Shown: positions 1 to 64,000 of the stretch, one piece after another
Numbering within the stretch: the stretch's first letter is position 1
Layout of the letters: every line of letters starts with the position of its first letter
Assembly (NCBI GenBank): GCA_035505095.1
Contig: DATJRE010000239.1
Coordinates: 14,448-78,447 of the forward strand
Source: Bryobacteraceae bacterium
GTDB taxonomy: Bacteria > Acidobacteriota > Terriglobia > Bryobacterales > Bryobacteraceae
Length of the DNA stretch: 64,000 nt
Reading direction: 5' to 3'
Notes under the pieces: model-generated
Database searches by the model: none
Told to the model about the DNA's origin: nothing
The model's input: the letters and a program-made list of their open reading frames with translations, nothing else
Made by a program: the position numbers and the translations under genes

Positions 1-69
1 ACGGAAGGGGATTATTTCGTAGGTGTGCAGGCCCACGCCTGCCCGTATTCGTCAGCCCGCGTCCACCAG

Positions 70-1203
70 CTAGCTTTGGAACCGGAAGAGGGCCTGCTCG
101 ATGGGTACTCCGCGCACGTCGATGCGCTTGAGGTCCGTGGTGCCCACGCCGTGGCCTTCGGCCAGCATTAGCGTGTTATCGCAGGTTTCGAAGGGCGCCG
201 TGCCCCGCGTGCTGCGCGGGTTGTAGCCCATTACCGCCACAGCCACGGCATCCGTGCAGACTGGGTTCAAACCGGCGATCAGGACTCCCGGTTTCACCGA
301 CCGGATGCCGCGGATCCACGGCCCTTCGCCGCCGGCGATGGTCTCCACGCCATCGATGATTTGCAGGTGGATCGGCCGCGCCGCCGACAGATCCGCCACG
401 ATGTGCGGCACGCGGTAGCCGGGGTCGTGATTCTGGCCGAAATGCAGCTCCTGCGGCGCCGATTTGGAGGGTTCCCGCCGGCCTTCATGGCCGACTCGCA
501 AGCGGCCGCTGGTGGGGCTTTCGTTGGGTTCCTGCTCGCCCGCATCGTCGCCGTAAATCGACGCCGGAATGATTCCGAAGCAGTTTTTCAGCGAAAGCGT
601 CACCCCGCAGGTGGCATGATTTTTCAGCTTGGCCATGCTCACAAACACGTCGGTATCTTGGTAGGCGTGGTTCAAATCGTAGGCCGGATACATGTACGGG
701 CTGCCTGGCACGGGGAAGCGCGCATACTTCTTGCCCTTGCCCAGCGCGTTGGTGTTTTCGAATTCCACCAGCCCCACCGGACTGGCGGCCGCCGCCAGCG
801 ACCGCACGTTCCAACCCGAGTCCAGCATCACGTCTTCCAGCGGTCCCCCGGTGGCCCAGGCGCTCTCCACAAAGCGAATGCGCCTGGCGCCGGCGCGGCC
901 CATCAGGTAAGCCGCCGCGCCCACCAGTTTGGGATGGGTGTAGTGCGTGATGGCCGGCGCCATGCCCTGAAAACGCTGGCTGGGAGCGCCGGTCATATTC
1001 AGCTTCACCGTGACGGTTTTGTTCTTCACCACCCGTTCGAGGCCTCCCAACTGGTCGAACATGGCGGCCAGTTTGGCGGTGACATCCTCGTCGTAAGAGG
1101 CGCATTTGGCAATCGACACCGGCGCGGCCGGGGCCTTGGGATTGTCGGCGGCGTTCACCAGGGGCGCCGCGGCAATCATGGCGATCCATTCTCTGCGAGT
1201 CAT
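70..1203 (-). CDS. DUF362 domain-containing protein with twin-arginine (Tat) type signal
   Basis: ORF 70..1269. The internal ATG at 1203 is preceded by GGAGGGG and gives MTRREWIAMIAAAPLVNA (an RR signal). The body has the DUF362-like motif KNHATCGVTLSLKNCFGIIP. Confidence 0.75.
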   Translation of the reverse strand: MTRREWIAMIAAAPLVNAADNPKAPAAPVSIAKCASYDEDVTAKLAAMFDQLGGLERVVKNKTVTVKLNMTGAPSQRFQGMAPAITHYTHPKLVGAAAYLMGRAGARRIRFVESAWATGGPLEDVMLDSGWNVRSLAAAASPVGLVEFENTNALGKGKKYARFPVPGSPYMYPAYDLNHAYQDTDVFVSMAKLKNHATCGVTLSLKNCFGIIPASIYGDDAGEQEPNESPTSGRLRVGHEGRREPSKSAPQELHFGQNHDPGYRVPHIVADLSAARPIHLQIIDGVETIAGGEGPWIRGIRSVKPGVLIAGLNPVCTDAVAVAVMGYNPRSTRGTAPFETCDNTLMLAEGHGVGTTDLKRIDVRGVPIEQALFRFQS

Positions 1204-1231
1204 GTTGATTCCCCTCCTGATTCGGTCCGGC

Positions 1232-2629
1232 TTATTGTTCCAGGCGGATACCAGCGCAGACACCCACACGGTCGATGTCTACGCCGCCACCGTCTTCGGT
1301 TGGATAAATGGTCAAGGGTTTCTCCGCGCCTTCCGGCGTTAGCAGAGTGGCCCGCTGAAATTTGCCCAGAAAATGCACCGTGACGTCGCTCACCGGGTAA
1401 TCCGAGTAGTTTACCAGTTCCACGACAACGGTTTTGTCCCCGGCGGATGCGACTACGTTCGAGAGCATGGTGGACACGTTGAACAGCCGCACACCCAGGT
1501 TGCGGCGGCCCACGATGGAATTCACGTCGCGCCAGATGTCGTCGAGGCGCGCCAGTTGGTCCTTGTTGAGGGTGATGCTGTTGCCCGTGGCGGCTTCATC
1601 CTTCCATCCCGGCGGGCCGGTGAGCAGGGTTCCGCCGGCGCGCGTGAAGTTCCGCAGAATCTGCTTCTGCTCGGGGGACAGCGAGGCGGCGTCCACATCC
1701 ACCGCCATGCTCGTGCCGGCCAGGGATTCGGACGTAAGATGCTGCAGAGGGACGGGCCGCACGGGAGTATGCTTCACCGCGATCATGTCGAGGATGCCCC
1801 CCGAGAGCAGGCCGCCTTTGGCCAGGTCCTGCACCAGCGCCAGTTCGCCAAACGGCTGCATGTGACGCCATTCCGCGTGGCGTTCGAAGAAGGCCAGCAG
1901 GTCACCCATCTGGCGCCAGTCACGCACCGCCGCGGCCTCTCCGGCATGCAGCCGCTGCGCGAAATCCGGGTCGAAGGCGACCACCCAGCGCGCGCCGGAC
2001 ATTCCCGCATCGGCGATCGCCTGCAGGTAGCGCGAGCCGGTCACCACGGCTCCCGCCGGAGGCAGATTGCCGATCCACAACGTGGCGTCGCGCCAGGCGT
2101 GCAGGGCGCGTAGAAAGCCGGTGTTGGTGTCGATCCATACCGATCCGGTGGGGCCGGCCGTTTTCGCCCCGTCCTGCTGCGCAGCGACTCCCGGCCACAC
2201 CCCCTGCCAGGAACCCACAATGGCGGCGGTGGAATCCAGGCGCAGGCGGCTTCGCGACACCAGTTCGATCAGCGGAGCGCCGCCAATGGCCCCCTCGACC
2301 GCAGTGGAAGCGCCTTCGGCAAAATCGCCATCCATCACAATGCCGGTGACTTTGGCCGCCATCGCCTGGCGCGCCGCCGCCACCACATCGCCACCCGGCG
2401 AAAGCACCGCCAGCGTCACCAGCCCGCGGCCGGAAGCGGCAGCCACGAAATCGGCCGGGTAAGACTTGAGAAGCAGGCAATTCACCGGCGTGCCGCGGAG
2501 CAGTTCGAGCGAACCGGTGTCTTGCCATGGCCAGCGCACCGGCACCCAGTCCGCGGGTTTGGGAACAGCACCCCACGCCGCGGGGATAGAAAATAAGACG
2601 GCCGTCCACAGGGCCGCGCGCATCCGCAT
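1232..2629 (-). CDS. secreted hypothetical protein
   Basis: 465-aa ORF with an N-terminal signal peptide (MRMRAALWTAVLFSIPAAWGA). Long, non-repetitive, protein-like composition. No family recognised. Confidence 0.6.
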   Translation of the reverse strand: MRMRAALWTAVLFSIPAAWGAVPKPADWVPVRWPWQDTGSLELLRGTPVNCLLLKSYPADFVAAASGRGLVTLAVLSPGGDVVAAARQAMAAKVTGIVMDGDFAEGASTAVEGAIGGAPLIELVSRSRLRLDSTAAIVGSWQGVWPGVAAQQDGAKTAGPTGSVWIDTNTGFLRALHAWRDATLWIGNLPPAGAVVTGSRYLQAIADAGMSGARWVVAFDPDFAQRLHAGEAAAVRDWRQMGDLLAFFERHAEWRHMQPFGELALVQDLAKGGLLSGGILDMIAVKHTPVRPVPLQHLTSESLAGTSMAVDVDAASLSPEQKQILRNFTRAGGTLLTGPPGWKDEAATGNSITLNKDQLARLDDIWRDVNSIVGRRNLGVRLFNVSTMLSNVVASAGDKTVVVELVNYSDYPVSDVTVHFLGKFQRATLLTPEGAEKPLTIYPTEDGGGVDIDRVGVCAGIRLEQ

Positions 2630-2632
2630 ATA

Positions 2633-2660
2633 TTTATAGCTTACGATGGGCAGCGGTCAC
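2633..2660 (-). promoter_or_regulatory. candidate sigma70-type promoter (GTGACC-16-TATAAA) abutting the start codons of the 1232..2629 gene
   Basis: The minus strand reads gGTGACCgctgcccatcgtaagcTATAAAtatATGcggATG. This is an AT-rich block in GC-rich DNA with no SD between the -10 and the ATGs. Confidence 0.25.
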
Positions 2661-2706
2661 CGCGGCGCGGACTTTGAGGGAAAATGTGCGAACCGCCGGC
2701 GGGGCT

Positions 2707-3675
2707 TTAGCGCATCAGCCCTTCCAGCAGCCAATGCACCGAGTACAGTGTCCCCGGTTGCAGCAGGAGGGCCGCCAGCGCTCCGCCTGCCAGGCACCCT
2801 GCCGCCGCGGCCCAGTAGCGCCCGCCGGGGTCACCGCTGCTGGGGGTTTCGAGGAGGCGCCCGACGCGGGCTTCCAGGTCCAGCGGATTCTCCAGCAGGG
2901 TGGTCGCCAAGGGACCGGCGGGCATCCCAGCGCACCCCAGCCGCACCACGTTCACCAGGGCTTCCGCCAGTGCCAGCCGCTGGCGGGCATCGCCGGCCGC
3001 GCCTTCATCCGCGGCCCACTCGGTCACCCGCGCCCAGGCCCGTTCCAGTGTGGCGAAAGCCCGGCACCCCGGCAAAATCTCGGGCGCCAGGAGCAGCGCC
3101 AGCCGTTTCAGATTGTCCCGCGAGCGGCGATGGGCGTCTTCGTGCCGCAGGGCCGCCGAGAGCTGCTCGGCATCCAGCGCTTCCATCAACCCGCGCGAAA
3201 TGACCACCCGAGGGCGGAATACTCCGGTCAGTGCCAGCACCGGAACCTCAGCTTCCACCACCCAGGCCAGCGATCCGTCCGCCACCGTATCCAGCCGCGC
3301 CACCTGCCCGCAGATTTGCGTGTATCGCCACGATTGCGCCACTGCCTTGGAGGCGCGTCCCAGCGCGGCTATCCAGACGGCCGCACCCAGGAGGGCCGCT
3401 ACCAGGCAGGCCCCACCGGCCTCTTCCGCGGTCTCGGATGGCTCCAGCCACAGGAAACTCGGCACGCACAAGCCGGCCACCGCCACGCAGGCCAGGGTAG
3501 CGGGCAGGAGCCGCAGGGCCAGCAGCAGCCGTGCGCCGTCACGCGGCCGCAGCCGCTCCGCCACCCGGATCGCGCGCCCGGCCGCCGCCCACACCATCGC
3601 CGCCAGCGCGGTGTGCACCAGAAAATAGCAGGCCAACGAGAGACACAACAGCCTCGCCAGGTAAGGGACGGTCAT
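2707..3675 (-). CDS. M56 family (BlaR1-like) membrane metallopeptidase / signal transducer
   Basis: Multi-TM N-terminus. HExxH motif in LRHEDAHRRSRDNLKR. The start overlaps the stop of the upstream BlaI-like gene (ATGA). Confidence 0.8.
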   Translation of the reverse strand: MTVPYLARLLCLSLACYFLVHTALAAMVWAAAGRAIRVAERLRPRDGARLLLALRLLPATLACVAVAGLCVPSFLWLEPSETAEEAGGACLVAALLGAAVWIAALGRASKAVAQSWRYTQICGQVARLDTVADGSLAWVVEAEVPVLALTGVFRPRVVISRGLMEALDAEQLSAALRHEDAHRRSRDNLKRLALLLAPEILPGCRAFATLERAWARVTEWAADEGAAGDARQRLALAEALVNVVRLGCAGMPAGPLATTLLENPLDLEARVGRLLETPSSGDPGGRYWAAAAGCLAGGALAALLLQPGTLYSVHWLLEGLMR

Positions 3676-4109
3676 GCCTTGGCCCTCCGCTCCAGTTCCT
3701 TGCGCTTCTTGCGGATGGTGCGCTCCAGTTCGTCGAGCAGCGCTTCATTGCGCTCGCCCACAGCTTCCACGAAGCAGGAAACCAGCAATTCGCCGGGCGT
3801 GGCCGGGCTGGCCAAGAACCCAGCCACCAGTTCGCCCGCCCGCTTGCGCTCCCACTCGGCCCGCGAGATCCGCGGCGTGTACACAAACGCCCGTTCCTCT
3901 TTGCGCCGCTCCAGCAGGCCCTTCTTATACAGGCGGTCGAGCGTGGTCATTACGGTGGTGTACGCCAGGGGACGCTCCAGGCCGCGCACCACGTCGTGGA
4001 CATTGCTGTCTCCATGGCGCCACACGAGATCCATCACCTGTGTCTCCAGGTGCCCCAGCGCCGCGCCTTGCCCGCCGGCCTCGCCCCGGTGCTTGAAAAA
4101 GCCCATCAT
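3672..4109 (-). CDS. BlaI/MecI/CopY family transcriptional repressor
   Basis: Winged-helix region LETQVMDLVWRHGDSNVHDVVRGLERPLAYTTVMTTLDRLYKKGLLERRKEERAFVY. The internal ATG at 4109 is chosen over the ORF maximum of 4214. Translationally coupled to the M56 gene. Confidence 0.8.
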   Translation of the reverse strand: MMGFFKHRGEAGGQGAALGHLETQVMDLVWRHGDSNVHDVVRGLERPLAYTTVMTTLDRLYKKGLLERRKEERAFVYTPRISRAEWERKRAGELVAGFLASPATPGELLVSCFVEAVGERNEALLDELERTIRKKRKELERRAKA

Positions 4110-4888
4110 GCTTCGGTATCGCCAGCCATCATAACACCCTCGGAAGAGCCGTTTCGTTTCCGCCGTGTCCGCGGGAAGGCCGTCCCCTCTCCGGCCACCG
4201 TATGATCGGTTCACCGGCGAATCTTCTTTCCCGAGACGCGGATGCCAGGTTTATCCTACGCCGCCTGCCCATGCCACCCAGGCGCCCGGAGCTTCCGCGG
4301 TTGGGGAGGTCCAACGGCTTCGATCTCCGCTTCCGATCCCCCCGCCTGCCGCAGGGGACGACCCGCAATAGTGGACCGCTTGATGGCCCGAGGCGGACCC
4401 CCGGCGGAGCCTGTGCCGAACGCTGGTCCCTCCGGTCTGCCCGGTAAAATGAGTCACACAAGCATCGCCCGCTTCTCGGCCCGCACGGAGCCGAAACGTA
4501 AATCGTAAATCCGCCCACGCTGACGCCTCTATCTCTTACTGTCGGACAGTGGCAACGCAGCCGGTACGACGTACGGCCATCCATGTTCCTTGGCGCGGTC
4601 TAGGCAGCGGCCGATGCGAAAAGCCTGCGGTTTCCGGAGAAGGAGGGCCGGCCTGTGGGCGAACTAACCCTGCTCACTGTGGTCGAAGACGCGCAGGGCC
4701 ATCTCCTACTACTCTTGCGGAGAAGCGGCGGGATGGCGTTCAAACCTCCACATCGTTTCCGGTTGCGCGGCCCGGTGCGTATCGCGTCCGGGAAGTCATC
4801 CGCGAACTGGCGCAGCCTCGCATCTGTGCGGGCACGGCCCCTTTCGCAGTGCGCTGACAGTCAGCGGCCCGGCCTACGCCCGGTCGCC

Positions 4889-5860
4889 CTATGAGTGTGG
4901 CGACCATTCTTTGCGAATCCGGGCCACGAAACTCTGCGGGTCCTGCACCTGCAGCAGCACCGGCACGCCGCGGCCCTTGGCCGGCAGGAGCACCAGGCGC
5001 GGACTGCCGGCGGTGTAGAGGCGGACGCGCTCGCCGCCGGCCACCTCGAACCATCCCGAAGAGTAGTGCGCGTTCGCAAATCCATTGGTGCGCCCGGTGG
5101 GCTTCCACTGCGGATCCTGGCGCAGGTCGATCACGCGAATCCCGCTCACATCGACGTTGGCGGCCTCCACGGTGACGGGATAGAATCGGTCGTGGATCGC
5201 CAGCGAGGCGGGCGTCAAGGTGTAATCCGGTGGTCCGGGTGAATAGGAGAACGCCAGCACCACCACGGCCAGCGCGATCGCTCCGGCAACGATCCCGAAC
5301 AGCGATCCCACCCGAAAGGAGCGCCCGCTGTCATAAGCGGCGGGCGTCCCTGCCGGCGGCGCCAGGGGCACCGGGACGGTCGCCCGGATGGCCGCGAGAA
5401 ACCCTTCCCGGTCCACCGGACTGAACAGCGCCGTCTTCGCGGACGTGATGACGACGATCGCCTCCGAACGGTTGGTCAGATACCAACTGCATTTCCCCAG
5501 CCGCATCGTCCGGAAGATGCCGTAATAGCCGAACAAGCCGCCATTGCCGAACAGGCGGATCGCGCCGCGCAGATCGTCTTGAGTGGCGGTACGAGCCTCG
5601 CGGATGCCGTCGAGCGGAATTCGCGCCTTGCCGATCAACCGGCGCACGGTGACGGCCCGGCCGGCCACCGTATACCCCCTCGGCGACCAGGCATACGCCA
5701 GAGCGACGATCAACCCGCCGATGAGCACGGCGATGGCGCTTCGCGTGGCCAGCGTCACCACCACGATGACAGCAATCAGAGCGAAGGAGGCGATCTTGGT
5801 GGTGTTGTCGTAGGGCGCGGCGGCAAACTGTTCCTGGCTCGGCACAGCTTCACCCCCCAC
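4889..5860 (-). CDS. membrane protein with bacterial PH (bPH) domains
   Basis: 323-aa ORF with two TM segments followed by GYTVAGRAVTVRRLIGKARIPLDGI, then a second TM and a second PH-like module. Family call is from memory of YdbS/YdbT-like proteins. Confidence 0.55.
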   Translation of the reverse strand: MGGEAVPSQEQFAAAPYDNTTKIASFALIAVIVVVTLATRSAIAVLIGGLIVALAYAWSPRGYTVAGRAVTVRRLIGKARIPLDGIREARTATQDDLRGAIRLFGNGGLFGYYGIFRTMRLGKCSWYLTNRSEAIVVITSAKTALFSPVDREGFLAAIRATVPVPLAPPAGTPAAYDSGRSFRVGSLFGIVAGAIALAVVVLAFSYSPGPPDYTLTPASLAIHDRFYPVTVEAANVDVSGIRVIDLRQDPQWKPTGRTNGFANAHYSSGWFEVAGGERVRLYTAGSPRLVLLPAKGRGVPVLLQVQDPQSFVARIRKEWSPHS

Positions 5861-5947
5861 TTCATTTTACCGGATTACTGGACCCGCTGTTCCGTAATTC
5901 CGCAAACCATCAGCGGCCGGGCGGCGCGGGACGATACAATCCAGCGG

Positions 5948-6082
5948 ATGGGATCTCCTTCCCGGTTGGACGGCCGCCGCGCTTTGGTGACTGGCGGAGC
6001 AAGCGGCGTCGGCGAGCAGGTGAGCCGCGTACTGACAGCGGCGGACGCGGCTGTAATCATTGCGGACGTGGACCGCTTCTAG
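5948..6082 (+). pseudogene. N-terminal remnant of a short-chain dehydrogenase/reductase (Rossmann TGGxxGxG only)
   Basis: Translation is MGSPSRLDGRRALVTGGASGVGEQVSRVLTAADAAVIIADVDRF*. This is the classic SDR beta1-alphaA-beta2 start, cut at 44 aa where it meets the speA stop. Confidence 0.35.
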
Positions 6083-8079
6083 CGCTCGTGAACGTCTTCC
6101 AGGTAGGTGTATCCGTGCAGGCCCTCTTCGTAAAACCGCAGCAGGGCGCCGCTCTCTTCGTAGCTCAGGCGGCCTTCGCGCAGCGCGGTCTCGATGTCGC
6201 GGCGGAGGCGCGTGACCAGCGAATCGGACGAGAACTGCACATAGTTCAGCACCTCCCGCACCGTATCGCCCTTGATCACCGAATCCAGAATCGTTTCCCC
6301 CGTGGGACTCAGCCGGACATGCACGGCGTTGGTATCGCCGAAGAGGTTGTGCAGGTCGCCCAGAATCTCCTGGTAAGCGCCCAGCAGAAACGCGCCCAGA
6401 TAATAGTCGCCACCATCGAAGGGATGCAGCGAAAGGGTCCGCTTCACATCGCGGCGGTCGATGAAGGCGTCCACCTTGCCATCCGAATCGCAGGTGATAT
6501 CGCCTAGCACGGCCGGCCGCGTGGGCTGCTCCTCCAGCCGGTGGATCGGCATCACCGGAAAGAGTTGCTTGATGGCCCAGCTATCCGGCATGCTCTGAAA
6601 CAGCGAAAAATTGCAGAAGTAGGTGTCCGAGAGCATGGCGTCGATGCCCTCCAGTTCCTCGGGAAAGAACTCCAGCTCGCGCGCCTGCTTCTGAATCTTG
6701 CGCGTGATGGCCCAATACAGGTTCTCCGCGATGCAGCGCTGATCGAGCGAAAGGTAGCCCAGGCTGAACAGGTTGAGCGCCTGATCGAGCGCCTGCTGGG
6801 CGTCGTGATAGCTCTCCAGCAGGTTCTTGGCGGTCATCGAGCGGTAGGTCTCCTGCAGGTCGATGATGGGCTGTTCGGCGTCCGCGGGCGGCTCGAGCGG
6901 GGCGTCGGATTCGCCCATCCCAGCCACGCCCAAAACGTTGAACACCAGCACGCTGTGATAGGCCGCGATCGCCCGCCCGCTCTCGGTGACGATCGTCGGA
7001 TGCGCCACGCCGACTTCGTCGCACACGTTCTGCACGTGGTAGATCACGTCGTTGGCGTATTCCTGCAGCGTATAGTTGACGCTGGATTCGAAATCGGTCT
7101 GCGACCCGTCGTAGTCCACGCCTAGCCCGCCGCCGACATCCAGGTAATGCAGTCCAGCACCGGCCCGCGCCAGGTCCACATACACCCGCACGGCCTCGTT
7201 GACGGCCCCCTTGATCTGCCGGATGTTGGTGATCTGGCTGCCCAGGTGGAAGTGCAGCAGGTTGAGGCAATCGGCCATGCCCAGATCCTTCAATTCCTGG
7301 AGCGCGCGCGTGGCCTCGGTGGCCGAGAGGCCGAACTTCGAGCGGTAGCCGCCGGACGATTTCCAGCGGCCGGACCCGCGGCTGGCCAGTTTGACCCGCA
7401 GGCCGATCCTGGGGCGCACTCCCACCCGCGCGCTGTATTTGAGGATCAGGTGCAGCTCGGTGTACTTTTCGACCACCGGAATGATCTGCCGGCCCACCTT
7501 CTGGGCCAGCATGGCCATCTCGATATATTCGTCGTCCTTGAAACCGTTGCAGATAATGGGAGTGTCGTTATCGGCCATGGCCATCACGGCCATCAACTCC
7601 GGCTTCGAGCCGGCTTCCAGGCCGAACCGGAAGGGCTTGCCGAATTCCAGGACTTCCTCCACCACCTGGCGCTGCTGGTTCACCTTGATGGGGTAAACGC
7701 AGCAGTAACTTCCCTGGTACTTGTGTTCCGCCATGGCGGTTTCGAAGGCGGTGTGGATTTCACCCAGGCGGTGCTTGAGGATATCGGCGAAGCGGATCAG
7801 GATGGGCAGGTCGATGCCCCGCAGAACCAGGGTGTCCACCAGTTGTTTCAGGTCGATCGAGCGGGCCGGGTCTTTTTCAGGGTGCACCCGCACGTGGCCG
7901 TTATCGCCTACCGAAAAGTAGCCTTTGCCCCAGCTCGGGACGTCGTAGAAATCGCTGGCCACCTGGGGCGTCCAGCGTTCGGTAGGCTCCACAACCAACG
8001 AGCCCTTGCGTCCATTTCTTTCCAACTTGGCGGTTCTCCTTAAACCCTCAGTGTCGTAGAAATGGCAAAGGTATGGCAA
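6079..8079 (-). CDS. speA: biosynthetic arginine decarboxylase
   Basis: 666-aa ORF with SpeA-type N-terminus (DFYDVPSWGKGYFSVGDNGHVRVHP). PLP-fold core CVYPIKVNQQRQVVEEV ... HFHLGSQI ... LDVGGGLGVDYDG. The start at 8079 is TTG, so the exact start is uncertain. Confidence 0.9.
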   Translation of the reverse strand: MPYLCHFYDTEGLRRTAKLERNGRKGSLVVEPTERWTPQVASDFYDVPSWGKGYFSVGDNGHVRVHPEKDPARSIDLKQLVDTLVLRGIDLPILIRFADILKHRLGEIHTAFETAMAEHKYQGSYCCVYPIKVNQQRQVVEEVLEFGKPFRFGLEAGSKPELMAVMAMADNDTPIICNGFKDDEYIEMAMLAQKVGRQIIPVVEKYTELHLILKYSARVGVRPRIGLRVKLASRGSGRWKSSGGYRSKFGLSATEATRALQELKDLGMADCLNLLHFHLGSQITNIRQIKGAVNEAVRVYVDLARAGAGLHYLDVGGGLGVDYDGSQTDFESSVNYTLQEYANDVIYHVQNVCDEVGVAHPTIVTESGRAIAAYHSVLVFNVLGVAGMGESDAPLEPPADAEQPIIDLQETYRSMTAKNLLESYHDAQQALDQALNLFSLGYLSLDQRCIAENLYWAITRKIQKQARELEFFPEELEGIDAMLSDTYFCNFSLFQSMPDSWAIKQLFPVMPIHRLEEQPTRPAVLGDITCDSDGKVDAFIDRRDVKRTLSLHPFDGGDYYLGAFLLGAYQEILGDLHNLFGDTNAVHVRLSPTGETILDSVIKGDTVREVLNYVQFSSDSLVTRLRRDIETALREGRLSYEESGALLRFYEEGLHGYTYLEDVHER

Positions 8080-8160
8080 GCGAAATTTGATTACAATGCC
8101 GCAGGACCAGCCACCCGGCGGCTGGGCAGGGCCGGGCGGCGCCGGCCACCGGAAGAACCG

Positions 8161-8469
8161 CTATCCGGCGATGGGGTCCCCGGCAGGAACCTTTTGGCGC
8201 ATCGCCGCATCGACCGTCCGGCGGGTGTCTTTCGAAGGGACGACCGGGACGATCTCAAATTCCATAAGATCGGACCACGCCAGGATCCAGGACTGCAAGA
8301 GCCGCAGGTCAGCGGTCTCCATCAGTTGGAAACACCGGTCGAAGTTCGGCTCGATCCAGCTATCGAGGTACTGCAATCCTTCAGGCACCTGCCGGCCGCT
8401 CTCGGCGAGGCGTCGGTAAATGGGCTTGGGATCGCGGCTCTTGAATCGCTCGACGACCATAAACAGCAT
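8161..8469 (-). CDS. DUF3303 domain-containing protein
   Basis: 102 aa. MLFMVVERFKSRDPKPIYRRLAESGRQVPEGLQYLDSWIEPNFDRCFQLME matches my memory of the DUF3303 consensus. Confidence 0.7.
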   Translation of the reverse strand: MLFMVVERFKSRDPKPIYRRLAESGRQVPEGLQYLDSWIEPNFDRCFQLMETADLRLLQSWILAWSDLMEFEIVPVVPSKDTRRTVDAAMRQKVPAGDPIAG

Positions 8470-8531
8470 GCTTCGACGGTACCATTGATCGCGCGGCGAT
8501 CGCGCAAACGGCGGCTGCGGCCGGCGTGGTC

Positions 8532-9755
8532 TCAGGGATGTTCGGCGGAAGCAGCCATCAGGGGACGCAGGCGAACTGCGGCCAGCACCACCAGCAGATT
8601 CGTCACCAGGATTACGGTAAAGGCCATCGCCGGGAGGTACGCCATGCCGCTTTCCTTACCCGCCACTTGAATGGCCAGAACGGCGTTCACAAGGCCGCGC
8701 GGGAATAGAGACAGAATGAGTTCCCGGCCGGACCGGCTCACTCCCCGCATGGCCCAGCCCGCGGCATAAACCGAGAGTATCCGGGCCACCACCAGTCCGG
8801 CCAGAATCAAGGCGGTGGCTACCGCGTAGGTTCGCCCAATCAGTTGCACCGACGCACCGAGGAGCACGAAGAAGAACGAACGCACCAGAAAACTGAGGTC
8901 GGAGTGAAATACCAGGAAACCCTGCCTGGGCGCCGTTTCGTTCCGCTCCGCGGCGGTGTTTACATTGGCCAGCGTCAGACCGAATGCGAGGACGGCCATT
9001 AATCCGCTGCCGCCGGCCGCCCGCACCAGCCCGTATACGAGCAGCACCGCTCCCACGTGCAACACGCTGCCGAAGCGATCGGAGGTAAACCGCGAGCGCT
9101 CGCGCGACCACAGGACGCCGGCGGCAATCGCGGCGCCGATCGCCACCGCTGTCCGGACCAGGATCCCCGTCACCAGTCCGGCCAGTGGGTTTCCTTCCGG
9201 GATATCGGCCAGACCTCCGACCAGGATCACCGCAATTACGTCGCCCAGAGCCGCTTCCAACACCAGGACCACCGTTACAGGTCCCTGAATACCAAACTGT
9301 TGCAGCACCGGGATGACGATGGTGCCACTGGTGCACCCAAACACACCGCCCAGCAATAAGGCCTGGTGGAGCGGTAGTTGGAGGGCCCAGAATCCGATCC
9401 ACGCTACGGCGGCAAAGCTCATTCCGTACGCCAGGAAGGCGAACAGAACTCCGGCTGGGAAATTCCGCATGGCCTCGCGAAGATGGAGTTCATTGCCGGC
9501 TTCGAACAGAATCAGGATCAGCGCGAAAGTGCCGAGATACTCCGTGAAGACCGGATACTCACCGGCATGGATCCAGCCCAATAAAGGCCCCAGAACGACA
9601 CCTGTGACCGTGAGGATCACAATGTCCGGCACCCGTGTGCGGCGCGAGACACGGTTGGCAAAGAAGGCCAGAATCAGCAGGCCGCCAAGCAATCCGAAGA
9701 TCTGTGTTTGATCGTGTGCCGCGTTTCCCACTTGCGAGGCAGCCGTCTGATCCAT
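8532..9755 (-). CDS. cation:proton antiporter (Na+/H+ exchanger family)
   Basis: 407 aa with about 11-12 TM segments. N-terminal motif FFANRVSRRTRVPDIVILTVTGVVLGP is typical of CPA1/CPA2 exchangers. Confidence 0.8.
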   Translation of the reverse strand: MDQTAASQVGNAAHDQTQIFGLLGGLLILAFFANRVSRRTRVPDIVILTVTGVVLGPLLGWIHAGEYPVFTEYLGTFALILILFEAGNELHLREAMRNFPAGVLFAFLAYGMSFAAVAWIGFWALQLPLHQALLLGGVFGCTSGTIVIPVLQQFGIQGPVTVVLVLEAALGDVIAVILVGGLADIPEGNPLAGLVTGILVRTAVAIGAAIAAGVLWSRERSRFTSDRFGSVLHVGAVLLVYGLVRAAGGSGLMAVLAFGLTLANVNTAAERNETAPRQGFLVFHSDLSFLVRSFFFVLLGASVQLIGRTYAVATALILAGLVVARILSVYAAGWAMRGVSRSGRELILSLFPRGLVNAVLAIQVAGKESGMAYLPAMAFTVILVTNLLVVLAAVRLRPLMAASAEHP

Positions 9756-9780
9756 TGGTGCTCTCCACGGAGGTTAGCAG

Positions 9781-10947
9781 CTACGCCGCCAGCTTGCGCG
9801 CCTGCTTTTGGGCCATGCGGCTCCAGCGGGCCACCACACGGCGGCGGTAGCGTGGGGCGGTGCGGACGGCCTCCACGGCGGCGGCGAACATCTCGCGGGC
9901 CTGTGCGGTCTGGCCCAGGCGTTCCAGGGCTTCGCCAAAGTAGAAAAGGCCTTCGGGATCGTAGGGACGGCGATCGATATAGAGCGCCAGCTCGCGGCGG
10001 GCCTCCTCGACGCGGCCGAGCGCCAGGTACACCGAGCCCAACTCGCGGTGGACTTCGTTCTGCGAGTGCCGGTCGTCCTGCTGGAGCACGGTCTGGAAGC
10101 GGGCCAGGGCTTCCTCCAGATGACCCTGATCGCGGGCCATGCGGCCGAGTTGAAAATGGGAGTCGGTTTCGGTGGGATCGATGGCCACGGCGGCTTGAAA
10201 GCGCCGGATGGCCTCAGTGTACTGATGGCGCTGCTGGTAAATCAAGCCGAGCTGGTATTGCGCCTCGCCATCGTGGGGGTTGATGGCGGCGGCTTCCAGC
10301 ATGCGATGGAAATGCTGGCGGTTGCGCAGGCCGCCGCCCAGATTGCTGAGCTCGCCGCCCAGGTAGTAGAAGGCGTAGAACAGAAAGAACGGTGAGGCCG
10401 CCAGGCGTAGCAGCCAGGCCAGCGGCCCCCAGACGAACACCAGGGCCCCCAGCGGTATCCAGGACAGGCCGGTCACTGCCACGGCGGTCCCGTTTCCTAC
10501 CCCGAATACCGTGCGCACGGCCAGGAATACCAGCACTGCGAAATACGCCAGGGCCAGCGCGGCGATGATGAGGAAGACCTCGACCGTTCCCGTCCACGCG
10601 GCCAGGATCACGGGGACGACGGCCGCGCTGAAGGCCATGGCGATGCAGGTGAGTAGCGGCGAATAATCGCGCTGGAAGACCGAGCCGGCGCCCCCCAAAC
10701 GGCCCAGCAGCGCGGCCAGCAGCAGGAGACCGGGCACATAAACGCCCGCCAGGATGAGCAGCGGGGTATAAAAGCTGAGGGGGATCCGCAGCATCAGGCC
10801 GGAGTTCAGCACCAGCATCACGGCCAGCGCGGCCAGGCTGGCGTAGAGCAGGCTGCCGCGGTCGAGAATTTCCCCCATCGCCGCGCCGGGCTGCCACAAT
10901 AGACGCAGCAGCAGTTTTGACTGTTGGATCAAAGAGGAGGATACCAA
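9781..10947 (-). CDS. membrane protein with C-terminal TPR repeats
   Basis: N-terminal half is polytopic. C-terminal half has 3-4 TPR-like units (AQYQLGLIYQQRHQYTEAIRRFQAAVAIDP, SHFQLGRMARDQGHLEEALARF, ELGSVYLALGRVEEARREL). The start may be the internal ATG at 10878. Confidence 0.7.
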   Translation of the reverse strand: MVSSSLIQQSKLLLRLLWQPGAAMGEILDRGSLLYASLAALAVMLVLNSGLMLRIPLSFYTPLLILAGVYVPGLLLLAALLGRLGGAGSVFQRDYSPLLTCIAMAFSAAVVPVILAAWTGTVEVFLIIAALALAYFAVLVFLAVRTVFGVGNGTAVAVTGLSWIPLGALVFVWGPLAWLLRLAASPFFLFYAFYYLGGELSNLGGGLRNRQHFHRMLEAAAINPHDGEAQYQLGLIYQQRHQYTEAIRRFQAAVAIDPTETDSHFQLGRMARDQGHLEEALARFQTVLQQDDRHSQNEVHRELGSVYLALGRVEEARRELALYIDRRPYDPEGLFYFGEALERLGQTAQAREMFAAAVEAVRTAPRYRRRVVARWSRMAQKQARKLAA

Positions 10948-10952
10948 GTCTC

Positions 10953-12251
10953 ATGCTCCGCCGTTTACTCCTGCTGGTTTTGCTGGCCCTCCCTTTGGCG
11001 TCGCAAACCGCGGCTCCGCCGGCGCCGGGGCAGCCCGCGGCGCACGCCACGCCGCCCGTGAAGACGTACAGCCTGCCGCCCGATCAGTTGCACAAGGCCA
11101 TCGATTACGCCCGCGCGCGCAACTGGCTGCACTTCCTCAGCGCGGGCTATGGGATGGCGTTGTTGCTGTTGATCCTGGCCGCGAAAGTCACGCCGCGCCT
11201 GCGCACGTGGGCGGAGGGTGTCACCGGCGTGCGGTTCCTGCAGGCCTATTTGTTTGCACCCGTGCTCCTGCTAGTGACCGATGGGGCCGCGCTGCCGCTG
11301 GACCTCTACCAGCAGCACCTGTCGCTCGAATATCGGCAATCGGTGCAGGGCTGGGGGTCGTGGTTCTGGGATTGGACGAAGGGCGAACTGCTGGAATTCC
11401 TGTTGGCCGGTGTTCTGGTGTGGCTGTTCTATGGCGCGATCCGCCGCAGCCCGCGGCGGTGGTGGTTCTATTTCTGGCTGATGGCGGTGCCCATCGTCAT
11501 TTTCCTGATGTTCATCGAACCGCTGGTGATCGAGCCGTTGTTCTTCCAGTTCCAGCCGCTGGCCGCCAGGCAGCCCGCCCTGGTAGCCGAGATCGAAAAG
11601 GTGGTGGCGCGCGGCGGGCTGGCCATTCCCCCAGAGCGCATGTACGAGATGAAGGCCAGCGAGAAACTGCGGTCGCTGAACGCCGACGTGGAGGGGATTG
11701 GCGCTTCGAAGCGGGTAGTCGTTTGGGACACCACCATCCAGAAAATGACCACGGGCGAGATCCTGTTCGTCTTCGGGCACGAGATGGGGCACTATGTGCT
11801 GGGGCACAACCGCATCCTTGTGGGGATGACCTGCGGAACCATGCTGCTGTTCCTCTTCCTGGGCTATCATTCGGCGCGCTGGATGCTGCGGCGCTGGAGC
11901 GCCCGCTGGTCGATCCGCGGAATGGACGATTGGGCTTCCCTGCCGGTGATGCTGCTGTCGCTGGCGGTATTCGGATTCCTCTCCGAGCCGGTGCTCAACT
12001 CCGTCAGCCGGGTCCTGGAGCACAACGCGGATGTCTACGGGCTGGAGGTGATCCACGGAATCGTGCCGGATTCCTCGCAAGCCGCGGCCACCGCCTTTCA
12101 GATCCTGGGCGAGATTGCGCTGTCGGACCCCAATCCGAACGGATTTATCAAGTTCTGGCTGTACGACCATCCTCCCGTGAGCGACCGCGTGCGCTTCGCC
12201 GCCCAGTACGATCCGTGGAGCGCCGGGCGGCAACCGAAATACGTGAAATGA
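10953..12251 (+). CDS. M48 family (Ste24/HtpX-like) zinc metallopeptidase
   Basis: The ATG at 10953 follows AAAGAGGAGG. Signal/TM N-terminus. HEMGH zinc motif in FVFGHEMGHYVLGHN, with a downstream EHNADVYG glutamate. Confidence 0.85.
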   Translation: MLRRLLLLVLLALPLASQTAAPPAPGQPAAHATPPVKTYSLPPDQLHKAIDYARARNWLHFLSAGYGMALLLLILAAKVTPRLRTWAEGVTGVRFLQAYLFAPVLLLVTDGAALPLDLYQQHLSLEYRQSVQGWGSWFWDWTKGELLEFLLAGVLVWLFYGAIRRSPRRWWFYFWLMAVPIVIFLMFIEPLVIEPLFFQFQPLAARQPALVAEIEKVVARGGLAIPPERMYEMKASEKLRSLNADVEGIGASKRVVVWDTTIQKMTTGEILFVFGHEMGHYVLGHNRILVGMTCGTMLLFLFLGYHSARWMLRRWSARWSIRGMDDWASLPVMLLSLAVFGFLSEPVLNSVSRVLEHNADVYGLEVIHGIVPDSSQAAATAFQILGEIALSDPNPNGFIKFWLYDHPPVSDRVRFAAQYDPWSAGRQPKYVK

Positions 12252-12268
12252 AGGTGCTGCCGCTTGCC

Positions 12269-12290
12269 CCGGCGCGCAGAACGCCGGTTT
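12269..12290. terminator. short GC hairpin plus T-run between convergent genes
   Basis: CCGGCG-cgcagaa-CGCCGG followed by TTTAGTTT. Lies between the M48 stop (12251) and the HDOD stop (12289). Confidence 0.3.
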
Positions 12291-13131
12291 AGTTTGGAGC
12301 ATTGGCCAGAAGACCGTCGATCCTGGCTTTGGCAGCCTCGGGCTGCTCGGCGAGCCAGGAGGACCGCGTATCGGGGAGCATCGCGATCAGCTCGTCCCAC
12401 GTCCAACAACGGCTCGGAGAAAAGGCGGCGTAGCCGAGGACATCCGCCAGGCGCCAGCTCACCTGGATAAGGTTGTCCAGGCTGGCTTCGCCGGGAACCG
12501 GCTCGTCATGATGGGTGGCAATGGCCGCGGCCAGTTCGTCGGGGAAGTCCCAATCCTGCGCCAGATAAGCGCCCGCGGCGCAATGATCGATTTCGAACAG
12601 ATCACGTTCGGTCAGCAGCAGATCGAAGCCGAAATCGTCGGAGACTTCCAGCATGCGCGAGTATTCGTCGGGATAGGCCGACATCAGGCCCAGCGTACCC
12701 AGGTTGTGCAGCAGACCGGTGGTGTAGGCGGTGTCGCGATCCACCCGCGCGATGCGGGCGGCTTCCTCGGCAATGAGTGCGGTTACCAGGCTATGGAGCC
12801 AGACTTTGCGCAAGGCCGTGATGCGTACCGAGGAGCGGACCATGCGGTTCAGCGCGACCATGGTCGCCATTGTCTTAATGCGGTCGGTTCCGACCGTCAG
12901 GATGGCTTGGGCGAGGCTGGTCACCTCGCGGCGAAGCCCAAACAGCGCAGAGTTGGCGAAACGAAGCAACTCCGCCGAAAAAGAGGGATCCATTTTGACC
13001 AGGTCCCCCAGCTCGCGTGGGTCTACGTCTTCCTTACTGACCAAGGCAAGGATGCGGTGGGCAACCGCAGGAAATGGCGGCACCAGGCGGAGCGCCCATG
13101 GCGCTTGGGGACGGGCTACAAGTTCGGTCAT
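12289..13131 (-). CDS. HDOD domain-containing signalling protein
   Basis: LVPPFPAVAHRILALVSKEDVDPRELGDLVKMDPSFSAELLRFANSALFG ... LHNLGTLGL ... HCAAGAYLAQDWDFP ... IATHHDEP. The start is taken at ATG 13131 rather than 13308. Confidence 0.8.
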   Translation of the reverse strand: MTELVARPQAPWALRLVPPFPAVAHRILALVSKEDVDPRELGDLVKMDPSFSAELLRFANSALFGLRREVTSLAQAILTVGTDRIKTMATMVALNRMVRSSVRITALRKVWLHSLVTALIAEEAARIARVDRDTAYTTGLLHNLGTLGLMSAYPDEYSRMLEVSDDFGFDLLLTERDLFEIDHCAAGAYLAQDWDFPDELAAAIATHHDEPVPGEASLDNLIQVSWRLADVLGYAAFSPSRCWTWDELIAMLPDTRSSWLAEQPEAAKARIDGLLANAPN

Positions 13132-13287
13132 TTTACACACTCCGAGTATCCTATCGGCGGAAACCGCTTCGAACATTAGGGGAGTCAGGCAAATTCGGTG
13201 AAAATTGAAGGAGACATCCGCAGGCGAAGGCTGCCAGCACCCGATGGCTTTCCAAGGCCCGAAAACCGCGCCAAGCCTTCGACCGCA

Positions 13288-13329
13288 GCTCCGCTCCCTT
13301 TCGGTCACAGCTCTGACTCGGAGCGGAGC
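13288..13329 (-). other. 10-bp perfect inverted repeat (stem-loop) in the gap between the beta-propeller gene and the HDOD gene
   Basis: GCTCCGCTCC (13288-13297) pairs with GGAGCGGAGC (13320-13329). The 22-nt loop contains a nested GTCA/TGAC stem. No U-tract follows. Confidence 0.3.
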
Positions 13330-13401
13330 CGCGGGCGTCGAATAGGTGGGGAACCAAATCGCGCGGTCTCAGACTAGAGCCGTGCGCCGGCGCGACCGCC
13401 C

Positions 13402-14493
13402 TCAATGCTGCAAGTCGCCCGCCTTTTCGGGAATGCCGGGCTGGTCCAGGAATTGGGCGGTGGTCGCCGGGCCGAGATCCTTCCAATCCTGCAATACCCA
13501 AACCACCTTCTTCTCGCGAGTCACTTCCACCGCCTGGATGATGTTGGGGCGATCGTTCGGCTTGGTGCCGCCGGTGGAGCTGAAGACCACGGTATCGCCG
13601 TTGGCCAGGCGGTCGGCGGTTTGCGGGTTGTGCAGCACGATGTCCGCGGGCAGGTCGGATTGCTTCAGCTCCCACACCGCCTCACCCTTTGGGTTGACCT
13701 CGCGCACCAGCCGGTCGTGCTCGTCGGTAATCAAAGTGTTGCCGTTGTGCAGGCGGACGGCCGCCCAGGGGGTCGCAATCTGGTAAGTCCAGATGGGCTT
13801 GAAATCGCGATCGTACTCCACCACCTTGTTCAGCTTGAGAAACGGAAGCAGGTAGGTGCCCGCCGCAGTCACGCGTCCGCGGCGAAACTGCGCGTGCACG
13901 GTTTTGGTATCGACGAAGCTTTCGGCCGGCAGATCGTGCTCTTCTTCGGTCTCGCCGTTGCGTTTGTTGAGGAGCATCAGTTTGGGCGGCAGGCCGTTGC
14001 GGACGATCATGACCTTGTCCAGGCCGAGCGGCTGGCAGGTGTGGACTTCGGTGCCGGGGGGCGCATCGTAGTGCCACACCACTTCCTTATCCGGGGTCAC
14101 CTCCAGCACGTGATATTGCTGGGCAAACAGGACGTGGCCGTTTGTGAGCATCCAGACGTCGTCGATCTCGCCGCGTCCGGAAGGGGAATAGGTCCACACG
14201 ACCTTGCCGTGGTTCACCAGGAAAACGCTGTTGTAGCCCTCGCCGGCATAGAGCATGGGATGCTCGGCGAGGCCGCGGCCGGGGCGCGCGGGGAGGGTGG
14301 TTGGTTGAGGCCAGTTGCGCGAGGGCAATCCTTCCGACGGACTCATCGCCGGAATGCCAGGAGCCACGAACTGGTCCAACAGGGCGAGCATGGGGGATCC
14401 GGACGCATCGGCAGCCAGGGCGGGCGGATGGAAGGCGCTGACGCAACCGATGGCGCAGCACATCAGGCACAGAACGGAGAACCGGGAATGCAT
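13402..14493 (-). CDS. secreted beta-propeller-like (PQQ-repeat-like) protein
   Basis: Signal peptide MHSRFSVLCLMCCAIGCVSA. Repeated V(V)W..-type strands (GKVVWTY, KEVVWHY, FKPIWTY, GEAVWEL, KKVVWVL) at about 45-55 aa spacing. Confidence 0.55.
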   Translation of the reverse strand: MHSRFSVLCLMCCAIGCVSAFHPPALAADASGSPMLALLDQFVAPGIPAMSPSEGLPSRNWPQPTTLPARPGRGLAEHPMLYAGEGYNSVFLVNHGKVVWTYSPSGRGEIDDVWMLTNGHVLFAQQYHVLEVTPDKEVVWHYDAPPGTEVHTCQPLGLDKVMIVRNGLPPKLMLLNKRNGETEEEHDLPAESFVDTKTVHAQFRRGRVTAAGTYLLPFLKLNKVVEYDRDFKPIWTYQIATPWAAVRLHNGNTLITDEHDRLVREVNPKGEAVWELKQSDLPADIVLHNPQTADRLANGDTVVFSSTGGTKPNDRPNIIQAVEVTREKKVVWVLQDWKDLGPATTAQFLDQPGIPEKAGDLQH

Positions 14494-14577
14494 AGCGATC
14501 TTGTACCAGGATAGAAAAACCGGCAGGCGGATGCATGCCCAGCCCTGACAAACGGCGGTATAACGCGCCGGCCGGGG

Positions 14578-14826
14578 GGCGAATCGGCGCGGTGCGCGTC
14601 GGCGCGGCGGGGTGGTGCGCGTCGGCGCCGGGAGACGATAGAATCGGCGCCGGCAGGCGGTGCGAGTCGGTGCCAGCAGCGGGCGAGGGGTCGGCGCGGG
14701 GGCTTATGCGAGTCGGCGCCGGGATGTGGTGCGCGTCGGCGCCGGGAGGCGGTGAAAATCGGCGCAGGCGCCCGTGAGAATCGGCTTTGGCAACCGGTAA
14801 GAATCGTCGTGGGCACTTGAGAACGG
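14578..14826. repeat. degenerate tandem array, about 11 units with a 22-24 bp period, core (A/G)(A/G)TCGGCGC
   Basis: TCGGCGC or near-variants start at 14584, 14599, 14622, 14644, 14667, 14691, 14713, 14736, 14759, 14781 and 14804. Spacings are 15, 23, 22, 23, 24, 22, 23, 23, 22, 23. Confidence 0.75.
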
Positions 14827-14940
14827 CTTATAGAAGTCCCCTTCCGCGCCCGCTCCGTGTGCGAACCGCCCGGCCCTCCCGGAACTCCACCGGGGCAATG
14901 ATATCCTCGAAGTAGCCACGGACGGGGACGGACAGGAGGG

Positions 14941-15777
14941 ATGGGATTGCCGAAGGCGTTGCGGCGAATCGGATACGGCCTCTGCTGCCTCGGGCTGGTG
15001 TATGCCTTCCAGCGGCCGTTCCGGGAACTGCCCGGCATCGAGTATCGCCTGGGGCAGATTCCCCTGCCGCCGGATTACCAGGAAAAGACCGAGTGGGCCT
15101 TCGCGCGCCTAATGTTTCCGCCTGGCCCGCTGAACGGTTATGAAGGCCGCGATCTGGACTGGCACACCGGTATTTCCCTGTGGAGCCAGGATTTTCCACG
15201 CGCCGACCGGCATTTCGCCCTGGCCGTCCGCCGCCTGACGCGGCTGCACGTCCGCTCCGTCGAGCAGATCGTCAACCTGGATGAAGGCGACGAGTTCGAT
15301 TGGCCATGGCTCTACGCCGTGCAGGTGGGCGAGTGGGGTCTGACCGACCAGCAGGGCCAGGCGTTGCGCGAATACCTGCTGCGCGGCGGCTTCTTCATGG
15401 CCGACGATTTCCACGGCAACGAGGAGTGGTACGAATTCGCGTCGCGCATGAAGAAGGCCTTCCCCGACCGGCAGATTGTCGATATACCGGACGACGACCC
15501 GATCTTCCACATCGTCTATGACCTCGACCAGAAGTATCAGCTTCCGGGCGAGGCCCACCTCCGGGCCGGCTACAAGAGCGTGAACGGCCCCAGCGCCCTG
15601 GGCGCCCATTGGCGAGGAATTTACGACGATAAGGGCCGCATCATGGTGGCCATCAGTTACAACTCGGATGTGGGCGATGCCTGGGAGTGGGCCGACGATC
15701 CGTACTATCCCGAGCGTTTCTCCGACCTGGCGATCCGTCTGGGAGTGAACTACATCCTGTACTCGATGACCCACTGA
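14941..15777 (+). CDS. DUF4159 domain-containing protein
   Basis: The ATG follows GGACAGGAGGG. Motifs match my memory of DUF4159: DWHTGISLWSQDFPRADRHF ... WPWLYAVQVGEWGLTDQQGQALREYLLRGGFFMADDFHG ... VAISYNSDVGDAWEW. Confidence 0.75.
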   Translation: MGLPKALRRIGYGLCCLGLVYAFQRPFRELPGIEYRLGQIPLPPDYQEKTEWAFARLMFPPGPLNGYEGRDLDWHTGISLWSQDFPRADRHFALAVRRLTRLHVRSVEQIVNLDEGDEFDWPWLYAVQVGEWGLTDQQGQALREYLLRGGFFMADDFHGNEEWYEFASRMKKAFPDRQIVDIPDDDPIFHIVYDLDQKYQLPGEAHLRAGYKSVNGPSALGAHWRGIYDDKGRIMVAISYNSDVGDAWEWADDPYYPERFSDLAIRLGVNYILYSMTH

Positions 15778-15795
15778 GGTCCCGCCTCAGTGGGT
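15769..15795. terminator. 11-bp perfect hairpin spanning the stop codons of two convergent genes (possible bidirectional terminator)
   Basis: ACCCACTGAGG-tcccg-CCTCAGTGGGT. Each arm contains ACC-CAC-TGA (Thr-His-stop) of one gene. Confidence 0.4.
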
Positions 15796-18138
15796 AATCA
15801 GCGCCTTCACCTTTTCGGCCAGGGCGGAGGCCGTATAGGGCTTCTGAATAAATCCGGCCAGCCCTTTGCCCGCGAAACGCTGCACCGCCTCCACCTCGTT
15901 ATAGCCGCTGGTCAGCAGCACGCGGACGCCGGGGTCGAGGACCTGCAGGTGCGTGAGGGTTTCCTCGCCGTTCATCACCGGCATGGTCAGATCCAGCAGG
16001 ACCAGTGCGATGGCATCGGGTTGGCCGCGATAGCATTCCAGGGCCTCGGCTCCGTTGCTCGCCAGCATCACCTGGTAGCCGTAGCGCTGCAAGGTCAGGC
16101 GCGCGGTCTGCCGCACCAGGTCTTCGTCGTCCACCACAAGGATGGTGCCGGTTCCGCCCAGGTTGCCTGTGACGGCTCTGGGCGCGGCGCTCACCGGATT
16201 GGCGGAGGCCGGCAGCAGCACCTTGAGGGTGGTGCCCTGTTCCGGCTTGCTGTAAACCTTGATGGCCCCCTGGTGTGCGCGCACGATACCCAGCACGGCG
16301 GAAAGGCCCAGCCCGCGCCCGGCGAACTTGGTGGTGAAGAACGGGTCGAACATACGCGCCAGAGTCTCCTGTTCCATCCCGCAGCCGGTATCGTGGACCT
16401 CCAGCATGACGTAGGAACCGGGGCGTAAGACCTCGCCGGCCGACGACATGGTGGCGATATAAGCCTCGTCCACCTCCTCCACGCCGGTCAGCACCAGCAC
16501 CGAGCCGCCCTCCGCTCCAATGGCCTCGGCGCCGTTGATCACCAGGTTCATGACGATCTGCTGCAACTGGCCGGGGTCGGCGTCGATGCCTGGAAGTCGG
16601 CTGTGGAGCTGCAGGTGAAGCTGGACGTTCTTGGGGATGGAGGTCAGCAGCAGGCCGCGGATTTCGCGCACCACGGCCGAAAGATCGATGGTGCGCATGA
16701 TAAAGCGGCCTTTGCCGGCATAGGCAAGCAATTGGCGGGTAAGATCGGCGGCGCGTTCGCTGGCTCGCATGACTTCTTCCAGAAACTGGCGCTGGGGATG
16801 GTGCGGGGGCACGCTTTCCAGGGCCAGGCTGGTGTTGCCCAGGATGCCGGTGAGCAGATTGTTGAAATCGTGGGCCACCCCGCCTGCCAGCACGCCCAGG
16901 CTCTCCAGTTTCTGGGTGTGGCGGAGCTGTTCCTCGATGCGCAGCCGCTCAGTGACATCGGTGTTGATCTGCAGGGTGCCCTGGAACTGGCCGGAGGAGC
17001 CCAGGCGCACGGCCCACCGGCTGCTCACTTTGAGGGTCGTGCCATCCTTGCGCACATGCGTCAACTGGCCTTCCCAGTGGCCTTCGGTGGCCACTTTGCG
17101 GCGGATTTCGTCGAGCAAAATGGGGAATTCGGTGTGCAGCAGGTCCTGCGAGACGCGGCCGACAGCCTCTTCGCGGGTCCAGCCGTACATGCGCGCGGCG
17201 CCCTGGCTCCAGAACTGGATGGTTTCCGTGCGGTCCAGAGAGATGATCGCGTCGTGGGCCAAATCGAGTAATTGGGCCTGCTCGCGGAGGCTTTCCTCAT
17301 CCAGCTTGCGGCGGGTGATGTCGGCCACCACGGCGCTGATGTGGGCGGGCTTGCCATCCACGTTGCGGTGGCAGCGGGCCTGCGCCCACAGCCAGTGCAG
17401 GCTGCCATCGGGCCACAGGACGCGGAATTCCGCCTCCGCCTGCCCGCGGGTGAGGATGCCGCGGAGCTGGTCGCCGACGGGCCGCCGGTCTTCCGGATGC
17501 ACGCGGCCGAGCAGGATGTGGTAATCCCAGTGGGGAATGGCGTCGTGGAAACCGAAGATCTGGTCGTGTTTAAGCGAGCGGGTGCTGGTATCGCGGGCGA
17601 TATCGTAATCGATGTAGCCGATGTCAGCCGAATCTAACACAAAACGCAGGCGGTCTTCGGCCTCGCGGTAAGCCAGGGCGGAGGTGAGCGCTTCCTGGGA
17701 GCGTTCGCGCACGCGGGCTTCCAGTTCCTCGGCGGTGCGGCGCAGGGCGGCCTCGCGGCGATGGCGGACCTGCGAGATACGGCTGATCAGAAGCGAAACC
17801 ACCAGCGCCAGGCCGAAGCGGAACAACTCGCCGCTCACAGACCGGTTAGAGGATGGGCGGAGGCGCGGCAGCCCCAGGGTAACGGCCGCCGAGACCAGAA
17901 TGCCGGGGCCGTATCCCAGCCAGGCCGACGCCAGGATGGTCAGCAGAAAAACCATCACCAGCAAACCCAGCAGCAGAGCCGGGAGGCGCGGGCCGAATAG
18001 CGTGTAGCCCACTTCGGTCAGACCCATCAAAGCCGCCACGCTGCCAAGCGACAAAGCGTAGGGCCGGATGGGGCGGGGAAATGCCCGCAAGGCGGTTTGT
18101 TCCAACGAATTGGCGAATGATCGCAGCCCGGCTAACAC
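15787..18138 (-). CDS. hybrid sensor histidine kinase/response regulator (TM, PAS x2, HisKA, HATPase_c, REC)
   Basis: GTG start preceded by GAGGAGG. H-box GGVAHDFNNLLTGILG. N/G boxes VMNLVINGAEA and DTGCGM...GRGLGLS. C-terminal receiver ILVVDDEDLV...LLDLTMPVMNG. Confidence 0.9.
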   Translation of the reverse strand: MLAGLRSFANSLEQTALRAFPRPIRPYALSLGSVAALMGLTEVGYTLFGPRLPALLLGLLVMVFLLTILASAWLGYGPGILVSAAVTLGLPRLRPSSNRSVSGELFRFGLALVVSLLISRISQVRHRREAALRRTAEELEARVRERSQEALTSALAYREAEDRLRFVLDSADIGYIDYDIARDTSTRSLKHDQIFGFHDAIPHWDYHILLGRVHPEDRRPVGDQLRGILTRGQAEAEFRVLWPDGSLHWLWAQARCHRNVDGKPAHISAVVADITRRKLDEESLREQAQLLDLAHDAIISLDRTETIQFWSQGAARMYGWTREEAVGRVSQDLLHTEFPILLDEIRRKVATEGHWEGQLTHVRKDGTTLKVSSRWAVRLGSSGQFQGTLQINTDVTERLRIEEQLRHTQKLESLGVLAGGVAHDFNNLLTGILGNTSLALESVPPHHPQRQFLEEVMRASERAADLTRQLLAYAGKGRFIMRTIDLSAVVREIRGLLLTSIPKNVQLHLQLHSRLPGIDADPGQLQQIVMNLVINGAEAIGAEGGSVLVLTGVEEVDEAYIATMSSAGEVLRPGSYVMLEVHDTGCGMEQETLARMFDPFFTTKFAGRGLGLSAVLGIVRAHQGAIKVYSKPEQGTTLKVLLPASANPVSAAPRAVTGNLGGTGTILVVDDEDLVRQTARLTLQRYGYQVMLASNGAEALECYRGQPDAIALVLLDLTMPVMNGEETLTHLQVLDPGVRVLLTSGYNEVEAVQRFAGKGLAGFIQKPYTASALAEKVKALITH

Positions 18139-18168
18139 CAGTCCTCCTCTGGGGGGCCTACTCGGAGT

Positions 18169-18681
18169 TTAACCCGGCAGCGGCAGGAGTGTCGCGTCTG
18201 GGCGCTCCAGCGCCAGCAGGCGATTTTTGAGGGGCAGGCCGCCGCCATAGCCCACCAGCTTGCCATTCGCGCCGATCACCCGATGGCAGGGCACCACGAT
18301 GGGGAGGGGATTGGCGCCGTTGGCGGCGCCCACGGCGCGCACTGCCGAGGGGCGGCCGATGGCTTGGGCAATCGCGGAATAGGTACACGTCTGGCCGTAA
18401 GGGACGGTTTGCACCTGGCGCCAGACCTGGATTTGGAAATCCGTGCCGGCGAGGTCCAGGGGCAAATGGAACTCCCGCAGACGGCCGGCGAAGTAGGCGC
18501 GCAACTGGGACACGGCCTCGGCGAGCAGCGGATTGGGGCTGGCGCCGGCCTCGGAAAGCGCCTCCGCGGGCGCCGCGGCGGTCCCTGGGCGATCGAACTG
18601 AATGCCCCGTAAGCCTTTGGCGGAAGCGGAGATGCGCAGGGTGAGCGACTCGGCCACCTGCACTTCAATGGATTCCAGCAT
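18169..18681 (-). CDS. ogt: methylated-DNA--protein-cysteine methyltransferase
   Basis: 170 aa from MLESIEV. Active-site PCHRV in NPLPIVVPCHRVIGANGKLVGYGGGL, preceded by TYSAIAQAIGRPSAVRAVGAANGAN. This is the 3' part of the artefactual 1580-aa ORF. Confidence 0.9.
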   Translation of the reverse strand: MLESIEVQVAESLTLRISASAKGLRGIQFDRPGTAAAPAEALSEAGASPNPLLAEAVSQLRAYFAGRLREFHLPLDLAGTDFQIQVWRQVQTVPYGQTCTYSAIAQAIGRPSAVRAVGAANGANPLPIVVPCHRVIGANGKLVGYGGGLPLKNRLLALERPDATLLPLPG

Positions 18682-18690
18682 GAGAACAGG

Positions 18691-22614
<3,924 letters not shown>

Positions 22615-22638
22615 ACGAGACGAAAGGGGGATCAGACG

Positions 22639-23436
22639 ATGATTGATCTGGCACGCGGGCTGGCCAACGAATATCTGGAAAACTGCCGTGAGCAGTTGGC
22701 GGAGGTGGAAACGGACCTTCTGGCCATCGAAAAGCGTGGTGCGGATATCGATGAGGAACGGATCCACAGTGTCCTCCGCGCCATTCATTCGATCAAAGGC
22801 GGCGCCGGCTTTTTCGGCCTGGTGAAGATCGCCGAGTTGGCCCATCGGGCGGAGGACGTGCTTTCGCTCATGCGCTCGCGCGAGCTGGTCCCCACGCCGG
22901 ACGCGGTGCACACTCTGCTGCGCACGGCCGACCGGCTGTGCGAACTGGTGGAGGACCCGCGCGACGACCGGCAGCAGGATATTGCCGGAATCCTGGCGGA
23001 GTTAGACAGCCTGCGCGGCCAGGGGCAAGGCCCGCATCGCTTGCGCACGCTGCTGGTGGAAGATGATTTTACCAGCCGTCTTTTCCTGCAGACCTTCCTC
23101 AGCCGCTATGGGGATTGTCATATCGCCGTCAATGGCAGGGAGGCCGTGGAGGCGTTTCGTTCCGCACTGGAGCGCGGCCAGGGATACGATCTGATCTGCA
23201 TGGACATCATGATGCCCGAAATGGATGGCCACGCAGCCGTGCAGCAGGTGCGGGCCATCGAGGAAGGTCATGGCGTCCTCTCTACCTGGGGCGTGAAGAT
23301 CATCATGACGACGGCGCTTGACGGGGTCAAGGACGTGTCCCAGTCCTACATGGAACTCTGCGACGCTTACCTGGTGAAGCCCATCGACCTGAGTAAATTG
23401 CTGCGCCACATGCGCTGCTTTCAATTGGTCCCATAG
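22639..23436 (+). CDS. Hpt (CheA-P1-like) domain fused to a response-regulator receiver
   Basis: RBS AAAGGGGGA. Hpt histidine context LRAIHSIKGGAGFFG. Receiver LLVEDDFTSRL...LICMDIMMPEMDG...YLVKP. Confidence 0.85.
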   Translation: MIDLARGLANEYLENCREQLAEVETDLLAIEKRGADIDEERIHSVLRAIHSIKGGAGFFGLVKIAELAHRAEDVLSLMRSRELVPTPDAVHTLLRTADRLCELVEDPRDDRQQDIAGILAELDSLRGQGQGPHRLRTLLVEDDFTSRLFLQTFLSRYGDCHIAVNGREAVEAFRSALERGQGYDLICMDIMMPEMDGHAAVQQVRAIEEGHGVLSTWGVKIIMTTALDGVKDVSQSYMELCDAYLVKPIDLSKLLRHMRCFQLVP

Positions 23437-23790
23437 GCCGCGGGGCCGCGGAGGCGAGGCCGTGTGAACCGCGCGCCCGCGAACACCTGCCCGATGCCAA
23501 AGACTCTGTGCACATTCCTCCAGCGCCTTCCACCGCCGACCGGGTTCGAGGTGGCTGAGGTGCAACCCACCGTCGCCGATTTCCGTGGCATGCGCGCCGA
23601 CAGGGATGGATACGGATCGCTTCGATATCATCGCCAAAACCACCACCTTCCGGGAGCCATCCCCAACGGAAGCCGGGCAGAAACCGGCATTGCCAAAGCG
23701 TCCCTGCCATGTTTGGTGATCCACCATGCGGAGGAAAAGCCCATAACTGAAGCCAGCGGATTCGTTCGCACGATTGGCTGGGCATGATCG

Positions 23791-23819
23791 TTGACTTCAC
23801 TCCCAGGCGGGCGGATCAT
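23791..23819 (+). promoter_or_regulatory. candidate sigma70 promoter TTGACT-17-GATCAT upstream of the His-rich gene
   Basis: TTGACT at 23791-23796 and GATCAT at 23814-23819 (17-nt spacer). The ATG at 23839 follows CAGAGG. Confidence 0.3.
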
Positions 23820-23838
23820 GCCCTCAGAGGCAACAATT

Positions 23839-24198
23839 ATGACCGAAACGTGCACCAAACACGAAGGGCATGCACATGTCCACGGACCGGACTGCGGCCA
23901 TACCGCCGTAAAGCATGACGGCCACACGGACTATCTGCACGATGGGCATCTGCACCACGTCCACGACGGCCATGTCGATGAGCACAGGCTTTCGGCGGGC
24001 GGGGCGAATCCGGATAAGTGCACTCCCGCACATCGCTGCGACGCGCACGACCCCGCCCATGTTCACGGCCCGGAATGCGGCCATCCCGGGGTGCCGCACG
24101 GGGATCACGTGGACTACCTGGTAAGCGGCCATCTGCATCATCCCCATGGCCAGCACTGCGACGATCACGGCCGGCTGGAAGTAGCCGCAGCCCGCTGA
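23839..24198 (+). CDS. His/Cys-rich putative metal-binding protein with an internal tandem duplication
   Basis: 119 aa from MTETCTKHEGH, with 27 His and 6 Cys by my count. Two ~45-aa repeats share HVHGP(D/E)CGH..V.H..H.DYL..GHLHH.H..H.D(E/D)H. Confidence 0.6.
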   Translation: MTETCTKHEGHAHVHGPDCGHTAVKHDGHTDYLHDGHLHHVHDGHVDEHRLSAGGANPDKCTPAHRCDAHDPAHVHGPECGHPGVPHGDHVDYLVSGHLHHPHGQHCDDHGRLEVAAAR

Positions 24199-24322
24199 GG
24201 GAGGGCGGCTGGCGGCGTATTCCGTTGACTATTGCGAGAGGGTATCTCTATCCCTGAGCGTCCTTGAGGACCAGCCCGGCGGGATCTCCGCTGCGACAGG
24301 CAGACATAGAGAGGAGAACCTT

Positions 24323-25129
24323 ATGCCAACAATTCGAGATAACTACTTCACCGCTTACCGCACTCTGAAGCTGACGCGAGACGCCGCGGGTGTGCTCGTC
24401 GTTGAGTTTCACAGCAACGGTGGGCCGTGTACCTTCTCGGCGCTCCATCACACCGAGGTTGTCGATGCGTTTCACCGGATCGCGCAAGATCGAGCCAACA
24501 AGATTGTGATTCTGACTGGCGCAGGCGGGGACTTCATTATTGGGGTTGATTGGTCATCTTTCGGCGACGTCGCCGATCCAGGCGTTTGGAGTCAGATTCA
24601 CGACGAAGGCACTCAGGTTTTGGAAAACATCGCCAACATTCGCGTGCCGGTCATCGCGGCGATTGAGGGACGCGCGCATATTCACTCAGACTACGCCTTG
24701 CTCGCCAACGTGATTGTGGCGGCCGAGGGGGCGACCTTTCAGGACGTGGGGCATTACGCGGCCGGCGTGGTCCCCGGCGACGGAATCTTTACCACCTGGA
24801 GTTATCGCGCTGGAGCGGGACGCGCCGAAGCGTTCCTCCTCTACCCACAGCCGCTGCCGGCGCGCACGGCCCATGAATGGGGAGTGGTCGCGGAAATAGT
24901 GCCAAACGGTAAAGCGCTCGGCCGCGCGCAAGAATTGGCCGGGATATACCTGCAGGCTCCCGAAGTGACGCGCCGCGATACGCGCATCCACTTCATTCAA
25001 CCTTTGAAGGAGCGCCTCGTGCGTGAAGTTGGCTACGGACTGGCGCTCGAAGGAGCATCCTCGGCGGCCCTCGTCAAATCAAAGCAGGCCAAGAGCGAGT
25101 CGGCCGTCCAGAAAGTCAAGTCTGCATGA
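24323..25129 (+). CDS. enoyl-CoA hydratase/isomerase (crotonase) family protein
   Basis: RBS GAGAGGAG. Crotonase fold signatures: VVEFHSNGGPCTFSALHHTEVVDAF...IVILTGAGGDFIIG ... VPVIAAIEGRA. Confidence 0.8.
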   Translation: MPTIRDNYFTAYRTLKLTRDAAGVLVVEFHSNGGPCTFSALHHTEVVDAFHRIAQDRANKIVILTGAGGDFIIGVDWSSFGDVADPGVWSQIHDEGTQVLENIANIRVPVIAAIEGRAHIHSDYALLANVIVAAEGATFQDVGHYAAGVVPGDGIFTTWSYRAGAGRAEAFLLYPQPLPARTAHEWGVVAEIVPNGKALGRAQELAGIYLQAPEVTRRDTRIHFIQPLKERLVREVGYGLALEGASSAALVKSKQAKSESAVQKVKSA

Positions 25130-25148
25130 CGGGCCCGGGGGAGACGTT

Positions 25149-26633
25149 ATGACCCGATCGGCTGTCACCGCCGGTGAATTGAAGGTCGAGTCTCCCTCAG
25201 CTATGGGGCAGCCATTTCTGTCTCTCGTGGTGGCGATCCTTTGGTGCACTCCTCTTTTCGCACAGAGTCCGCCGGCTTCGCCAAATCATCCCTGGCATTC
25301 GCCTGACGAGCGAACCCTCGCTGCAGAGGGGAGGCGCTACCAAACCGCGTTGATTCCTCCGGCCGGGAAAGCCTACTCCTTGACGGAACTGATCGATTTT
25401 GCCGAGAGCCACAATCCGCAAACACGCGTGAGTTGGGAAAACGCCCTTGCCCAAGGCGAAGCTCTGGGAATCGCCCGTAGCGAACTCTTTCCGCTGTTAT
25501 CCGCCGTAGCCACCTCCGGAGTGCAGCGGGACGAGATTCCTTTCGGGAGCCGGTTCTACCGGGATACGGTGCCTGCGTTCGACGCCTCGCTCGATCTCAG
25601 CTACACCATCTTCGATTTTGGGGCCCGCCGGGGCCGAATCGATGCGGAGCGTGCGCGGTTACTGGCGGCCAACTTCGCCTTCAATGACCTTCACCGCAAC
25701 CTGATCTTTCAGGTGCAGCAGGCTTATTACCGGCTGCTGAATGCCGCAGGCCAGGAAGCCGCCGCGCGGGCGAGTCTGGCCAACGCGGAGCAGGTGCAGC
25801 AGGCCGCCGAAGCCCGCCTGCATAATGGCCTGGCCACTCTACCGGACGTTCTCGAAGCGCGCAGCGCCACCGCCCAGGCGCAGTACGACCTCCAGGCGAT
25901 CCTGGGACTGGAACAAATCGTCCGGGGCGATTTGGCCACCGCTCTGGGCCTTCCCGCGGCCACCATGATTCCCATTCAGCCTCTGGACGAAATTCCAACT
26001 GCCGAATCGATCGGCGAGACGGTCGAACAGGTGATCCAGCGTGCGCTCGAGCAGCGGCCCGACCTGCAGGTGGAAGCAGCCAATGTCCGCGCCGCCAATG
26101 CCGAGCGCCGGCAGGCGCGCTCGGCGTTTTTTCCCGATTTGAAATTTCAAGCCGAACCTACCGCCGAGTCGCTGTACTTTCAGCAGCAGACTCTTCCGTG
26201 GGGACACACGGCCGACATCACCGGCCGAATGGCGTTGGCCCTGAACTGGACGGTATTCGACGGAGGCGCGCGCAGAAGCCGCCTGGCGCAGGCGGAGGCG
26301 GACATCCGCGAGTCGGAAGCGCGGGCCGGCGCGGTGTCCGACCGCATCGAAGACGAGGTTTGGACGGCCTACGCCAACCTGACCACGGCGTTTCGGCAGC
26401 GGGAAGCCGCAACCGCGCTTTTGACTGCGGCGACCCAGTCCTATAACTCCTCTCTGGAATCCTACAACTATGGGGTGCGGAACTTATTGGATGTAACTGC
26501 CGCGCAAAAGGTGCTGGCCGGGGCCCGATCGGCGGATGTGCTGGCGCGAACGCAGGTACTCACTGCTCTGGCGGATCTGGCTTATCGTGCCGCCGATTCG
26601 ATCCAGGCCAACACGCGGACACCCAGCCCATGA
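25149..26633 (+). CDS. TolC-family outer membrane efflux protein (OMF)
   Basis: Signal peptide, then two OEP repeats (LTELIDFAESHNPQTRV... and VIQRALEQRPDLQVEAANVRAANAERRQARSAFFPDL). Start 25149 or 25206; ORF maximum 25023. Confidence 0.85.
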   Translation: MTRSAVTAGELKVESPSAMGQPFLSLVVAILWCTPLFAQSPPASPNHPWHSPDERTLAAEGRRYQTALIPPAGKAYSLTELIDFAESHNPQTRVSWENALAQGEALGIARSELFPLLSAVATSGVQRDEIPFGSRFYRDTVPAFDASLDLSYTIFDFGARRGRIDAERARLLAANFAFNDLHRNLIFQVQQAYYRLLNAAGQEAAARASLANAEQVQQAAEARLHNGLATLPDVLEARSATAQAQYDLQAILGLEQIVRGDLATALGLPAATMIPIQPLDEIPTAESIGETVEQVIQRALEQRPDLQVEAANVRAANAERRQARSAFFPDLKFQAEPTAESLYFQQQTLPWGHTADITGRMALALNWTVFDGGARRSRLAQAEADIRESEARAGAVSDRIEDEVWTAYANLTTAFRQREAATALLTAATQSYNSSLESYNYGVRNLLDVTAAQKVLAGARSADVLARTQVLTALADLAYRAADSIQANTRTPSP

Positions 26634-26890
26634 GCGGCAGTCGCTACCGCCCGATCGCCGTTTTCCTGGCAGCCATCTGGTTAGCCGGCTGCGCCCGCGC
26701 CCCCTCGTTCGACCTTCTCGGATCCTTCTTTCCGGCCTGGCTCTTGTGTCTCGCCGTGGGCGTGGTGCTCGCTTTCGCGGCGGGCTGGCTGCTGTTGCGC
26801 CTCGGAATCGTGATCGCAGTCCCGGTTCTGACCTATCCCAGCCTCACTGCGCTGTTCGCCTGCATGTTGTGGCTGGCCTTCTTTCAATAG
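26630..26890 (+). CDS. YtcA-like small lipoprotein/membrane protein of FUSC-type efflux operons
   Basis: 86 aa. Lipobox LAGC. GSFFPAWLLC and C-terminal MLWLAFFQ resemble E. coli YtcA as I recall it. ATGA overlap with the OMF stop. Confidence 0.6.
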   Translation: MSGSRYRPIAVFLAAIWLAGCARAPSFDLLGSFFPAWLLCLAVGVVLAFAAGWLLLRLGIVIAVPVLTYPSLTALFACMLWLAFFQ

Positions 26891-26903
26891 CGGGGAAAAC
26901 ACT

Positions 26904-28109
26904 GTGAGTCCGCAGACAGGAAAAATCGTTGGGCGGTTCCTTACCGGCGCGATTGTGGCCGGCGCCATCGCCGTTGGACTGGTGGTGATCTACGATCAGA
27001 ATCGCTATCCGCGAACCGACGACTGCGAGGTATTCGCGAACTTCATTGGTATCGCTCCGCAGGTGGAAGGTCCGATACTCCACTTGAATGTTCGCGATAA
27101 CCAGTTCGTCAAACAAGGGGATCTGCTGTTCGAAATTGACGACCGGCCGTACCGCTATGCCCTGGAGCGAGCCATCTCCGAACAGGCGGCGCTCGAAGGC
27201 CAGATTGTCGACGAGCGCCGCACAATCGCGGCCCAGGGGAGCGCCGTATCTGTGGCGGAGGCCAATATTCAGGCCAGCACGGCCGACATCGCTCGCTGGG
27301 CAGCGGCCGTCGATCAGGCACGCGCCGATGTGGCCGATGCCGAGCAGGGCGTAAGCCGCGCCCAAGCCGAGTGGAGCTATGCGGATCACAACCTGCATCG
27401 CATTGAGCCGCTGCTGGTGAAACAGTTCGTCACGGCCGATCAAGTGGACCGTGCCAGAACGTCGGAGCTCGCACTGGGACAAGCTTTGAAGCAGGCCCAA
27501 TCCCAACTGCTGCTGGCCAAAGCGGGATTACAATCCGCCCTGGCGCAGGAGCAGCGCTCCAAAGCCGTGCTGCAACAATCCATCGCCGGGCACGAACAGG
27601 CGCAGCATGCCGTCACCACGCTGGAACCCCTGGTCAATCAGCGCGGGGCCAGAGCCTCGGCTATCGAAACCGCCCGTTACAATCTGAATAACTGCCGCGT
27701 CTATGCGCCCTTCGATGCGCGCGTAACGAACCTGATCATTTCCCAGGGCGCCTACGCGCACGTCGGCCAGCAGATCTTCACGTTGATTGACGCCCGTACC
27801 TGGTGGGCCATCGGCAACTTTCGGGAGAGCCAGCTACAGCACATCGCCCCGGGGATGCATGCCGACGTCTATGTTCTGTCGAAACCGAACGTGCGCTTTT
27901 CGGGAGTGGTGGACAGCATCGGTTTCGGTGTGACTCCGGACGCCGATGTGGTCGGACGTTTGGAACCTGCCGGATTGCCGGACGTGCAACGCACTCTGAG
28001 CTGGGTACACCTGGCTTCGCGGTTTCCGGTTCGCGTCCGCATCGAAAATGCCCCGCCGGACTTGTTGCGCGTGAGCGAATCGGCGGTCGTCTCGATTCGA
28101 GGACGCTGA
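26904..28109 (+). CDS. HlyD-family periplasmic adaptor (MdtN/AaeA-like)
   Basis: GTG start and a single N-terminal TM. Lipoyl/barrel motifs VEGPILHLNVRDNQFVKQGDLLFEIDDRPY ... CRVYAPFDARVTNLII. A long coiled-coil lies between them. Confidence 0.85.
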   Translation: MSPQTGKIVGRFLTGAIVAGAIAVGLVVIYDQNRYPRTDDCEVFANFIGIAPQVEGPILHLNVRDNQFVKQGDLLFEIDDRPYRYALERAISEQAALEGQIVDERRTIAAQGSAVSVAEANIQASTADIARWAAAVDQARADVADAEQGVSRAQAEWSYADHNLHRIEPLLVKQFVTADQVDRARTSELALGQALKQAQSQLLLAKAGLQSALAQEQRSKAVLQQSIAGHEQAQHAVTTLEPLVNQRGARASAIETARYNLNNCRVYAPFDARVTNLIISQGAYAHVGQQIFTLIDARTWWAIGNFRESQLQHIAPGMHADVYVLSKPNVRFSGVVDSIGFGVTPDADVVGRLEPAGLPDVQRTLSWVHLASRFPVRVRIENAPPDLLRVSESAVVSIRGR

Positions 28110-28111
28110 AA

Positions 28112-30241
28112 ATGGCCACGCTCGCGCAACGTATGGGCGCCATGGGCGACTCCCCGCCGGAAGGGTGGTTTTGGGAGTTCCTCAAAGCGGAGCTGGCTCC
28201 CTACCCCGGCCGGGTGGCGACCGTGGGACGCATGGTGCTGGCCGCCACTCTGGTCGCGCTCATTTGCGAAATCTTTCGCATTCCATTCGCATTTCAGGGA
28301 ACGATTTTTACGCTTCTCATTTCCCGGGAGAGTCCTCAAGCCACCGTGCGGTCGGCGGGCACGATTTTTCTGGTTACGGGGATGGGCGCGGCTTACGTTT
28401 TGATCGGCGCGTGGTTCGTGATCAACATCCCGTGGCTGCATTTCCTCTGGAACATCTGCTCCTTGTTCCTGGCCTTCTTTGTAATTGCCGCGCTGACCAA
28501 CTACACCGCAGCGGTGATATTCGCCGTCCTCGTTGCGATTGGAATTCCTTTATGGGACAGCCTCGTGCCGGCGGAGACGAATGTCGAATTGACGCTTTGG
28601 GTCGTTCTGGAGGGGGCCATCGGGGTTTCCGTATCGATGGCGATCGAACTGGCCTTTGCGCGCACCCGGCATGGCGACGATATCGTCCTCCCGATCGCGC
28701 GGCGTCTGGCCGCCGTGCGGAATGTGCTGGCCGCCTGCGCGGAAGGCGGCGCTCGGAATCACGCCGCCAAAGTGGATATCGTCCGGCAGCGCGTGCTCGG
28801 CACCTCCCTTCTGCGGCGCTTTTTGCATCGGTCCACCTATTCGCCCTTGTATCGCGCCCAGATGAGCGGTGTCGCCGGCCTTACGGGCAGGCTGGTGGAC
28901 ATTGCCGCTGCCCTCGCGGATATTCCACGGCAAGCCTCCGGAGCGGTCGCGAGCCGAGCGCGCAATCTGGCGGCGTCCATTGGGCGCATCAGCGACGACC
29001 TGCTGCAGCAGCGGATTCCCCAACCAGTCCAGTTCGAGGGCGATAGCGATACTTCATCGGAAGCCTCCCTTTTAGGGGAAATGGAAGATTCGGTCTCGCT
29101 GATTCCCCAAGCGTTTGCCGGCTCGCACGCGATCGATGAATACGAGGTGAGCGCCGACGATCTGCCGCGGCCAATGCTATTTGGCGCGAGCGCATTCTCC
29201 AATCCAGCCAACTATCGATTTGCTTTGCGAGGCTGCCTGGCGGCCGGCGGCGCTTACGTCATCTATCATGCGATCGACTGGCCGGGCCTCAGCACCTCGG
29301 TCTCTACCTGCCTGTTGACAGCCCTTTCCACGATGGGCGCGTCCCGCCAGAAACAGTTTCTACGGCTCGTGGGGTTCCTGATCGGCGGCATTCTTGGCAT
29401 CGGCGTGCAGATCTTCGTTTTGCCATCGCTCGATTCCATCGCCGGGTTTATGGTGGTTTTCGTGCCGGTTACTCTGTTCTCCGCCTGGATCATGACGTCC
29501 GGCCCCCGCCTGTCTTATCTGGGCTTACAGGCGGCTCTTGGTTTCTATCTCATCCACCTGCAGGAATCCGCGCCGCAATTATCGCTTTCCGTAGCGCGCG
29601 ATCGCCTCGTTGGCATCCTCTTGGGCCTGTTTATGATGTGGCTGGTTTTCGATCATCTTTGGACCGCCCCGGCGGCCGTCGAGATGAAGACGGCGTTCCT
29701 TGCCGGCATTCGCCTCCTGGCCCAACTTACCCGGGAACCGTCATCGAGCGAAATCCGCGCAGCCATCAAGCGCAGTCATGTCCTGAGCGAAATGCTCAAC
29801 GCCCAGTGGGATAAAGTGAGATCCCTGGCCGATGGGGTGCTCTTCGAATTCGGCCCTTCGCGGCCCTACGGCCTGGCTCTGCGCAGCCGCGTCCGGCGCT
29901 GGCAGCCCCGATTGCGCGCGCTCTTCCTGATGCGCCGCGCTTCTTTGAGATTCAGCCTGGGATTGCAGGGGTTCGAACTGCCGGAAGCCGGGCGCCGCAC
30001 GCTGCGGCAGTACAATGAACGCTCCGCGCGCATGCTGGATGAAATGGCGGACCGGCTGGAGGGCCGCATGAATGAGCCAATGCCGGAGCCCGATGGGGAC
30101 GAACAATTCGTGGACCAGGTTCTGGCGGCATGCGGCTGCGAAGCGCGGGAATTGCCGCCGCAGATGCGGTCTTTCGGAATCCTGCTCCGCCGAATCGACG
30201 GCGTGACCCGCTCGCTGGCGGAAGAGGTTCGCGCGGCGTAG
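28112..30241 (+). CDS. FUSC-family (MdtO/AaeB-like) inner membrane efflux protein
   Basis: Start ATG 28112, 2 nt after the HlyD stop; ORF maximum 27803 overlaps HlyD. Two polytopic TM blocks separated by a cytoplasmic helical region, as in the fusaric-acid-resistance family. Confidence 0.8.
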   Translation: MATLAQRMGAMGDSPPEGWFWEFLKAELAPYPGRVATVGRMVLAATLVALICEIFRIPFAFQGTIFTLLISRESPQATVRSAGTIFLVTGMGAAYVLIGAWFVINIPWLHFLWNICSLFLAFFVIAALTNYTAAVIFAVLVAIGIPLWDSLVPAETNVELTLWVVLEGAIGVSVSMAIELAFARTRHGDDIVLPIARRLAAVRNVLAACAEGGARNHAAKVDIVRQRVLGTSLLRRFLHRSTYSPLYRAQMSGVAGLTGRLVDIAAALADIPRQASGAVASRARNLAASIGRISDDLLQQRIPQPVQFEGDSDTSSEASLLGEMEDSVSLIPQAFAGSHAIDEYEVSADDLPRPMLFGASAFSNPANYRFALRGCLAAGGAYVIYHAIDWPGLSTSVSTCLLTALSTMGASRQKQFLRLVGFLIGGILGIGVQIFVLPSLDSIAGFMVVFVPVTLFSAWIMTSGPRLSYLGLQAALGFYLIHLQESAPQLSLSVARDRLVGILLGLFMMWLVFDHLWTAPAAVEMKTAFLAGIRLLAQLTREPSSSEIRAAIKRSHVLSEMLNAQWDKVRSLADGVLFEFGPSRPYGLALRSRVRRWQPRLRALFLMRRASLRFSLGLQGFELPEAGRRTLRQYNERSARMLDEMADRLEGRMNEPMPEPDGDEQFVDQVLAACGCEARELPPQMRSFGILLRRIDGVTRSLAEEVRAA

Positions 30242-30269
30242 CCACGCTGCCGGCGCCGCGAAACGGCGG

Positions 30270-32525
30270 TTATTTCTCGAACACGATTCCGGCCGAAGGC
30301 AGGATGGGGAACATGGTATCCAGGGTCAGGTAGGCCTGGTGGGTGGTGGCATTGTAGCCGTTGAAGCTGTCGAAAATATAATTCGTGCGGTTGGTCACGT
30401 TGAGCACTTCGCCATAGAGCGTCAGCTTCCACTTATTCCCGGTCCACGATTTATTGATTCTCAGGTCGGTGCGAAAGTAGGCCGGCATCCGTAATTGGTT
30501 GCGCACAGTGGTGAGGTAATACAGGCTGCCTGCCTTAGTCAAATACCCGGGAATGGGGAAACCGCTGCCGTAACTGGAGCGCACGCTCAGATTCACGGTG
30601 GGCTTGATTCGATAACCGCCGTAGATATTCACCGTGTGGCGCTGGTCATAGTCCGACGGAAAGTGGGATAGAGTAACTCCATCGGTCATTTCGGTGTGGC
30701 CATAGGCATAAGAGAGCCATCCGGTGAAGCGGTTGGCGCTGCTGCGCTGGAGAAAGATCTCGGCGCCGCGCGAGTAACCGCGTTCGGAATTGACATAGGG
30801 CGGATTGAGCGGCGGAGCGAAGACCGTCAAGCCAGGCAACAACAGCCGCGGATAGTCGAGCGGCTGAAAGGTGAGGTCGCGGTCGGCCCGGTTGTAGTAT
30901 TCCAGGCGCAGGCGGGTGCGCGCTCCGAGGCGTTGTTCCAAAGCGGCGATGGCATGGATCGAGCGCGCCGGCAGCAACCCCCGGCCGCCCAATGGCGAGG
31001 TGAGCAGTGCCAGTTCCTGGTATTGCACATACTGGCCCCAGCCCAATTGCACGCGCGTGGAATCCCCCAGCACGAAGGCCGCCGAGGCTTGTGCCGAGAG
31101 CGGCGTGGTCTGGCCGATGGAAAGATGGTCCCAGCGGGCGCCGGCCACGAGGTGGATGTGGCCCTCCAATCCCGTCCAGGATTGCTGCGCGAAACCGCCG
31201 CTATGCGCCGCGTCCCCGTTGGAGTGGTCCAGTAACTGTAAGTTGGTAACTGCGTTGTTGTACTGGAAGGAATCCCCGGATTCGCGAATCTGCCGCACGG
31301 AAGCGCCGAAATCGAGCGGCAGGCGCGAATTCCAAAACCACGTGGCCGTGCCGTTGGCGACCCATTCCCCATAGAATCCACTGCCCAGAGGGTTATTCGT
31401 GGGATTGGTATTGTCGTACTTCTCGCGCATCCAGGCGGCATGCGTGGACACCAAAAACTTTTCTCCCGGCGAATAGCGCCAGCCCAGGTTAGCCAGGGTG
31501 TAATGATACGCGGCGCCGGCCAGCGAGTTTACTCCCAGGGTCGAGCGATTGGAGCGGTCCAGAGTGGAGTAGCTGTCCAGTAAATACAAGGTGACGCTAT
31601 GGTGAGGAGTCAGATCATAGGATAGACGCCCCTGGAAGTCCTCGAATCCGAAGATAATGCTGGTGTCGGGAAAGGTGCGCTCGAAAATATATTGCAGATA
31701 GCTTTTGCGCACGCTGAAAATCCAGGAGCCGTGCTTGTGCTTGCCCAGCGGACCTTCGGCCATTACGCTGGCGTTGGAGGCGCTGGCAGACGCGCGCACG
31801 CTGATGTTATCGCGGTTGCCATCGCGGGTATGGACGTCCAGAATTCCGGCAGTGCGGTCCTCGAAGCGCTCGGGCCAGGCGCTTTCGTGGAGTTCCATCT
31901 CCTCCACCATGTCGCCGTTGAAGGCGGTCACCGAAGCCGGCGCATTCTCGCCTTGCAGCATATCGAATGGAGCATGCAGCAGGACGCCATCCAGGTAGAG
32001 TCCGATCTGGCTGAAATTGGCGCCGCGGAGGGAAAAGCGGGCGTCGAAGTCGTTGTTGGAACTGACGCCGGGCAGGTTTTGCACCGCGCGGAGCGGGTCG
32101 TCGGCCAGCACGCTGCCCAGGTTCTTGGCGTCATTGCCGGCCAGCACGAGAGCGTCGGGGCTATCCTGGCGGACGGTTTCGAAGGGACTGGCCTGCACAT
32201 CCACAGTGGTGGTCTGGCGCAGGGTATCGGAGTTGAGCACCACCTCGAAATCCTGGGTCTCGCCGGCGTTCAGGTGGAACGGCCGTTTGACCAGGTGGTA
32301 GCCGACGGTGGACACGGTGAGGACGTAATCGCCCGCGGCCACCCCTTCGATGCGGAAGTGGCCGGTGCGATCGGAAGTGGTGCGATAGGCGCCGCCCACC
32401 AGTTGGACGATCACATCGGAGAGGGCCTCGCCGCCGCGTCCGTCGACCACCGTGCCCCGGACTTCGCCAGCGTCCTGTGCCCCGGCCAACCGTAGCGCCA
32501 GGACCAGGAGGGTCAAAAACCGCAC
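30270..32525 (-). CDS. TonB-dependent receptor with carboxypeptidase-regulatory-like N-terminal domain
   Basis: GTG start and signal peptide. GTVVDGRGGEALSDVIVQLVG...GDYVLTVSTVGY (CarbopepD_reg-like). Plug region VQNLPGVSS. C-terminal beta-barrel ending in the aromatic terminus ...AGIVFEK. Confidence 0.85.
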   Translation of the reverse strand: MRFLTLLVLALRLAGAQDAGEVRGTVVDGRGGEALSDVIVQLVGGAYRTTSDRTGHFRIEGVAAGDYVLTVSTVGYHLVKRPFHLNAGETQDFEVVLNSDTLRQTTTVDVQASPFETVRQDSPDALVLAGNDAKNLGSVLADDPLRAVQNLPGVSSNNDFDARFSLRGANFSQIGLYLDGVLLHAPFDMLQGENAPASVTAFNGDMVEEMELHESAWPERFEDRTAGILDVHTRDGNRDNISVRASASASNASVMAEGPLGKHKHGSWIFSVRKSYLQYIFERTFPDTSIIFGFEDFQGRLSYDLTPHHSVTLYLLDSYSTLDRSNRSTLGVNSLAGAAYHYTLANLGWRYSPGEKFLVSTHAAWMREKYDNTNPTNNPLGSGFYGEWVANGTATWFWNSRLPLDFGASVRQIRESGDSFQYNNAVTNLQLLDHSNGDAAHSGGFAQQSWTGLEGHIHLVAGARWDHLSIGQTTPLSAQASAAFVLGDSTRVQLGWGQYVQYQELALLTSPLGGRGLLPARSIHAIAALEQRLGARTRLRLEYYNRADRDLTFQPLDYPRLLLPGLTVFAPPLNPPYVNSERGYSRGAEIFLQRSSANRFTGWLSYAYGHTEMTDGVTLSHFPSDYDQRHTVNIYGGYRIKPTVNLSVRSSYGSGFPIPGYLTKAGSLYYLTTVRNQLRMPAYFRTDLRINKSWTGNKWKLTLYGEVLNVTNRTNYIFDSFNGYNATTHQAYLTLDTMFPILPSAGIVFEK

Positions 32526-32830
32526 CGTCCTATTCTAGCGAGGCGCGGCGGCTGGTGAGAGGACGGCTCACCGCAGCTTGCAATCGCACACCATCAGCAC
32601 GCAGGCGCTTCCAAGCAGCCCGAGGCCGATCAAAACCACCAGCAGTTTTCCGAACCAGATTCCTCGTGGGCCGGCCCCGCGCCGGTGGACGCGAGCAGTG
32701 CGCCGGCGCCTAGGGGCGCAGCCATGCGGCAAGAGCCGCCGCCTGCAAGGGTGGCGCCACACCATCCCTGCCGATCTCTGTTTCCGCCACCCGCACAGGG
32801 CAGGTCCAAAAGCACCGCACTGTACAATAA

Positions 32831-34384
32831 ATGATCGCGCCCATGGCATTTCTTTCCGCTCGCGAGCGTTCGCTGCTCGAATCGATTTCCCGTCTCGGGT
32901 ATGCCAATCCCTTTCTGCCGGAGCGGGTGGAATTGGAACGCGCCGTCCTGGGCGCGGCCTTCCAGGAAGGCGAACCGGTGTGGAGCTACCGCGCCGGCGA
33001 GCAGGGAACCCGCGTCAACGTGGTGCGCGTGCAGCAGGTGCTGGAACCGCTGCTCGAAGCCCTGCGCCCGCGCCTGTCCGAAGGCGGGACCACGGAAACC
33101 GAGCTGGTGTGGTACGAAGACGCCGTGATGCTGCTCCTGTTCACCCGCTACCACGGGCAGTTTTTGGAAGCCGGCTTCGGGCCGCGGGCGGATTCGCCGA
33201 ACCCGGCGCGGTGGCGCTTCTACAACCAGTTCCTGGCGGACTGGCGGCGCTTTTTTCACCTCGACGGTGTGAGCTTCCCGACGGGGCACGATCCCTGCCA
33301 CACCTTTGCCTGCTTCCGCCAGATCCAGCGGGCCTTCGAGTTGGTCTTCCGCGACATCATCGGCAGCTCGCTGGCGGCGGCGCGGCTGCGCGGGGCGATC
33401 TGGCAATCCATCTTCACCCACGACATGCGGCGCTACCGCCGCACACTCTACGCACGCATGGGCGAGTTCGCCACGCTGATCACGGGGCCTTCGGGAACCG
33501 GCAAAGAGCTGGCCGCGCGCTCTATCGCGGAATCGCGCTACGCGCCATTCGACGACCAGAAACTGGTGTTTGCCAATGATGGGGCGAAGTCGTTCTTCCC
33601 GATCAACATCTCGGCGCTCTCGCCGGCCCTGGTGGAGTCCGAGCTGTTCGGGCACCGCCGCGGCGCCTTCACCGGCGCGATTGCCGACCGCAAGGGGCAT
33701 CTGGAAACCTGTCCCGGGCTGGGCTCGGTATTTCTGGACGAGCTGGGCGATCTGGACCCGGCCATCCAGGTGAAGCTGCTGCGGGTGATTGAAACGCGCA
33801 CATTCCATCCGGTGGGCGATACCGCGCGGCTGGAGTTTCGCGGCAAGCTGATCACCGCCACCAACCGCAACCTGGCGGAGCTGATGCGGAAGGGCCAGTT
33901 TCGCGAGGATCTCTACTACCGGTTGTGCTCGGACCAGGTGACCACGCCGTCCCTGGCCGAGCAACTGGCGGATTCGCCGGCCGTGCTGAACGAGCTGGTG
34001 GGGTACATGGCGCGGCGCGTGGCGGGCGCCGAGGGCGACGAACTGGGCGGCGAAGTGATGGGCTGGATCGAGGCCAACCTGGGGCCGGATTACCCTTGGC
34101 CGGGGAATTACCGCGAGCTGGAGCAGTGCGTGAAGAACGTGCTGATCCGGCGCAATTACCGGCCCTCGGGAGGCGGCGCGGCGGGCGTGCTCGAAGGGTT
34201 CGCGGAGGAAGTCCGCGCCGGGCGCCTGACTGCCGATGAGCTGCTGGTGCGGTATGTCACTCTGGTGTACAGCCGGACGCGCAGTTACGAAGCCGCCGCG
34301 CGGCAGTTGGGCTTGGATCGCAGGACCGTGAAGGCCAAAGTGGATGCGCGCTTTTTGGAAAAGCTGGGGCGCACGCCGCTTTGA
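32831..34384 (+). CDS. sigma54-dependent transcriptional activator (bEBP) with uncharacterised N-terminal domain
   Basis: Walker A GPSGTGKELAARSIA. GAFTGA loop ESELFGHRRGAFTGA. Walker B VFLDELGDL. C-terminal HTH SYEAAARQLGLDRRTVKAKV. Confidence 0.85.
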   Translation: MIAPMAFLSARERSLLESISRLGYANPFLPERVELERAVLGAAFQEGEPVWSYRAGEQGTRVNVVRVQQVLEPLLEALRPRLSEGGTTETELVWYEDAVMLLLFTRYHGQFLEAGFGPRADSPNPARWRFYNQFLADWRRFFHLDGVSFPTGHDPCHTFACFRQIQRAFELVFRDIIGSSLAAARLRGAIWQSIFTHDMRRYRRTLYARMGEFATLITGPSGTGKELAARSIAESRYAPFDDQKLVFANDGAKSFFPINISALSPALVESELFGHRRGAFTGAIADRKGHLETCPGLGSVFLDELGDLDPAIQVKLLRVIETRTFHPVGDTARLEFRGKLITATNRNLAELMRKGQFREDLYYRLCSDQVTTPSLAEQLADSPAVLNELVGYMARRVAGAEGDELGGEVMGWIEANLGPDYPWPGNYRELEQCVKNVLIRRNYRPSGGGAAGVLEGFAEEVRAGRLTADELLVRYVTLVYSRTRSYEAAARQLGLDRRTVKAKVDARFLEKLGRTPL

Positions 34385-34404
34385 CCCGTGGCGGGCAGCA
34401 ACCG

Positions 34405-34791
34405 CTACCGCGGCTTGTACGCGACGGCGTCGATCTCGATTTTGGCGTCCTTCAGCGGCAGAGCGGCCACGATGATGGTGGTGCGGGCGGGCTTCGACGC
34501 GCCGAAGAATTCCGCGTACACCTCATTCATGGCCTGGAAATCGGCAACATTGGTGAGGTACACGCCGCAGCGGACTACGTCGGCCATGGTGGCGCCGCAG
34601 CCATCCAGGATGTTCTTGATGTTGGTGAGCACCTGGCGGGTTTCGGTCTGCACATCGCCCAGCACCAACTGGCCGGTCACCGCGTCAATCGGCACCTGCC
34701 CGGCTACGTAGATGGTGTCGCCCGCCCGCACGGCTGGGGAATAGGGACCGCGCGGCTGCGGCGCTCCCGGAGGAAAAATGCGCTCGATCAT
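34405..34791 (-). CDS. RidA/YjgF family reactive-intermediate deaminase
   Basis: 128 aa. PRGPYSPAVRAGDTIYVAGQVPID...TRQVLTNIKNIL...ARTTIIVAALPLKDAKIEIDAVA. Confidence 0.9.
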   Translation of the reverse strand: MIERIFPPGAPQPRGPYSPAVRAGDTIYVAGQVPIDAVTGQLVLGDVQTETRQVLTNIKNILDGCGATMADVVRCGVYLTNVADFQAMNEVYAEFFGASKPARTTIIVAALPLKDAKIEIDAVAYKPR

Positions 34792-34799
34792 GAATTTTA

Positions 34800-35720
34800 T
34801 TATCCTTCCGCTTCCAGGTAACGTTCGACTTCAATGGCCGCCATGCAGCCGGCGCCGGAGGCCGTGATGGCCTGGCGGTAAACGCGATCCTGCACATCGC
34901 CGGCATGGAAAACGCCGGGGATGTTGGTGCGCGCGCCGCCTTTCGAAAGGATATAGCCGTCCGGGTCGGTTTCGATCTGGCCCTTGAAAATCTTGGTGTT
35001 GGGGATGTGGCCGATGGCCACGAAGAAGCCGTCCACATCGCGGTCCCACACCTCGCCGGTCTTCAGGTTGCGGAGGCGCACACCCGTCACCATGTTCTGG
35101 GAGACGTCGAAGACGTGTTCCACGGCGGCGTTGGTGAGGAACTGGATTTTGGGATTGCGGCGCGCGCGGTCGAGCATGATCTTGGACGCGCGAAACTCTT
35201 CGCGCCGGTGTACCAGGGTGACTTCGCTGCCGAACCGCGTCAGGAAATTCGCCTCTTCCATGGCCGAATCGCCGCCTCCCACCACCATGATCTTCTTCCC
35301 ACGGTAAAAAAAGCCGTCGCAGGTGGCGCACGAGCTGACCCCGCGGCCGATGAGCTTCTGCTCGGATTCCAGGCCGAGCCATCGCGCCGAAGCGCCGGAG
35401 GCGATGATCACGGTGCGCGTTTCGAGCCAGTCGCCCTCCACGTTGAGGCGGAACGGGTGGCCCGAAAAATCGGTGTCGATGACGGCTCCGTGCACGTACT
35501 CGGCGCCGAAATTCTCGGCCTGCTTCTTTATGTTTTCCACCAGGTCGGGGCCGTTGATGCCCTCGGGGAACCCGGGAAAATTCTCCACCAGGGTGGTGAG
35601 GGAAAGCTGGCCGCCGGCTTCGTGGCCGCCGATGACCAGGGGTTTGAGATTGGCACGCGCAGTATAGATCGCGGCCGTGTTCCCGGCACAACCGGACCCT
35701 ATAATAATGACGTTTCGCAT
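34800..35720 (-). CDS. trxB: thioredoxin-disulfide reductase
   Basis: Start MRNVIIIGSGCAGNTAAIY (FAD GxGxxG). Redox CATCDG. NADPH site VVGGGDSAMEEA. C-terminal GVFHAGDVQD. Confidence 0.9.
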   Translation of the reverse strand: MRNVIIIGSGCAGNTAAIYTARANLKPLVIGGHEAGGQLSLTTLVENFPGFPEGINGPDLVENIKKQAENFGAEYVHGAVIDTDFSGHPFRLNVEGDWLETRTVIIASGASARWLGLESEQKLIGRGVSSCATCDGFFYRGKKIMVVGGGDSAMEEANFLTRFGSEVTLVHRREEFRASKIMLDRARRNPKIQFLTNAAVEHVFDVSQNMVTGVRLRNLKTGEVWDRDVDGFFVAIGHIPNTKIFKGQIETDPDGYILSKGGARTNIPGVFHAGDVQDRVYRQAITASGAGCMAAIEVERYLEAEG

Positions 35721-35858
35721 CTGAATTCGGGCAGAAATACAGGGTAACACGCGCGCGGCAAAATTCTGTCACGGCGGCAGGAAGATGGCGGGTCGGTAAG
35801 TGCCGCGGCCTTTGTTTTGTGTGGCTTGGAGTGGACGCGAAAATGCCATTCCAGTGGC

Positions 35859-36512
35859 ATGAACGTCAATGCGCTTTCCAACATTGCCAATCCTTATATT
35901 CAGTCGCTCACCAACGCAGCCATGTCCGCGCTGAACTCATCTCAGTCCCCAACCGGCACCAGCGGGATCTCGGGGTCCGCCGCGCTTCCGCAGGACAGCT
36001 CGCCGCAGCTTTCGCCTTTCGCCCAACTGATGAGCACACTGCAACAGCTTCAGCAGAATAGCCCAACGCAATATGCGCAGGTGACGCAGCAGATTGCGGC
36101 CAACCTGCAATCGGCGTCGCAGACCGCGCTCGCCAACGGGAACACCGTGCAGGCGCAACAGCTCAGCACGCTCTCGAACGATTTCACCAGCGCCTCCACG
36201 AACGACCAGCTTCCCAACATCTCCGATCTGGCGCAGGCCATGGGTGGCGGGCACCATCACCACCACGGCTCGGGGGCCCACTCGTCCTCGTCCAGCATCG
36301 CGAGCGGCACTTCCACGAATTCGACCGGTTCCGGCACTGCGGCCGGTTCCACCGGTTCCAGCAGTTCGACCGGCAGCACCAGCACCGCGAGTGAAACCCT
36401 GAGCCAGTTATTCGGAGCGTATACCAACAATGACTCAGAAGGCGAAGCCCTGAATCCGTTGAACATCATTCTGGGCACGCTGGCGAACGACGGAATCAGC
36501 CTGGGGAATTAG
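35859..36512 (+). CDS. low-complexity Ser/Thr/Gln-rich hypothetical protein with a native His5 tract
   Basis: 217 aa from MNVNALSNIANPYIQ. Q/S/T/N-rich, with GGGHHHHHGSG followed by S/T/G runs. Visibly lower GC than neighbouring genes. No signal peptide or TM seen. Confidence 0.5.
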   Translation: MNVNALSNIANPYIQSLTNAAMSALNSSQSPTGTSGISGSAALPQDSSPQLSPFAQLMSTLQQLQQNSPTQYAQVTQQIAANLQSASQTALANGNTVQAQQLSTLSNDFTSASTNDQLPNISDLAQAMGGGHHHHHGSGAHSSSSSIASGTSTNSTGSGTAAGSTGSSSSTGSTSTASETLSQLFGAYTNNDSEGEALNPLNIILGTLANDGISLGN

Positions 36513-36527
36513 AGCCCTGGCGCCTTT

Positions 36528-38336
36528 TTATTTCTGCGACGCGGCGTGCCGGGCGCGGAAGGGCAGCCGGATGCGCAGGACGCGCTCCCGGCGGCGCTCC
36601 TCTTCGAGCGTGCGGGTGCGGGCGCGCAGCAGGTCTTCGAGAGAGACCATGCCTGCCAGGCGGCGCGCGTCCGAGCGTTCCACCACCGGCAAGCGGGTCA
36701 GCCCGGTTTCGGCCATGCGATAGACCACCACACGCAACGGCTCATCGGGGTACGCCACCACCGGATCCGGGCGCGCCAGATCGCCCAGCGCCAGATCGGC
36801 GGTGGGTTCCTGCAGTAGCTTGCCCAGGTGGCTGCGGGTGATCACGCCCACCAGGCGCCGCGCTCCGTCCACCACAGGATAGAGGAACTGGCCGCGGCGG
36901 CCATCGTTCGCCGTCAGGTCGGCCAGTTGAGCGCACTTCAACGGAGCGGGCAGCGCCAGGATATTGTCGCGCATCACGTCGCGGACCAGGAGGATTTCGA
37001 GCGGGTCCACGGCGTATTCGCAGCTCAAATGGTAGCCGCGGCGGGCCACCTTTTCCGTGAGGATCGAGTGGCGCAAGGTGAGAACCGTAAAGGCATGCGC
37101 CATGGTCACCGCCAGCAAGAGCGGAACCAGCATGTTCACATCGTGAGTCACCTCCAAGGCGAAGATTACGCCCGTGAAGGGCGAACGCAGGGTTCCGCCG
37201 AGGGTTGCCCCCATACTGACCAACGGCCAGAAGCCGGCGCCTTCGTGGGGCAGGAACATGGCTTCGATGCCGCCCAGCGCACCGCCCACCATGAGCAACG
37301 GCGCCAGCACGCCGCCGGAAGTGCCCGACCCCAGCGAAAGGGCCCAAATGGCCGATTTCACCACCAGAATGCCCAGGATCATGGTGCGCGGCACGTCGCC
37401 CTGAAGCAGCGCGCCGATGGTATCGTAGCCCACGCCCAAAGCCTGGGGAAAGACCAGCCCGCCGAGTCCGATCGCCAGGCCTCCCAATGCGGGCCACCAC
37501 ATCCAATGGATTGGAAGCAGGCGGAAGAAGTCTTCCGACGCGTACACCGCCAGGGTCAGAAGGGCCGCCAGGCCGCCCGCCAGCAGGCCGGCCACCACGC
37601 AGCCGAGCAGACCCTGCGGTCCGATAAAGACCGGGTGCGGGGGAACCGGAAAGAGCGGTCCGGTTCCCAGCAGATACCGCCGCGCGGCCGCCGCCGTGAC
37701 GCTGGCCAGAGCTACCGGAACCAGGCTGCGCGGCTTCCATTCGAACAGCAGCAGCTCCACGGCCAGCAGCACGGCCGCCACCGGCGCGGCAAAAGTGGCC
37801 GACATGCCTCCCGCGGCGCCTGCGACCAGCAGCGTCTTTCGCTCGGCGGCCGAAAGGTGGAACAGTTGCGCGATCATGGAACCGAAAGCGCCACCGGTCA
37901 TGATGATGGGTCCTTCCGCGCCGAACGGCCCGCCCGAGCCGATGGAAATGGCGCTCGACAGCGGCTTCAGGATGGCGACCCGGGGCTCCACTTTGCTGCC
38001 GTTGATCAGGATGGCCTCGATGGCTTCGGGAATGCCGTGGCCGCGGATGCGTTCCGAGCCATAGCGCGCCATCAGCCCGACGATCAGCGCGCCGGCCACC
38101 GGAACAGCCACTTCCCATGGGCCCAGCCGGTTGGCCGCGGGCGAAACCAGCAGGGTGCTCCAGCGCCCGAAGAAGAACAGGTTGGTGAACAATCCGATCA
38201 GGCGCAGCAGAGCCAGGGCGATATAGGCGCTGGCCAGCCCGATGGCAACGGCCAGCGAGGCAATCCAGGCCACCCGCCCGGTCGTGGTGAAATCCCCCAG
38301 CTTTTCCGTGGAACCGGCCGCATTGCCCGTGGTCAT
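36528..38336 (-). CDS. ClC-family chloride channel/antiporter with C-terminal CBS pair
   Basis: GSGGPFGAEGPII (GxEGP selectivity motif), GSGTSGGVLAPLL (GxFxP-like region), and a C-terminal CBS-like region VRDVMRDNILAL...VGVITRSHL... Confidence 0.85.
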   Translation of the reverse strand: MTTGNAAGSTEKLGDFTTTGRVAWIASLAVAIGLASAYIALALLRLIGLFTNLFFFGRWSTLLVSPAANRLGPWEVAVPVAGALIVGLMARYGSERIRGHGIPEAIEAILINGSKVEPRVAILKPLSSAISIGSGGPFGAEGPIIMTGGAFGSMIAQLFHLSAAERKTLLVAGAAGGMSATFAAPVAAVLLAVELLLFEWKPRSLVPVALASVTAAAARRYLLGTGPLFPVPPHPVFIGPQGLLGCVVAGLLAGGLAALLTLAVYASEDFFRLLPIHWMWWPALGGLAIGLGGLVFPQALGVGYDTIGALLQGDVPRTMILGILVVKSAIWALSLGSGTSGGVLAPLLMVGGALGGIEAMFLPHEGAGFWPLVSMGATLGGTLRSPFTGVIFALEVTHDVNMLVPLLLAVTMAHAFTVLTLRHSILTEKVARRGYHLSCEYAVDPLEILLVRDVMRDNILALPAPLKCAQLADLTANDGRRGQFLYPVVDGARRLVGVITRSHLGKLLQEPTADLALGDLARPDPVVAYPDEPLRVVVYRMAETGLTRLPVVERSDARRLAGMVSLEDLLRARTRTLEEERRRERVLRIRLPFRARHAASQK

Positions 38337-38761
38337 GCGCGCTGCTCCAGGAGGCCGCGGAGGGTTTCCACCAGCGCCGGCCCGCTCTGGCGCAATTCCT
38401 CGCGGTGAATGCGGGACAGGTGGTGCAGCTTTCGGCAGCCGGCCGGGGTCAGGCGGACGCGCACCTGGCGGCGATCCTCTCCGCCGCGCAGACGCTCCAC
38501 CAGACCGCGTTCGGCCAGGCGGTCAATCATGCCCACCGCGCTGTGATGGCGGATGAACAGATATTCGGCGAGTTGCCCGACGGTCGGGGGCGCCGAAGGC
38601 TCCTCCAGCCCGCGGATCGCCAGCAGCATCTGATGTTGTTGCGGCTCCAGTCCTTCGGTTTTGGCGGCCTCTTCGCTGAAGTGCAGGAACCGGCGAATCT
38701 GATAGCGGAAAGCGCTTAAGGAACGGTAATCGCAGTCGGTCAGGACTTGGGTTTCGGGCAC
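38333..38761 (-). CDS. MarR family transcriptional regulator
   Basis: 142 aa. LEPQQHQMLLAIRGL...TVGQLAEYLFIRHHSAVGMIDRLAERGLVERLRGGEDRRQVRVRLTPAG. ATGA overlap with the ClC start. Confidence 0.8.
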   Translation of the reverse strand: MPETQVLTDCDYRSLSAFRYQIRRFLHFSEEAAKTEGLEPQQHQMLLAIRGLEEPSAPPTVGQLAEYLFIRHHSAVGMIDRLAERGLVERLRGGEDRRQVRVRLTPAGCRKLHHLSRIHREELRQSGPALVETLRGLLEQRA

Positions 38762-38770
38762 ATTTCAATT

Positions 38771-38787
38771 ATATCGTAAAGCGATAT
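38771..38787. promoter_or_regulatory. AT-rich dyad ATATCG-N5-CGATAT next to a TATAAT hexamer 4 nt from the MarR start codon
   Basis: The minus strand reads ...aaATATCGctttaCGATATAATtgaaATG. TATAAT corresponds to 38768-38773 on the plus strand. No SD element is present. Confidence 0.3.
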
Positions 38788-38972
38788 TTCAGGCGGAGCA
38801 TCGATGAGGCGGAAAGCCGCCAGGCACGCGCCGATCGCTAAAGCCACCGATAGAACCGCAGCGGCGGACGCCACCCGGTTCTTGCGAATCGCCGCCAGCC
38901 GAACACGTCATCGGCATTGAGCGACGCGAGCCAAGCGGCCAAACGGGACCATAACGGCATAGCGATGGTTCC

Positions 38973-41618
38973 TTACTCGGAGCGCAGCATGGCCACCGGG
39001 TCGATCTGTACCGCGTGGAATACCGCCGGCAGTGCGGCCCCCAAGGCAACCGCCAGAATAGCCAGCGACGGGAGCGCCAGCATGACGGGATCGCCGGGCC
39101 GCACCTGGTAGAGTAGCGCCTCCAGATACCGCCCCGAGGCCATACCCAGTGCCAGACCGGCCGCGGCCCCGGCGCCGACCATCAGGAAGACTTCCGCGGT
39201 AACCCGCCGGGCGATATCGCCGGCCTGCGCGCCGATGGCGATGCGAATCCCGATTTCGCGCCGCCGCGCGAGCACTGAGTAATCCAGCACGCCGTAGAGA
39301 CCAATGCCCGCCAGCACCAGCGCGACCGCCCCGAAGAAGAGCGCCAGCATGGCCAGCAAACGCTCACGCACGGTCTGGCCGCGAACAATTTCGGCTTCGG
39401 TGCCGATTTCGCTGACGCGGAAATCCGGCCGCGCCTCGGGCACCGCGCGGCGCATGGTGGAGGCGAGCGCCAGCGGGTTCGCCGCGGCGGTGCGTACCAG
39501 GATGGCGGCACTGCCGATGGGCCGGAAGGCGCCCTTCCCATCGATGCCGCGAAAGGGAGTATACGCCACCGGCAGAATCGGCTCGTGCAGGCTGCGGTAG
39601 GGGCTGTCGGGAACCACTCCGGTTACTTGATAAACATTGGCCCCCCTCGCGAAAGTCTTTCCGATGGGACTCTCCCCATGGAAGAACTGCCGGACGAATG
39701 TCTGGTTGATGATCGCCGCGCCGGGAGTGGTCTCGTCCGGGCGGAATGGCCGCCCCTCAATCAGCGGAATCTTCATGGTGTCGAGCCAGCCGGGCGAGAC
39801 TGGCAGAAAGTAAGCCAGAACCGGGCCGGGCGGCGCACCGTCGATCGACACGAAGCTATTGGTGGAGTTCCCGGTCAGCAAGGGCCATCCGGCCAGGGCC
39901 ACCTTCTCCACGCCGGGCACCCCGCGCAGGCGATCGGCCACCTGCTCCCAGACCACCGGCGGCTGGGGACGCGACGGAATCACCGTGAGCGTCAGAATTC
40001 GATCCGCGGAGAAGCCCAGGGGCCGGTGCGATAACCGGTCGAAGGTGGCCACGAACAGCCCGGCGACGAACAGCACCAGAATGCAGAAGGCGGCCTGCGC
40101 CGCGATCAGCAAATGCATCAGGCGCCGCCGCGCGTGCGGGTCTTGGCCGCCTTTGAGGGCGCTCGCGGGTCGGGTGGCCGAAGCGCGCAACGCCGGAGCC
40201 AGGCCCAAGAGCACGGTGACCAGCACGGCCAGGGCCGCGCCGAATCCCCACACGCGCCAGTCGGCCGGCAGCGCCAGCCGCACCGGATGCCCGGGCGAGC
40301 CAATGCGGCCCACTACGAACGGCGCGGCCCACCAGGCGAACAACGCGCCGGTCGCGGCGGCCAGAGCGGCCAGCATGGCGCTTTCCACCATCACCAGTTG
40401 CACCAGGCGCCCGCGCCCCGCGCCGATGGAGACACGCAGCGCCATTTCGCGGGCCCGCGCGGCGGCCTGGGCCATCATCAGATTCGCCACATTGGCGCAG
40501 GCAATCAACAGCACCAGGATCACCAGCACGCCGCCCGCCAGCAGGCCGCGGCGGTATTGCTCCTGTAAGTCGGAAAACCCCGCGGCGGCCGGCTCCAGGA
40601 TGACGGTGTTGTCGATGAACTGCTCGATGAACTTCTTCGTCATCCCGGTGAAGCCCTTGGCCCGCTCCCTTTCGAAGGCGCGCGAAGTGGCATCCAGCCG
40701 TGCGCGGAGCGGTTCCAAGGCGGTGCCCGGGTAGACCCGCGCGAGCGTCCGAATCCAGGTGGTGTCGTCGCGCACGACCCGGGGATCCATCATCGTAGGA
40801 AGGAAAATGTCGGTCACGGTTCCGGTTTCCGTGCCGGTGAATGGCTGCGGACCGACGCCCACAATCTCGAAGAGCCGGTCATCCAGCCGAAAAGTGCGGC
40901 CGATCGCTTTGGGGTCGCGTGCGAAACGGCGCGACCAGTAGTCGTAGGAGAGCACCGCGTACGGATGCGCGCCCGGCTTCAAATCGTCGTCTTCGGTGAA
41001 CAGCCGCCCGAGCGCCGGCCGCAGCCCCAACGAACCGAACATCCACCCGGAAATATATTGCACGCAGGCCTTCTCCATATCCTGGTCCGACCCGTAGGTC
41101 AGATCGTTCCGCTCGGCATAGGAGACCGCGATCAACTCGGCCCGCCCTTTTACGGCCGCCCGCATCAGGCGGAAATCCGGATAAGCCCAGCCATCGAAGC
41201 TCTGCGGCCGGCCATCGAAACCGATTCCCTGCCGGGCGAGGGCGTACATTTGTTCCGGGTTGGCCACCGGCAGCGGACGCAGCAGCAGCGCATCGATCAG
41301 CCGGAAGGCCCCGGTGCAGGCCCCGATGGCCAGCGCCAGCGACAGCACCGCCGCGGCCGAGGTTACTTTGCGCTTGGTGAGCTGCCGCCAGCCGAAAACC
41401 GTATCCGCGCGCAGCGATTCCAGCCACGCCACCAGCCGGATGTCGCGGCTTTCTTCGCCCTGCCGCAGCAGGGAGCCGAAGGCTCGCCGCGCTTCGGCGG
41501 GATCGCGGCCCTCGGCGACGGCCTCCTCGATGTGCAAACGCTGTTCTTCGTCGATCTCGCGGCTCAACCGCTCGCCGCGAAGGGTATTGGCGATTCTCGA
41601 CCAAAGCGACATATTCAC
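38973..41618 (-). CDS. MacB-like duplicated ABC-transporter permease (ADOP-type; two MacB_PCD plus FtsX modules)
   Basis: 881 aa. N-terminal cytoplasmic helix, then TM-periplasmic domain-3TM, repeated twice. FtsX-type loop RRREIGIRIAIGAQAGDI and the first-half equivalent REMALRVSIGAGRGRL. Confidence 0.85.
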   Translation of the reverse strand: MNMSLWSRIANTLRGERLSREIDEEQRLHIEEAVAEGRDPAEARRAFGSLLRQGEESRDIRLVAWLESLRADTVFGWRQLTKRKVTSAAAVLSLALAIGACTGAFRLIDALLLRPLPVANPEQMYALARQGIGFDGRPQSFDGWAYPDFRLMRAAVKGRAELIAVSYAERNDLTYGSDQDMEKACVQYISGWMFGSLGLRPALGRLFTEDDDLKPGAHPYAVLSYDYWSRRFARDPKAIGRTFRLDDRLFEIVGVGPQPFTGTETGTVTDIFLPTMMDPRVVRDDTTWIRTLARVYPGTALEPLRARLDATSRAFERERAKGFTGMTKKFIEQFIDNTVILEPAAAGFSDLQEQYRRGLLAGGVLVILVLLIACANVANLMMAQAAARAREMALRVSIGAGRGRLVQLVMVESAMLAALAAATGALFAWWAAPFVVGRIGSPGHPVRLALPADWRVWGFGAALAVLVTVLLGLAPALRASATRPASALKGGQDPHARRRLMHLLIAAQAAFCILVLFVAGLFVATFDRLSHRPLGFSADRILTLTVIPSRPQPPVVWEQVADRLRGVPGVEKVALAGWPLLTGNSTNSFVSIDGAPPGPVLAYFLPVSPGWLDTMKIPLIEGRPFRPDETTPGAAIINQTFVRQFFHGESPIGKTFARGANVYQVTGVVPDSPYRSLHEPILPVAYTPFRGIDGKGAFRPIGSAAILVRTAAANPLALASTMRRAVPEARPDFRVSEIGTEAEIVRGQTVRERLLAMLALFFGAVALVLAGIGLYGVLDYSVLARRREIGIRIAIGAQAGDIARRVTAEVFLMVGAGAAAGLALGMASGRYLEALLYQVRPGDPVMLALPSLAILAVALGAALPAVFHAVQIDPVAMLRSE

Positions 41619-41944
41619 ACCGTCCTCAGCACCCGATTCACCGCTGCCGTCACCGCCTCCCAGCGCGACTCTTCGGCGTCAAGCTGCTTCCTGCCCGCGG
41701 CGGTCAATTCGTAGATGCGCGCCCGCCGCCCGGTGTCCTTGGTGATCCACTGGGCGCGGATCCAGCCTGCTTCCTCCATGCGGTGCAGCGCCGGATAGAG
41801 CGAGCCTTCCTCGGCGCGCAGCACCTCGCCGGACCAGTCCTTGATGGCCGTCATGATGGCGTACCCGTGCAGTTTCGGTCGGCGCGAGAGAATCTTCAAG
41901 ACCAGCAGATCGAGCGATCCCTGGAGCGAGTCGGTTTTCGGCAT
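41615..41944 (-). CDS. PadR family transcriptional regulator
   Basis: 109 aa. LDLLVLKILSRRPKLHGYAIMTAIKDWSGEVLRAEEGSLYPALHRMEEAGWI. The stop overlaps the permease start. Confidence 0.85.
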   Translation of the reverse strand: MPKTDSLQGSLDLLVLKILSRRPKLHGYAIMTAIKDWSGEVLRAEEGSLYPALHRMEEAGWIRAQWITKDTGRRARIYELTAAGRKQLDAEESRWEAVTAAVNRVLRTV

Positions 41945-41945
41945 A

Positions 41946-41975
41946 CTCAGACTTCGTAATATACAGACGTCTGAG
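41946..41975. promoter_or_regulatory. 7-bp perfect inverted repeat CTCAGAC-N16-GTCTGAG around an AT-rich core, immediately upstream of padR
   Basis: 41946-41952 pairs with 41969-41975. The core is ttcGTAATATACag. It lies in the 131-bp divergent gap between padR and the dehydrogenase gene. Confidence 0.3.
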
Positions 41976-42075
41976 GCAGGAAAAGGTTAGGTCTCTTTGG
42001 CGGTTGCCGGCCGCGCCTGGGAGGAATAGACTGCTTGGAGGCCCGACTCTGAGATCGTTGGGGGCCGCTCGCCGC

Positions 42076-43062
42076 ATGAAAGCTGCCGTTTATTGCCGGT
42101 ACGGACCGCCGGAAGTCGTGCAAATCAAGGACGTCGAAAAGCCCCTTCCCGCGGACAATCAGGTGCTTGTCCGGATTCAGGCGACTACCGTATCCGCCGC
42201 GGACTGGCGGATGAGAAGGGCCGTTCCCTTTATCGTCAGATTCATGACCGGCCTTTGGGCGCCAAAGAAGATCCGGATACTGGGGATGGAGTTCGCCGGA
42301 ACAGTCGAATCCGTGGGAAGGACTGTAACCCGGTTCCGCGAGGGCGACCCGGTATTTGGATCGACCGGGTTCAAGTTCGGCACACATGCCGAGTTTGTAT
42401 GCCTACCGGAAGATGGCTTACTGGCGATCAAGCCGGTCAACATGACGTTCGAGGAAGCGGCCGCGGTCTTGTTTGGCGGAGTGTCGGCCTTGCATTTCCT
42501 CAAGAAGGCAAACATCCAAGAGGGACAGAAAGTGCTCATTTACGGAGCGTCCGGGAGTGTCGGGGTTTTCGCGGTTCAACTGGCGAAGCACTTCGGGGCA
42601 CGTGTCACAGCAGTCTGCAGCACCGCCAATCTTAGCTTGGCGAAGTCTCTCGGCGCCGACGAAGTGGTGGACTACACTCGGGAGGATTTCTCGACAGCCC
42701 GCCGGGCTTATGACATCGTCTTCGACACGGTCGGCAAGAGCGGCTTCACGCGCAGCCTGAAATCCCTGAAGCGAGGCGGTTTCTATGTTCGTGTGGGGGG
42801 CTCCGGACGATTATCGTCGATTCTTGGAGGGATTCTTCAAGAGAAGTGGGCTTCCGTCATGGGGAATGCGAAGGTCATCGGCGGCGTGGGGAGCGGCACG
42901 CCGGGCGACGTCTCCTTTCTCAAGGGGCTCATCGAGGCCGGAAAGCTAAGGACGGTCATCGATAGACGCTATTCGCTGGACGAGATCGCTGAAGCTCACC
43001 GTTACGTGGAGGCCGGCCACAAGAAAGGGCATGTGATCGTTGTTCTCGAACAGGCGTGCTGA
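42076..43062 (+). CDS. NAD(P)-dependent MDR-family oxidoreductase (quinone-reductase/alcohol-dehydrogenase-like)
   Basis: MKAAVYCRYGPPEVVQIKDVEKP. Cofactor site VLIYGASGSVGVFAVQLAKHFGA. C-terminal HRYVEAGHKKGHVIV. Confidence 0.85.
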   Translation: MKAAVYCRYGPPEVVQIKDVEKPLPADNQVLVRIQATTVSAADWRMRRAVPFIVRFMTGLWAPKKIRILGMEFAGTVESVGRTVTRFREGDPVFGSTGFKFGTHAEFVCLPEDGLLAIKPVNMTFEEAAAVLFGGVSALHFLKKANIQEGQKVLIYGASGSVGVFAVQLAKHFGARVTAVCSTANLSLAKSLGADEVVDYTREDFSTARRAYDIVFDTVGKSGFTRSLKSLKRGGFYVRVGGSGRLSSILGGILQEKWASVMGNAKVIGGVGSGTPGDVSFLKGLIEAGKLRTVIDRRYSLDEIAEAHRYVEAGHKKGHVIVVLEQAC

Positions 43063-43201
43063 ACTGTGGGGAAGCGCCACGGACGGCGGGGCCCGATCTC
43101 GCCGCCATCCGCTATACGCGCATGGAGCGGGCTAAATAAACAGCTAAACTGGCAAGCTATCCTTGCCAGATTGCCTGCCGGTTCGCTATCATAAGATTGC
43201 C

Positions 43202-43630
43202 ATGCCGCGAAAGACCCTCGACGCCGCGGTGACCGATTTTCTTCATGCCATCGGTCTGCTGGTCCGCCGGGTGCGCGCGGCGGCGGCCTCGCAGGAGATC
43301 TCCCTGACCGAGAGCGCCGTCTTGAAGCGTCTGGCGCAGGATGGGCCGGCCACCACCGCCGAACTGGCGCGCGCCGAAAGCATGCGGCCGCAGTCGATGG
43401 GAACCACCGTCGCGGCGCTGGAGGAAATGGGCCTGGTGGAACGCAAGCCGCATCCTACCGATGGGCGTCAGGTGAACATTGCGCTGACCGCCAAAGGCGC
43501 CGCCGTCCGCCAGACCGCCCGCGACGCCAAGCGGACGTGGCTGGCCGAAGCCATCGCCCAGCTCGGCCCGGAAGAGCGGGAAACCCTGTTTCAGGCCGGG
43601 GAGATCATCCGGAGGCTGGCGGAAAAGTGA
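43202..43630 (+). CDS. MarR family transcriptional regulator
   Basis: LTESAVLKRLAQDGPATTAELARAESMRPQSMGTTVAALEEMGLVERKPHPTDGRQVNIALTAKG. The stop overlaps the GTG start of the MFS gene (GTGA). Confidence 0.8.
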   Translation: MPRKTLDAAVTDFLHAIGLLVRRVRAAAASQEISLTESAVLKRLAQDGPATTAELARAESMRPQSMGTTVAALEEMGLVERKPHPTDGRQVNIALTAKGAAVRQTARDAKRTWLAEAIAQLGPEERETLFQAGEIIRRLAEK

Positions 43631-44949
43631 AGCCCACCGCCAGTCCCGGTCGGCCGCGGGTTTCTTCGAGAGGTTCGCTGTCGCACGCCTGGCGCGCGCT
43701 GCGGCACCGCAACTTCCAGCTCTTCTTCTTCGGCCAGACCATCTCGATGGTCGGCACCTGGATGACGCGGCTGGCCACTGGCTGGCTGGTCTACCGGATG
43801 ACCGATTCGGCGCTGCTGCTGGGGGTGGTCAGCTTCGCGGGTCAGATTGTGGCGTTTCTGCTGGGGCCGTTTGCGGGCGTCTGGGTGGAGCGCCTCAATC
43901 GCCGCCGGCTGCTGTTGTGGACGCAGGCGGCCGCCGCGGTTCAGTCACTCGCCTTGGCGGCCCTCACCCTGGCGCATGTCATCACCCTCCGGGAAATCAT
44001 CGTCCTCACTGCTCTCCAGGGCTTGATCAACGCGTTCGACATGCCGGGGCGCCAATCCTTCCTGGTGCAGATGGTCGAGGACCGTAATGACCTTAGCAAC
44101 GCCATCGCCATCAACTCCTCGATGGCCAATGGTGCGCGGCTGGTCGGCCCGGCCCTCGCCGGCCTGGTGATCGGGGCCGCCGGCGAAGGCTGGTGCTTCC
44201 TGATCGACGGCGTCAGCTACTTCGCGGTGATCGCCTCCCTGCTGCTGATGCGCATCCCACCGCTGCACATCCGCCGGGCCGCGGCCAGCATGTTCGAACA
44301 AATGCGCGAGGGCTGGGACTACGTGCGCACCTTTCGCCCCATCCGCACCATTCTGCTGCTATTTGCCCTGATCAGCCTGATGGGCTGGCCGTACTCCGTG
44401 CTGCTGCCGGTGTTCGCCGGCCAGGTGCTGCACGGTGGTCCGCATACCCTCGGCTGGCTCACGGGAGCTTCCGGGACCGGCGCGCTGATTTCGGCGCTGT
44501 CGCTGGCGGTGCGTAAGACGGTGGTCGGGCTGACGCGCATGGTGCAGATCGCCGCCGCCACCCTCGGATGCGCCCTGATTCTCTTCGGCCTGTCGCACAC
44601 GTTATGGCTCTCCCTGGTGCTGATGGTCTTCGCCGGCTTCGGCTTAATGCAGGGCGCATCGGTCAGCAACACCATCGTCCAGTCGCTGGTGACGGAAGAC
44701 AAGCGCGCCCGCGTGATGAGCTATTACACCATGGCATTTTTCGGCGCGGCGCCGTTCGGCAGCCTGCTGGCCGGCGCGCTGGCTCAGCGGATCGGGGCGC
44801 CCCACACGGTCATGGTCACTGGCGCTTTCTGCGTCGCCGGCGCGCTCTGGTTCACGCTCGATCTGCCAAAAGTCAACGCCCTCATGCGGCCGGTCTACTA
44901 CGAGCTCGGGCTGCTGCCCGCTCGCGAAACCTCATCGTCAGTCCCGTAA
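43627..44949 (+). CDS. MFS transporter (EntS/MFS_3-like)
   Basis: GTG start at 43627. FRALRHRNFQLFFFGQTISMVGTWMTRLA is typical of the MFS_3 N-terminus. About 12 TM segments. Confidence 0.8.
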   Translation: MKPTASPGRPRVSSRGSLSHAWRALRHRNFQLFFFGQTISMVGTWMTRLATGWLVYRMTDSALLLGVVSFAGQIVAFLLGPFAGVWVERLNRRRLLLWTQAAAAVQSLALAALTLAHVITLREIIVLTALQGLINAFDMPGRQSFLVQMVEDRNDLSNAIAINSSMANGARLVGPALAGLVIGAAGEGWCFLIDGVSYFAVIASLLLMRIPPLHIRRAAASMFEQMREGWDYVRTFRPIRTILLLFALISLMGWPYSVLLPVFAGQVLHGGPHTLGWLTGASGTGALISALSLAVRKTVVGLTRMVQIAAATLGCALILFGLSHTLWLSLVLMVFAGFGLMQGASVSNTIVQSLVTEDKRARVMSYYTMAFFGAAPFGSLLAGALAQRIGAPHTVMVTGAFCVAGALWFTLDLPKVNALMRPVYYELGLLPARETSSSVP

Positions 44950-44963
44950 ACCGAAAGGAAACC

Positions 44964-45530
44964 ATGCCTCTCACCCAACTCGATACTACCCCCGCCCTGG
45001 TCGTGATCGACCTGCAAAAGGGCATTGTCGGCTTTCCCACCGTGCACCCCATCGCCGAGATCATCGCCCGAACCGCCCATCTCGCCCGTGCGTTCCGCGA
45101 GCGCGGTCTGCCGGTGGTTCTGGTCAATGTCTCCGGCATGGCTCCCGGCCGCACCGATGCCGGAAGGCCCAAGTTTTCGTTTCCGCCCGATTGGACCGAG
45201 CTGGTCCCGGAACTGGAGCAGCAACCCGGCGACCACCTGGTCACCAAGCAGCGCTGGGGCGCCTTCCTGGGCACCACTTTGGACGACGATTTGCGCCGCC
45301 GCGGTGTCACCCAGATTGTCCTCACGGGCGTGGCGACCAGTGCCGGCGTCGAATCGACCGCCCGTAGCGCTTACGACCTGGGCTACCACGTGGCATTGGT
45401 GGTGGACGCGATGACCGACCGCGATGTCGATTCGCACCGTCACACCGTGGAGAAGATTTTTCCCCGTCTGGGTGAGACCGCCACTACCGAAGACGTCCTG
45501 AAACTCCTGCAGGAGCGCCCGGCCCGGTAA
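44964..45530 (+). CDS. isochorismatase-family hydrolase
   Basis: RBS AAAGGAA. ALVVIDLQKG...HLVTKQRWGAFLGTTLDDDLRRRGVTQIVLTGVATSAGVESTARSAYDLGY, with the catalytic Cys replaced by Ser/Ala context. Confidence 0.8.
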   Translation: MPLTQLDTTPALVVIDLQKGIVGFPTVHPIAEIIARTAHLARAFRERGLPVVLVNVSGMAPGRTDAGRPKFSFPPDWTELVPELEQQPGDHLVTKQRWGAFLGTTLDDDLRRRGVTQIVLTGVATSAGVESTARSAYDLGYHVALVVDAMTDRDVDSHRHTVEKIFPRLGETATTEDVLKLLQERPAR

Positions 45531-45553
45531 GCGCAATCTGCCTATAATCCGAT

Positions 45554-46183
45554 ATGCGGTCTGTCCCTCGCGCCAGGCGCCGGCTGGGCTTTTTCGGCGG
45601 CTTGGCCGTGCTGTTCCTGTGCGCGGTGGGTCTCTTCGCCATTCTGCAGCCATGGTCCTTCCACATCGGCGGCCGATGGACGCCCACCACCACCTGGTAT
45701 GGAGTGGGCCGGCTGCGCGACTCCACCGGCGCTCAGTATGGCTTGTACCTCTCCTTCTTTCCCGATAACACCTCGGACGGTGAAGGCGGGCTGCGCAGCG
45801 GACCCATGTTGCGCCACGACCTGCGTGGGAAGGCTACGGTTTGCACTGCCGGCGGCGCGCAGTACCGTTTCGACGTCCAGGGCGAGATTACAGGGGCCTG
45901 GCTGCGCACCGATGGCGCAGCAATGTTCCTCTCGCTGGGCGAGCCCCGCGGCCCCAAAATCCCGCGCTCTTTCAGCCTGTACGGTGCCTGGCATGGCCCG
46001 GAGCTGCCGCTCGACGATCACAAGACCATGTTCATGAACTTCCTTCCCGACGGCACTCTCACCCCATCCGGCCACTACACTGCCCCGGTCCCGGAAAAGC
46101 ACGCTACCGTCACGCTCTCCTGGGGTTCCGAAAGCGACTTCGAGACGTTATGCGCGGACCTGCGCAGTGTCCCCGGCCGATGA
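45554..46183 (+). CDS. hypothetical membrane-anchored protein
   Basis: 209-aa ORF with an N-terminal TM (LGFFGGLAVLFLCAVGLFAIL) followed by a beta-rich soluble region. No family recognised. Confidence 0.5.
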   Translation: MRSVPRARRRLGFFGGLAVLFLCAVGLFAILQPWSFHIGGRWTPTTTWYGVGRLRDSTGAQYGLYLSFFPDNTSDGEGGLRSGPMLRHDLRGKATVCTAGGAQYRFDVQGEITGAWLRTDGAAMFLSLGEPRGPKIPRSFSLYGAWHGPELPLDDHKTMFMNFLPDGTLTPSGHYTAPVPEKHATVTLSWGSESDFETLCADLRSVPGR

Positions 46184-46391
46184 GCGCCGCTTACAGGTTT
46201 GGCCCCTTCTTGGAATTGCATCTCCAGCCTGCAAGCGCCGCATCGTCGAGGCTGTGGCCCCGGCCGTGCCGGCGGGCGACGATATGCCCGAGATGGAACG
46301 CCCGCTCCCGGTGATTGCCGCGTTGCTAAGATTAGATTTCACGCCGAAGCCGTCCAGTTCCGGCGCGTGCAAACGCTCGAGGTCCAGCACG

Positions 46392-46661
46392 ATGTGCCGA
46401 AGCATCAAGCCGCTTTTTAATTTCGATCCGCCCGTCAGTCCGGAGGAAATCCGCGCGGCGTCGCTCCAGTTCGTCAGAAAGATCAGCGGCTTCCACAAGC
46501 CGTCCAAGGCCAACGAAGTCTCGTTCGCTGCCGCGGTGGACGAAATTGCCGCTGTGTCCAACCGCCTCCTTCGCTCGCTCGAAACCGCCGCGCCGCCCAA
46601 GAATCGCGAAGAAGAGGCCGCCAAGGCCAAGAGTCGCGCTGCCGATCGATATCGCGCTTGA
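46392..46661 (+). CDS. DUF2277 domain-containing protein
   Basis: 89 aa from MCRSIKPLFNFDPPVSPEEIRAASLQFVRKISGF. This matches my memory of the DUF2277 N-terminus. The upstream part of ORF 46167.. looks non-coding. Confidence 0.6.
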   Translation: MCRSIKPLFNFDPPVSPEEIRAASLQFVRKISGFHKPSKANEVSFAAAVDEIAAVSNRLLRSLETAAPPKNREEEAAKAKSRAADRYRA

Positions 46662-46682
46662 GCCGCGCGCGGCGCCGCAGGA

Positions 46683-48008
46683 TCACCGCCCCCACGGAAT
46701 GGTTTCGAAAATGTTCCGCAGGCGCCGGGCCTTGGCGGGATTAATCATCTCCACGAAGCCGATCCGGCCCGTCAGGTGCGCTCGAAAATCCGCAAGTCCT
46801 TCGCGGTTCTGCGAGGCGGGGCCGCGCCGTGCGCAGTTGATCAGCACCGCTTCCAGCAGTTCGAGGTCGCCGCGGCGAAGGTTGAGCTTTCGGTTCACCA
46901 CCATCCCCGCGAGACTCTGCCGCACGCCTTGCCGCATCATGCGGGTCTTGTGGTGGTTGACGCTGAAACCCTCCTCCAGGGCAACCGCTGCCGCATGGGA
47001 GGCGAAGCGGCCGGCCACCCGGCGGAACTCTGCATCCCCCGAGAAAGCCAGATCGTCGGCGTAGCGCGTGTACACTGCGCCGGCCGACCGGGCCAGGCCG
47101 GAGAGGCGGCAATCCAGGCGGTACGCCGTGATGCTGGCGAGCGCCGGCGAGGTGGGCGCGCCTTGCGGCAGGTGCCGCCGCGCGTACACCGTGTGCGCCT
47201 CCCGCCATTCCGCGGCGCCGATTTCGAGCGGGCGATGGCCCCACGCGTCGCCCGGAACCGCGTTGGTGCAGAGGCCGCCCAGGCCGTCCGCAACCGCCTC
47301 CGGATAACCCAGCGTCCGGAAGAAGGCTTGCACCCGCGCGGCGGGAAATGCGGGGAAGAAGTCCTGCAAGTCGAGGCGCAACACAACCTGCCGGCCGGCA
47401 TGCGGCGCGGCAAAACTGGCCACCGATCGCCCTCTGACGAATCCGTGGGCCGCCGGGTGGGGCGGAATGCGGTCGAGAATCTCGCGTAAGATCCACCGCT
47501 GCAATTCCTTGATTTGCGGCTTGGGGATCTCGATCAGGCGCACGCCGCCCGAGCGCTTGGCGCGTATCCGGTAACGGTAGTGGCGGAGCTTCGGATTATC
47601 GAGCTTGCAGCCGAGACCTTTCAGATCGGCAAACCACTCCAGTTCATCCGGCTGCAGGGACAGCCATCGGGCCAGGTCGCCCACCGTTTCGATCGCGGGA
47701 AGATCCCAGTGCGCGGCGGCGGCCACCGGGCGCATGCGCTGCGGCTCGGGGAGCCAGACGGCCACCGAGAGCTTATCGCGATGGGCGGCGCGCTGAAAAC
47801 CCGCGTCCCCCAGCAGGAATCGGATCACGTCGCGGTGGCGCGGACGGGTGCGCCCGGCGAATGCCTCCACGTAGCGTTGGGCCAAGGGCCGCAGCCAGCG
47901 CCAGGGCCGGCCCAGCGTACGCATGGCCCGTACGTGGACACTCTCGACCGTCGGCTCCCCGGCCATCAGGCTTCGGGCCAGGGCGCTGATCACGGCCGCG
48001 GCGGGCAT
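46683..48008 (-). CDS. retron-type (retron-like) reverse transcriptase with ~130-aa N-terminal extension
   Basis: RT motifs in order: RLIEIPKPQIKELQRWIL, AHGFVRGRSV, LRLDLQDFFPAF, LPQGAPTSPALAS, YTRYADDLAFSG, FSVNHHKTRMM, LAGMVVNRKLNL. A retron-like tail HLTGRIGFVEMINPAKARRL follows. Confidence 0.85.
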   Translation of the reverse strand: MPAAAVISALARSLMAGEPTVESVHVRAMRTLGRPWRWLRPLAQRYVEAFAGRTRPRHRDVIRFLLGDAGFQRAAHRDKLSVAVWLPEPQRMRPVAAAAHWDLPAIETVGDLARWLSLQPDELEWFADLKGLGCKLDNPKLRHYRYRIRAKRSGGVRLIEIPKPQIKELQRWILREILDRIPPHPAAHGFVRGRSVASFAAPHAGRQVVLRLDLQDFFPAFPAARVQAFFRTLGYPEAVADGLGGLCTNAVPGDAWGHRPLEIGAAEWREAHTVYARRHLPQGAPTSPALASITAYRLDCRLSGLARSAGAVYTRYADDLAFSGDAEFRRVAGRFASHAAAVALEEGFSVNHHKTRMMRQGVRQSLAGMVVNRKLNLRRGDLELLEAVLINCARRGPASQNREGLADFRAHLTGRIGFVEMINPAKARRLRNIFETIPWGR

Positions 48009-48013
48009 ACCAG

Positions 48014-48190
48014 ATGGCGGCGGAAGACTTCAACCAGTCTGACTTGGCGTGAGCGGAACTGCCTGCTCGCCATCGCAGAGAGGCTCACGCGACGAAATGG
48101 CGAGGGGACACTCTCCCCCGGGGTAGCCCCGGAGAGGCCAACCGAGCCCGCAAGCCCGATTGCACCGTGCTTGAAAACCTCCACCGCCAC
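48014..48190 (-). ncRNA. candidate RT-associated structured ncRNA (msr/msd-like), bounded by a 13-bp a1/a2-like pairing
   Basis: On the minus strand, GUGGCGGUGGAGG (48190-48178) can pair with CUUCCGCCGCCAU (48026-48014): 10 WC plus 3 GU pairs. Two perfect 8-bp stems and two short hairpins lie between, and a third 8-bp stem spans the a1 arm. TATCAT sits 5 nt upstream. Boundaries are hypothetical. Confidence 0.3.
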
Positions 48191-48233
48191 AGCACATGAT
48201 AGCAACCTGGCGAACCGGCGCGAGGGCTCGGAC

Positions 48234-49487
48234 TTACTGCTCGATCCCCAGCGATGCCGCCACGCGCACCAGCGTCGAAACCAGCCGCTGTACGTGTTTC
48301 TCGGTGTGGGCGGCGGTGCAGGAAATCCGCAGCAGGTTCTGCGCGGCGGCCGGCCGCAGCACCGGGTTGATGTAGATGCCTTCTTCCAGTAGCGCCTTGC
48401 ACAGCCGGCACAAATCAATCTCTTCCTCAATCACCACCGGCACGATGGCGGTTTCGCCGGGCAGCACCTGGAAGCCGCGGGCGCGCAGTTCCTCGCGCAG
48501 ATAGCGCGCCACCTTCAGCAGGCGCAGGCGGCGCTCCGGTTCGTCGCGCATAATTTCCAGCGCTGCGGCCACCGCCGCTACCGAGGCCGCCGGCAGGCTG
48601 GCGGAGAAGACAAACGGCCGGGCGGTGTGCTTCAGGTAATCCACCACCGCGCGGTCCGCGGCGATGAAACCGCCCACCGAAGCCAGCGACTTACTGAACG
48701 TGCCCATGACGATATCCACATCGTCCAGCACGCCCAGGTGCTCGGCGGCGCCGGCGCCGGTTGGTCCCAGGACGCCGATGCCGTGGGCTTCATCCACGTA
48801 CACCCGCGCGCCGTACGGCTTGGCCAGCTTGAGAATGCCGGGCAGGTCGGCGATGTCGCCTTCCATGCTGAAAACCCCTTCGGAGACGATCAGGATTTTG
48901 TCGTCGGGCGGCGTGTTCTCCAGGCAACGCTCAAAGTGCTCCAGGTCATTGTGGCGGAAACGCATGGTGCGGGCCGGCGAGCGCAGGGCGCCCTCCACCA
49001 GGCTGGCGTGCAGGTTGTGATCGCAGATCATCACGTCGCCCTTCTCGGTAAGCGCCGACAGGGTGGCGTAATTGGCTTGAAACCCGGTACCAAAAATAAT
49101 GGCGGCCTCTTTGTGTACGAAGGCCGCCAGTTCGCTTTCCAGCTTGACGTGAATATCGAGGGTGCCGTTCAATAGCCGGGAACCGCTGCACCCGCTGCCG
49201 TACCTCTTTACCGCGTGGGCGGCGGCTTCCTTCACCTTGGGATGCGTAATCAGGTCCAGGTAATCGTTGGACCCGAACATCAATACCTTGCGTTTCCCCA
49301 TGCGGACTTCGCCCGGCCCGCAGCCATCGCGATCGCCAAAGACTTCAAAGTACATATACAACCCGGCGGATTGCAGATCACTCGGACGAGTGAAGTTGCG
49401 GCATTTCTCGAAAATGTCGTTGGTTCCGCGGGCCTTTCCTTTGCCGGTGATGTCGCCAGTCGATACGCGCATGGTCCTCAGTTCCAT
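48234..49487 (-). CDS. alpha-oxoamine synthase family PLP enzyme, serine palmitoyltransferase-like
   Basis: FGSNDYLDL...YGSGCSGSRLLNGT...DEAHGIGVLG...VMGTFSKSLASVGGF (PLP lysine). The overall layout resembles bacterial Spt rather than short BioF. Start 49487 or 49472. Confidence 0.85.
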   Translation of the reverse strand: MELRTMRVSTGDITGKGKARGTNDIFEKCRNFTRPSDLQSAGLYMYFEVFGDRDGCGPGEVRMGKRKVLMFGSNDYLDLITHPKVKEAAAHAVKRYGSGCSGSRLLNGTLDIHVKLESELAAFVHKEAAIIFGTGFQANYATLSALTEKGDVMICDHNLHASLVEGALRSPARTMRFRHNDLEHFERCLENTPPDDKILIVSEGVFSMEGDIADLPGILKLAKPYGARVYVDEAHGIGVLGPTGAGAAEHLGVLDDVDIVMGTFSKSLASVGGFIAADRAVVDYLKHTARPFVFSASLPAASVAAVAAALEIMRDEPERRLRLLKVARYLREELRARGFQVLPGETAIVPVVIEEEIDLCRLCKALLEEGIYINPVLRPAAAQNLLRISCTAAHTEKHVQRLVSTLVRVAASLGIEQ

Positions 49488-50593
49488 TCGTAGATTCGGT
49501 AGGTCTTGTAGCGCTTGGCCCCCATCAGTTCCAGGGAGCGGTTCATCAGGGTATTGTCTTCCAGTATCCAGGACATCTCAGTTTCGCCGTAGCCCAACTG
49601 TCGCGCGTTGCGGACCAGGGTTGCGTAAAAAGCTGCCGCTACGCCGGAAGTGCGGTACTCCTCCACCACGCCCAATGCGAGAACTCGTACACTTCGGATC
49701 AAACGTTGATAATACAGGATTTTGAGCAAACCGGTGGGAAGTAATTTGCCGCCCGCGGGTTTCAGCGCCTGGTTGATGTCGGGCAGGGCCAGCGCGAAAC
49801 CCACTACTTTGCCCTTTACCTCGCCAATCAGTACCAGGCTGGGCTTTAGAATCTGCTTCATCTCCTTGCCCTGCAAGACGAACTCTTCGCGCGACATGGG
49901 GATGAAGCCCCAGTTGCTCACCCATGCCTTGTTGTATACCTCCCAGACTTTCTCTACCTCGGCGTCGAAATTCTTCATATCGATGGGGCGGACCACCACC
50001 CCGTTTTTGGCCAGCGCGCGGCTCGAAACGCGCTCGATTTTGTCGATGTCGATGGTGTTGGCGTTGCTCACGTACGCCAGCAGGTCTTTGGCTTTCTGCA
50101 GCCCCGCCTGCTCCATCAGGGCGGGGTAGTAGCGGTGATTGTAGGTCATCATCACCATGGGGCTGGAATCGAAGGCATCCACCAGCATGCCGCACTCGTA
50201 ATTGGTGGAAGGATTCACGGGGCCGCGCAGGAAACGCGCGCCGCGTCCCGTTACCCACTGCCGCGCGGCGCTAAGCAGCGCCTTGGCCACCGCCGCGTCG
50301 TTGATGCTTTCGTAAAAGCCGAAGAATCCCGCCACTTCTCCGTGGGTCCGGTTGTGGGCTTTGTCGAAAATCGCAGCAATGCGCCCCACCACCCGGCCGT
50401 TCTGCCGCGCCAGGAACAGCTCCGTTTCGGCGTCCTTGTAGTACGGGTGTTTGGCCTTGTCGAGCAACTCCTTCACAGCGATCCGCAACGGCGGCACCCA
50501 ATAGGGATCGCCGCGGTAAATTTCGTAGGGCAGTTCCACGAACTGATGAAGGGCCTTTTTGTCCTCAACCGCAGCGATCTCAATTCCCGCCAA
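49478..50593 (-). CDS. GNAT-fold N-acyltransferase-like protein (candidate bacterial ceramide synthase)
   Basis: 371 aa with a TTG start. Two acyl-CoA N-acyltransferase-like halves (ELFLARQNGRVVGRIAAIFD... and LIGEVKGKVVGFALALPD...LALGVVEEYRTSGVAAAFY). The function is inferred from context. Confidence 0.55.
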   Translation of the reverse strand: MAGIEIAAVEDKKALHQFVELPYEIYRGDPYWVPPLRIAVKELLDKAKHPYYKDAETELFLARQNGRVVGRIAAIFDKAHNRTHGEVAGFFGFYESINDAAVAKALLSAARQWVTGRGARFLRGPVNPSTNYECGMLVDAFDSSPMVMMTYNHRYYPALMEQAGLQKAKDLLAYVSNANTIDIDKIERVSSRALAKNGVVVRPIDMKNFDAEVEKVWEVYNKAWVSNWGFIPMSREEFVLQGKEMKQILKPSLVLIGEVKGKVVGFALALPDINQALKPAGGKLLPTGLLKILYYQRLIRSVRVLALGVVEEYRTSGVAAAFYATLVRNARQLGYGETEMSWILEDNTLMNRSLELMGAKRYKTYRIYEWN

Positions 50594-51458
50594 TCGTCAC
50601 ACTCCCATTGGAAAGTCTCCGGTACAAGACGGGGGCAAACCGGATCAGCAGAAACGCCAACACTGCTCCCGCCAGCAAGTCGACCGTATAGTGGTATCGA
50701 AGATAAACTGTAGCAAAAATGATGCAAAGAGTGTAGGCAAAATAAGCCCGGAATAGCCGATTTGAGACCATCCGGCTGCCCCACCACGCCAGGATGGTGA
50801 GCTCCGTGTGGCCGCTCGGGAAACAGTCGTAATGCGCGGATTCCAAACGGTCCAGCGTGCCCTGCATCCAGTGGAACAGCCAAAGTCCTTCTAACGGCGC
50901 ATGTTGCAAATGGCGCAGCAGAAAACGCGGGCCCCGCGCCGGCACCACGAGGTACCCGCCATAGGAGGTCAGAAAGCCCAGGGCGATTAGAAATGCAAGA
51001 TATTGGAACTCCCCGTAGCGGCCTCTTTTCCAGATCAGGAACGGAATCAGTAGTACCGCCGGTACAAATAAGGTGTAGACAACCTGCAAAAATTCAGTTA
51101 AGGCTGGAGTCTGCACCCGCTCCAGCCAGACAGTCGGATTGGCGTGCCAGAAACGGTAATCCAGGTTCGCCAGCCATTGGTCGAGATCGGTGCGCCGCAC
51201 CGCCGGTACCAGCAGAGCCATTTCCTTGTAACAGGAGGCTACGTAGGGCAGCGGATACCAGTTCCGGAAAACCCAACTGCTACGATTGGGGAATTTCACC
51301 TCACCCACGATCACCGCCAGGGCGGCGGCATGGGCGGCCAGCAGCCAGGGGCCCTCGGCCAGCCGGGACCACCCCAGCAGGATGAGCACCGTGGCGAAGG
51401 CGGTGTAGCCGAAGATCACCTTGTCCACCGCCCAGAAACTGGTCGGCGAGGGTTTCAA
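50580..51458 (-). CDS. PAP2-superfamily membrane protein (PAP2_3 / Aur1-like)
   Basis: Polytopic. C2 motif CFPSGHT and C3 motif RYHYTVDLLAG. I prefer TTG 51458 (TTGA overlap with the upstream stop) over ORF maximum 51587, which would overlap the SDR gene by 133 nt. Confidence 0.7.
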   Translation of the reverse strand: MKPSPTSFWAVDKVIFGYTAFATVLILLGWSRLAEGPWLLAAHAAALAVIVGEVKFPNRSSWVFRNWYPLPYVASCYKEMALLVPAVRRTDLDQWLANLDYRFWHANPTVWLERVQTPALTEFLQVVYTLFVPAVLLIPFLIWKRGRYGEFQYLAFLIALGFLTSYGGYLVVPARGPRFLLRHLQHAPLEGLWLFHWMQGTLDRLESAHYDCFPSGHTELTILAWWGSRMVSNRLFRAYFAYTLCIIFATVYLRYHYTVDLLAGAVLAFLLIRFAPVLYRRLSNGSVTIGGN

Positions 51459-52438
51459 TAGTGGATCCAACCGGCCTCCTTGTACCAGGCCAGGGTGCGG
51501 GCCAAGCCGTCTTCCAGCGGGGTGGCGGCTGCGAAGCCCAGTTCGCGGGCGGCGCGCCGGGGGTCGCAGGTCCAGGCGCGGCAGCACGCCTCGGTGACTT
51601 TATCGCGCGACAAAATGCCCGGCCGGCGTGTCACGCGGGACCACAGTTCGGCGCAGTATGCGGCCACCCGCGCCACGGCCGGCGGGATGCGCAGCACGCG
51701 CACGCGGCGGTTCATAAGCCGCGCGGCCACGGCGGCCAATTCGCTCCAGGACACCACTTTCGGATGGGCCAGAAAATAGGCCCGCCCGGCGGCTTGCGGG
51801 GCCTCTGCTGCGGCGATCAGGCCCTCTGCCAGGTCTTCCACGTAGATAGCGCTGAACCAGCGCTCGCCGCCCGCAATTTCCACCACCAGCCCACCCGAAA
51901 TCGACTTCAGGATCTGGAAAACGTCCGTATCGCGCGGCCCATACACCACCGGCGGCCGTACGATCACCGCATCTGGGCGCCAGCGCGCCGCCATCCGCTC
52001 GGCCTCCAGCTTGGATTTGCCGTATTCCGAAACCGGGTGCGGCGAGGCGTCTTCGGCAATCGGCGCACCGTCCGGGCTGGGACCCATGGCGGCCAGTGAG
52101 CTCACGTGCACAAACCGTATGGGCCGCCCCGCCAGCAAGCGGGCCAGCGTTTCGGTGGCGCGTGTATTGCCGTTGTAATAATCAGCGGCGGCAAGGGCTT
52201 TCGTCACGCCCGCCAGGTGGATCACGGTATCTACCCCATCGAGCGCCGCCTCGATTCCCTGGCCCGTGGTCCAATCCGCCTGCGCCGTCTCCACGCCCGC
52301 CGGAATCGCGTCCTTGCCGTGGGAGCGCGGCTTACCCCGCGCGCGGCGCACCAGGCAGCGTACCCGGATACCCCGCTCGCTCAGTTTCCGCAGCAGATGA
52401 CCGCCGATGAAACCGGTCCCGCCGGTAACCAGGAACAT
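51455..52438 (-). CDS. NAD-dependent epimerase/dehydratase-family (extended SDR) protein
   Basis: MFLVTGGTGFIGGHLLRKL (GxxGxxG) ... VHVSSLAAMG ... YGKSKLEAE (YxxxK). Confidence 0.85.
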   Translation of the reverse strand: MFLVTGGTGFIGGHLLRKLSERGIRVRCLVRRARGKPRSHGKDAIPAGVETAQADWTTGQGIEAALDGVDTVIHLAGVTKALAAADYYNGNTRATETLARLLAGRPIRFVHVSSLAAMGPSPDGAPIAEDASPHPVSEYGKSKLEAERMAARWRPDAVIVRPPVVYGPRDTDVFQILKSISGGLVVEIAGGERWFSAIYVEDLAEGLIAAAEAPQAAGRAYFLAHPKVVSWSELAAVAARLMNRRVRVLRIPPAVARVAAYCAELWSRVTRRPGILSRDKVTEACCRAWTCDPRRAARELGFAAATPLEDGLARTLAWYKEAGWIHY

Positions 52439-53089
52439 TTACTCGGCGGCGCTACGAAAAGCGACTTCGCCGAAGTAGCTTTCCGCGGTGGCCCCGGTGT
52501 GCTGGGAGTTGATCTGGAGGCGCAGCCCCTTCACGTGCGGAGCCGGCTTGCCATAAGCGCGCTGGTAATCGGCCGCCACATTCTGGCTTTCCGAAACCCA
52601 TTGATTCAGCAGCGACGACCCGGATTCGCACACCACCGCGAAGACGTGCACCAGCGGGATGAAGCTGGTGGATTGCGCGGCGCCCTTGGGAGCCGTGGAA
52701 TCCCAGATGTAGCTGACCACCTTGCGGTCGGCGAAAGCCACCAGCACCTGCGCGGCCTGGTCGTCTGTGGAAGCCCGCCGGAAATCGCCTCCCGGTGGAA
52801 TCTGTGCCACCTTCCAACGCCAGGTCAGCACCGGCAACTTGTTGGGGTCCACGTCCACGCTCCGTTCCAGCGAGAAGGACGATTTCACGCTCTTCAGATG
52901 CAAACAACAACCTTCCACGGGCTGGCACACGGAAACGTCGGGTTTTCCGCGGTTCACCTCGATCTTCCAGTCGGTGTTGAACCTTCCAGCGCCCCAGCTG
53001 GCAGTATCCAGAACGATGAGCGCTAAAGGTGAGGTGCGAGCCTGAAAAACGAACACAAGTAGGGTGCCAATGAGCAGTAGCTTCTTCAA
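52439..53089 (-). CDS. DUF3047 domain-containing secreted protein
   Basis: TTG start after GAGG and a signal peptide. LPVLTWRWKVAQIPPGGDFRRASTDDQAAQVLVAF fits DUF3047 as I recall it. The stop abuts the SDR start with a 0-nt gap. Confidence 0.7.
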   Translation of the reverse strand: MKKLLLIGTLLVFVFQARTSPLALIVLDTASWGAGRFNTDWKIEVNRGKPDVSVCQPVEGCCLHLKSVKSSFSLERSVDVDPNKLPVLTWRWKVAQIPPGGDFRRASTDDQAAQVLVAFADRKVVSYIWDSTAPKGAAQSTSFIPLVHVFAVVCESGSSLLNQWVSESQNVAADYQRAYGKPAPHVKGLRLQINSQHTGATAESYFGEVAFRSAAE

Positions 53090-53159
53090 ATGACCTCGCT
53101 GGGGGCGTTATGCCGGGCACCCACTAATATCGCATGATTGCGTGGGCTTCTGCCACAGG

Positions 53160-53182
53160 CGGACCCCTGCCGGACCCCTGCC
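53160..53182. repeat. perfect 11-bp tandem duplication (GGACCCCTGCC x2)
   Basis: 53161-53171 is identical to 53172-53182. It lies in the 96-bp gap between the sulfatase-like gene stop and the DUF3047 start. Confidence 0.8.
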
Positions 53183-53185
53183 GTT

Positions 53186-54952
53186 CTACCGCACTTTCCC
53201 CTTGACCGTCTCCAGCTCATGCCCGCACTGCGGCAGATCGGGGGCCAGGCGGCAGCCATCTTCCAGGTGTTCGAGCGCCTCCGGTAGCAGTCCCAGGTGC
53301 TCCTCGGCAATTCCTTCTTCGACCAATGCAGTGGAATCGCGCGGCGCCGCCGCCAGCGCCTTCTGAAAATAGGTGCGAGCCTTGGCGTAATTCTCGCGGC
53401 CCATCCACCACGCACCCAGGGCCTCCGCGGCCGGCACGTACTCGGGGTCGAACTGGAGGGCGTTCTGCCATTCGCGCAGCGCGCTCGTGAATTGCCCCGC
53501 GCGCAAACAGGCGTCGGCGAAGTAATATCGCGCCAGCGAGTTGCGCGGGTCGCCCCCGAGCAGCCTCCGGAAGCCGGCCATGGCTTCCGGGTAGCGGCCC
53601 GCATACATGGCCGCCAGGGATTGCTCGAACAGGTTGTACTCCGGCAGTTTGTCCTTGGGGTCCGCCCCCGGCTGGGCCGAAGCCTTGGAAGCCGCCGAGC
53701 CGCCCAGGTAGCCCAGCGATTCCAACATGCGCCGCCGCTCCGCCGAAACCCCGGCCGTGGTGTGCCCGGGGGTGGCTTGGGCCATGATCTCGGCCAGCCG
53801 GCCGCGCAGCTTCGCGGCCATGGCGGCGTCCGCGCCCGCCAGGTTGTGGCGCTCTTCGGGATCGCGCGAAAGATCGTAAAGTTCCGGCTTAGGGGCGTCG
53901 ATATATTGGTAGGCGCCGGCGCGGATGCTCCGCAGGGGCGCCCAATGAAAGGCATCCCGTGGATAGACGCTTTCGCTCACCACCGCCCGCCCGTCGTCCT
54001 TCCTGGATCGCGCCGCGGCCAGCAGGCTGGCGCCCGAGAACTGGGGTGGCGCCGGCAACTTGAGAAAATCCAGGATCGTGGGAGCCACGTCGATGAGGCC
54101 CCCTGGTTGCGCCGCGCGTGGGGGATATCCGGCAGTTCCAGCCGGCCAGTGAACCATCAGCGGGGTCCGCAGCGTGCTTTGATATACGAAGTATCCATGG
54201 CTGGTTTCGCCGTGGTCGCCCAGACTTTCGCCGTGGTCCGAGAGCAGCACCACCAGCGAACGGTCCCACCATCCGCCCGCCACCAGCGCCTGTTGCAATT
54301 GCCCCAGAAGACGGTCCACGTATTCGATTTCGGCATCGTAGCCGGCCGTATTCGGCAGGCCGGAGGTCGAGGCGGCGTGGCTGTAAGGCGCGTGCAGGTC
54401 GAAGAAATGCAGGAACGCGAAGACCGCCTGGCCGTGGTTCTCGCCCAGCCATTGGCGCGCCGCGCGAACCACCAGGGCGCCATCGCGCCGCACTCCCACA
54501 GTCAGCGGATTGTGCGGGCCTTCGGAGGCGATACTGAACGGACTGTCATAAAAATCGAAGCCCTGGTCAAGGCCTAAATGGCGGTCGAGCGGGGCGCTGC
54601 CCACAAAAGCAGCGGTGCGGTAACCGCGGCCGTGCAGCACCCCGGCCAGCGTGACCACCCCCGCGGGCACCCGGCCATCGTTCTCTTCCACGTGGTTGGC
54701 AAACGGCCAGGTGGAGGTGAACAGCGCCGTGTGGGAAGGCAAGGTTAGCGGAATCTGGCTGTCGATGGCGTCGAAAACCGTGCCTCCGCGCGCGAAGGAA
54801 TCGATATTCGGAGTGGCAATCCGCCGGTAACCGTAGATGCCCAGATGGTCGGCGCGCAGGGTGTCAACGGAAATCAGGATGACGGGAGTCTGAGCACTTG
54901 CCGCTGCTGCGGCGAGCCACAGGACTACGCTCCACCGCGCCAGGGTCCACAC
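53186..54952 (-). CDS. sulfatase-like (alkaline-phosphatase superfamily) protein fused to C-terminal TPR repeats
   Basis: GTG start and signal peptide. VILISVDTLRADHLG and LTLPSHTALFTS (no CxPxR, so probably not a formylglycine sulfatase). C-terminal TPRs (ARYYFADACLRAGQFTSALREWQNALQFDP...). Confidence 0.8.
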   Translation of the reverse strand: MWTLARWSVVLWLAAAAASAQTPVILISVDTLRADHLGIYGYRRIATPNIDSFARGGTVFDAIDSQIPLTLPSHTALFTSTWPFANHVEENDGRVPAGVVTLAGVLHGRGYRTAAFVGSAPLDRHLGLDQGFDFYDSPFSIASEGPHNPLTVGVRRDGALVVRAARQWLGENHGQAVFAFLHFFDLHAPYSHAASTSGLPNTAGYDAEIEYVDRLLGQLQQALVAGGWWDRSLVVLLSDHGESLGDHGETSHGYFVYQSTLRTPLMVHWPAGTAGYPPRAAQPGGLIDVAPTILDFLKLPAPPQFSGASLLAAARSRKDDGRAVVSESVYPRDAFHWAPLRSIRAGAYQYIDAPKPELYDLSRDPEERHNLAGADAAMAAKLRGRLAEIMAQATPGHTTAGVSAERRRMLESLGYLGGSAASKASAQPGADPKDKLPEYNLFEQSLAAMYAGRYPEAMAGFRRLLGGDPRNSLARYYFADACLRAGQFTSALREWQNALQFDPEYVPAAEALGAWWMGRENYAKARTYFQKALAAAPRDSTALVEEGIAEEHLGLLPEALEHLEDGCRLAPDLPQCGHELETVKGKVR

Positions 54953-55032
54953 TTCTTAATGGTAATGCGCTCCGCCGTCCCCGATCAAGGCGCGGGGCGC
55001 CGCGTTCACCCGCGTCCAGCCGCAACGCGCCG

Positions 55033-55251
55033 TTATCGCGGCTGCGAGCAGCGATACATGTAAGTTCCCAGTGCGACCAGCATCAGCGCGCCGAGCCCCA
55101 CATAGGAATACGGCTGATGGGCTTGCAGTATTTGTTGGCCGTGGTCGCACACGTCCATCAAGCTCTCCCGCAGAGGAGGCGAAATCATCAGGAAGCCTCC
55201 ACTCAATCCGACCAGCCCGCACGTGGTCACGAACCGCATTTCGCCTCCCAA
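55033..55251 (-). CDS. possible small two-TM membrane protein
   Basis: 72-aa ORF with two hydrophobic stretches (CGLVGLSGGFLMI, YVGLGALMLVALGTYM), upstream of and co-directional with the sulfatase-like gene. No homology recognised. Confidence 0.3.
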   Translation of the reverse strand: MGGEMRFVTTCGLVGLSGGFLMISPPLRESLMDVCDHGQQILQAHQPYSYVGLGALMLVALGTYMYRCSQPR

Positions 55252-55300
55252 TTACGAATTGTAGCCCTGTATAGATCGCCGCGATAGCCGCGAAAGATAA

Positions 55301-55330
55301 CATTAACTGCCACTAACTCCTACTAATCGT
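55301..55330. repeat. three phased 10-bp direct repeats in an AT-rich island
   Basis: ATTAACTGCC / ACTAACTCCT / ACTAATCGTT occupy consecutive 10-bp windows. The surrounding 55250-55350 is markedly AT-rich for this genome. Confidence 0.4.
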
Positions 55331-55467
55331 TGACCATTACTATCTGGTCGATGGCTAAGGCGACCGCTGGAGATGGAGGTGGTAAAGGGCCCCCACTTGG
55401 GGGGATGTGGCGTACGCCGGTTTGGCTCTTCCGCTCCCGCCCCCCGGTTCCGTGCCTCTCCCTTGGG

Positions 55468-57903
55468 TCACTCGTAGCGGAGGGCCACCAGCGGATCGAG
55501 GCGCGCGGCGCGGCGGGCGGGGAGCCATCCGGCCAGCAGGGCCACGGTGGCCAGCAGCAAAGCGACCGCGGCGGCGGTGGCTCCGTCGGTGGGGTGGACT
55601 TCGAACAGGAAAGCGGCCAACACGCGGGTTACCGCCAGCGCGCCCGCCGCACCGGCCGCGAGGCCCAAGGCGATCAGCGCGGCGGCGCGCCGCAGCACCA
55701 TGCGGGTCACGTCTCCGGCGGCGGCGCCCAGCGCCATGCGGATGCCGATTTCGCGCCGCCGCTGCTCCACCGAATACGCCAGCACGGCGTAAATCCCGAA
55801 AGCCGCAAGCGCCAGCGCCAGCAGCGCGAAGGCCGCCAGCAGGCGGGTCTGAAAGAGCGGCTCGGCGGTGGTCTCGGCAACCAGGGACTGCATGGTGGCC
55901 AGCGACTGTGCCGGAATACCGGAGTCGACGTCGCGCAGTGCGCGGCGTAACGCGGGCGCCAGGGCCGCCGGGTTTCCCGGTGTGCGGACCACATACGTCA
56001 TGTGGTCGAGGAAGCCCGCCAGCGTGACCTGCGCGTACGGCTCGTAGATAGCCGGGCTGGCGGCTTGCTTGAGGCCCTGCTGATGGATATCGTCTACCAC
56101 CCCTACAATCGTCAGCCAGTCGCCCGGCCCTGGGCGGTCCTTCATAGACAGCCGCTGGCCGATGGGATCTTCGTTCGGCCACAGCCGCTGGGCCACCTTC
56201 CGGCTGACGATGATCACGCCCGGCGCCGAGGCGTTGTCCGCATCGGTAAATTCCCGCCCCGCGATCAGGCGGATGCCCATGGCGCGGAAGTAGCCGGGGC
56301 TGACGGTCGGTTTGTCTGCCAGGAAACCGCGCGGGCGCCGGCGGCCGTGTTCCATCTGGAAATCGCCTCTGGCCAGGGAATCGCCCAGCGGCCGGAAATT
56401 CACCGCAGCGGCCACGGACACCCCCGGCGCCTGAGCTAGTTCCGCCAGCATCCGTTCATGGAAACCGCGCAGGCTTTGCGCCGTGGGATAAGTGGAGGGC
56501 GGCAGGTCCACCGTCATGGTGAGCAGGTGACCCGAGTGAAAGCCGGGATCCACGGCGCGAATCCGCAGGAAGCTCTTCAGCAGCAATCCGGCGCCGCTCA
56601 GCAGGATCAGGGCCAGCGCCATTTCGGCCACCACCAGCGCGCCGCGCAGCCCTTCGTGGCGGCCGGTCGAGCCGCGGGCCGCTCCCAGGACGCCGCGCTG
56701 TTCCCGGCGTATGGATTGGAGCGCCGGCGCAAGGCCGAAGACGATCCCGGTAGCCAGGGCGACCGCCAAAGTGAAGACCAACGCCGCGGCATCCAGGTGG
56801 ATCTCGCCCAGCCGCGGAATCTTCCCCGCGGGCGCCAGCGCCAGCAGCACCGGCACGGCCCACACCGCCAGCAGCGCCCCCAGCGCGCCGCCGGTAAGCC
56901 AGAGCACCACGCTTTCGGTGAGCAACTGGCGGATCAGCCTCCAGCGGCCGGCGCCGAGCGCCACCCGGATGGCCATCTCCTGCCGGCGGGAAGCGGCGCG
57001 CATCAGCAGCAGGTTGGCGACATTGGCGCAGGCGATCAGAAGCACGAAAGCCACCGCGCCCAGAAACACCAGCAGGGAACTGCGCGATGGCCCGACCACC
57101 ACGTCCTTCAGCGGGATGATGGCCGTTGCGAAGTTTTTGGAATTCTGGGAATCGGCGGCGTACTGATGGTCCATGAGAGTCCGCAACTCGGCCTCCGCTC
57201 GACCCTGCGGAACACCCCCTCTCAGTCGTCCAATCACGCTGAGAGTAAAGGAGTTATGCGAATCGAGCCGGACCGCGCGGGGAGTCCACAGATCGGCGCC
57301 GGGCGGAAAGGCGAAGCCGGGCGGCATAACGCCGGTCACGGTATGGGCCACGCCATCCAGGGTGACCACTTTCCCAAGCACGCTGCGGCTGCCGCCGAAC
57401 TGGCTGCGCCAGAGGTGGTCGCTGAGCAAAACCACGCCGTCGTGGCCAGGAAGGTCGTCGCCTTGCTGGAAGCCGCGGCCGAGGGCTGGAGGCACCCGCA
57501 GCACCGGCAGGAAATCGGTGGTGACCCCGGAGCGCCCCACCCGGACGGGTTCGCTCGCGCCGGCCAGCGCCGCCGGTTGCGCCAGGTCGAAAACGGCCAA
57601 GGGATCGAAAGCTCGCATTTGCCCGCGAATTGCCAGGTAGGCGCTATCGGCGATGCCGATTCCCCCGCCAAGGGCGCGGCGGGGCGGGCCGAACGGGCCG
57701 TCCTTGGGAGTCGAGGTGAGGAAGTAGAGGCGCTCCGGCTGCGGAAAGGGCAGGGGCCGCAGCAGCACGCCGTTGACCACCGTGAAAACGGCAGTATTGG
57801 CGCCGATTCCCAGACCCAGCGCCAAAACGGCGGCAGCGGTGAAGCCGGGGTTGCGAGCCATCATGCGGGCCGCCAGTCGAAGGTCCGGGAGAAAATTGGG
57901 CAT
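55468..57903 (-). CDS. MacB-like duplicated ABC-transporter permease (ADOP-type), second paralog
   Basis: Start MPNFLPDLRLAARMMARNPGFTAAAVLALGLGIGANTAVF. Same two-module architecture as 38973..41618. FtsX loops QEMAIRVALGAGRWRL and RRREIGIRMALGAAAGDV. Confidence 0.85.
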   Translation of the reverse strand: MPNFLPDLRLAARMMARNPGFTAAAVLALGLGIGANTAVFTVVNGVLLRPLPFPQPERLYFLTSTPKDGPFGPPRRALGGGIGIADSAYLAIRGQMRAFDPLAVFDLAQPAALAGASEPVRVGRSGVTTDFLPVLRVPPALGRGFQQGDDLPGHDGVVLLSDHLWRSQFGGSRSVLGKVVTLDGVAHTVTGVMPPGFAFPPGADLWTPRAVRLDSHNSFTLSVIGRLRGGVPQGRAEAELRTLMDHQYAADSQNSKNFATAIIPLKDVVVGPSRSSLLVFLGAVAFVLLIACANVANLLLMRAASRRQEMAIRVALGAGRWRLIRQLLTESVVLWLTGGALGALLAVWAVPVLLALAPAGKIPRLGEIHLDAAALVFTLAVALATGIVFGLAPALQSIRREQRGVLGAARGSTGRHEGLRGALVVAEMALALILLSGAGLLLKSFLRIRAVDPGFHSGHLLTMTVDLPPSTYPTAQSLRGFHERMLAELAQAPGVSVAAAVNFRPLGDSLARGDFQMEHGRRRPRGFLADKPTVSPGYFRAMGIRLIAGREFTDADNASAPGVIIVSRKVAQRLWPNEDPIGQRLSMKDRPGPGDWLTIVGVVDDIHQQGLKQAASPAIYEPYAQVTLAGFLDHMTYVVRTPGNPAALAPALRRALRDVDSGIPAQSLATMQSLVAETTAEPLFQTRLLAAFALLALALAAFGIYAVLAYSVEQRRREIGIRMALGAAAGDVTRMVLRRAAALIALGLAAGAAGALAVTRVLAAFLFEVHPTDGATAAAVALLLATVALLAGWLPARRAARLDPLVALRYE

Positions 57904-58083
57904 GTGCACCTGGGGGTCGTGCGGCACGCCAGCCGCCACTCGGAACGCCTTTGGCATCAGGCGCAAGGGGCCGGCGAGCGAGCCGCGCTGGCCGCCGGTG
58001 GGACCGGCCCTGTCCGAAAGCGGACGCCCGCCGGCCGGAACCCAGCGCGCAAGCTCCTGCTCCGACGGATTACAATCGTGGGT

Positions 58084-59013
58084 ATGACCAGGCGTGAATT
58101 ACTTGCCGCGGGCGCGGCCTGCGCGACCACTCTTTGGGCCAAAACCCATATCGACAAATCCCACATCAGCGCGATCACCGACGAGATCGGCGAATCCACC
58201 GACGAAGCCATGGCCTTCGCCCACGAATACGGGCTGCAATGGGTGGAAATCCGTGACCGCAAGAACCCCGGAAACCGTAAAGAGTACTTCACCCTCACGG
58301 AGCCCGAAATCAAGGAAGATGCCCTGCGTTTCCAACACGAGGGGCTGAAGGTTTCTTTCATCAATACCAGCCTGATGAAGTTCGCCTGGCCGGGGATGGA
58401 GGCGGTACGGCGCCGGCCGGAGCAGGCGGCCGCGCGCGAAAAACGCCTGGCCACCGAAAAGGCCCGCTTCGACCGGCGCGCCGACGATCTGCAGAAGGCC
58501 ATCCGCTGCGCGCAGATCATGGGGTGCGACAGGGTGCGGGTGTTTACCGGCTCGCGCGTGGCCGAGCCCGCGACGGTCTACCAGCGGGTCGCCGACACCA
58601 TCGGCGAGATGTCCAAAACCGCCGAGCGGGAGAAGATTTATCTGCTGATCGAGAACGAAGGCTCCCAGAACGTGGCCCTCTCGCAGGAGCTGGCCGACAT
58701 TATGAAGCTGATTCCTTCGAAGTGGGTGGGAATGAATTGGGACCCGCACAACGCCTACGGCAAGGAGACCAGCTACCCGAACGGCTACGCGACGCTGCCC
58801 AAAAAGCGCATCCTGAACATTCAGGTCAAGGCTAAGGGTGTCATGCCGTCCAGTCCCGAAAAGGAGGACTGGAAGGCCATTATGACGGCGCTCGAAAAAG
58901 ACGATTACAAGTACCGGATCGGCCTGGAGACGCACATCTTCGACAAGACCCTGGTGCAGTGCGCGCACACCTCGATGGACGAGATTTACCGGATCGTGGG
59001 TGAGCTTTCATGA
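58084..59013 (+). CDS. xylose-isomerase-like TIM-barrel protein (sugar phosphate isomerase/epimerase family) with Tat-type signal
   Basis: MTRRELLAAGAACATTLWA, then ...LQWVEIR...CDRVRVFTG...IYLLIENEG...NWDPHN. The upstream part of ORF 56458.. is antisense to the permease. Confidence 0.8.
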   Translation: MTRRELLAAGAACATTLWAKTHIDKSHISAITDEIGESTDEAMAFAHEYGLQWVEIRDRKNPGNRKEYFTLTEPEIKEDALRFQHEGLKVSFINTSLMKFAWPGMEAVRRRPEQAAAREKRLATEKARFDRRADDLQKAIRCAQIMGCDRVRVFTGSRVAEPATVYQRVADTIGEMSKTAEREKIYLLIENEGSQNVALSQELADIMKLIPSKWVGMNWDPHNAYGKETSYPNGYATLPKKRILNIQVKAKGVMPSSPEKEDWKAIMTALEKDDYKYRIGLETHIFDKTLVQCAHTSMDEIYRIVGELS

Positions 59014-59519
59014 AGACAAAGTTTTGGGCCGGGAAGGAAAACTCCCTGGCCGCCTTTGCCATCGGGATCGCCTGTATCGCGGTGGTCGTGGGAGCGGTGG
59101 TCTACATGCAGCGCGGGGCGCGCGTGGGGCTGATCGGCAAGGTCCTCAAGGTGCGAACCGCGCCGCTCGATGAGAACAGCTCCCTGGTGGTTCTGGATTT
59201 CCGGTTCACCAATCCGAGCAGTTATCCGTTTATGGTGCGGACGGTGACGGTGGTATTGGAGGAGAAAGACGGGAAGAGCTACGAAGGCGACACCGTGGCG
59301 GCAGTGGATGCCAACCGTCTGTTTGACGATCTGCCGCTGCTGGGCCCGAAGTTCAACGACACCCTGGTGACGCGGGACAAGATCCCGCCCCAGACTTCGC
59401 AGGATCGCATGGTGGCCGCGCGGTTCAACGCCCCGGAATCGAGGCTTGGGGCGCGCAAGCGCTTCGTGATCCGCATCGAGGAAGTCGATGGCCAGATTAC
59501 CGAGCTTTCCGAAGGCTAG
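59010..59519 (+). CDS. hypothetical membrane-anchored protein
   Basis: 169 aa. ATGA overlap with the upstream stop. One N-terminal TM (LAAFAIGIACIAVVVGAVVY), then a beta-rich domain. Confidence 0.55.
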   Translation: MKTKFWAGKENSLAAFAIGIACIAVVVGAVVYMQRGARVGLIGKVLKVRTAPLDENSSLVVLDFRFTNPSSYPFMVRTVTVVLEEKDGKSYEGDTVAAVDANRLFDDLPLLGPKFNDTLVTRDKIPPQTSQDRMVAARFNAPESRLGARKRFVIRIEEVDGQITELSEG

Positions 59520-60852
59520 TGGGCTGTCCGGCTTTCCGCCTGCTTACACCCGCGCCGCGGTAACCGTGGCCGGGCGCCCGACCCGGAGGGCGCCCCGCGA
59601 GGGAGCCGTCCCCAATTCCTGGCTGGGCCACCACACGGTCAATCTGACGGCCCTTCTGTGGATCTTGACCGGCTGCCTGGTGTGCCCGGCGGCGCGGGCG
59701 CTCACCATACCCGCGGGGACCGAAGTGCAGATCCGTTTGAAGACCAAGGTCTCGACCACGAGTTCGCACGTCAAGGACCCGGTGGAGGCAGTGGTGATTG
59801 CTCCCGTGATGGCGGGCGGCGTGTTTGCCGTTCCGGCAGGCGCGGCCGTGCATGCCGCCGTAGCGAAGGTGGCGTCCTCCATCAAGCCCGACGAACGCGC
59901 GGTGCTGGCGCTGAGCTTCACCACGTTGGAATTCGGCGGCACGAAACACCCGCTGGCGGCGCGCCTGATAGAGGTGGACAACGCGCGCGAAAAGGTGGAT
60001 GACCAGGGACAAGTCCAGGGCATCCTGGCTTCCGATACGATTACCGGCAAGCTCGACGAGCAGATCGGCAAAGTGACCGAGAAGTATGCGGGGCTGGGCG
60101 GCTTTCTCAACCAGGTCAAGAGCGCGGTGCTGCAGCCGGCCCAGGACGACATTACTTACGATGCCGGCGTGGAGATGACGCTGAAGCTGACGGCGGCCCT
60201 GGTGTTGAAGAACCCGGGTGGCGCGGGTCCGGCCGCCAAACTGCGGCCCATGCCGGATGAGGCGGCGCTGCTGGCCCTGGTGGCTCGCGAGCCATTCCAG
60301 ACGGTGGCCCAGAAGCCGCCCAAGCCCTCGGACCTCACCAACCTGATGCTCATCGGCAGCGAGGCGGCCGTGCGCGAGGCGTTTTCAGCGGCTGGATGGA
60401 CCGCGGCCACCAACCTGAACCCGCTCTCCAAGTTTGAGACGCTGCGCGCGCTGGCGGAGGACCGCGGATACAGCGAAGCGCCGGTGTCGATCCTGATGCT
60501 GGATGGCAGGCCGCCGGACATGGTTTTCGAAAAACTGAATAACACGTTTGCGCACCGCCACCATCTGCGGATCTGGCGGCGCCCGGAAACCTTTCTGGGC
60601 CAGCCGGTATGGGCGGTGGCCGCCACCCACGATATCGGGATCAACTTTTCCCAACAGGACCGCACCTTCATCCACCGGGTGGATCCGCGGATCGACGGCG
60701 AACGGGCCAAGGTGGTGACGGACCTGCTGTTCACCGGCAAGGTGCAATCGGTGGAGCTGGTGGACCGGCCCGCCGTGCCGGTGAAGACCCAGAACGCCAC
60801 CGGCGACACCCTGGAAACCGACGGCCGGCTGGCGGTGCTGGTGTTGCAATAA
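59488..60852 (+). CDS. LssY C-terminal domain-containing protein
   Basis: The C-terminal half (FSAAGWTAATNLNP...RHHLRIWRRPETFLGQPVWAVAATHDIGINFSQQDRTFIHRVDPRIDGERAKV) matches my memory of LssY_C. The start is uncertain: 59488 overlaps the upstream gene by 32 nt. Confidence 0.6.
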   Translation: MARLPSFPKASGLSGFPPAYTRAAVTVAGRPTRRAPREGAVPNSWLGHHTVNLTALLWILTGCLVCPAARALTIPAGTEVQIRLKTKVSTTSSHVKDPVEAVVIAPVMAGGVFAVPAGAAVHAAVAKVASSIKPDERAVLALSFTTLEFGGTKHPLAARLIEVDNAREKVDDQGQVQGILASDTITGKLDEQIGKVTEKYAGLGGFLNQVKSAVLQPAQDDITYDAGVEMTLKLTAALVLKNPGGAGPAAKLRPMPDEAALLALVAREPFQTVAQKPPKPSDLTNLMLIGSEAAVREAFSAAGWTAATNLNPLSKFETLRALAEDRGYSEAPVSILMLDGRPPDMVFEKLNNTFAHRHHLRIWRRPETFLGQPVWAVAATHDIGINFSQQDRTFIHRVDPRIDGERAKVVTDLLFTGKVQSVELVDRPAVPVKTQNATGDTLETDGRLAVLVLQ

Positions 60853-61045
60853 AACCGTCTCTGCGTGGAGCGGATCTCAATATGCATTCTGGCGTCGGGG
60901 GCGAGCCAAACAAAAACCGGTGCTTGGTGCTTCTCCCTCTTCATCTCCGCGCCTCCGCTTCTCCGCGTCAGGAGCTTCCGCCCGCGGAGGCCTCGGCCGC
61001 AAGTTTCGGGATGCGCGGGACGCCCGGACAGACGAAGATAGAAGC

Positions 61046-61723
61046 ATGGACTGGCCCGGCATCCAGGCAGAACTTAGCAGCTACGGCTGCGCCGTGATCC
61101 CGCAGCTTCTGGCGTCCGCCGAGTGCCTGGCTCTGCGCGACCTGTACCCGCGCGACGACCTGTTTCGCAGCCGGATCGTAATGGCGCGCCATGGTTTCGG
61201 GCAGGGTGAGTACAAATACTTCGACTATCCGCTGCCGGACACCGTGGCCGAGTTGCGCACGGCGCTTTACCCGGGTCTGGCCGCCATTGCCAACGCCTGG
61301 AACGAGTCGCTGGGGGAAAGCGCCCGGTATCCTCCCGTTCATGCCGCGTACCTCAAAATCTGCCATGACGCCGGCCAGGCGAGGGCCACTCCCCTGTTGC
61401 TGGCCTATGGGGCGGGCGATTACAATTGCCTGCACCAGGATCTTTACGGCGACCTGGTATTCCCGCTGCAGGTGGCCGTTCTGCTTTCGGCCCGTGGCGA
61501 TTTTACCGGCGGCGAATTCGTGCTGACGGAACAGCGTCCGCGCCGCCAATCGCGCGTCGAAGTGGTGTCGCTCGATCAGGGCGATGCGGTGGTGTTTCCG
61601 GTGAATCACCGCCCCGTGGCCGGGGCGCGCGGGGTGTACCGGGTGACCATGCGGCATGGCGTGAGCCGCGTCCGCTCGGGCTGCCGGCATACCCTGGGGA
61701 TTATTTTTCACGACGCGCAATGA
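61046..61723 (+). CDS. 2OG-Fe(II) oxygenase family protein
   Basis: Start MDWPGIQAEL. HxD...H triad candidates CLHQDLYGD and TMRHGVSRV, with basic RHTLGIIFHD near the C-terminus. Confidence 0.75.
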   Translation: MDWPGIQAELSSYGCAVIPQLLASAECLALRDLYPRDDLFRSRIVMARHGFGQGEYKYFDYPLPDTVAELRTALYPGLAAIANAWNESLGESARYPPVHAAYLKICHDAGQARATPLLLAYGAGDYNCLHQDLYGDLVFPLQVAVLLSARGDFTGGEFVLTEQRPRRQSRVEVVSLDQGDAVVFPVNHRPVAGARGVYRVTMRHGVSRVRSGCRHTLGIIFHDAQ

Positions 61724-62391
61724 CTTCTTTGTTCGAAGACGACCGGCCGCGCTCTTCGGAGCCTTTGGAAGAAGGCGCCGTACTGCTGCGCGGTTTCGCC
61801 GCGGGCGAGGCGGCGGACCTGCTGGCGGAAGTGGAGCGGGTGGCGCAGGCCGCGCCCTTCCGGCGCCTGGTGACGCCCGGCGGCTATACCATGTCGGTGG
61901 CCATGACGAACTGCGGCCGGGTGGGCTGGGTCTCCGATCGCCGCGGCTACCGCTACGATCCCACGGACCCGGACAGCGGCGCGCCTTGGCCGGCCATGCC
62001 CGCGCGGTTCCTCGATCTGGCGCGGCGGGCCGCCGCCGACGGCGGATTTGCGGGCTACGATCCGGATGCCTGCCTGATCAACCGCTATGAGGCCGGGGCC
62101 AAGCTGGGTCTGCACCAGGATCGCGACGAAGAGGACGATTGGGCGCCGATCGTTTCGGTCTCGCTGGGATTGCCCGCGGTCTTCCTGTGGGGCGGCAAGC
62201 GCCGCGCCGATCCGGTGCGCCGGCTGCGCGTGGAGAATGGCGATGTGGTGGTATGGGGCGGCCCGGCGCGGTTCGTCTACCATGGCGTCGCGCCGCTCAA
62301 GGGCGGGCAGCATCCGCTGACCGGCGGCGTGCGCATCAACCTGACGTTCCGCAAGGTGTTCGGTGCGCCCGGTCCGGGCGGTTCGGCTTGA
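61720..62391 (+). CDS. alkB: DNA oxidative demethylase AlkB
   Basis: ATGA overlap with the upstream stop. PGGYTMSVAMTNCG..GWVSDRRGYRY...INRYEAGAKLGLHQDRDE...VWGGPARFVYHGV...RINLTFR. Confidence 0.9.
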   Translation: MTSLFEDDRPRSSEPLEEGAVLLRGFAAGEAADLLAEVERVAQAAPFRRLVTPGGYTMSVAMTNCGRVGWVSDRRGYRYDPTDPDSGAPWPAMPARFLDLARRAAADGGFAGYDPDACLINRYEAGAKLGLHQDRDEEDDWAPIVSVSLGLPAVFLWGGKRRADPVRRLRVENGDVVVWGGPARFVYHGVAPLKGGQHPLTGGVRINLTFRKVFGAPGPGGSA

Positions 62392-62405
62392 TACCATGGG
62401 GACCA

Positions 62406-63167
62406 ATGCGGGGTTTTGGGATTCTGATCGCGGCAGTGCCGTTCTCGATCGGGCTGGTGGGTGCGCAACCGGCCGCGGCTCCGGCGCCCGCCTTCGATTC
62501 GGCCTCGGTGCAGGCGGTGCCGACTGCGGAGGACGAGTTCCGGTCCGTGCTGGGTACGGCCATCCACGGCGAGGTCCGTCTGACCAACGCCACGATGATG
62601 GAGTGCCTGCGGTTCGCCTTCGGAATCGACAATAATTTTCAGATTGAGGGACCGGACTGGATGCGGTCCGGGGAATATCGCTATAACGTCACCGGCACGG
62701 CCCCCGCCAATACCTCCCTTGACCAGCTTCGCCTGATGCTGCAGAATCTTCTCGCCCAGCGGTTCCGCATGACCCTGCGGCGCGAACCGAAGCAGTTGGC
62801 GTTTCTGGCGCTGGCGGTGTCGCCGAAGGGGCTGAAGCTCCGGCCCGCCAGGGATGGCTCGGATGCTTCCGGCAACGCGCAGATGCTGGGGAAGATCTCC
62901 TCCAACAGCATGTCCATGACACAGTTGACGACGCTGCTGTCGCTGTTCCTGGGGCAGCCGGTGCTGGATCGGACGGGCCTTCAGGGATTTTTCGATGTGA
63001 AGCTGCAATGGAAGCCGGAAACCGCGGCGGGCGACGATCGGGCGGCGGTGAACCAGGCGGTTTTCGGGGCGCTGGAGGAGCAACTCGGGCTGGTGCTCGA
63101 AAAGAAGCAGGGGCCGCTGGAGGTAATCGTGGTCGACCAGGCGGAGAAGAAACCCATCGGCAACTGA
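62406..63167 (+). CDS. TIGR03435-family (soil-associated, Acidobacteria-enriched) periplasmic protein
   Basis: Signal peptide, then PAFDSASVQ... ATMMECLRFAFGI...QIEGPDWMRSGEYRYNV...MLQNLLAQRFRMTLRRE...LEVIVVDQAEKKP. Family assignment is from memory. Confidence 0.7.
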   Translation: MRGFGILIAAVPFSIGLVGAQPAAAPAPAFDSASVQAVPTAEDEFRSVLGTAIHGEVRLTNATMMECLRFAFGIDNNFQIEGPDWMRSGEYRYNVTGTAPANTSLDQLRLMLQNLLAQRFRMTLRREPKQLAFLALAVSPKGLKLRPARDGSDASGNAQMLGKISSNSMSMTQLTTLLSLFLGQPVLDRTGLQGFFDVKLQWKPETAAGDDRAAVNQAVFGALEEQLGLVLEKKQGPLEVIVVDQAEKKPIGN

Positions 63168-63192
63168 CGCGGCCGGAGGGCGCCGCTAGCCG

Positions 63193-63777
63193 CTAGCCGG
63201 GGTCCAGCTCGTCATCTCCGTCGTCGGCTTCGCCGTCAGCCTCGCAGCCGAAGCCATCGAACAAGCCGGGCTGGGGGTTGGGCGGAACGTAGTCGCGCCC
63301 GAGGTTCAGCCGGAGCGGGCCGTGCGCGCGGCCATCGGCCCAGGAACTGGTCTGGGTGCGGGCGGCGTTCTGGGCCAGCCAGTCGCAGCGGTTGTTGTCC
63401 TCGTGGGCGGCGTGACCTTTGGTCCAGATCCAGGTGGTATTGTGGAGGGCGGTTAATTCGTCGAGCTCGATCCACAGGTCGGCATTGCGCACCGGGATGT
63501 TGCGCTTCCACCATTGGCGCCGTTTCCAGCGGGCCACCCATTGCGTGATGCCCTGCCGGACGTATTCGGCGTCGGTGGTGACCTCGATTTCGCACGGCTC
63601 TTTAAACGCCAGCAGGCCCTGAATGGCGGCCATCAGCTCCATGCGGTTGTTGGTGGTGAGAGGATCGTAGCCGAAGAGTTCTTTCTTGATGGCGCCAAAC
63701 CGCAGGATGCAGGCCCATCCACCCGGCCCGGGGTTGCCCAGGCAGGAGCCATCGGTAATCAAAGAAGCCTTCTTCAT
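63193..63777 (-). CDS. rnhA: ribonuclease HI with acidic C-terminal extension
   Basis: Start MKKASLITDGSCLGNPGPGGWACIL. TNNRMELMAAIQGL, TDAEYVRQG, WTKGHAAHEDNNRCDWLA. Followed by about 45 extra residues ending in a D/E-rich tail. Confidence 0.9.
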   Translation of the reverse strand: MKKASLITDGSCLGNPGPGGWACILRFGAIKKELFGYDPLTTNNRMELMAAIQGLLAFKEPCEIEVTTDAEYVRQGITQWVARWKRRQWWKRNIPVRNADLWIELDELTALHNTTWIWTKGHAAHEDNNRCDWLAQNAARTQTSSWADGRAHGPLRLNLGRDYVPPNPQPGLFDGFGCEADGEADDGDDELDPG

Positions 63778-63910
63778 GGTTTTGGCGGCCCGTGCCACCG
63801 GCGCCTGCCGATCCCGCTGCGCCCATGCCTGTGGCCCCTGTGCCGCCGCCCACACTTCCCGCCGCCGATACTACCAGCCCCGTGCCGGCTGGCCGCCGGT
63901 CCCCAGCCGC

Positions 63911-64000
63911 TTACCCCCTGGTCAGTTCCGCCAGTTGGTTGGCGCGGCGGATGGCTTCGCCGCGGTCGAGGTCGCGATAGCGGTCGGGGAGCAGGCTCTT
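63911..64000 (-). CDS. 3' end of an unidentified gene (truncated by the window edge)
   Basis: Reverse translation gives ...KSLLPDRYRDLDRGEAIRRANQLAELTRG*. Only 29 codons are visible. Confidence 0.3.
   Translation of the reverse strand, partial: KSLLPDRYRDLDRGEAIRRANQLAELTRG

Follow-up and report, generated by a model that had tools for sequence, protein, structure and literature searches.

A reverse transcriptase (RT) gene and a non-coding RNA (ncRNA), with no recognisable effector gene beside them, are situated next to a lipid operon in a stretch of 64,000 nucleotides from a Bryobacteraceae bacterium, referred to here as the window. The locus raises the question of how such a module works: by itself, through a domain fused to the RT, through the genes around it or with a partner encoded elsewhere.

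Organisation of the locus

The features of the locus are collected in Table 1. The sequence-only reading had described an RT and an ncRNA with no co-directional gene downstream, and this arrangement is borne out, each feature lying where it had been placed. A spacer of 22 nt lies between the RT stop codon and the end of the DUF2277 gene, which is convergent with it. Upstream of the RT are the five genes of the lipid operon, which abut or overlap one another, and the gap of 225 nt between the Spt-like gene and the RT contains a conserved structured RNA. The region 45554-53089 comprises chiefly unrelated neighbours and the element proper occupies only about 46683-48204. The same reading had noted no integrase, transposase, tRNA or direct-repeat boundary around the RT, and gene, tRNA and repeat scans agree with it. 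No integrase or transposase is encoded among the genes examined at 43.5-58.0 kb, no tRNA or tmRNA is found in the whole window, and the repeats flanking the RT are just short, GC-rich and at chance level, with no target-site duplication or terminal repeat.

Table 1. Features of the RT locus (positions are those of the window)
Feature	Position	Strand or orientation	Description
209-aa protein gene	45554-46183	plus	no family match
DUF2277 gene	inside ORF 46167-46661	plus, convergent	Pfam DUF2277, E 2.5e-33
RT gene	46683-48008	minus	ORF, 441 aa
YADD catalytic motif	47052-47063	minus	Y316-D319, read from sequence, intact
N-terminal extension of RT, aa 1-97	47718-48008	minus	five-helix bundle (aa 1-77) and linker (~78-100)
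Retron-like ncRNA (msr-msd), a1 arm to a2 arm	48016-48188	minus	covariance model
a2 arm	48016-48033	minus	TTGAAGTCTTCCGCCGCC; ends 7 nt before RT start codon
Presumed msd stem-loop	48047-48090	minus	outer stem GCGTGAGC/GCTCACGC, inner stem CTGCG/…GCAG
msr hairpin 2	48115-48135	minus	highly conserved, YUA/UUAC loop; nine pairs, six with compensatory changes
Candidate branching (priming) guanosine	48170	minus	in conserved CAAGC, immediately 3' of a1
a1 arm	48171-48188	minus	GGCGGTGGAGGTTTTCAA; pairs with a2 at 17/18 positions counting G-U
Extended -10-like element	48196-48204	minus	TGCTATCAT, conserved TGnTATCAT; 5' of a1
Spt-like gene	48234-49487	co-directional with RT	upstream
GNAT-like gene	49478-50593	co-directional with RT	upstream
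PAP2 gene	50580-51587	co-directional with RT	upstream
SDR/epimerase gene	51455-52438	co-directional with RT	upstream
DUF3047 gene	52439-53089	co-directional with RT	upstream

Reverse transcriptase of the retron lineage

The Pfam family RVT_1 has been assigned to residues 151-360 of the RT (E 6.8e-19). In the PADLOC search the top 25 places are all taken by retron RT models. The best of them, RT_other (482 bits, 5.5e-145), aligns residues 3-440 with profile positions 68-471 of 481, and the second, the retron model RT_outgroup (457 bits, 1.3e-137), aligns residues 6-439 with positions 7-407 of 407, so that the match is full-length and includes the N-terminal extension. RT_XIII scores lower than these two (318 bits, 2.8e-95). 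A PDB sequence search gave 14 matches, all of them retron RTs, with the Ec86 RT as the best (8.7e-33). The AF2 model of the RT (pLDDT 95.3) is in agreement; its top 18 Foldseek matches are retron RTs, again led by that of Ec86 (TM 0.81-0.83).

In an alignment of 51 members of the family, which are representatives from 50%-identity clusters, the YADD motif, D213, QGxxxSP, the histidine of region X (H203) and the glycine of region Y (G368) are invariant. The consensus of retron RTs is NAxxH in region X and VTG in region Y, and the His and Gly have been described as the most conserved (PMC7736814). The window RT has degenerate forms of both motifs, FAAPH and LAG, the Asn, Val and Thr of the consensus being absent. 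Sequence and fold both place the RT in the retron lineage; it is neither a UG/Abi nor a DRT enzyme.

A conserved msr-msd type RNA with its own putative promoter

A covariance model of the ncRNA (R1) matches positions 48004-48218 of the minus strand with 167 bits. In 75 of the 89 sources of RT relatives considered in the current analysis, one copy immediately precedes the RT on the same strand; at least 7 of the 14 sources with no match have no upstream sequence. Three Polyangia loci also contain the ncRNA. Across 61 loci 96.2% of the cells are paired and compensatory changes are seen at 29 of the 35 pairs. This value is reached by none of 500 shuffles, and slid controls pair at 35-47% only.

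The layout comprises an a1/a2 duplex, an adjacent G, two msr hairpins and one msd hairpin, that is, three internal hairpins. The duplex of 18 nt exceeds the retron criterion of >8 bp (criteria of PMC10849725). Its inner 8 pairs covary strongly, one pair being UA in 18 sequences, GC in 17 and CG in 12. In msr hairpin 2 the pair at columns 128/140 is CG in 38 sequences and UA in 22. The inner stem of the presumed msd covaries at 5/5 pairs and the outer stem is near-invariant in sequence. In retrons the priming G lies near the 5' end, beside a1/a2 (PMC10849725), and G48170 is a candidate for this role because its position fits the rule. In the CAAGC around it the first C, first A and G are invariant in an alignment of 36 sequences, with conservation of >=90% at the second A and the last C. 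The candidate G is preceded by CAA, as compared with the frequent TTA.

The extended -10-like element is found at a constant distance 5' of a1 in nearly all of the 36 aligned loci, and the sequence further upstream is unrelated between loci. It is not called by a generic sigma-70 scan. Since in roughly half of the loci the gene upstream runs divergently, the module needs a promoter of its own, and this element is likely to be that putative promoter.

With a retron RT and a retron-like RNA in place, the locus is very probably a stand-alone retron. We consider it likely that it is a self-contained and effector-less unit of ~1.5 kb, made up of the -10-like element, the msr-msd-type ncRNA and an RT with a helical N-terminal extension.

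Gene neighbourhood of related RTs

The 89 loci compared encode relatives of the window RT with identities of 39-95% and include the best 80 of 591 metagenome loci. When all their ORFs were clustered, the most frequent neighbour family, that of MacB-type permeases, was confined to 9 loci at most and varied in its distance and strand relative to the RT. Pfam families are represented at most 3 times among the 149 immediate neighbours and PADLOC families at most twice, and no specific effector gene recurs beside the RT in the 89 loci or in these first neighbours. The orientation of the neighbours is close to random (downstream, 45 convergent and 34 co-directional; upstream, 36 co-directional and 34 divergent), some strands being possibly wrong since the genes were called by a greedy longest-ORF rule in GC-rich DNA. 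The eight contexts annotated with Pfam contain housekeeping genes, each different, and no defence islands. The absence of an effector gene next to the RT and ncRNA, which had been pointed out for the window, is therefore supported by the neighbour clustering and is true of the whole family.

The adjacency seen in the window could suggest a domesticated RT with a functional tie to the lipid operon (Spt/PAP2), or to one of the convergent genes, for DUF2277 and for the membrane protein; both kinds of tie had been proposed. The operon and DUF2277 are kept beside the RT in just one of the 89 loci, a near-identical (95%) MAG; a terminator-like site is not called between Spt and the ncRNA, and a PAP2-domain gene is found upstream in one further locus (L001). 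Against this, four other Bryobacteraceae contigs encode the same five-gene operon (Spt 88-93% identical) with no RT and, by the covariance-model search, no ncRNA, and in all four the operon ends at Spt and is followed by a different gene. In the remaining loci (RT identity 47-75% in a first comparison and 39-75% in the clustering of the 89 loci) the Spt, GNAT-like, PAP2, DUF3047, DUF2277 and 209-aa protein genes are all out of reach. The tie to the operon is refuted as a family-level association, since the operon occurs without the RT in 4/4 cases and the RT without the operon in every other locus. The convergent partners fall in the same way, both being missing save at the 95%-identical locus, and the proposed check of co-occurrence does not find Spt-like, PAP2 or DUF2277 genes to be recurrent with the RT. 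Strain-specific co-regulation is possible; as an explanation of the locus such a tie is extremely improbable. The RT lies beside the lipid operon, DUF2277 and the gene of the 209-aa protein by chance.

The module occupies different sites in nearly all lineages, as a ~1.5 kb unit with sharp bounds and conservation from the -10-like element to the stop codon, which could also be expected of a selfish retroelement that spreads between chromosomal sites and has no host function. The lipid operon too is surrounded by fast-decaying synteny, so a change of site is no proof of mobility. The machinery and scars of transposition are absent as described above, no locus has more than one ncRNA copy on the RT strand, and strong constraint acts on both the RT and the pairs of the ncRNA. 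Viral contigs contain no family members, identity there being <=37% and limited to the RT core. A mobile element is accordingly a very improbable explanation.

The N-terminal extension and the search for a partner

The extension is kept in length and pattern across the 51 cluster representatives, and its size is constant in >150 representatives. It is modelled at pLDDT ~90-98, which suggests a confidently folded unit. These properties would be in keeping with a single-protein system in which the extension is the effector domain, as had been suggested for this RT. To our knowledge, the fused effectors of retrons are C-terminal enzymatic domains. The extension is just a helical bundle of ~77 residues followed by a linker. 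Fused effectors do exist in retron types I-C, XI and XII (PMC7736814). The extension has no invariant column; A11, R27, L116 and L123 are nearly invariant, R27 being the sole polar residue among them. It belongs to no Pfam family, and the C-terminal extension likewise has no detectable domain. Fold searches against PDB and the viral structures of BFVD gave no match, and the PDB sequence search none suggestive of an enzyme or pore. The proposal is unsupported by these searches and an effector role of the extension is improbable.

Co-evolving defence partners are normally encoded adjacent to one another. No linked partner has been identified in the 89 loci and the 8 annotated contexts, which represent three phyla and, where annotated, are of housekeeping character and not defence islands. 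The neighbourhood analysis is blind to a partner encoded elsewhere in the genome. A split retron would be of this kind, its RT-msDNA complex restraining an unlinked partner until phage infection; in all mechanistically studied retrons an effector is restrained by the RT-msDNA complex (PMC10849725, PMC12548924). The family-specific N-terminal bundle could then be a docking surface. By profile it has a weak similarity to designed HEAT-like repeat proteins (1.5e-5), and in type XIII, the effector-defined type closest by HMM score, an accessory protein of the HEAT/ARM-like kind co-evolves with the RT (PMC7736814). The similarity to HEAT proteins did not hold up: when profiles were compared with that of a natural HEAT_2 protein the probability was 0.2%, and the fold searches also failed. 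We regard a split retron as unlikely.

Comparison with known systems

The locus belongs to a large group of effector-less retrons whose RT family is already catalogued, as RT_other/RT_outgroup in PADLOC, with no type number. Stand-alone (msr-msd)-RT cassettes were recognised in two RT clades in 2020 (PMC7736814), namely clade 11 of Mestre et al. 2020 and an Ec107-like branch of clade 2. They resemble the present locus in having a retron RT, an a1/a2-type ncRNA and no protein partner. A survey of 2026 (10.64898/2026.05.14.725207) again describes stand-alone cassettes; some of those in clade 11-A are from Acidobacteriota, and accessory modules do not accompany them consistently. The alternative that the RT represents a known stand-alone class with a described mechanism is thus correct as regards the class, and no mechanism has been described for it. 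Clade 11, compared here by description, was first reported as mainly actinobacterial, and the taxa of the present family are Bryobacterales, Polyangia and Planctomycetaceae. Rfam, which has no clade 11-A or 11-B ncRNA family, gave no match for the ncRNA. The Ec107-like branch was rejected, as the RT_Ec107-like model scores 166.5 bits against 482 for RT_other.

Type XIII (RT clade 10; the myxobacterial Mx162/Mx65 type) is the best-scoring effector-defined type for the window RT. Relatives of the window family also occur in Myxococcota, and the literature suggests vertical inheritance and a possibly domesticated character for type XIII. The RT_XIII model differs in covering residues 98-436 only, without the N-terminal bundle. 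The type was rejected since its defining SWIM/winged-helix partner and HEAT/ARM-like accessory gene are absent from the neighbour clusters of the 89 loci and from the positions adjacent to the RT in the 8 annotated contexts. A HEAT_2 gene was seen once as second neighbour and once ~5.5 kb away; SWIM and HEAT are absent from the top neighbour families.

The closest solved structure is Ec86 (Eco1, type II-A), which shares the RT core, the region X histidine, YADD and the order of ncRNA followed by RT. Unlike the window, Ec86 has a gene for a nucleoside deoxyribosyltransferase-like effector, and the window RT is longer by ~100 residues at its N terminus and by an inserted stretch of ~30 residues (248-277) before QGAPTSP. 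DRT2 and DRT9 (UG2/UG28), in which the cDNA is the effector, also consist of an RT and an ncRNA without a separate effector gene. Their ncRNA scaffold differs from the retron layout of a1/a2 and priming G found here. The NCBIfam Drt2 model, which has a cut-off of 390 bits, scores 29.8 on the window RT. DRT models are missing from the top PADLOC matches, and Foldseek gives TM 0.42-0.43 to DRT2 and DRT9. Of the suggested DRT2/DRT9-like system, the kinship does not stand, both RT lineage and RNA layout being those of retrons, and an output in the form of cDNA or RNP is viable.

Proposed working of the module

By what is known of retron biology, a single transcript would start just upstream of a1 and span the ncRNA and the RT ORF. 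The RT may bind the conserved msr hairpins, use the 2'-OH of invariant G48170, beside the a1/a2 duplex, for priming and copy the msd from ~G48034 to an AT-rich patch near 48095. This is predicted to yield a branched msDNA, roughly 60 nt in length, that would fold into the GCGTGAGC/GCTCACGC hairpin.

As no toxin gene is linked to the RT across the family, the RT-msDNA particle most likely acts either as functional product in its own right or in concert with a partner encoded elsewhere. A role as antitoxin half of a classical three-part abortive-infection retron is unlikely. It is proposed tentatively that the RNP or msDNA may by itself be the output. The wider picture is a speculative and rather doubtful one, namely a widespread chromosomal lineage of effector-less retrons in Acidobacteriota, Myxococcota and Planctomycetota with the short conserved msDNA hairpin, complexed with the RT and its unique N-terminal bundle of helices, as functional product. 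If true, the msDNA-RT could serve as decoy, sensor or regulatory single-stranded DNA in normal physiology and not as antitoxin to an abortive-infection toxin, and the module would be a domesticated retron.

The presumed msd is short, and a near-invariant outer stem is unusual for retron msd regions. This stem-loop could be an RT-binding element instead of a template.

Gene organisation of the RT locus

The reverse transcriptase (RT) and the ncRNA, a putative msr-msd RNA encoded just 5' of it, very probably constitute a genuine, intact and self-contained retron of the known effector-less kind, and the neighbours of the retron are incidental. The earlier sequence-only reading had described an RT and ncRNA module without an effector. 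This observation is correct, and the gene layout and the scans for tRNAs and repeats agree with it. No tRNA was found in the window, the repeats flanking the RT are only chance-level GC-rich matches, none of them convincing, and the G+C content shows no anomaly in the surroundings of the RT. A scan of the 44-54 kb region against Rfam gave zero matches at E-values up to 1. A 27-nt direct repeat (47936-47962 and 48106-48132, 74% identical, with a common GGACACTCTC core) is probably due to chance; its copies are the 3' flank of hairpin 2 of the ncRNA and RT codons 16-24.

Features of the RT and ncRNA locus, in window positions
Feature	Position	Strand	Remark
Sulfatase/TPR gene	53186-54952	-	most upstream of the minus-strand genes listed
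DUF3047	52439-53089	-	
SDR/epimerase	51455-52438	-	
PAP2	50580-51587	-	
GNAT-like protein	49478-50593	-	
Spt-like PLP enzyme	48234-49487	-	NCBIfam serine palmitoyltransferase 4.8e-138, below the curated cut-off
Spt-to-RT gap	225 nt		between the Spt-like gene and the RT ORF
TGCTATCAT, extended -10-like	48204-48196	-	conserved
a1 arm	48188-48171	-	
Invariant G within CAAGC	48170	-	
Hairpin 1	about 48157-48141	-	
Hairpin 2	48135-48115	-	
Stem-loop, outer stem GCGTGAGC/GCTCACGC	48090-48047	-	presumed msd
a2 arm	48033-48016	-	
RT start codon (ATG)	48008	-	
RT ORF, 441 aa	46683-48008	-	Pfam RVT_1, intact YADD
DUF2277 gene	inside 46167-46661	+	convergent, downstream of the RT
209-aa protein	45554-46183	+	without family match; downstream of the RT

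Identity of the RT

Retron RT models account for all of the 25 best PADLOC matches of the RT. Two of them, RT_other (5.5e-145) and RT_outgroup (labelled 'retron', 1.3e-137), lead the list; they stand outside the numbered types and cover the window RT from end to end. Since two unnumbered retron models match at full length, the family is an already catalogued, untyped retron RT. The next match, RT_XIII (2.8e-95), extends over residues 98-436 only. Type XIII is the closest effector-defined type, but the SWIM and HEAT partners of that type are missing here, and the Ec107-like branch of retrons is ruled out (166 bits, against 482 for RT_other).

Each of the 14 matches among PDB sequences is a retron RT, with Ec86 being the best (8.7e-33). 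An AF2 model of the RT built on 51 family members (pLDDT 95.3, pTM 0.90) has the Ec86 RT (TM 0.81-0.83 on target) and other retron RTs as its top structural matches, whereas the structural scores of DRT2, DRT9 and group II intron RTs are far below these. In the alignment with Ec86, region X is NATPH in Ec86 and FAAPH in the window RT, and VTG of region Y is replaced by LAG. The window RT is also longer than Ec86 by about 100 residues at the N-terminus, and a further stretch of about 30 residues (248-277) is inserted in it. The region X His, the region Y Gly, YADD, D213 and the QGxxxSP motif are invariant throughout the family.

Of 1.84 billion cluster representatives searched exhaustively with HMMER, 1,747 matched at E-values up to 1e-30. 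More than 150 clusters at 50% identity are matched over their full length, and soil bacteria contribute thousands of members. Among the best 150 of the 1,747 matches, most are about 440 aa long and are aligned from about residue 5 to 440, so that the N-terminal extension is included. The closest relatives with a source name (65-95% identity) carry Bryobacteraceae or Solibacter labels, and an orthologue is present in a cultured host, Solibacter usitatus Ellin6076. Further members have been identified in Planctomycetaceae and Polyangia. Viral contigs of IMG/VR gave only distant retron RT cores, at most 37% identical and none with the N-terminal extension, and a phage-borne family in IMG/VR has therefore been rejected.

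The conserved ncRNA

A stretch of about 200 nt 5' of the RT start codon is conserved in relatives with otherwise unrelated flanks. The single-sequence fold of the intergenic region has a z-score of only -1.17, and the structure of the ncRNA is evident from comparative data only. RNAalifold predicts 35 pairs, and compensatory changes are present in 21. In 75 of 89 sources, a covariance model made from 36 sequences finds one match directly upstream of the RT and on its strand. Many of these sources lie outside the model-building set; at least 7 of the 14 misses are without upstream sequence. The model also matches three Polyangia loci and finds no match in four loci with the lipid operon and without the RT, which served as negative control. 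In the 61-sequence alignment, which is fitted to the model and biased towards structure and with which an independent MAFFT/RNAalifold analysis agrees, 96.2% of cells are paired and 29 of the 35 pairs have changed on both sides. None of 500 shuffles reached the observed pairing values, and slid controls pair only to 35-47%.

The ncRNA has the features used as working criteria for retron ncRNAs, namely an inverted repeat of >8 bp, hairpins adjoining the RT and, close to the 5' end, a candidate priming G (PMC10849725). A G stands immediately 5' of a2, and the presumed msd stem is preceded by an AT-rich patch; these two features appear consistent with the tendencies that the same study reports for start and stop.

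The outer stem GCGTGAGC/GCTCACGC of the presumed msd, together with its 5' flank TTTCGTC (48047-48097, minus strand), is nearly invariant in the 61 ncRNAs, although the RTs are only 40-95% identical. The same set shows free covariation in the a1/a2 duplex, in hairpin 1 and in the inner msd stem. Such a constraint at the level of sequence is unusual for an msd, and hints at a sequence-specific role of the msDNA or a function in binding the RT. A pseudoknot between CTCGCCAT/ATGGCGAG and GCGTGAGC/GCTCACGC has been rejected because the first of these pairings is not kept in relatives. The conserved TGCTATCAT is not called in a sigma-70 scan and is without a -35-like hexamer.

The N-terminal extension

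The N-terminal extension of the RT had been proposed as a possible effector. Residues 1-77 are modelled as five helices with a linker after them, and residues of about 105-143 correspond to the usual N-terminal helices of retron RTs ahead of RT motif 1. No column of the alignment of the extension is invariant; A11, R27, L116 and L123 are nearly so, R27 being the sole conserved polar residue of the region. No family was assigned to the extension in Pfam, and Foldseek searches against PDB and BFVD gave nothing below E = 0.5. A profile search of PDB sequences with the N-terminal bundle (47718-48008, minus strand) gave weak matches to designed alphaRep proteins, which are HEAT-like (1.5e-5). The comparison of the profile with a natural HEAT_2 protein was negative, and the alphaRep matches are taken as compositional or at best a weak lead. 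Type XIII, the nearest numbered type, has a separate HEAT/ARM-like accessory protein (PMC7736814). With the Pfam and Foldseek searches blank and the alphaRep matches unconfirmed, the domain is improbable as the effector, and an enzymatic effector role is unlikely. A role as an interface for nucleic acids or proteins is plausible.

Absence of a recurrent effector gene

The neighbourhoods of the RT have been compared in 89 sources, comprising the window, 8 genome loci from a single-protein genome scan and 80 metagenome loci (the best-scoring 80 of 591) from an alignment-based scan. RT identity across these sources is 39-95%, and 39 of the 89 are flanked by 2 kb or more on each side. Among the 8 genome loci, neighbours of the window RT are shared only with L005, a MAG locus with a 95% identical RT. 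All-against-all clustering of the ORFs of the 89 sources revealed no family other than the RT in more than 9 loci. A classical effector beside orthologous RTs, lost only in the window, was likewise not seen in these sources. The largest neighbour cluster is made up of MacB-type permeases at varying distance and strand, and the second is a spurious ORF overlying the ncRNA. MacB/FtsX-type permease paralogues occur near the RT in 9 of 89 loci, including the window (55468-57966, minus strand), and the simplest explanation of their recurrence is the very large number of copies that Acidobacteria have of this family, rather than any association with the RT.

A set of first neighbours was drawn from 87 non-redundant loci, one gene per side (149 proteins). 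Downstream, 45 are convergent and 34 co-directional with the RT; upstream, 36 are co-directional and 34 divergent. The commonest Pfam families are DAO, MacB_PCD, HATPase_c and FtsX (3 members), the rest being ordinary metabolic or transport families, and PADLOC recognised 6 families among the 149 proteins, with at most 2 members each and zero retron effectors. The contexts annotated with Pfam on long contigs are all housekeeping and every one is different: PhoH-YbeY-CorC-Era with AraC, FecR with AP endonuclease, caspase/TPR with epimerase, histidine kinase with pyrophosphatase and TerC, MFS with ABC transporter, and polysaccharide genes. The distance from the RT stop codon to the next gene is 22 nt in the window, about 40 nt in three Bryobacteraceae contexts and up to about 100-170 nt in two Polyangia loci, and such short gaps leave little or no space for a downstream ORF. 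With no recurrent neighbour, scattered orientation and tight spacing, the absence of an effector is therefore a property of the family and not a loss in the window genome.

Relation to known retrons

Mestre et al. (PMC7736814) divide retrons into 13 effector-defined types. They also describe (msr-msd)-RT cassettes that stand alone, both in clade 11 and in one branch of RT clade 2, and suggest possible domestication for some of the retrons that are inherited vertically. A 2026 survey found clades 11-A and 11-B again; it lists members from Pseudomonadota, Actinomycetota and Acidobacteriota and reports no features that distinguish them consistently (10.64898/2026.05.14.725207). In every retron with a worked-out mechanism the RT-msDNA restrains a linked toxin (PMC10849725, PMC12548924). 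The sequence-only reading had allowed for a known stand-alone class with a described mechanism; such a class is indeed catalogued, but our literature search found no mechanism described for effector-less retrons.

Effector-less lineages have been catalogued and never explained. The present family makes the question tractable by its many members, a sharply defined covarying ncRNA, a high-confidence RT model and a cultured host, and part of it occurs in housekeeping contexts and not in defence islands. It is a practical entry point to what effector-less retrons do, and compact RT-ncRNA pairs are of possible use in DNA-writing tools.

The neighbouring lipid operon

A functional tie of the RT to the upstream lipid genes, or a partnership with DUF2277 or the 209-aa membrane protein, had also been considered. 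Four other Bryobacteraceae contigs (L174-L177, Spt 88-93% identical) encode DUF3047, epimerase, PAP2, GNAT-like and Spt proteins in the same order. The operon stops at Spt in all four and is followed by a different gene each time (DUF202/DUF302, Metal_resist, a response regulator with STAS, or peptidase M14), and neither RT nor ncRNA is found in any of them. The four operons without the RT, and the sharing of the window neighbours by L005 only, therefore refute a link at family level to the lipid genes, DUF2277 or the 209-aa protein, and the ceramide-type lipid operon beside the RT and DUF2277 should not be annotated as retron partners. These contigs also show that synteny around the operon decays fast in Bryobacteraceae, and differing RT sites therefore do not prove horizontal transfer.

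The five lipid genes (48234-53089, minus strand, in the window) form a strictly conserved Bryobacteraceae operon. Bacterial ceramide synthesis involves Spt, an acyltransferase and a reductase. By analogy, the operon appears to encode a pathway for ceramide or phosphosphingolipid synthesis that uses a PAP2-type head-group transferase; its fifth component, uncharacterised, would be DUF3047. The listed ORF of PAP2 (335 aa) overlaps the epimerase gene by 133 nt and its orthologues have 296-299 aa; translation therefore probably begins about 36-39 codons 3' of position 51587. The Spt-like and GNAT-like genes of L005 (4515-6879) match the window proteins piecewise, overlapping or in different frames, which may reflect assembly indels or pseudogenisation. 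In L174 a pair of genes encoding an NTP_transf_2 nucleotidyltransferase and a HEPN protein (443-1274), a typical toxin-antitoxin arrangement, is situated just 5' of the lipid operon.

Follow-up and report, generated by a model that had tools for sequence, protein, structure and literature searches.

[quoted passage not shown] RT clade 11 was catalogued in 2020 (Mestre et al.), has published covariance models (clade11-A and clade11-B), and has the missing associated effector as a stated property. A sample of its members has been assayed in experiments on RT-DNA production and genome editing, and a survey of 2026 gave the clade the rank 'low novelty priority'. Representatives such as Mestre-1875 from M. 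xanthus DZ2 and Mestre-1840, -1823 and -1884 from Actinobacteria, follow a stand-alone (msr-msd)-RT plan. The other catalogued lineage mostly without an effector gene is the Retron-Eco5 (Ec107) branch of clade 2. Type XIII retrons (RT clade 10: Mx162, Mx65, Sa163 and Ne144) have SWIM/winged-helix (cluster 114) and HEAT/ARM-repeat (cluster 216) genes, and Retron-Eco1 (Ec86, type II-A) works with a nucleoside deoxyribosyltransferase-like effector.

The RT gene analyzed here is found in a stretch of 64,000 nucleotides (the window; contig DATJRE010000239.1), and the locus is very probably a complete stand-alone clade 11 retron on the chromosome of a member of the Bryobacteraceae (Acidobacteriota). 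It shares with the clade 11 retrons the overall plan, the CUCYCCGGGG-nnA-CCCCGGGG hairpin, the absence of an associated effector and the full-length matches to the profiles RT_other and RT_outgroup, which were obtained with all members tested. It differs from them in its acidobacterial host and in the sequence of the RT, which has only ~42-44% identity with those of the myxobacterial and actinobacterial members. Thus, the locus adds a member to a catalogued lineage and is not a new kind of system; no 'type XIV' retron turned up in a literature search.

The RT was assigned to Mestre RT clade 11 indirectly, through the ncRNA of an orthologue and HMM scores. In the census table, the retron Mestre-1875 of M. 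xanthus DZ2 carries the label rt/clade 11, and its ncRNA agrees at 168 of 184 positions (91%) with the element that precedes the RT gene of the M. xanthus family member (P0148, locus L081); the covariance model R1 scored 48.5 bits on this M. xanthus element. Alignment with six published clade 11 ncRNAs revealed the same invariant hairpin and overall plan. The hosts of the family belong to soil phyla (Acidobacteriota, Actinomycetota, Myxococcota, Planctomycetota and Verrucomicrobiota), and this taxonomic spread matches that of clade11-A in the SPIRE survey. The RT, which an earlier note made from the DNA had called 'retron-like or unclassified', therefore very probably has a place in the existing classification.

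Reverse transcriptase and its clade-wide traits

The retron RT is encoded on the minus strand (46683..48008) by an ORF of 441 aa with an ATG start, exactly as the earlier note described it. The Pfam family RVT_1 covers aa 151-360, and Pfam searches found no maturase, Cas1 or other extra domain in the protein, in agreement with the same note. All top PADLOC matches are retron RT profiles, led by RT_other (E 5.5e-145, 482 bits) and RT_outgroup (retron; E 1.3e-137), both over the full length. These two profiles were also the best full-length matches for the family members from M. xanthus, Pyxidicoccus, Solirubrobacteraceae and Solibacter. RT_XIII ranked third and was the best typed profile (E 2.8e-95, 318 bits, aligned from aa 98), which makes the comparison with Mx162-type retrons, drawn before any database search, an apt one. 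Like the locus in the window, type XIII retrons are chromosomal, have RTs with a long N-terminus and are in part vertically inherited. The RT_Ec107-like profile gave 166 bits; the Ec107 branch represents a different RT clade with a short RT (~307-aa profile), which has no N-terminal domain.

The AF2 model of the RT has a pLDDT of 93, and the PDB structures that match it best are those of retron RTs, including Ec86 (PDB 7V9X/7V9U; E 1.7e-21, target TM 0.80, 25% identity over ~339 columns). The two systems share the order of RT motifs, the a1/a2 logic of the ncRNA and an A-G-C branching context. Together with the retron profiles at the top of the search against curated RT sets, where group II and Drt2 NCBIfam models scored only ~29 bits (cut-offs 300-390), these folds uphold the previous proposal of a retron-type RT rather than a group II, DGR or CRISPR-associated one.

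Every RT motif that had been read from the sequence is present, including the catalytic YADD (aa 316-319; 47052..47063, minus strand). Y316, D318 and D319 are invariant in homologues, and the enzyme is predicted to be active, as was thought probable earlier. Residue alignment with Ec86 placed FAAPH (aa 199-203; 47400..47414, minus strand) at the NATPH sequence of region X (NAxxH), and LAG (aa 366-368; 46905..46913, minus strand) at the VTG of region Y, so that both deviations named in the note are real. Among 57 diverse homologues H203 and G368 are invariant, whereas the Asn of region X is replaced by Phe throughout the clade (motif xAxPH) and the Val and Thr of region Y are lost. According to Mestre et al., the His of NAxxH and the Gly of VTG are the most conserved residues of these retron motifs. 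By alignment, the RT retains the characteristic residues of both regions and deviates at the less conserved positions.

The ~30 extra residues noticed in front of LPQGAP correspond to a 30-aa insertion between RT3 and RT4 (aa 248-277; 47178..47267, minus strand), which is kept in the family and occupies a place where Ec86 has ~3 residues. Most PADLOC retron profiles align as two stretches around this insertion, which was modelled by AF2 as helices 253-256 and 265-276. The long N-terminal extension is also genuine, but it had been estimated at ~130 aa, and the part with no counterpart is confined to aa 1-97 (47718..48008, minus strand), because the profiles XIII, III-A and II-A align from aa ~98-102. 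AF2 modelling of the N-terminus and a fold search, both suggested in the note, yielded a domain of five helices (3-15, 21-32, 39-50, 58-67 and 69-77) with no match in the PDB (best E 2.4 for granulysin/NK-lysin, probability 0.1, treated as noise). This domain has no Pfam family, and among 1.84 billion representatives it occurred exclusively as the N-terminal part of RT-family proteins. Ec86 contains neither the insertion nor the five-helix domain. FAAPH, LAG, the insertion and the N-terminal domain recur in homologues, both in a set of 25 close ones and in a set of 57 diverse ones; therefore these features are neither chance nor sequencing artefacts, and all four are clade-wide traits.

More than 100 RT homologues have 65-95% identity, all of them ~440 aa long, with ~70% identity across Bryobacteraceae. 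The check for decay among homologues proposed in the note revealed YADD or YVDD at 75 of 81 loci and a full-length RT in a single frame at 63 of 81, most of the others being at contig edges or having a diverged N-terminus. At four loci, all from metagenome assemblies, the RT is split over two frames, plausibly through indel errors in the assembly.

The msr-msd ncRNA and its predicted product

Upstream of the RT gene and on the same strand, we found a retron ncRNA (msr-msd) of ~176 nt (48016..48191, minus strand), with its a2 side ending 6-8 nt before the RT ATG. The covariance model R1 scored 137.5 bits on this element (E 5.8e-29), its sole match in the window, and detected a counterpart immediately before the RT gene, in the same orientation, at about 77 of 81 loci, many of them outside the seed. 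Covariation was assessed across 36 loci, and 23 of the 31 pairs in the consensus fold showed compensatory changes. The covariation score was 0.314 compared to 0.146 for shuffled alignments (none of 500 shuffles reached the observed value), and 93.5% of the cells were paired, whereas slid controls paired at 40-50%. The single-sequence fold of the ncRNA had a z-score of -3.28; in single-sequence folds of the window element and of locus L001, an alternative pairing of CTCGCCAT with ATGGCGAG competes with the consensus msd stem. Rfam contained no family reaching the gathering threshold anywhere in the window, and at E values up to 10 only chance-level matches were obtained in 47900-48300.

The ends of the ncRNA form an inverted repeat supported by covariation, in which arm a1 (GTGGCGGTGGAGGTTTTCAA; 48171..48190, minus strand) pairs with arm a2 (TTGAAGTCTTCCGCCGCCAT; 48014..48033, minus strand). 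Changes on both sides were observed in 11 of the 12 pairs of a1/a2 helices 1-2, and the geometry of the repeat is kept in nearly all loci. The candidate branching G (48170, minus strand) lies in an invariant CAAGC directly after the a1 stem, a position that fits the retron model of Mestre et al., and A20, A21, G22 and C23 of the ncRNA are invariant in 28 sequences. It is opposed by G48034 (minus strand) just 5' of a2, which is invariant in the same number of sequences (...ACTSG|TTGG), so the inner ends of the predicted arms carry the opposed Gs typical of retrons. The 2'-OH of G48170 would prime cDNA synthesis.

Between the arms, msr hairpin 1 (48136..48166, minus strand) is variable in sequence and conserved in structure, with a hairpin of at least 5 bp predicted in this segment at 28 of 28 loci, their sequences differing. 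In contrast, the alignment columns of msr hairpin 2 (CUCCGGGG-CUA-CCCCGGGG; 48116..48134, minus strand) are near-invariant, and its helix is also supported by covariation. This hairpin, which is common to the published clade 11 ncRNAs, is a probable recognition element for the RT and the putative region where it stops. The msd hairpin (GCGTGAGC...GCTCACGC; 48047..48090, minus strand) comprises consensus helices 4-6, in which 9 of 11 pairs show compensatory changes. The element thus has the a1/a2 repeats, the msr hairpins and the msd stem-loop of a retron ncRNA, on the strand of the RT. The 'retron-like' of the earlier note was right about the RT and too weak for the locus, since this adjacent ncRNA had been missed and its presence turns 'retron-like' into 'retron'.

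Upstream of the ncRNA, comparison of loci revealed an extended -10-like box (TGCTATCAT; 48196..48204, minus strand), which is also a conserved block in the upstream alignment. At 32 of 64 loci the pattern TGnTAnnnT is found in the same place relative to the ATG (-190 to -196), compared to 2.2 expected from shuffling. A generic sigma-70 promoter scan did not call this box because it has no -35 match; its conservation suggests that it is likely the promoter from which ncRNA and RT are transcribed together. Among acidobacterial loci, the ncRNA varies unusually little and the box is conserved.

The msDNA template was delimited by homology with the clade 11 retron 1840, whose sequenced RT-DNA matches positions 56-142 of its ncRNA exactly over 87 nt and ends 6 nt into the 3' arm of hairpin 2. 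The corresponding template in the window would be ~75-87 nt long (48035..48121, minus strand), and the predicted msDNA has the plus-strand sequence of this segment; it is much shorter than the 162 nt of the type XIII element. Its predicted fold has an energy of -17.6 kcal/mol, with the msd stem also forming in DNA. RT-DNA has been sequenced for the clade 11 census terminals 1840, 1894, 1913, 1914, 1925 and 1928, and from these relatives a branched msDNA can be predicted for the window locus. Editing in human cells has been reported for census retrons 1823, 1875, 1884, 1895 and 1913. Terminals 1856 and 1912 gave no RT-DNA, and the closest tested relative, M. xanthus 1875, produced 0.022x the Eco1 level by PAGE in E. 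coli, with no sequenced RT-DNA.

Combining these features with the general retron model, a single transcript probably starts at the -10 box (48196-48204) and would comprise first the ~176-nt msr-msd ncRNA and then the RT gene. As covariation shows, the ends of the ncRNA pair (a1/a2) and enclose two msr hairpins and an msd hairpin. The RT would then bind the ncRNA, probably at the near-invariant hairpin 2, prime from the 2'-OH of G48170, and copy the msd from just 5' of a2 to about the invariant hairpin, which is expected to give a branched msDNA of ~75-87 nt with a stem-loop.

Neighbourhood, alternative explanations and possible role

No effector gene and no fused effector domain accompanies the RT, and the sole extra domain is the N-terminal helical bundle. 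All-against-all clustering of the ORFs within 6 kb on either side of 81 loci grouped the RT alone, with no neighbour cluster present in more than five of them; the ORF proxy used in this clustering is crude for high-GC DNA, and the Pfam-annotated contexts agree with its result. PADLOC and Pfam searches of 20 window genes (~27.8 to 60.9 kb) detected no defence genes and no effector near the RT, whose neighbours in the window are metabolic genes. The only PADLOC match among them was the generic AAA+ domain of a sigma-54 activator to RtcR models. There are no tRNA or tmRNA genes in the window and hence no signature of tRNA-linked integration. With neither an effector nor a defence neighbourhood, the term 'defence-type' used in the earlier note was not sustained.

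Because type XIII provides the best typed profile (2.8e-95), and its RTs likewise have long N-termini and vertical inheritance, the locus might be an Mx162/Mx65-like retron whose accessory SWIM/winged-helix and HEAT-repeat genes were lost or are located elsewhere in the genome. This explanation is very unlikely: RT_XIII scored 318 bits compared to 482 for RT_other and aligned only from aa 98, leaving out the N-terminal 97 aa; SWIM and HEAT genes are neither a conserved feature of the 81 loci nor present in the ~36 kb scanned in the window; and the census gives the M. xanthus orthologue the label of clade 11 and not of clade 10/XIII. Scarcely more probable is a mode of action like that of DRT2 or DRT9, in which the cDNA itself (a concatemer or homopolymer) would be toxic or protective rather than an msDNA-effector complex. 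The missing effector gene, the very high conservation of the ncRNA and the presence of DRT2 and DRT9 RTs among the weaker fold matches would suit it, but these folds matched with E values of 1e-9 or worse compared to 1e-21 for retron RTs. The Drt2 NCBIfam model also remained far below its cut-off, the ncRNA has canonical a1/a2 arms with opposing Gs, and the sequenced clade 11 RT-DNAs are single msd copies.

The deviations from NAxxH (first position) and from VTG (first two positions), as well as the RT split over two frames at 4 of 81 loci, could point to a decaying or inactive relic or to another RT class (group II intron, DGR or CRISPR-associated). This reading is effectively refuted and its probability is negligible, given the intact frames and catalytic motifs at most loci, the uniform length of more than 100 homologues at 65-95% identity, the low score of the group II model TIGR04416 and the lack of a maturase, Cas1 or other domain. 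In NCBIfam searches, the models for group II, Drt2 and Drt3a gave 29.3, 29.8 and 11.4 bits (cut-offs 300, 390 and 200, respectively), and fold matches to group II, DGR or DRT2 RTs were at least 10 orders of magnitude weaker than those to retron RTs.

For a stand-alone clade 11 retron, the gain for classification is small, as the clade has already been catalogued. The locus is instead a clean example for the question of effector-less retrons, with an RT and an ncRNA under strong constraint among housekeeping genes, and the only distinctive addition of clade 11 is the N-terminal domain, for which no fold relatives were detected. In place of an adjoining effector gene, the RT carries this clade-unique five-helix domain. 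Our best guess is that the RT-msDNA complex would act as a sensing or sequestering module, its partner being encoded elsewhere or provided by its own N-terminal domain. We tentatively suggest, as one possibility that is itself rather doubtful, that clade 11 retrons are self-contained and effector-less, with the five-helix domain replacing the accessory protein as a sensor, scaffold or effector, or with the msDNA domesticated for a cellular function. Between anti-phage defence and a domesticated cellular role, defence may be only slightly more likely, and this choice is a guess. Direct tests of the function are feasible in M. xanthus, a genetically tractable organism that has an orthologue.

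The RT identity of ~70% in Bryobacteraceae, the near-invariance of the ncRNA across phyla and the housekeeping neighbourhoods are compatible with a self-contained or domesticated element.

The reverse transcriptase and its family

The reverse transcriptase (RT) gene lies at positions 46683-48008 of the window on the minus strand, exactly as an earlier sequence-based note had placed it, and encodes from an ATG start a protein of 441 aa with a Pfam RVT_1 domain (aa 151-360) and a YADD motif (aa 316-319). Its best PADLOC matches are all retron RT profiles. RT_other (5.5e-145, 482 bits) and RT_outgroup (annotated "retron", 1.3e-137) cover the whole protein including the N-terminus, and are followed by the type XIII profile (318 bits). 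The NCBIfam models for group II intron RT/maturase, Drt2 and Drt3a gave only 11-30 bits against cut-offs of 200-390. An AlphaFold2 model built from a 57-sequence alignment was confident (mean pLDDT 93, pTM 0.88), and its best PDB fold match was the Retron-Eco1 RT Ec86 (E 1.7e-21, target TM 0.80). The further top matches were also retron RTs (Eco2, Eco7/Ec78, Ec83, a type I-A retron and Eco8), with weaker matches to the RT folds of DRT2, group II introns, G2L4, DGR and DRT9 (E 1e-9 or worse). Profiles and folds therefore agree with the proposed retron-type RT and do not place it in group II intron, DGR or CRISPR-associated clades.

Residue-level alignment to the solved Ec86 RT confirmed three proposed departures from the retron signatures. 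FAAPH (aa 199-203) stands opposite NATPH of Ec86 at the NAxxH position (region X), LAG (aa 366-368) opposite VTG (region Y), and about 30 extra residues (aa 248-277) separate RT3 from LPQGAP, where Ec86 has about three. The N-terminal extension is also present, but its size had been overestimated at ~130 aa: since the PADLOC profiles XIII, III-A and II-A align from aa ~98-102, the segment without a counterpart is aa 1-97. This segment forms five helices in both the full AlphaFold2 model and a domain-only model (pLDDT 87), and a Foldseek search against PDB returned no significant match; the best one, granulysin/NK-lysin, was disregarded (E 2.4, probability 0.1). With aa 1-133 as the query, exhaustive phmmer searching of 1.84 billion representative proteins turned up 453 relatives. 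Among the matches listed, the region is at or near the protein start in nearly all, no protein exceeds 471 aa and many are contig-truncated fragments, giving no evidence of the domain outside the RT family.

The RT has more than 100 relatives of ~440 aa at 65-95% identity, the named ones being from Bryobacteraceae or Solibacter, and a scan of species-representative genomes detected at least 594 relatives in taxa including Acidobacteriota, Planctomycetota, Verrucomicrobiota, Burkholderiales, Myxococcota, Actinomycetota (Solirubrobacterales) and Alphaproteobacteria. The catalytic Tyr, Asp and Asp, the region X His and the region Y Gly are invariant in 25 close and 57 diverse members. In a set of 81 related loci, 63 contain a full-length, single-frame gene and 75 retain YADD or YVDD; among the other RT genes, most lie at a contig edge or are divergent at the N-terminus, and four of the 81 are split over two frames. 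Judged by sequence conservation, this family is large, intact and constrained, not the decaying element that homologues with frameshifts or without YADD would have indicated, and the enzyme is predicted to be active.

The msr-msd RNA

The earlier note had overlooked the partner RNA, a non-coding RNA (ncRNA) in the 225-nt gap upstream of the gene. The gap contains an inverted repeat bracketing ~130 nt, a geometry which recurs in almost every related locus with a span of 165-180 nt. In these loci, CCAA closes the 5' arm and is followed by GC, TTGG opens the 3' arm, and ~8 nt separate the element from the RT ATG; arm sequences vary between loci with complementarity kept. A MAFFT alignment of 36 loci revealed the order of elements from the 5' end: arm a1, an invariant CAAGC, a variable hairpin, a near-invariant hairpin (CCUCUCYGGGG-YUA-CCCCRGGG), an msd-like hairpin, an invariant G and arm a2.

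RNAalifold predicted 31 pairs, of which 23 show compensatory changes. On this structure 93.5% of the cells were paired versus 84.2% in shuffles, and the covariation score of 0.314 (0.146 shuffled) was reached by none of 500 shuffles, while sliding the partners as a control reduced pairing to 40-50%. The variable hairpin forms in all 28 of 28 sequences despite their sequence differences. No Rfam family matches the ncRNA. A covariance model built from 28 sequences has its sole match in the 64 kb at 48016-48191 (minus strand, 137.5 bits), and in about 77 of the 81 loci, many of them outside the seed, it places one full-length copy directly ahead of the RT gene and in the same orientation; the others are atypical or lack upstream sequence. 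Upstream of a1, an extended -10-like box (TGnTAnnnT; 48196-48204 in the window) occurs at a fixed distance in 32 of 64 loci (2.2 expected).

One atypical arrangement is found in Fimbriiglobus (Planctomycetota; locus L054, 5203-5295), where a partial match (model positions 60-152) sits about 680 nt upstream of the RT start instead of abutting it. In the window and one related locus (L001) only, CTCGCCAT (48097-48104, minus strand) and ATGGCGAG (48066-48073, minus strand) can pair, displacing the family consensus msd stem in single-sequence folds; this may be a lineage-specific alternative msd conformation or chance.

Retron lineage and gene neighbourhood

Retron RTs have been divided into 11 clades, of which clade 11 and a branch of clade 2 are stand-alone (msr-msd)-RT cassettes without an associated protein (Mestre et al. 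2020). For clade 11, a 2026 SPIRE survey credits Mestre et al. with two msr/msd structural families (A and B); the survey itself records clade11-A from Pseudomonadota, Actinomycetota and Acidobacteriota and gives it a low novelty priority. Terminal 1875 in the retron census of Khan et al., a retron of Myxococcus xanthus DZ2, carries the label rt/clade 11 there, and its ncRNA sequence is given. The M. xanthus member of our family (P0148, 442 aa) has the same best PADLOC profiles as the window RT, RT_other and RT_outgroup, and the element that the covariance model detects upstream of it (L081, 7808-7983) is identical to the 1875 ncRNA at 168 of 184 positions; the invariant hairpin is common to other printed clade 11 ncRNAs. 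On this basis, the window RT is assigned indirectly to clade 11, and the locus is an addition to an already catalogued retron lineage.

Clustering of all ORFs within 6 kb on either side in the 81 loci yielded the RT itself as the sole conserved cluster (77 loci), with no neighbour found in more than five. No defence model matched the RT-flanking genes or ten further genes (~27.8-60.9 kb of the window) except for a sigma-54 activator, matched through a generic AAA+ domain. The window RT is flanked by a run of aminotransferase, GNAT, PAP2, epimerase and DUF3047 genes on one side and a convergent DUF2277 gene on the other, a context shared by a 95%-identical relative (L082). A 73%-identical Bryobacteraceae relative lies beside PhoH-YbeY-CorC-Era and AraC genes, and the M. 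xanthus copy has genes for an ECF sigma factor, an Mrr-like nuclease and RNase H as neighbours. Thus, genomic position is not conserved beyond close relatives, and the surroundings are housekeeping regions, not defence islands.

In M. xanthus (L081, 9346-11035), the RT is followed, in convergent orientation, by a DUF8426 + Mrr_cat (restriction-endonuclease-like) gene and the RNase H gene, a pairing not conserved in other loci, yet suggestive given the role of RNase H in msDNA maturation. The co-directional run at 48234-53089 (minus strand; SPT/KBL-like PLP aminotransferase, GNAT-like protein, PAP2-family membrane protein, NAD-dependent epimerase, DUF3047), also present in L082, resembles a sphingolipid- or ceramide-type lipid synthesis cluster. 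Its aminotransferase is intact in the window (417 aa) and called as two fragments in L082 (6249-6882; 146 and 69 aa), which points to an indel error in the assembly or to a genuine pseudogene. A 209-aa ORF at 45554-46183 (plus strand) has coding-like GC3 (0.80) and no Pfam or PADLOC match; L082 has a gene of similar size (191 aa), with no recorded Pfam match, between the isochorismatase and DUF2277 genes. Two large MacB_PCD/FtsX-type ABC permease paralogues (881 and 832 aa) are encoded less than 17 kb apart at 38973-41618 and 55468-57966 (both minus strand).

Proposed mechanism and function

The locus combines an intact retron-fold RT with a covarying msr-msd ncRNA whose arms each have an invariant G at their inner end. 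By analogy with the established retron mechanism, the RT would bind this ncRNA, the G that follows a1 (window 48170) would prime synthesis through its 2'-OH, and the msd would then be copied. For the clade 11 terminal 1840, 87 nt of the sequenced RT-DNA exactly match ncRNA positions 56-142 (Khan et al., supplement 3), a span running from just 5' of a2 to six nt into the 3' arm of the invariant hairpin. The RT-DNAs of terminals 1894, 1913 and 1928 stop 3' of this hairpin, and that of 1925 reads through it. By homology, the template in the window would be about 48035-48121, giving an msDNA of ~75-87 nt with a stem-loop.

Such unit-length RT-DNAs, together with the fold and HMM scores, speak against a DRT2/DRT9-like system whose effector would be the cDNA itself. 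A type XIII retron (Mx162/Mx65-like) that has lost its accessory genes is likewise disfavoured by the profile scores (318 bits for XIII versus 482 for RT_other), by the non-homologous N-terminal segment, which precedes the start of the XIII alignment at aa ~98-102, and by the clade 11 label. The readings as a relic or as an RT of another class are refuted by how conserved the family is and by its scores. The favoured hypothesis for the function of the cassette is a module for sensing or sequestering, paired with an in-built partner or one encoded in trans, and its role may be in defence or a domesticated one. What makes the locus of interest is the question of what effector-less retrons do, together with the N-terminal domain unique to them.

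RT-DNA production by clade 11 members in E. coli is mixed, with terminal 1928 at 2.5x Eco1, 1894 at 0.16x, 1913, 1925 and 1875 at 0.02-0.06x, and none from 1856 and 1912. Precise editing in human cells has been obtained with several members, among them 1875 at 10.9x Eco1. The 1840 RT-DNA as reported begins with 8 nt (GGTGGGCG) that correspond to ncRNA positions 7-14 in the a1 region and not to the template complement, which may reflect leftover branched msr RNA or an artefact of the consensus.

Follow-up and report, generated by a model that had tools for sequence, protein, structure and literature searches.

Retrons are regarded as toxin/antitoxin defence systems of three parts and have been put to use in genome editing. 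The best-characterised of them is Ec86 (Eco1, type II-A3), for which structures of the reverse transcriptase (RT) with msDNA have been solved. In Ec86 an RT of 320 amino acids without an N-terminal extension is accompanied by a nucleoside deoxyribosyltransferase-like effector, while the type XIII retrons (Mx162, Mx65, Sa163 and Ne144; RT clade 10) have long RTs with N-terminal extensions, are found in GC-rich soil hosts and are linked to SWIM zinc-finger/winged-helix and HEAT/ARM-repeat genes. The DRT2 (UG2) systems consist of one RT gene with a structured noncoding RNA (ncRNA) upstream and no separate effector gene, and their cDNA is concatemeric, being made by rolling-circle copying.

Retrons with no effector gene have also been described. 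Stand-alone (msr-msd)-RT cassettes occur in RT clade 11, a clade for which structured ncRNAs were found, while the stand-alone Ec107-like retrons form a branch of RT clade 2, which is present mostly in Gammaproteobacteria (Mestre et al. 2020, PMC7736814). In a 2026 SPIRE preprint clade11-A is given as the 'OutgroupA ncRNA sub-clade', and its tables place RTs from Bryobacterales MAGs in clade11-A together with RTs from Actinomycetota, Planctomycetota and others, all without an effector annotation. The literature searched contained no experimental test of any clade-11 member and no paper linking retrons or msDNA with Solibacter or Acidobacteria. A term search of the retron census of Khan et al. 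and its supplements gave no member of the RT family described below, the one Acidobacteria retron of that census being of type II-A1.

Here we describe a locus of this kind in a 64,000-nt stretch of DNA from a Bryobacteraceae bacterium, referred to below as the window. An original prediction had drawn attention to the 225-nt gap upstream of an RT gene (Table 1) as a region packed with inverted repeats. From the analysis of this gap and of its homologues we consider it probable, at about 0.85, that it encodes the msr-msd ncRNA of a stand-alone, clade-11-type retron that has no adjoining effector gene. The adjacent RT most likely copies this RNA into a small single-stranded DNA. Since the prediction of the class and its RNA dates from 2020 and the listing of Bryobacterales members from 2026, the discovery is modest, the locus adding one member. 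It does provide a precisely annotated test case in which the promoter, the a2/a1 helix, the branch G, msr, msd and RT can each be assigned a predicted position, and a covariance model that recovers the RNA in three phyla. The short predicted msDNA and the compact cassette could also interest retron engineers.

Table 1. Positions of the retron features and adjoining genes, numbered from the first nucleotide of the window.
Feature	Position	Strand	Remarks
Serine-palmitoyltransferase-like gene	48234-49487	minus	NCBIfam 4.8e-138, under the model's cut-off
Gap upstream of RT	48009-48233		225 nt, between the serine-palmitoyltransferase-like gene stop and the RT start codon (48008)
Extended -10 promoter, TGC TATCAT (predicted from conservation)	48196-48204	minus	5 nt upstream of a2
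a2, closing helix 5' arm, GUGGCGGUGGAGG-U-UUUCAA	48171-48190	minus	Pairs with 48033-48014 in the MFE fold
Predicted branching (priming) G	48170	minus	Conserved CAA-G-C context, directly 3' of a2; G in 79/79 loci
msr stem-loop 1	48136-48166	minus	Variable in sequence and length, a single hairpin in 77/79 loci
msr stem-loop 2, CUCCGGGG-CUA-CCCCGGGG	48116-48134	minus	8 consensus pairs, 99.7% paired, 5 compensatory
Lineage-specific alternative helix, CUCGCCAU/AUGGCGAG	48104-48097/48073-48066	minus	Rivals the inner msd hairpin or pseudoknots onto its loop
Predicted msd, cDNA template	48034-48100	minus	Upper limit approximate; read from G48034 toward 48100
msd outer stem, GCGUGAGC/GCUCACGC	48090-48083/48054-48047	minus	93% paired, 7/8 pairs compensatory
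msd inner stem, CUGC/GCAG	48078-48075/48062-48059	minus	4/4 pairs compensatory
a1, closing helix 3' arm, UUGAAG-U-CUUCCGCCGCCAU	48014-48033	minus	Inner distance to the RT start codon 5 nt
Retron-type reverse transcriptase	46683-48008	minus	441 aa, YADD intact, Pfam RVT_1 6.8e-19
RT N-terminal extension, residues about 1-135	47604-48008	minus	All-helical, clade-specific, pLDDT 84
DUF2277 gene	46392-46661	plus	5.9e-34; convergent with the RT gene 3' end

By sequence and by predicted fold the RT is a retron-clade enzyme, and the PADLOC profiles, a PDB sequence search and the predicted fold agree on this point. The top PADLOC profiles are RT_other (5.5e-145), RT_outgroup (1.3e-137) and RT_XIII (2.8e-95), and the match to RT_outgroup, a profile labelled retron, spans positions 7-407 of 407 with the N-terminal extension included. 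Against PDB sequences phmmer gave 14 matches, all 14 of them retron RTs, with Ec86 as the best (8.7e-33). The AF2 model has a pLDDT of 91.4, and its top 18 Foldseek matches are all retron RTs, followed by DRT2 and group II intron RTs; Ec86 is again the closest solved structure (E 1.2e-21, TM 0.77 on target). The NCBIfam retron models St85 and Ec67 also match the RT, but under their curated cut-offs. Retron RTs carry two motifs, NAxxH in region X between RT2 and RT3 and VTG in region Y within RT7, in which the H and the G are the most conserved residues (PMC7736814). Region X of the RT described here is FAAPH, with A200 and H203 invariant, and region Y is the LAG of RQSLAGMVVN, with G368 invariant and VCG as the corresponding motif in Actinomycetota relatives; NAxxH has thus lost its N here and VTG its V and T. 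The catalytic YADD is conserved as well. Two Actinomycetota-type homologues of the RT (P0122 and P0124) have the JGI name 'GNAT superfamily N-acetyltransferase' while their only Pfam match is RVT_1, and this naming is likely to be a mis-annotation.

From the name of the PADLOC profile and the preprint table we infer that RT_other/RT_outgroup corresponds to clade 11. The clade-11 stand-alone retrons (ncRNA 'Outgroup A/B'; SPIRE clade11-A/B) would then be the closest relatives of this locus: the RT matches both RT_outgroup and RT_other over the full length, the hosts of that clade include Actinomycetota, Acidobacteriota (Bryobacterales) and Planctomycetota, as here, and no difference was seen among the features compared. 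Type XIII provides the next-best typed profile, and its members resemble the present locus in having long RTs with N-terminal extensions and GC-rich soil hosts, the short msDNA predicted here being Mx65-like in size. However, the RT_XIII profile aligns from residue 98 only, which points to a different N-terminal domain in this RT, and none of the genes linked to type XIII is conserved here. Ec86 has an RNA of like plan, with an a2/a1 helix, a branching G that directly follows a2, hairpins in msr and one hairpin in msd, but no effector was found here to correspond to that of Ec86, the RT identity is about 25% and the RNAs have no sequence similarity. The Ec107-like retrons belong to another RT clade, and their PADLOC profile (RT_Ec107-like) reaches only 2.2e-49.

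All of the inverted repeats that the original prediction listed are present in the gap where it had placed them. They include three perfect 8-bp repeats (48047-48054/48083-48090, 48066-48073/48097-48104 and 48142-48149/48224-48231), a hairpin CCGGGG-tag-CCCCGG, and a 13-bp helix with three G·U pairs (48190-48178/48026-48014) that begins 5 nt after a TATCAT hexamer (48201-48196) and ends 5 nt before the ATG. In dinucleotide shuffles of the 225 nt, a control that had been proposed for these repeats, the mean number of perfect helices of at least 8 bp is 0.37 per shuffle and three or more occur with P = 0.006, so that their number is unusual, not extreme. Three 8-bp repeats are reached by 2.9% of the 225-nt segments of the same 64 kb, which has 65% GC, and the folding z-score of the single sequence is -1.58, modestly better than shuffles. 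Taken by itself the sequence is therefore suggestive, not decisive, and the case is decided by comparison.

Homologous loci were obtained from a genome scan, which gave 8 loci, one of them from Planctomycetaceae, one on a contig labelled Bordetella and the rest from Bryobacterales and other Acidobacteriota, and from a metagenome scan, which gave 80 further loci with RT identities of 42-71%. Those with sufficient upstream DNA make up a set of 79 loci from Acidobacteriota, Actinomycetota and Planctomycetota, with RT identities of 42-95%. RT homologues as such number in the thousands in soil Acidobacteriota and Actinomycetota, and the most distant locus that bears the RNA (L085) has its relatives in Solirubrobacterales and Thermoleophilia (Actinomycetota). 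The contig labelled Bordetella (L006, CAZDGT010000022.1) is binned as 'uncultured Bordetella sp.' and encodes an RT 68% identical to the acidobacterial RT of the window; it is probably a binning error and not a Bordetella retron.

About 185 nt upstream of the RT can be aligned in all loci despite differing upstream genes. RNAalifold, applied to a structure-blind MAFFT alignment of 27 sequences, predicted 38 base pairs, 27 of which show compensatory changes. In this MAFFT-only alignment 95.2% of cells are paired, a value that none of 500 shuffles matched, while slid controls gave 38-47%. A covariance model built from the same alignment, R1, has exactly one full-length match in each of the 79 loci, directly upstream of the RT and on the RT strand, and the single match in the window lies at 48006-48193 on the minus strand (146.9 bits, E 4e-32). 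The 79-sequence alignment, which is fitted to the covariance model and leans toward its structure, has 96.4% of its cells paired and compensatory changes in 33 of the 38 pairs; slid controls gave 34-48% and none of 500 shuffles matched, a count that is not a probability, the sequences being related. The original prediction had named covariation at homologous RT loci as a check on the helices, and most of the consensus pairs show it. It had also proposed a scan with Rfam retron models, and here a permissive scan of positions 44000-52000 (E up to 10) returned neither a retron nor any other family, a result that is weakly informative because no Rfam model of the clade's RNA is in evidence. At gathering score no Rfam family was found in positions 1-64000 of the window, and hence no tRNA, rRNA or known riboswitch.

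The geometry of the long helix had been likened to that of a retron msr-msd transcript, in which a2 and a1 close the RNA just before the RT gene, and the comparison bears this out. The a2/a1 helix has 17 consensus pairs (48187-48171 with 48033-48017), which are 96% paired and of which 16 are compensatory among the 79 loci, and it is also recovered in the structure-blind MAFFT alignment. In the window itself the closing helix given by RNAfold consists of the 13 bp and a further 6 bp (48176-48171/48033-48028) that flank a U·U mismatch, and a repeat search extends the 13-bp helix to arms of 22 nt. At the inner end of the helix the invariant G48170 faces G48034, which lies directly 5' of a1 and is conserved in 78 of 79 loci. 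This arrangement matches the retron consensus, in which one G faces another at the inner end of a1/a2 (Mestre et al. 2020, PMC7736814), and by analogy G48170 would be the priming nucleotide.

The TATCAT hexamer, originally noted as -10-like, proves to be part of a conserved extended -10, TGnTATnAT. In most of the 79 loci this motif precedes the RNA by a constant distance, independent of the upstream gene, and in more distant loci its place is taken by TTGACA and a -10-like hexamer. A simple two-hexamer promoter scan did not list the -10 at 48196-48204, and it was missed because there is no -35. One relative (L003:3870-3890) has a GCT duplication right before the -10, a small lineage-specific duplication.

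Between the two arms of the closing helix the RNA is laid out as two msr hairpins followed by the msd stem-loop, as expected of a retron (one to three msr hairpins and a longer msd). In 77 of the 79 loci the stretch from the branch G to stem-loop 2 folds as one hairpin, L071 and L087 folding otherwise. This msr stem-loop 1 has a length of 16-52 nt and a median z of -2.8, with z < -2 in 77% of loci, and in the window it consists of 10 bp (48162-48153/48148-48139) and a 3-bp closing stem. The CCGGGG-tag-CCCCGG hairpin is the conserved msr stem-loop 2. Many of the RNA's near-invariant bases lie in it, and one of its pairs occurs as C-G in 42 sequences and as U-A in 34. The msd stem-loop is two-tiered, with 8 and 4-5 bp, and short for a retron. 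In the window and in the 95%-identical locus L005 the msd loop contains an additional GCAG (GAGCAGGCAG, 48059-48066, minus strand), a small lineage-specific duplication that gives two possible registers of the inner stem. Two unpaired stretches are conserved in sequence beyond structural need, one just 5' of the msd stem (AUUUCGUC, 48091-48097, minus strand) and one just 5' of a1 (GUCAGACUSG, 48035-48041, minus strand); they are candidates for the stop and start signals of reverse transcription respectively.

The kind of mismatch tolerated by the helices differs between the parts of the RNA. Among the non-Watson-Crick cells of the helices predicted to be RNA only (a2/a1 and msr stem-loop 2) there are 197 G·U and 15 A·C, whereas the msd helices have 7 G·U and 21 A·C (Fisher p = 5e-15 against the RNA-only helices, where cells are sequences and not independent events). 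An A·C in the RNA corresponds to a T·G wobble in its complement, so that selection appears to act on the complementary strand in the msd stem and on the sense RNA elsewhere. Such a pattern fits what would be expected if msd is copied into a folded DNA and is not predicted by a pure RNA leader. The asymmetry may be taken as an in-silico sign that the DNA is really made.

Some of the repeats in the gap are not features of the family. Two of the 8-bp stems interleave and had been read as a pseudoknot or a pair of alternative folds; of these GCGUGAGC/GCUCACGC stands as the conserved outer stem of msd, while CUCGCCAU/AUGGCGAG is lineage-specific and there is no conserved pseudoknot. The latter helix has 7-8 bp only in the window and its close relatives L005, L001 and L009, and 6 bp in the distant L007; it is disrupted by C·A in the next-closest relatives L002, L003 and L060 and missing in the rest. 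In the family alignment 49% of its cells are paired against 44% in shuffles, a level that 5 of 500 shuffles get to, and there is no excess of both-sides-changed pairs over shuffles. With few lineages and no excess covariation it was rejected as a family pseudoknot. The repeat at 48142-48149/48224-48231 is present but does not stand as an RNA helix: the CCGAGCCC arm (48231-48224) precedes the promoter and is not within the conserved RNA, and its partner GGGCUCGG is the 3' arm of msr hairpin 1. The pairing CCGAGCCC/GGGCUCGG was rejected, the 5' arm being unconserved beyond the 95%-identical locus L005. Likewise the GGGGA/UCCCC hairpin is present in the window, but it is absent in relatives and therefore not conserved.

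These results bear on the other ways in which the gap might be explained. Inverted repeats could arise by chance in a GC-rich spacer, or belong to a terminator of the upstream gene, and the GC content of 65%, the 2.9% of segments with as many repeats, the z-score of only -1.58 and the one repeat of the three that is apparently due to chance, with its 5' arm outside the conserved RNA, are what such an origin would leave behind. A covarying RNA conserved in 79 loci, in three phyla and in unrelated genomic contexts refutes this explanation, to which we attach next to no weight. The RNA might instead be a cis-regulatory 5' leader of the RT mRNA that, for example, occludes the start region and is never reverse transcribed. 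The position of a1, 5 nt from the start codon, would allow the closing helix to mask translation initiation, but a leader leaves unexplained both the invariant opposing Gs and the tolerance of A·C and avoidance of G·U in msd, which is the opposite of the other helices; members of this RT family moreover use such RNAs as primer and template, and we regard a leader function alone as very improbable.

The original prediction had also allowed for the ncRNA template of a DRT-type RT. The RNA would then serve as template or scaffold for a defence RT from outside the retrons, similar to DRT2 or DRT9, giving a long or concatemeric cDNA and no 2'-5' branched msDNA. This is quite improbable, although the single-gene DRT systems likewise combine one RT gene with a structured ncRNA upstream and lack an effector gene, a weak match to the Drt2 profile (3.5e-7) does occur and a DRT2 structure appears at rank 19 of the fold search. 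The Drt2 match (NF041746) scores 29.8 bits against a cut-off of 390, which places the RT in another lineage; DRT2 is outranked by 18 retron RTs in the fold search, with DRT9 also below them, and all PDB sequence matches are retron RTs. The layout of the RNA, with its a2/a1 helix, invariant Gs facing each other, two hairpins in msr and one in msd, is specific to retrons, and no template flanked by repeats, as in DRT2, was seen.

If the gap is a retron RNA, transcription would be driven by the extended -10, with a predicted start near 48190, and would probably continue into the RT gene. In the transcript a2 would pair with a1 and so place G48170 opposite G48034, and the RT would bind the msr part, in which hairpin 1 is variable and hairpin 2 (CUCUCCGGGG-CUA-CCCCGGGG) highly conserved. 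The RT would then prime from the 2'-OH of G48170 and copy the msd template from 48034 to about 48100. The expected product is a branched msDNA of roughly 60-70 nt, the DNA of which would fold as a GCGTGAGC/GCTCACGC hairpin.

A partner for this predicted msDNA was sought in the neighbourhood of the RT. Clustering of all ORFs of at least 90 aa within about ±3 kb in the 79 loci gave a single recurrent cluster, consisting of the RT and its shadow frames, with the next cluster present in 5 loci. No conserved effector gene was thus found within about 3 kb of the RT, and the flanking genes vary from locus to locus around the pair of RNA and RT. In the window PADLOC has no match on the ORFs neighbouring the RT, and PADLOC, Pfam and NCBIfam found no effector among the ORFs downstream of it. 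Taken with the PDB fold search, ORF clustering, PADLOC and Pfam gave neither an effector gene nor an effector domain fused to the RT of the sort seen in the tripartite types I-XIII. No relatives of the RT were found among viral contigs.

The output of the retron may depend on a partner encoded elsewhere, on the RT's own N-terminal domain, or on a role other than defence. Residues 1-135 of the RT, predicted with confidence to form a helical domain, have no Pfam match and no PDB fold match, and the domain is kept in Actinomycetota relatives at a lower identity of 25-30%. This domain might be a stand-in for the absent effector, or might make extra contacts to the RNA. We think it unlikely, and put it forward tentatively, that the system is self-contained, with the N-terminal helical domain replacing effector or sensor, or that the msDNA has a housekeeping role and not one in defence. 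If true, a retron with an N-terminal effector or a housekeeping msDNA would represent biology unlike the toxin-antitoxin model.

With regard to its surroundings in the window, the DUF2277 gene is convergent with the RT gene, and the retron therefore stands alone between two convergent gene sets. Beyond the DUF2277 gene there are an isochorismatase-family gene and an MFS_3 transporter gene. Directly upstream of the retron the co-directional genes at 48234-52438 (minus strand), which encode the serine-palmitoyltransferase-like enzyme, a GNAT acyltransferase, a PAP2 phosphatase and an NAD-dependent epimerase/dehydratase, look like a sphingolipid-type lipid biosynthesis cluster.
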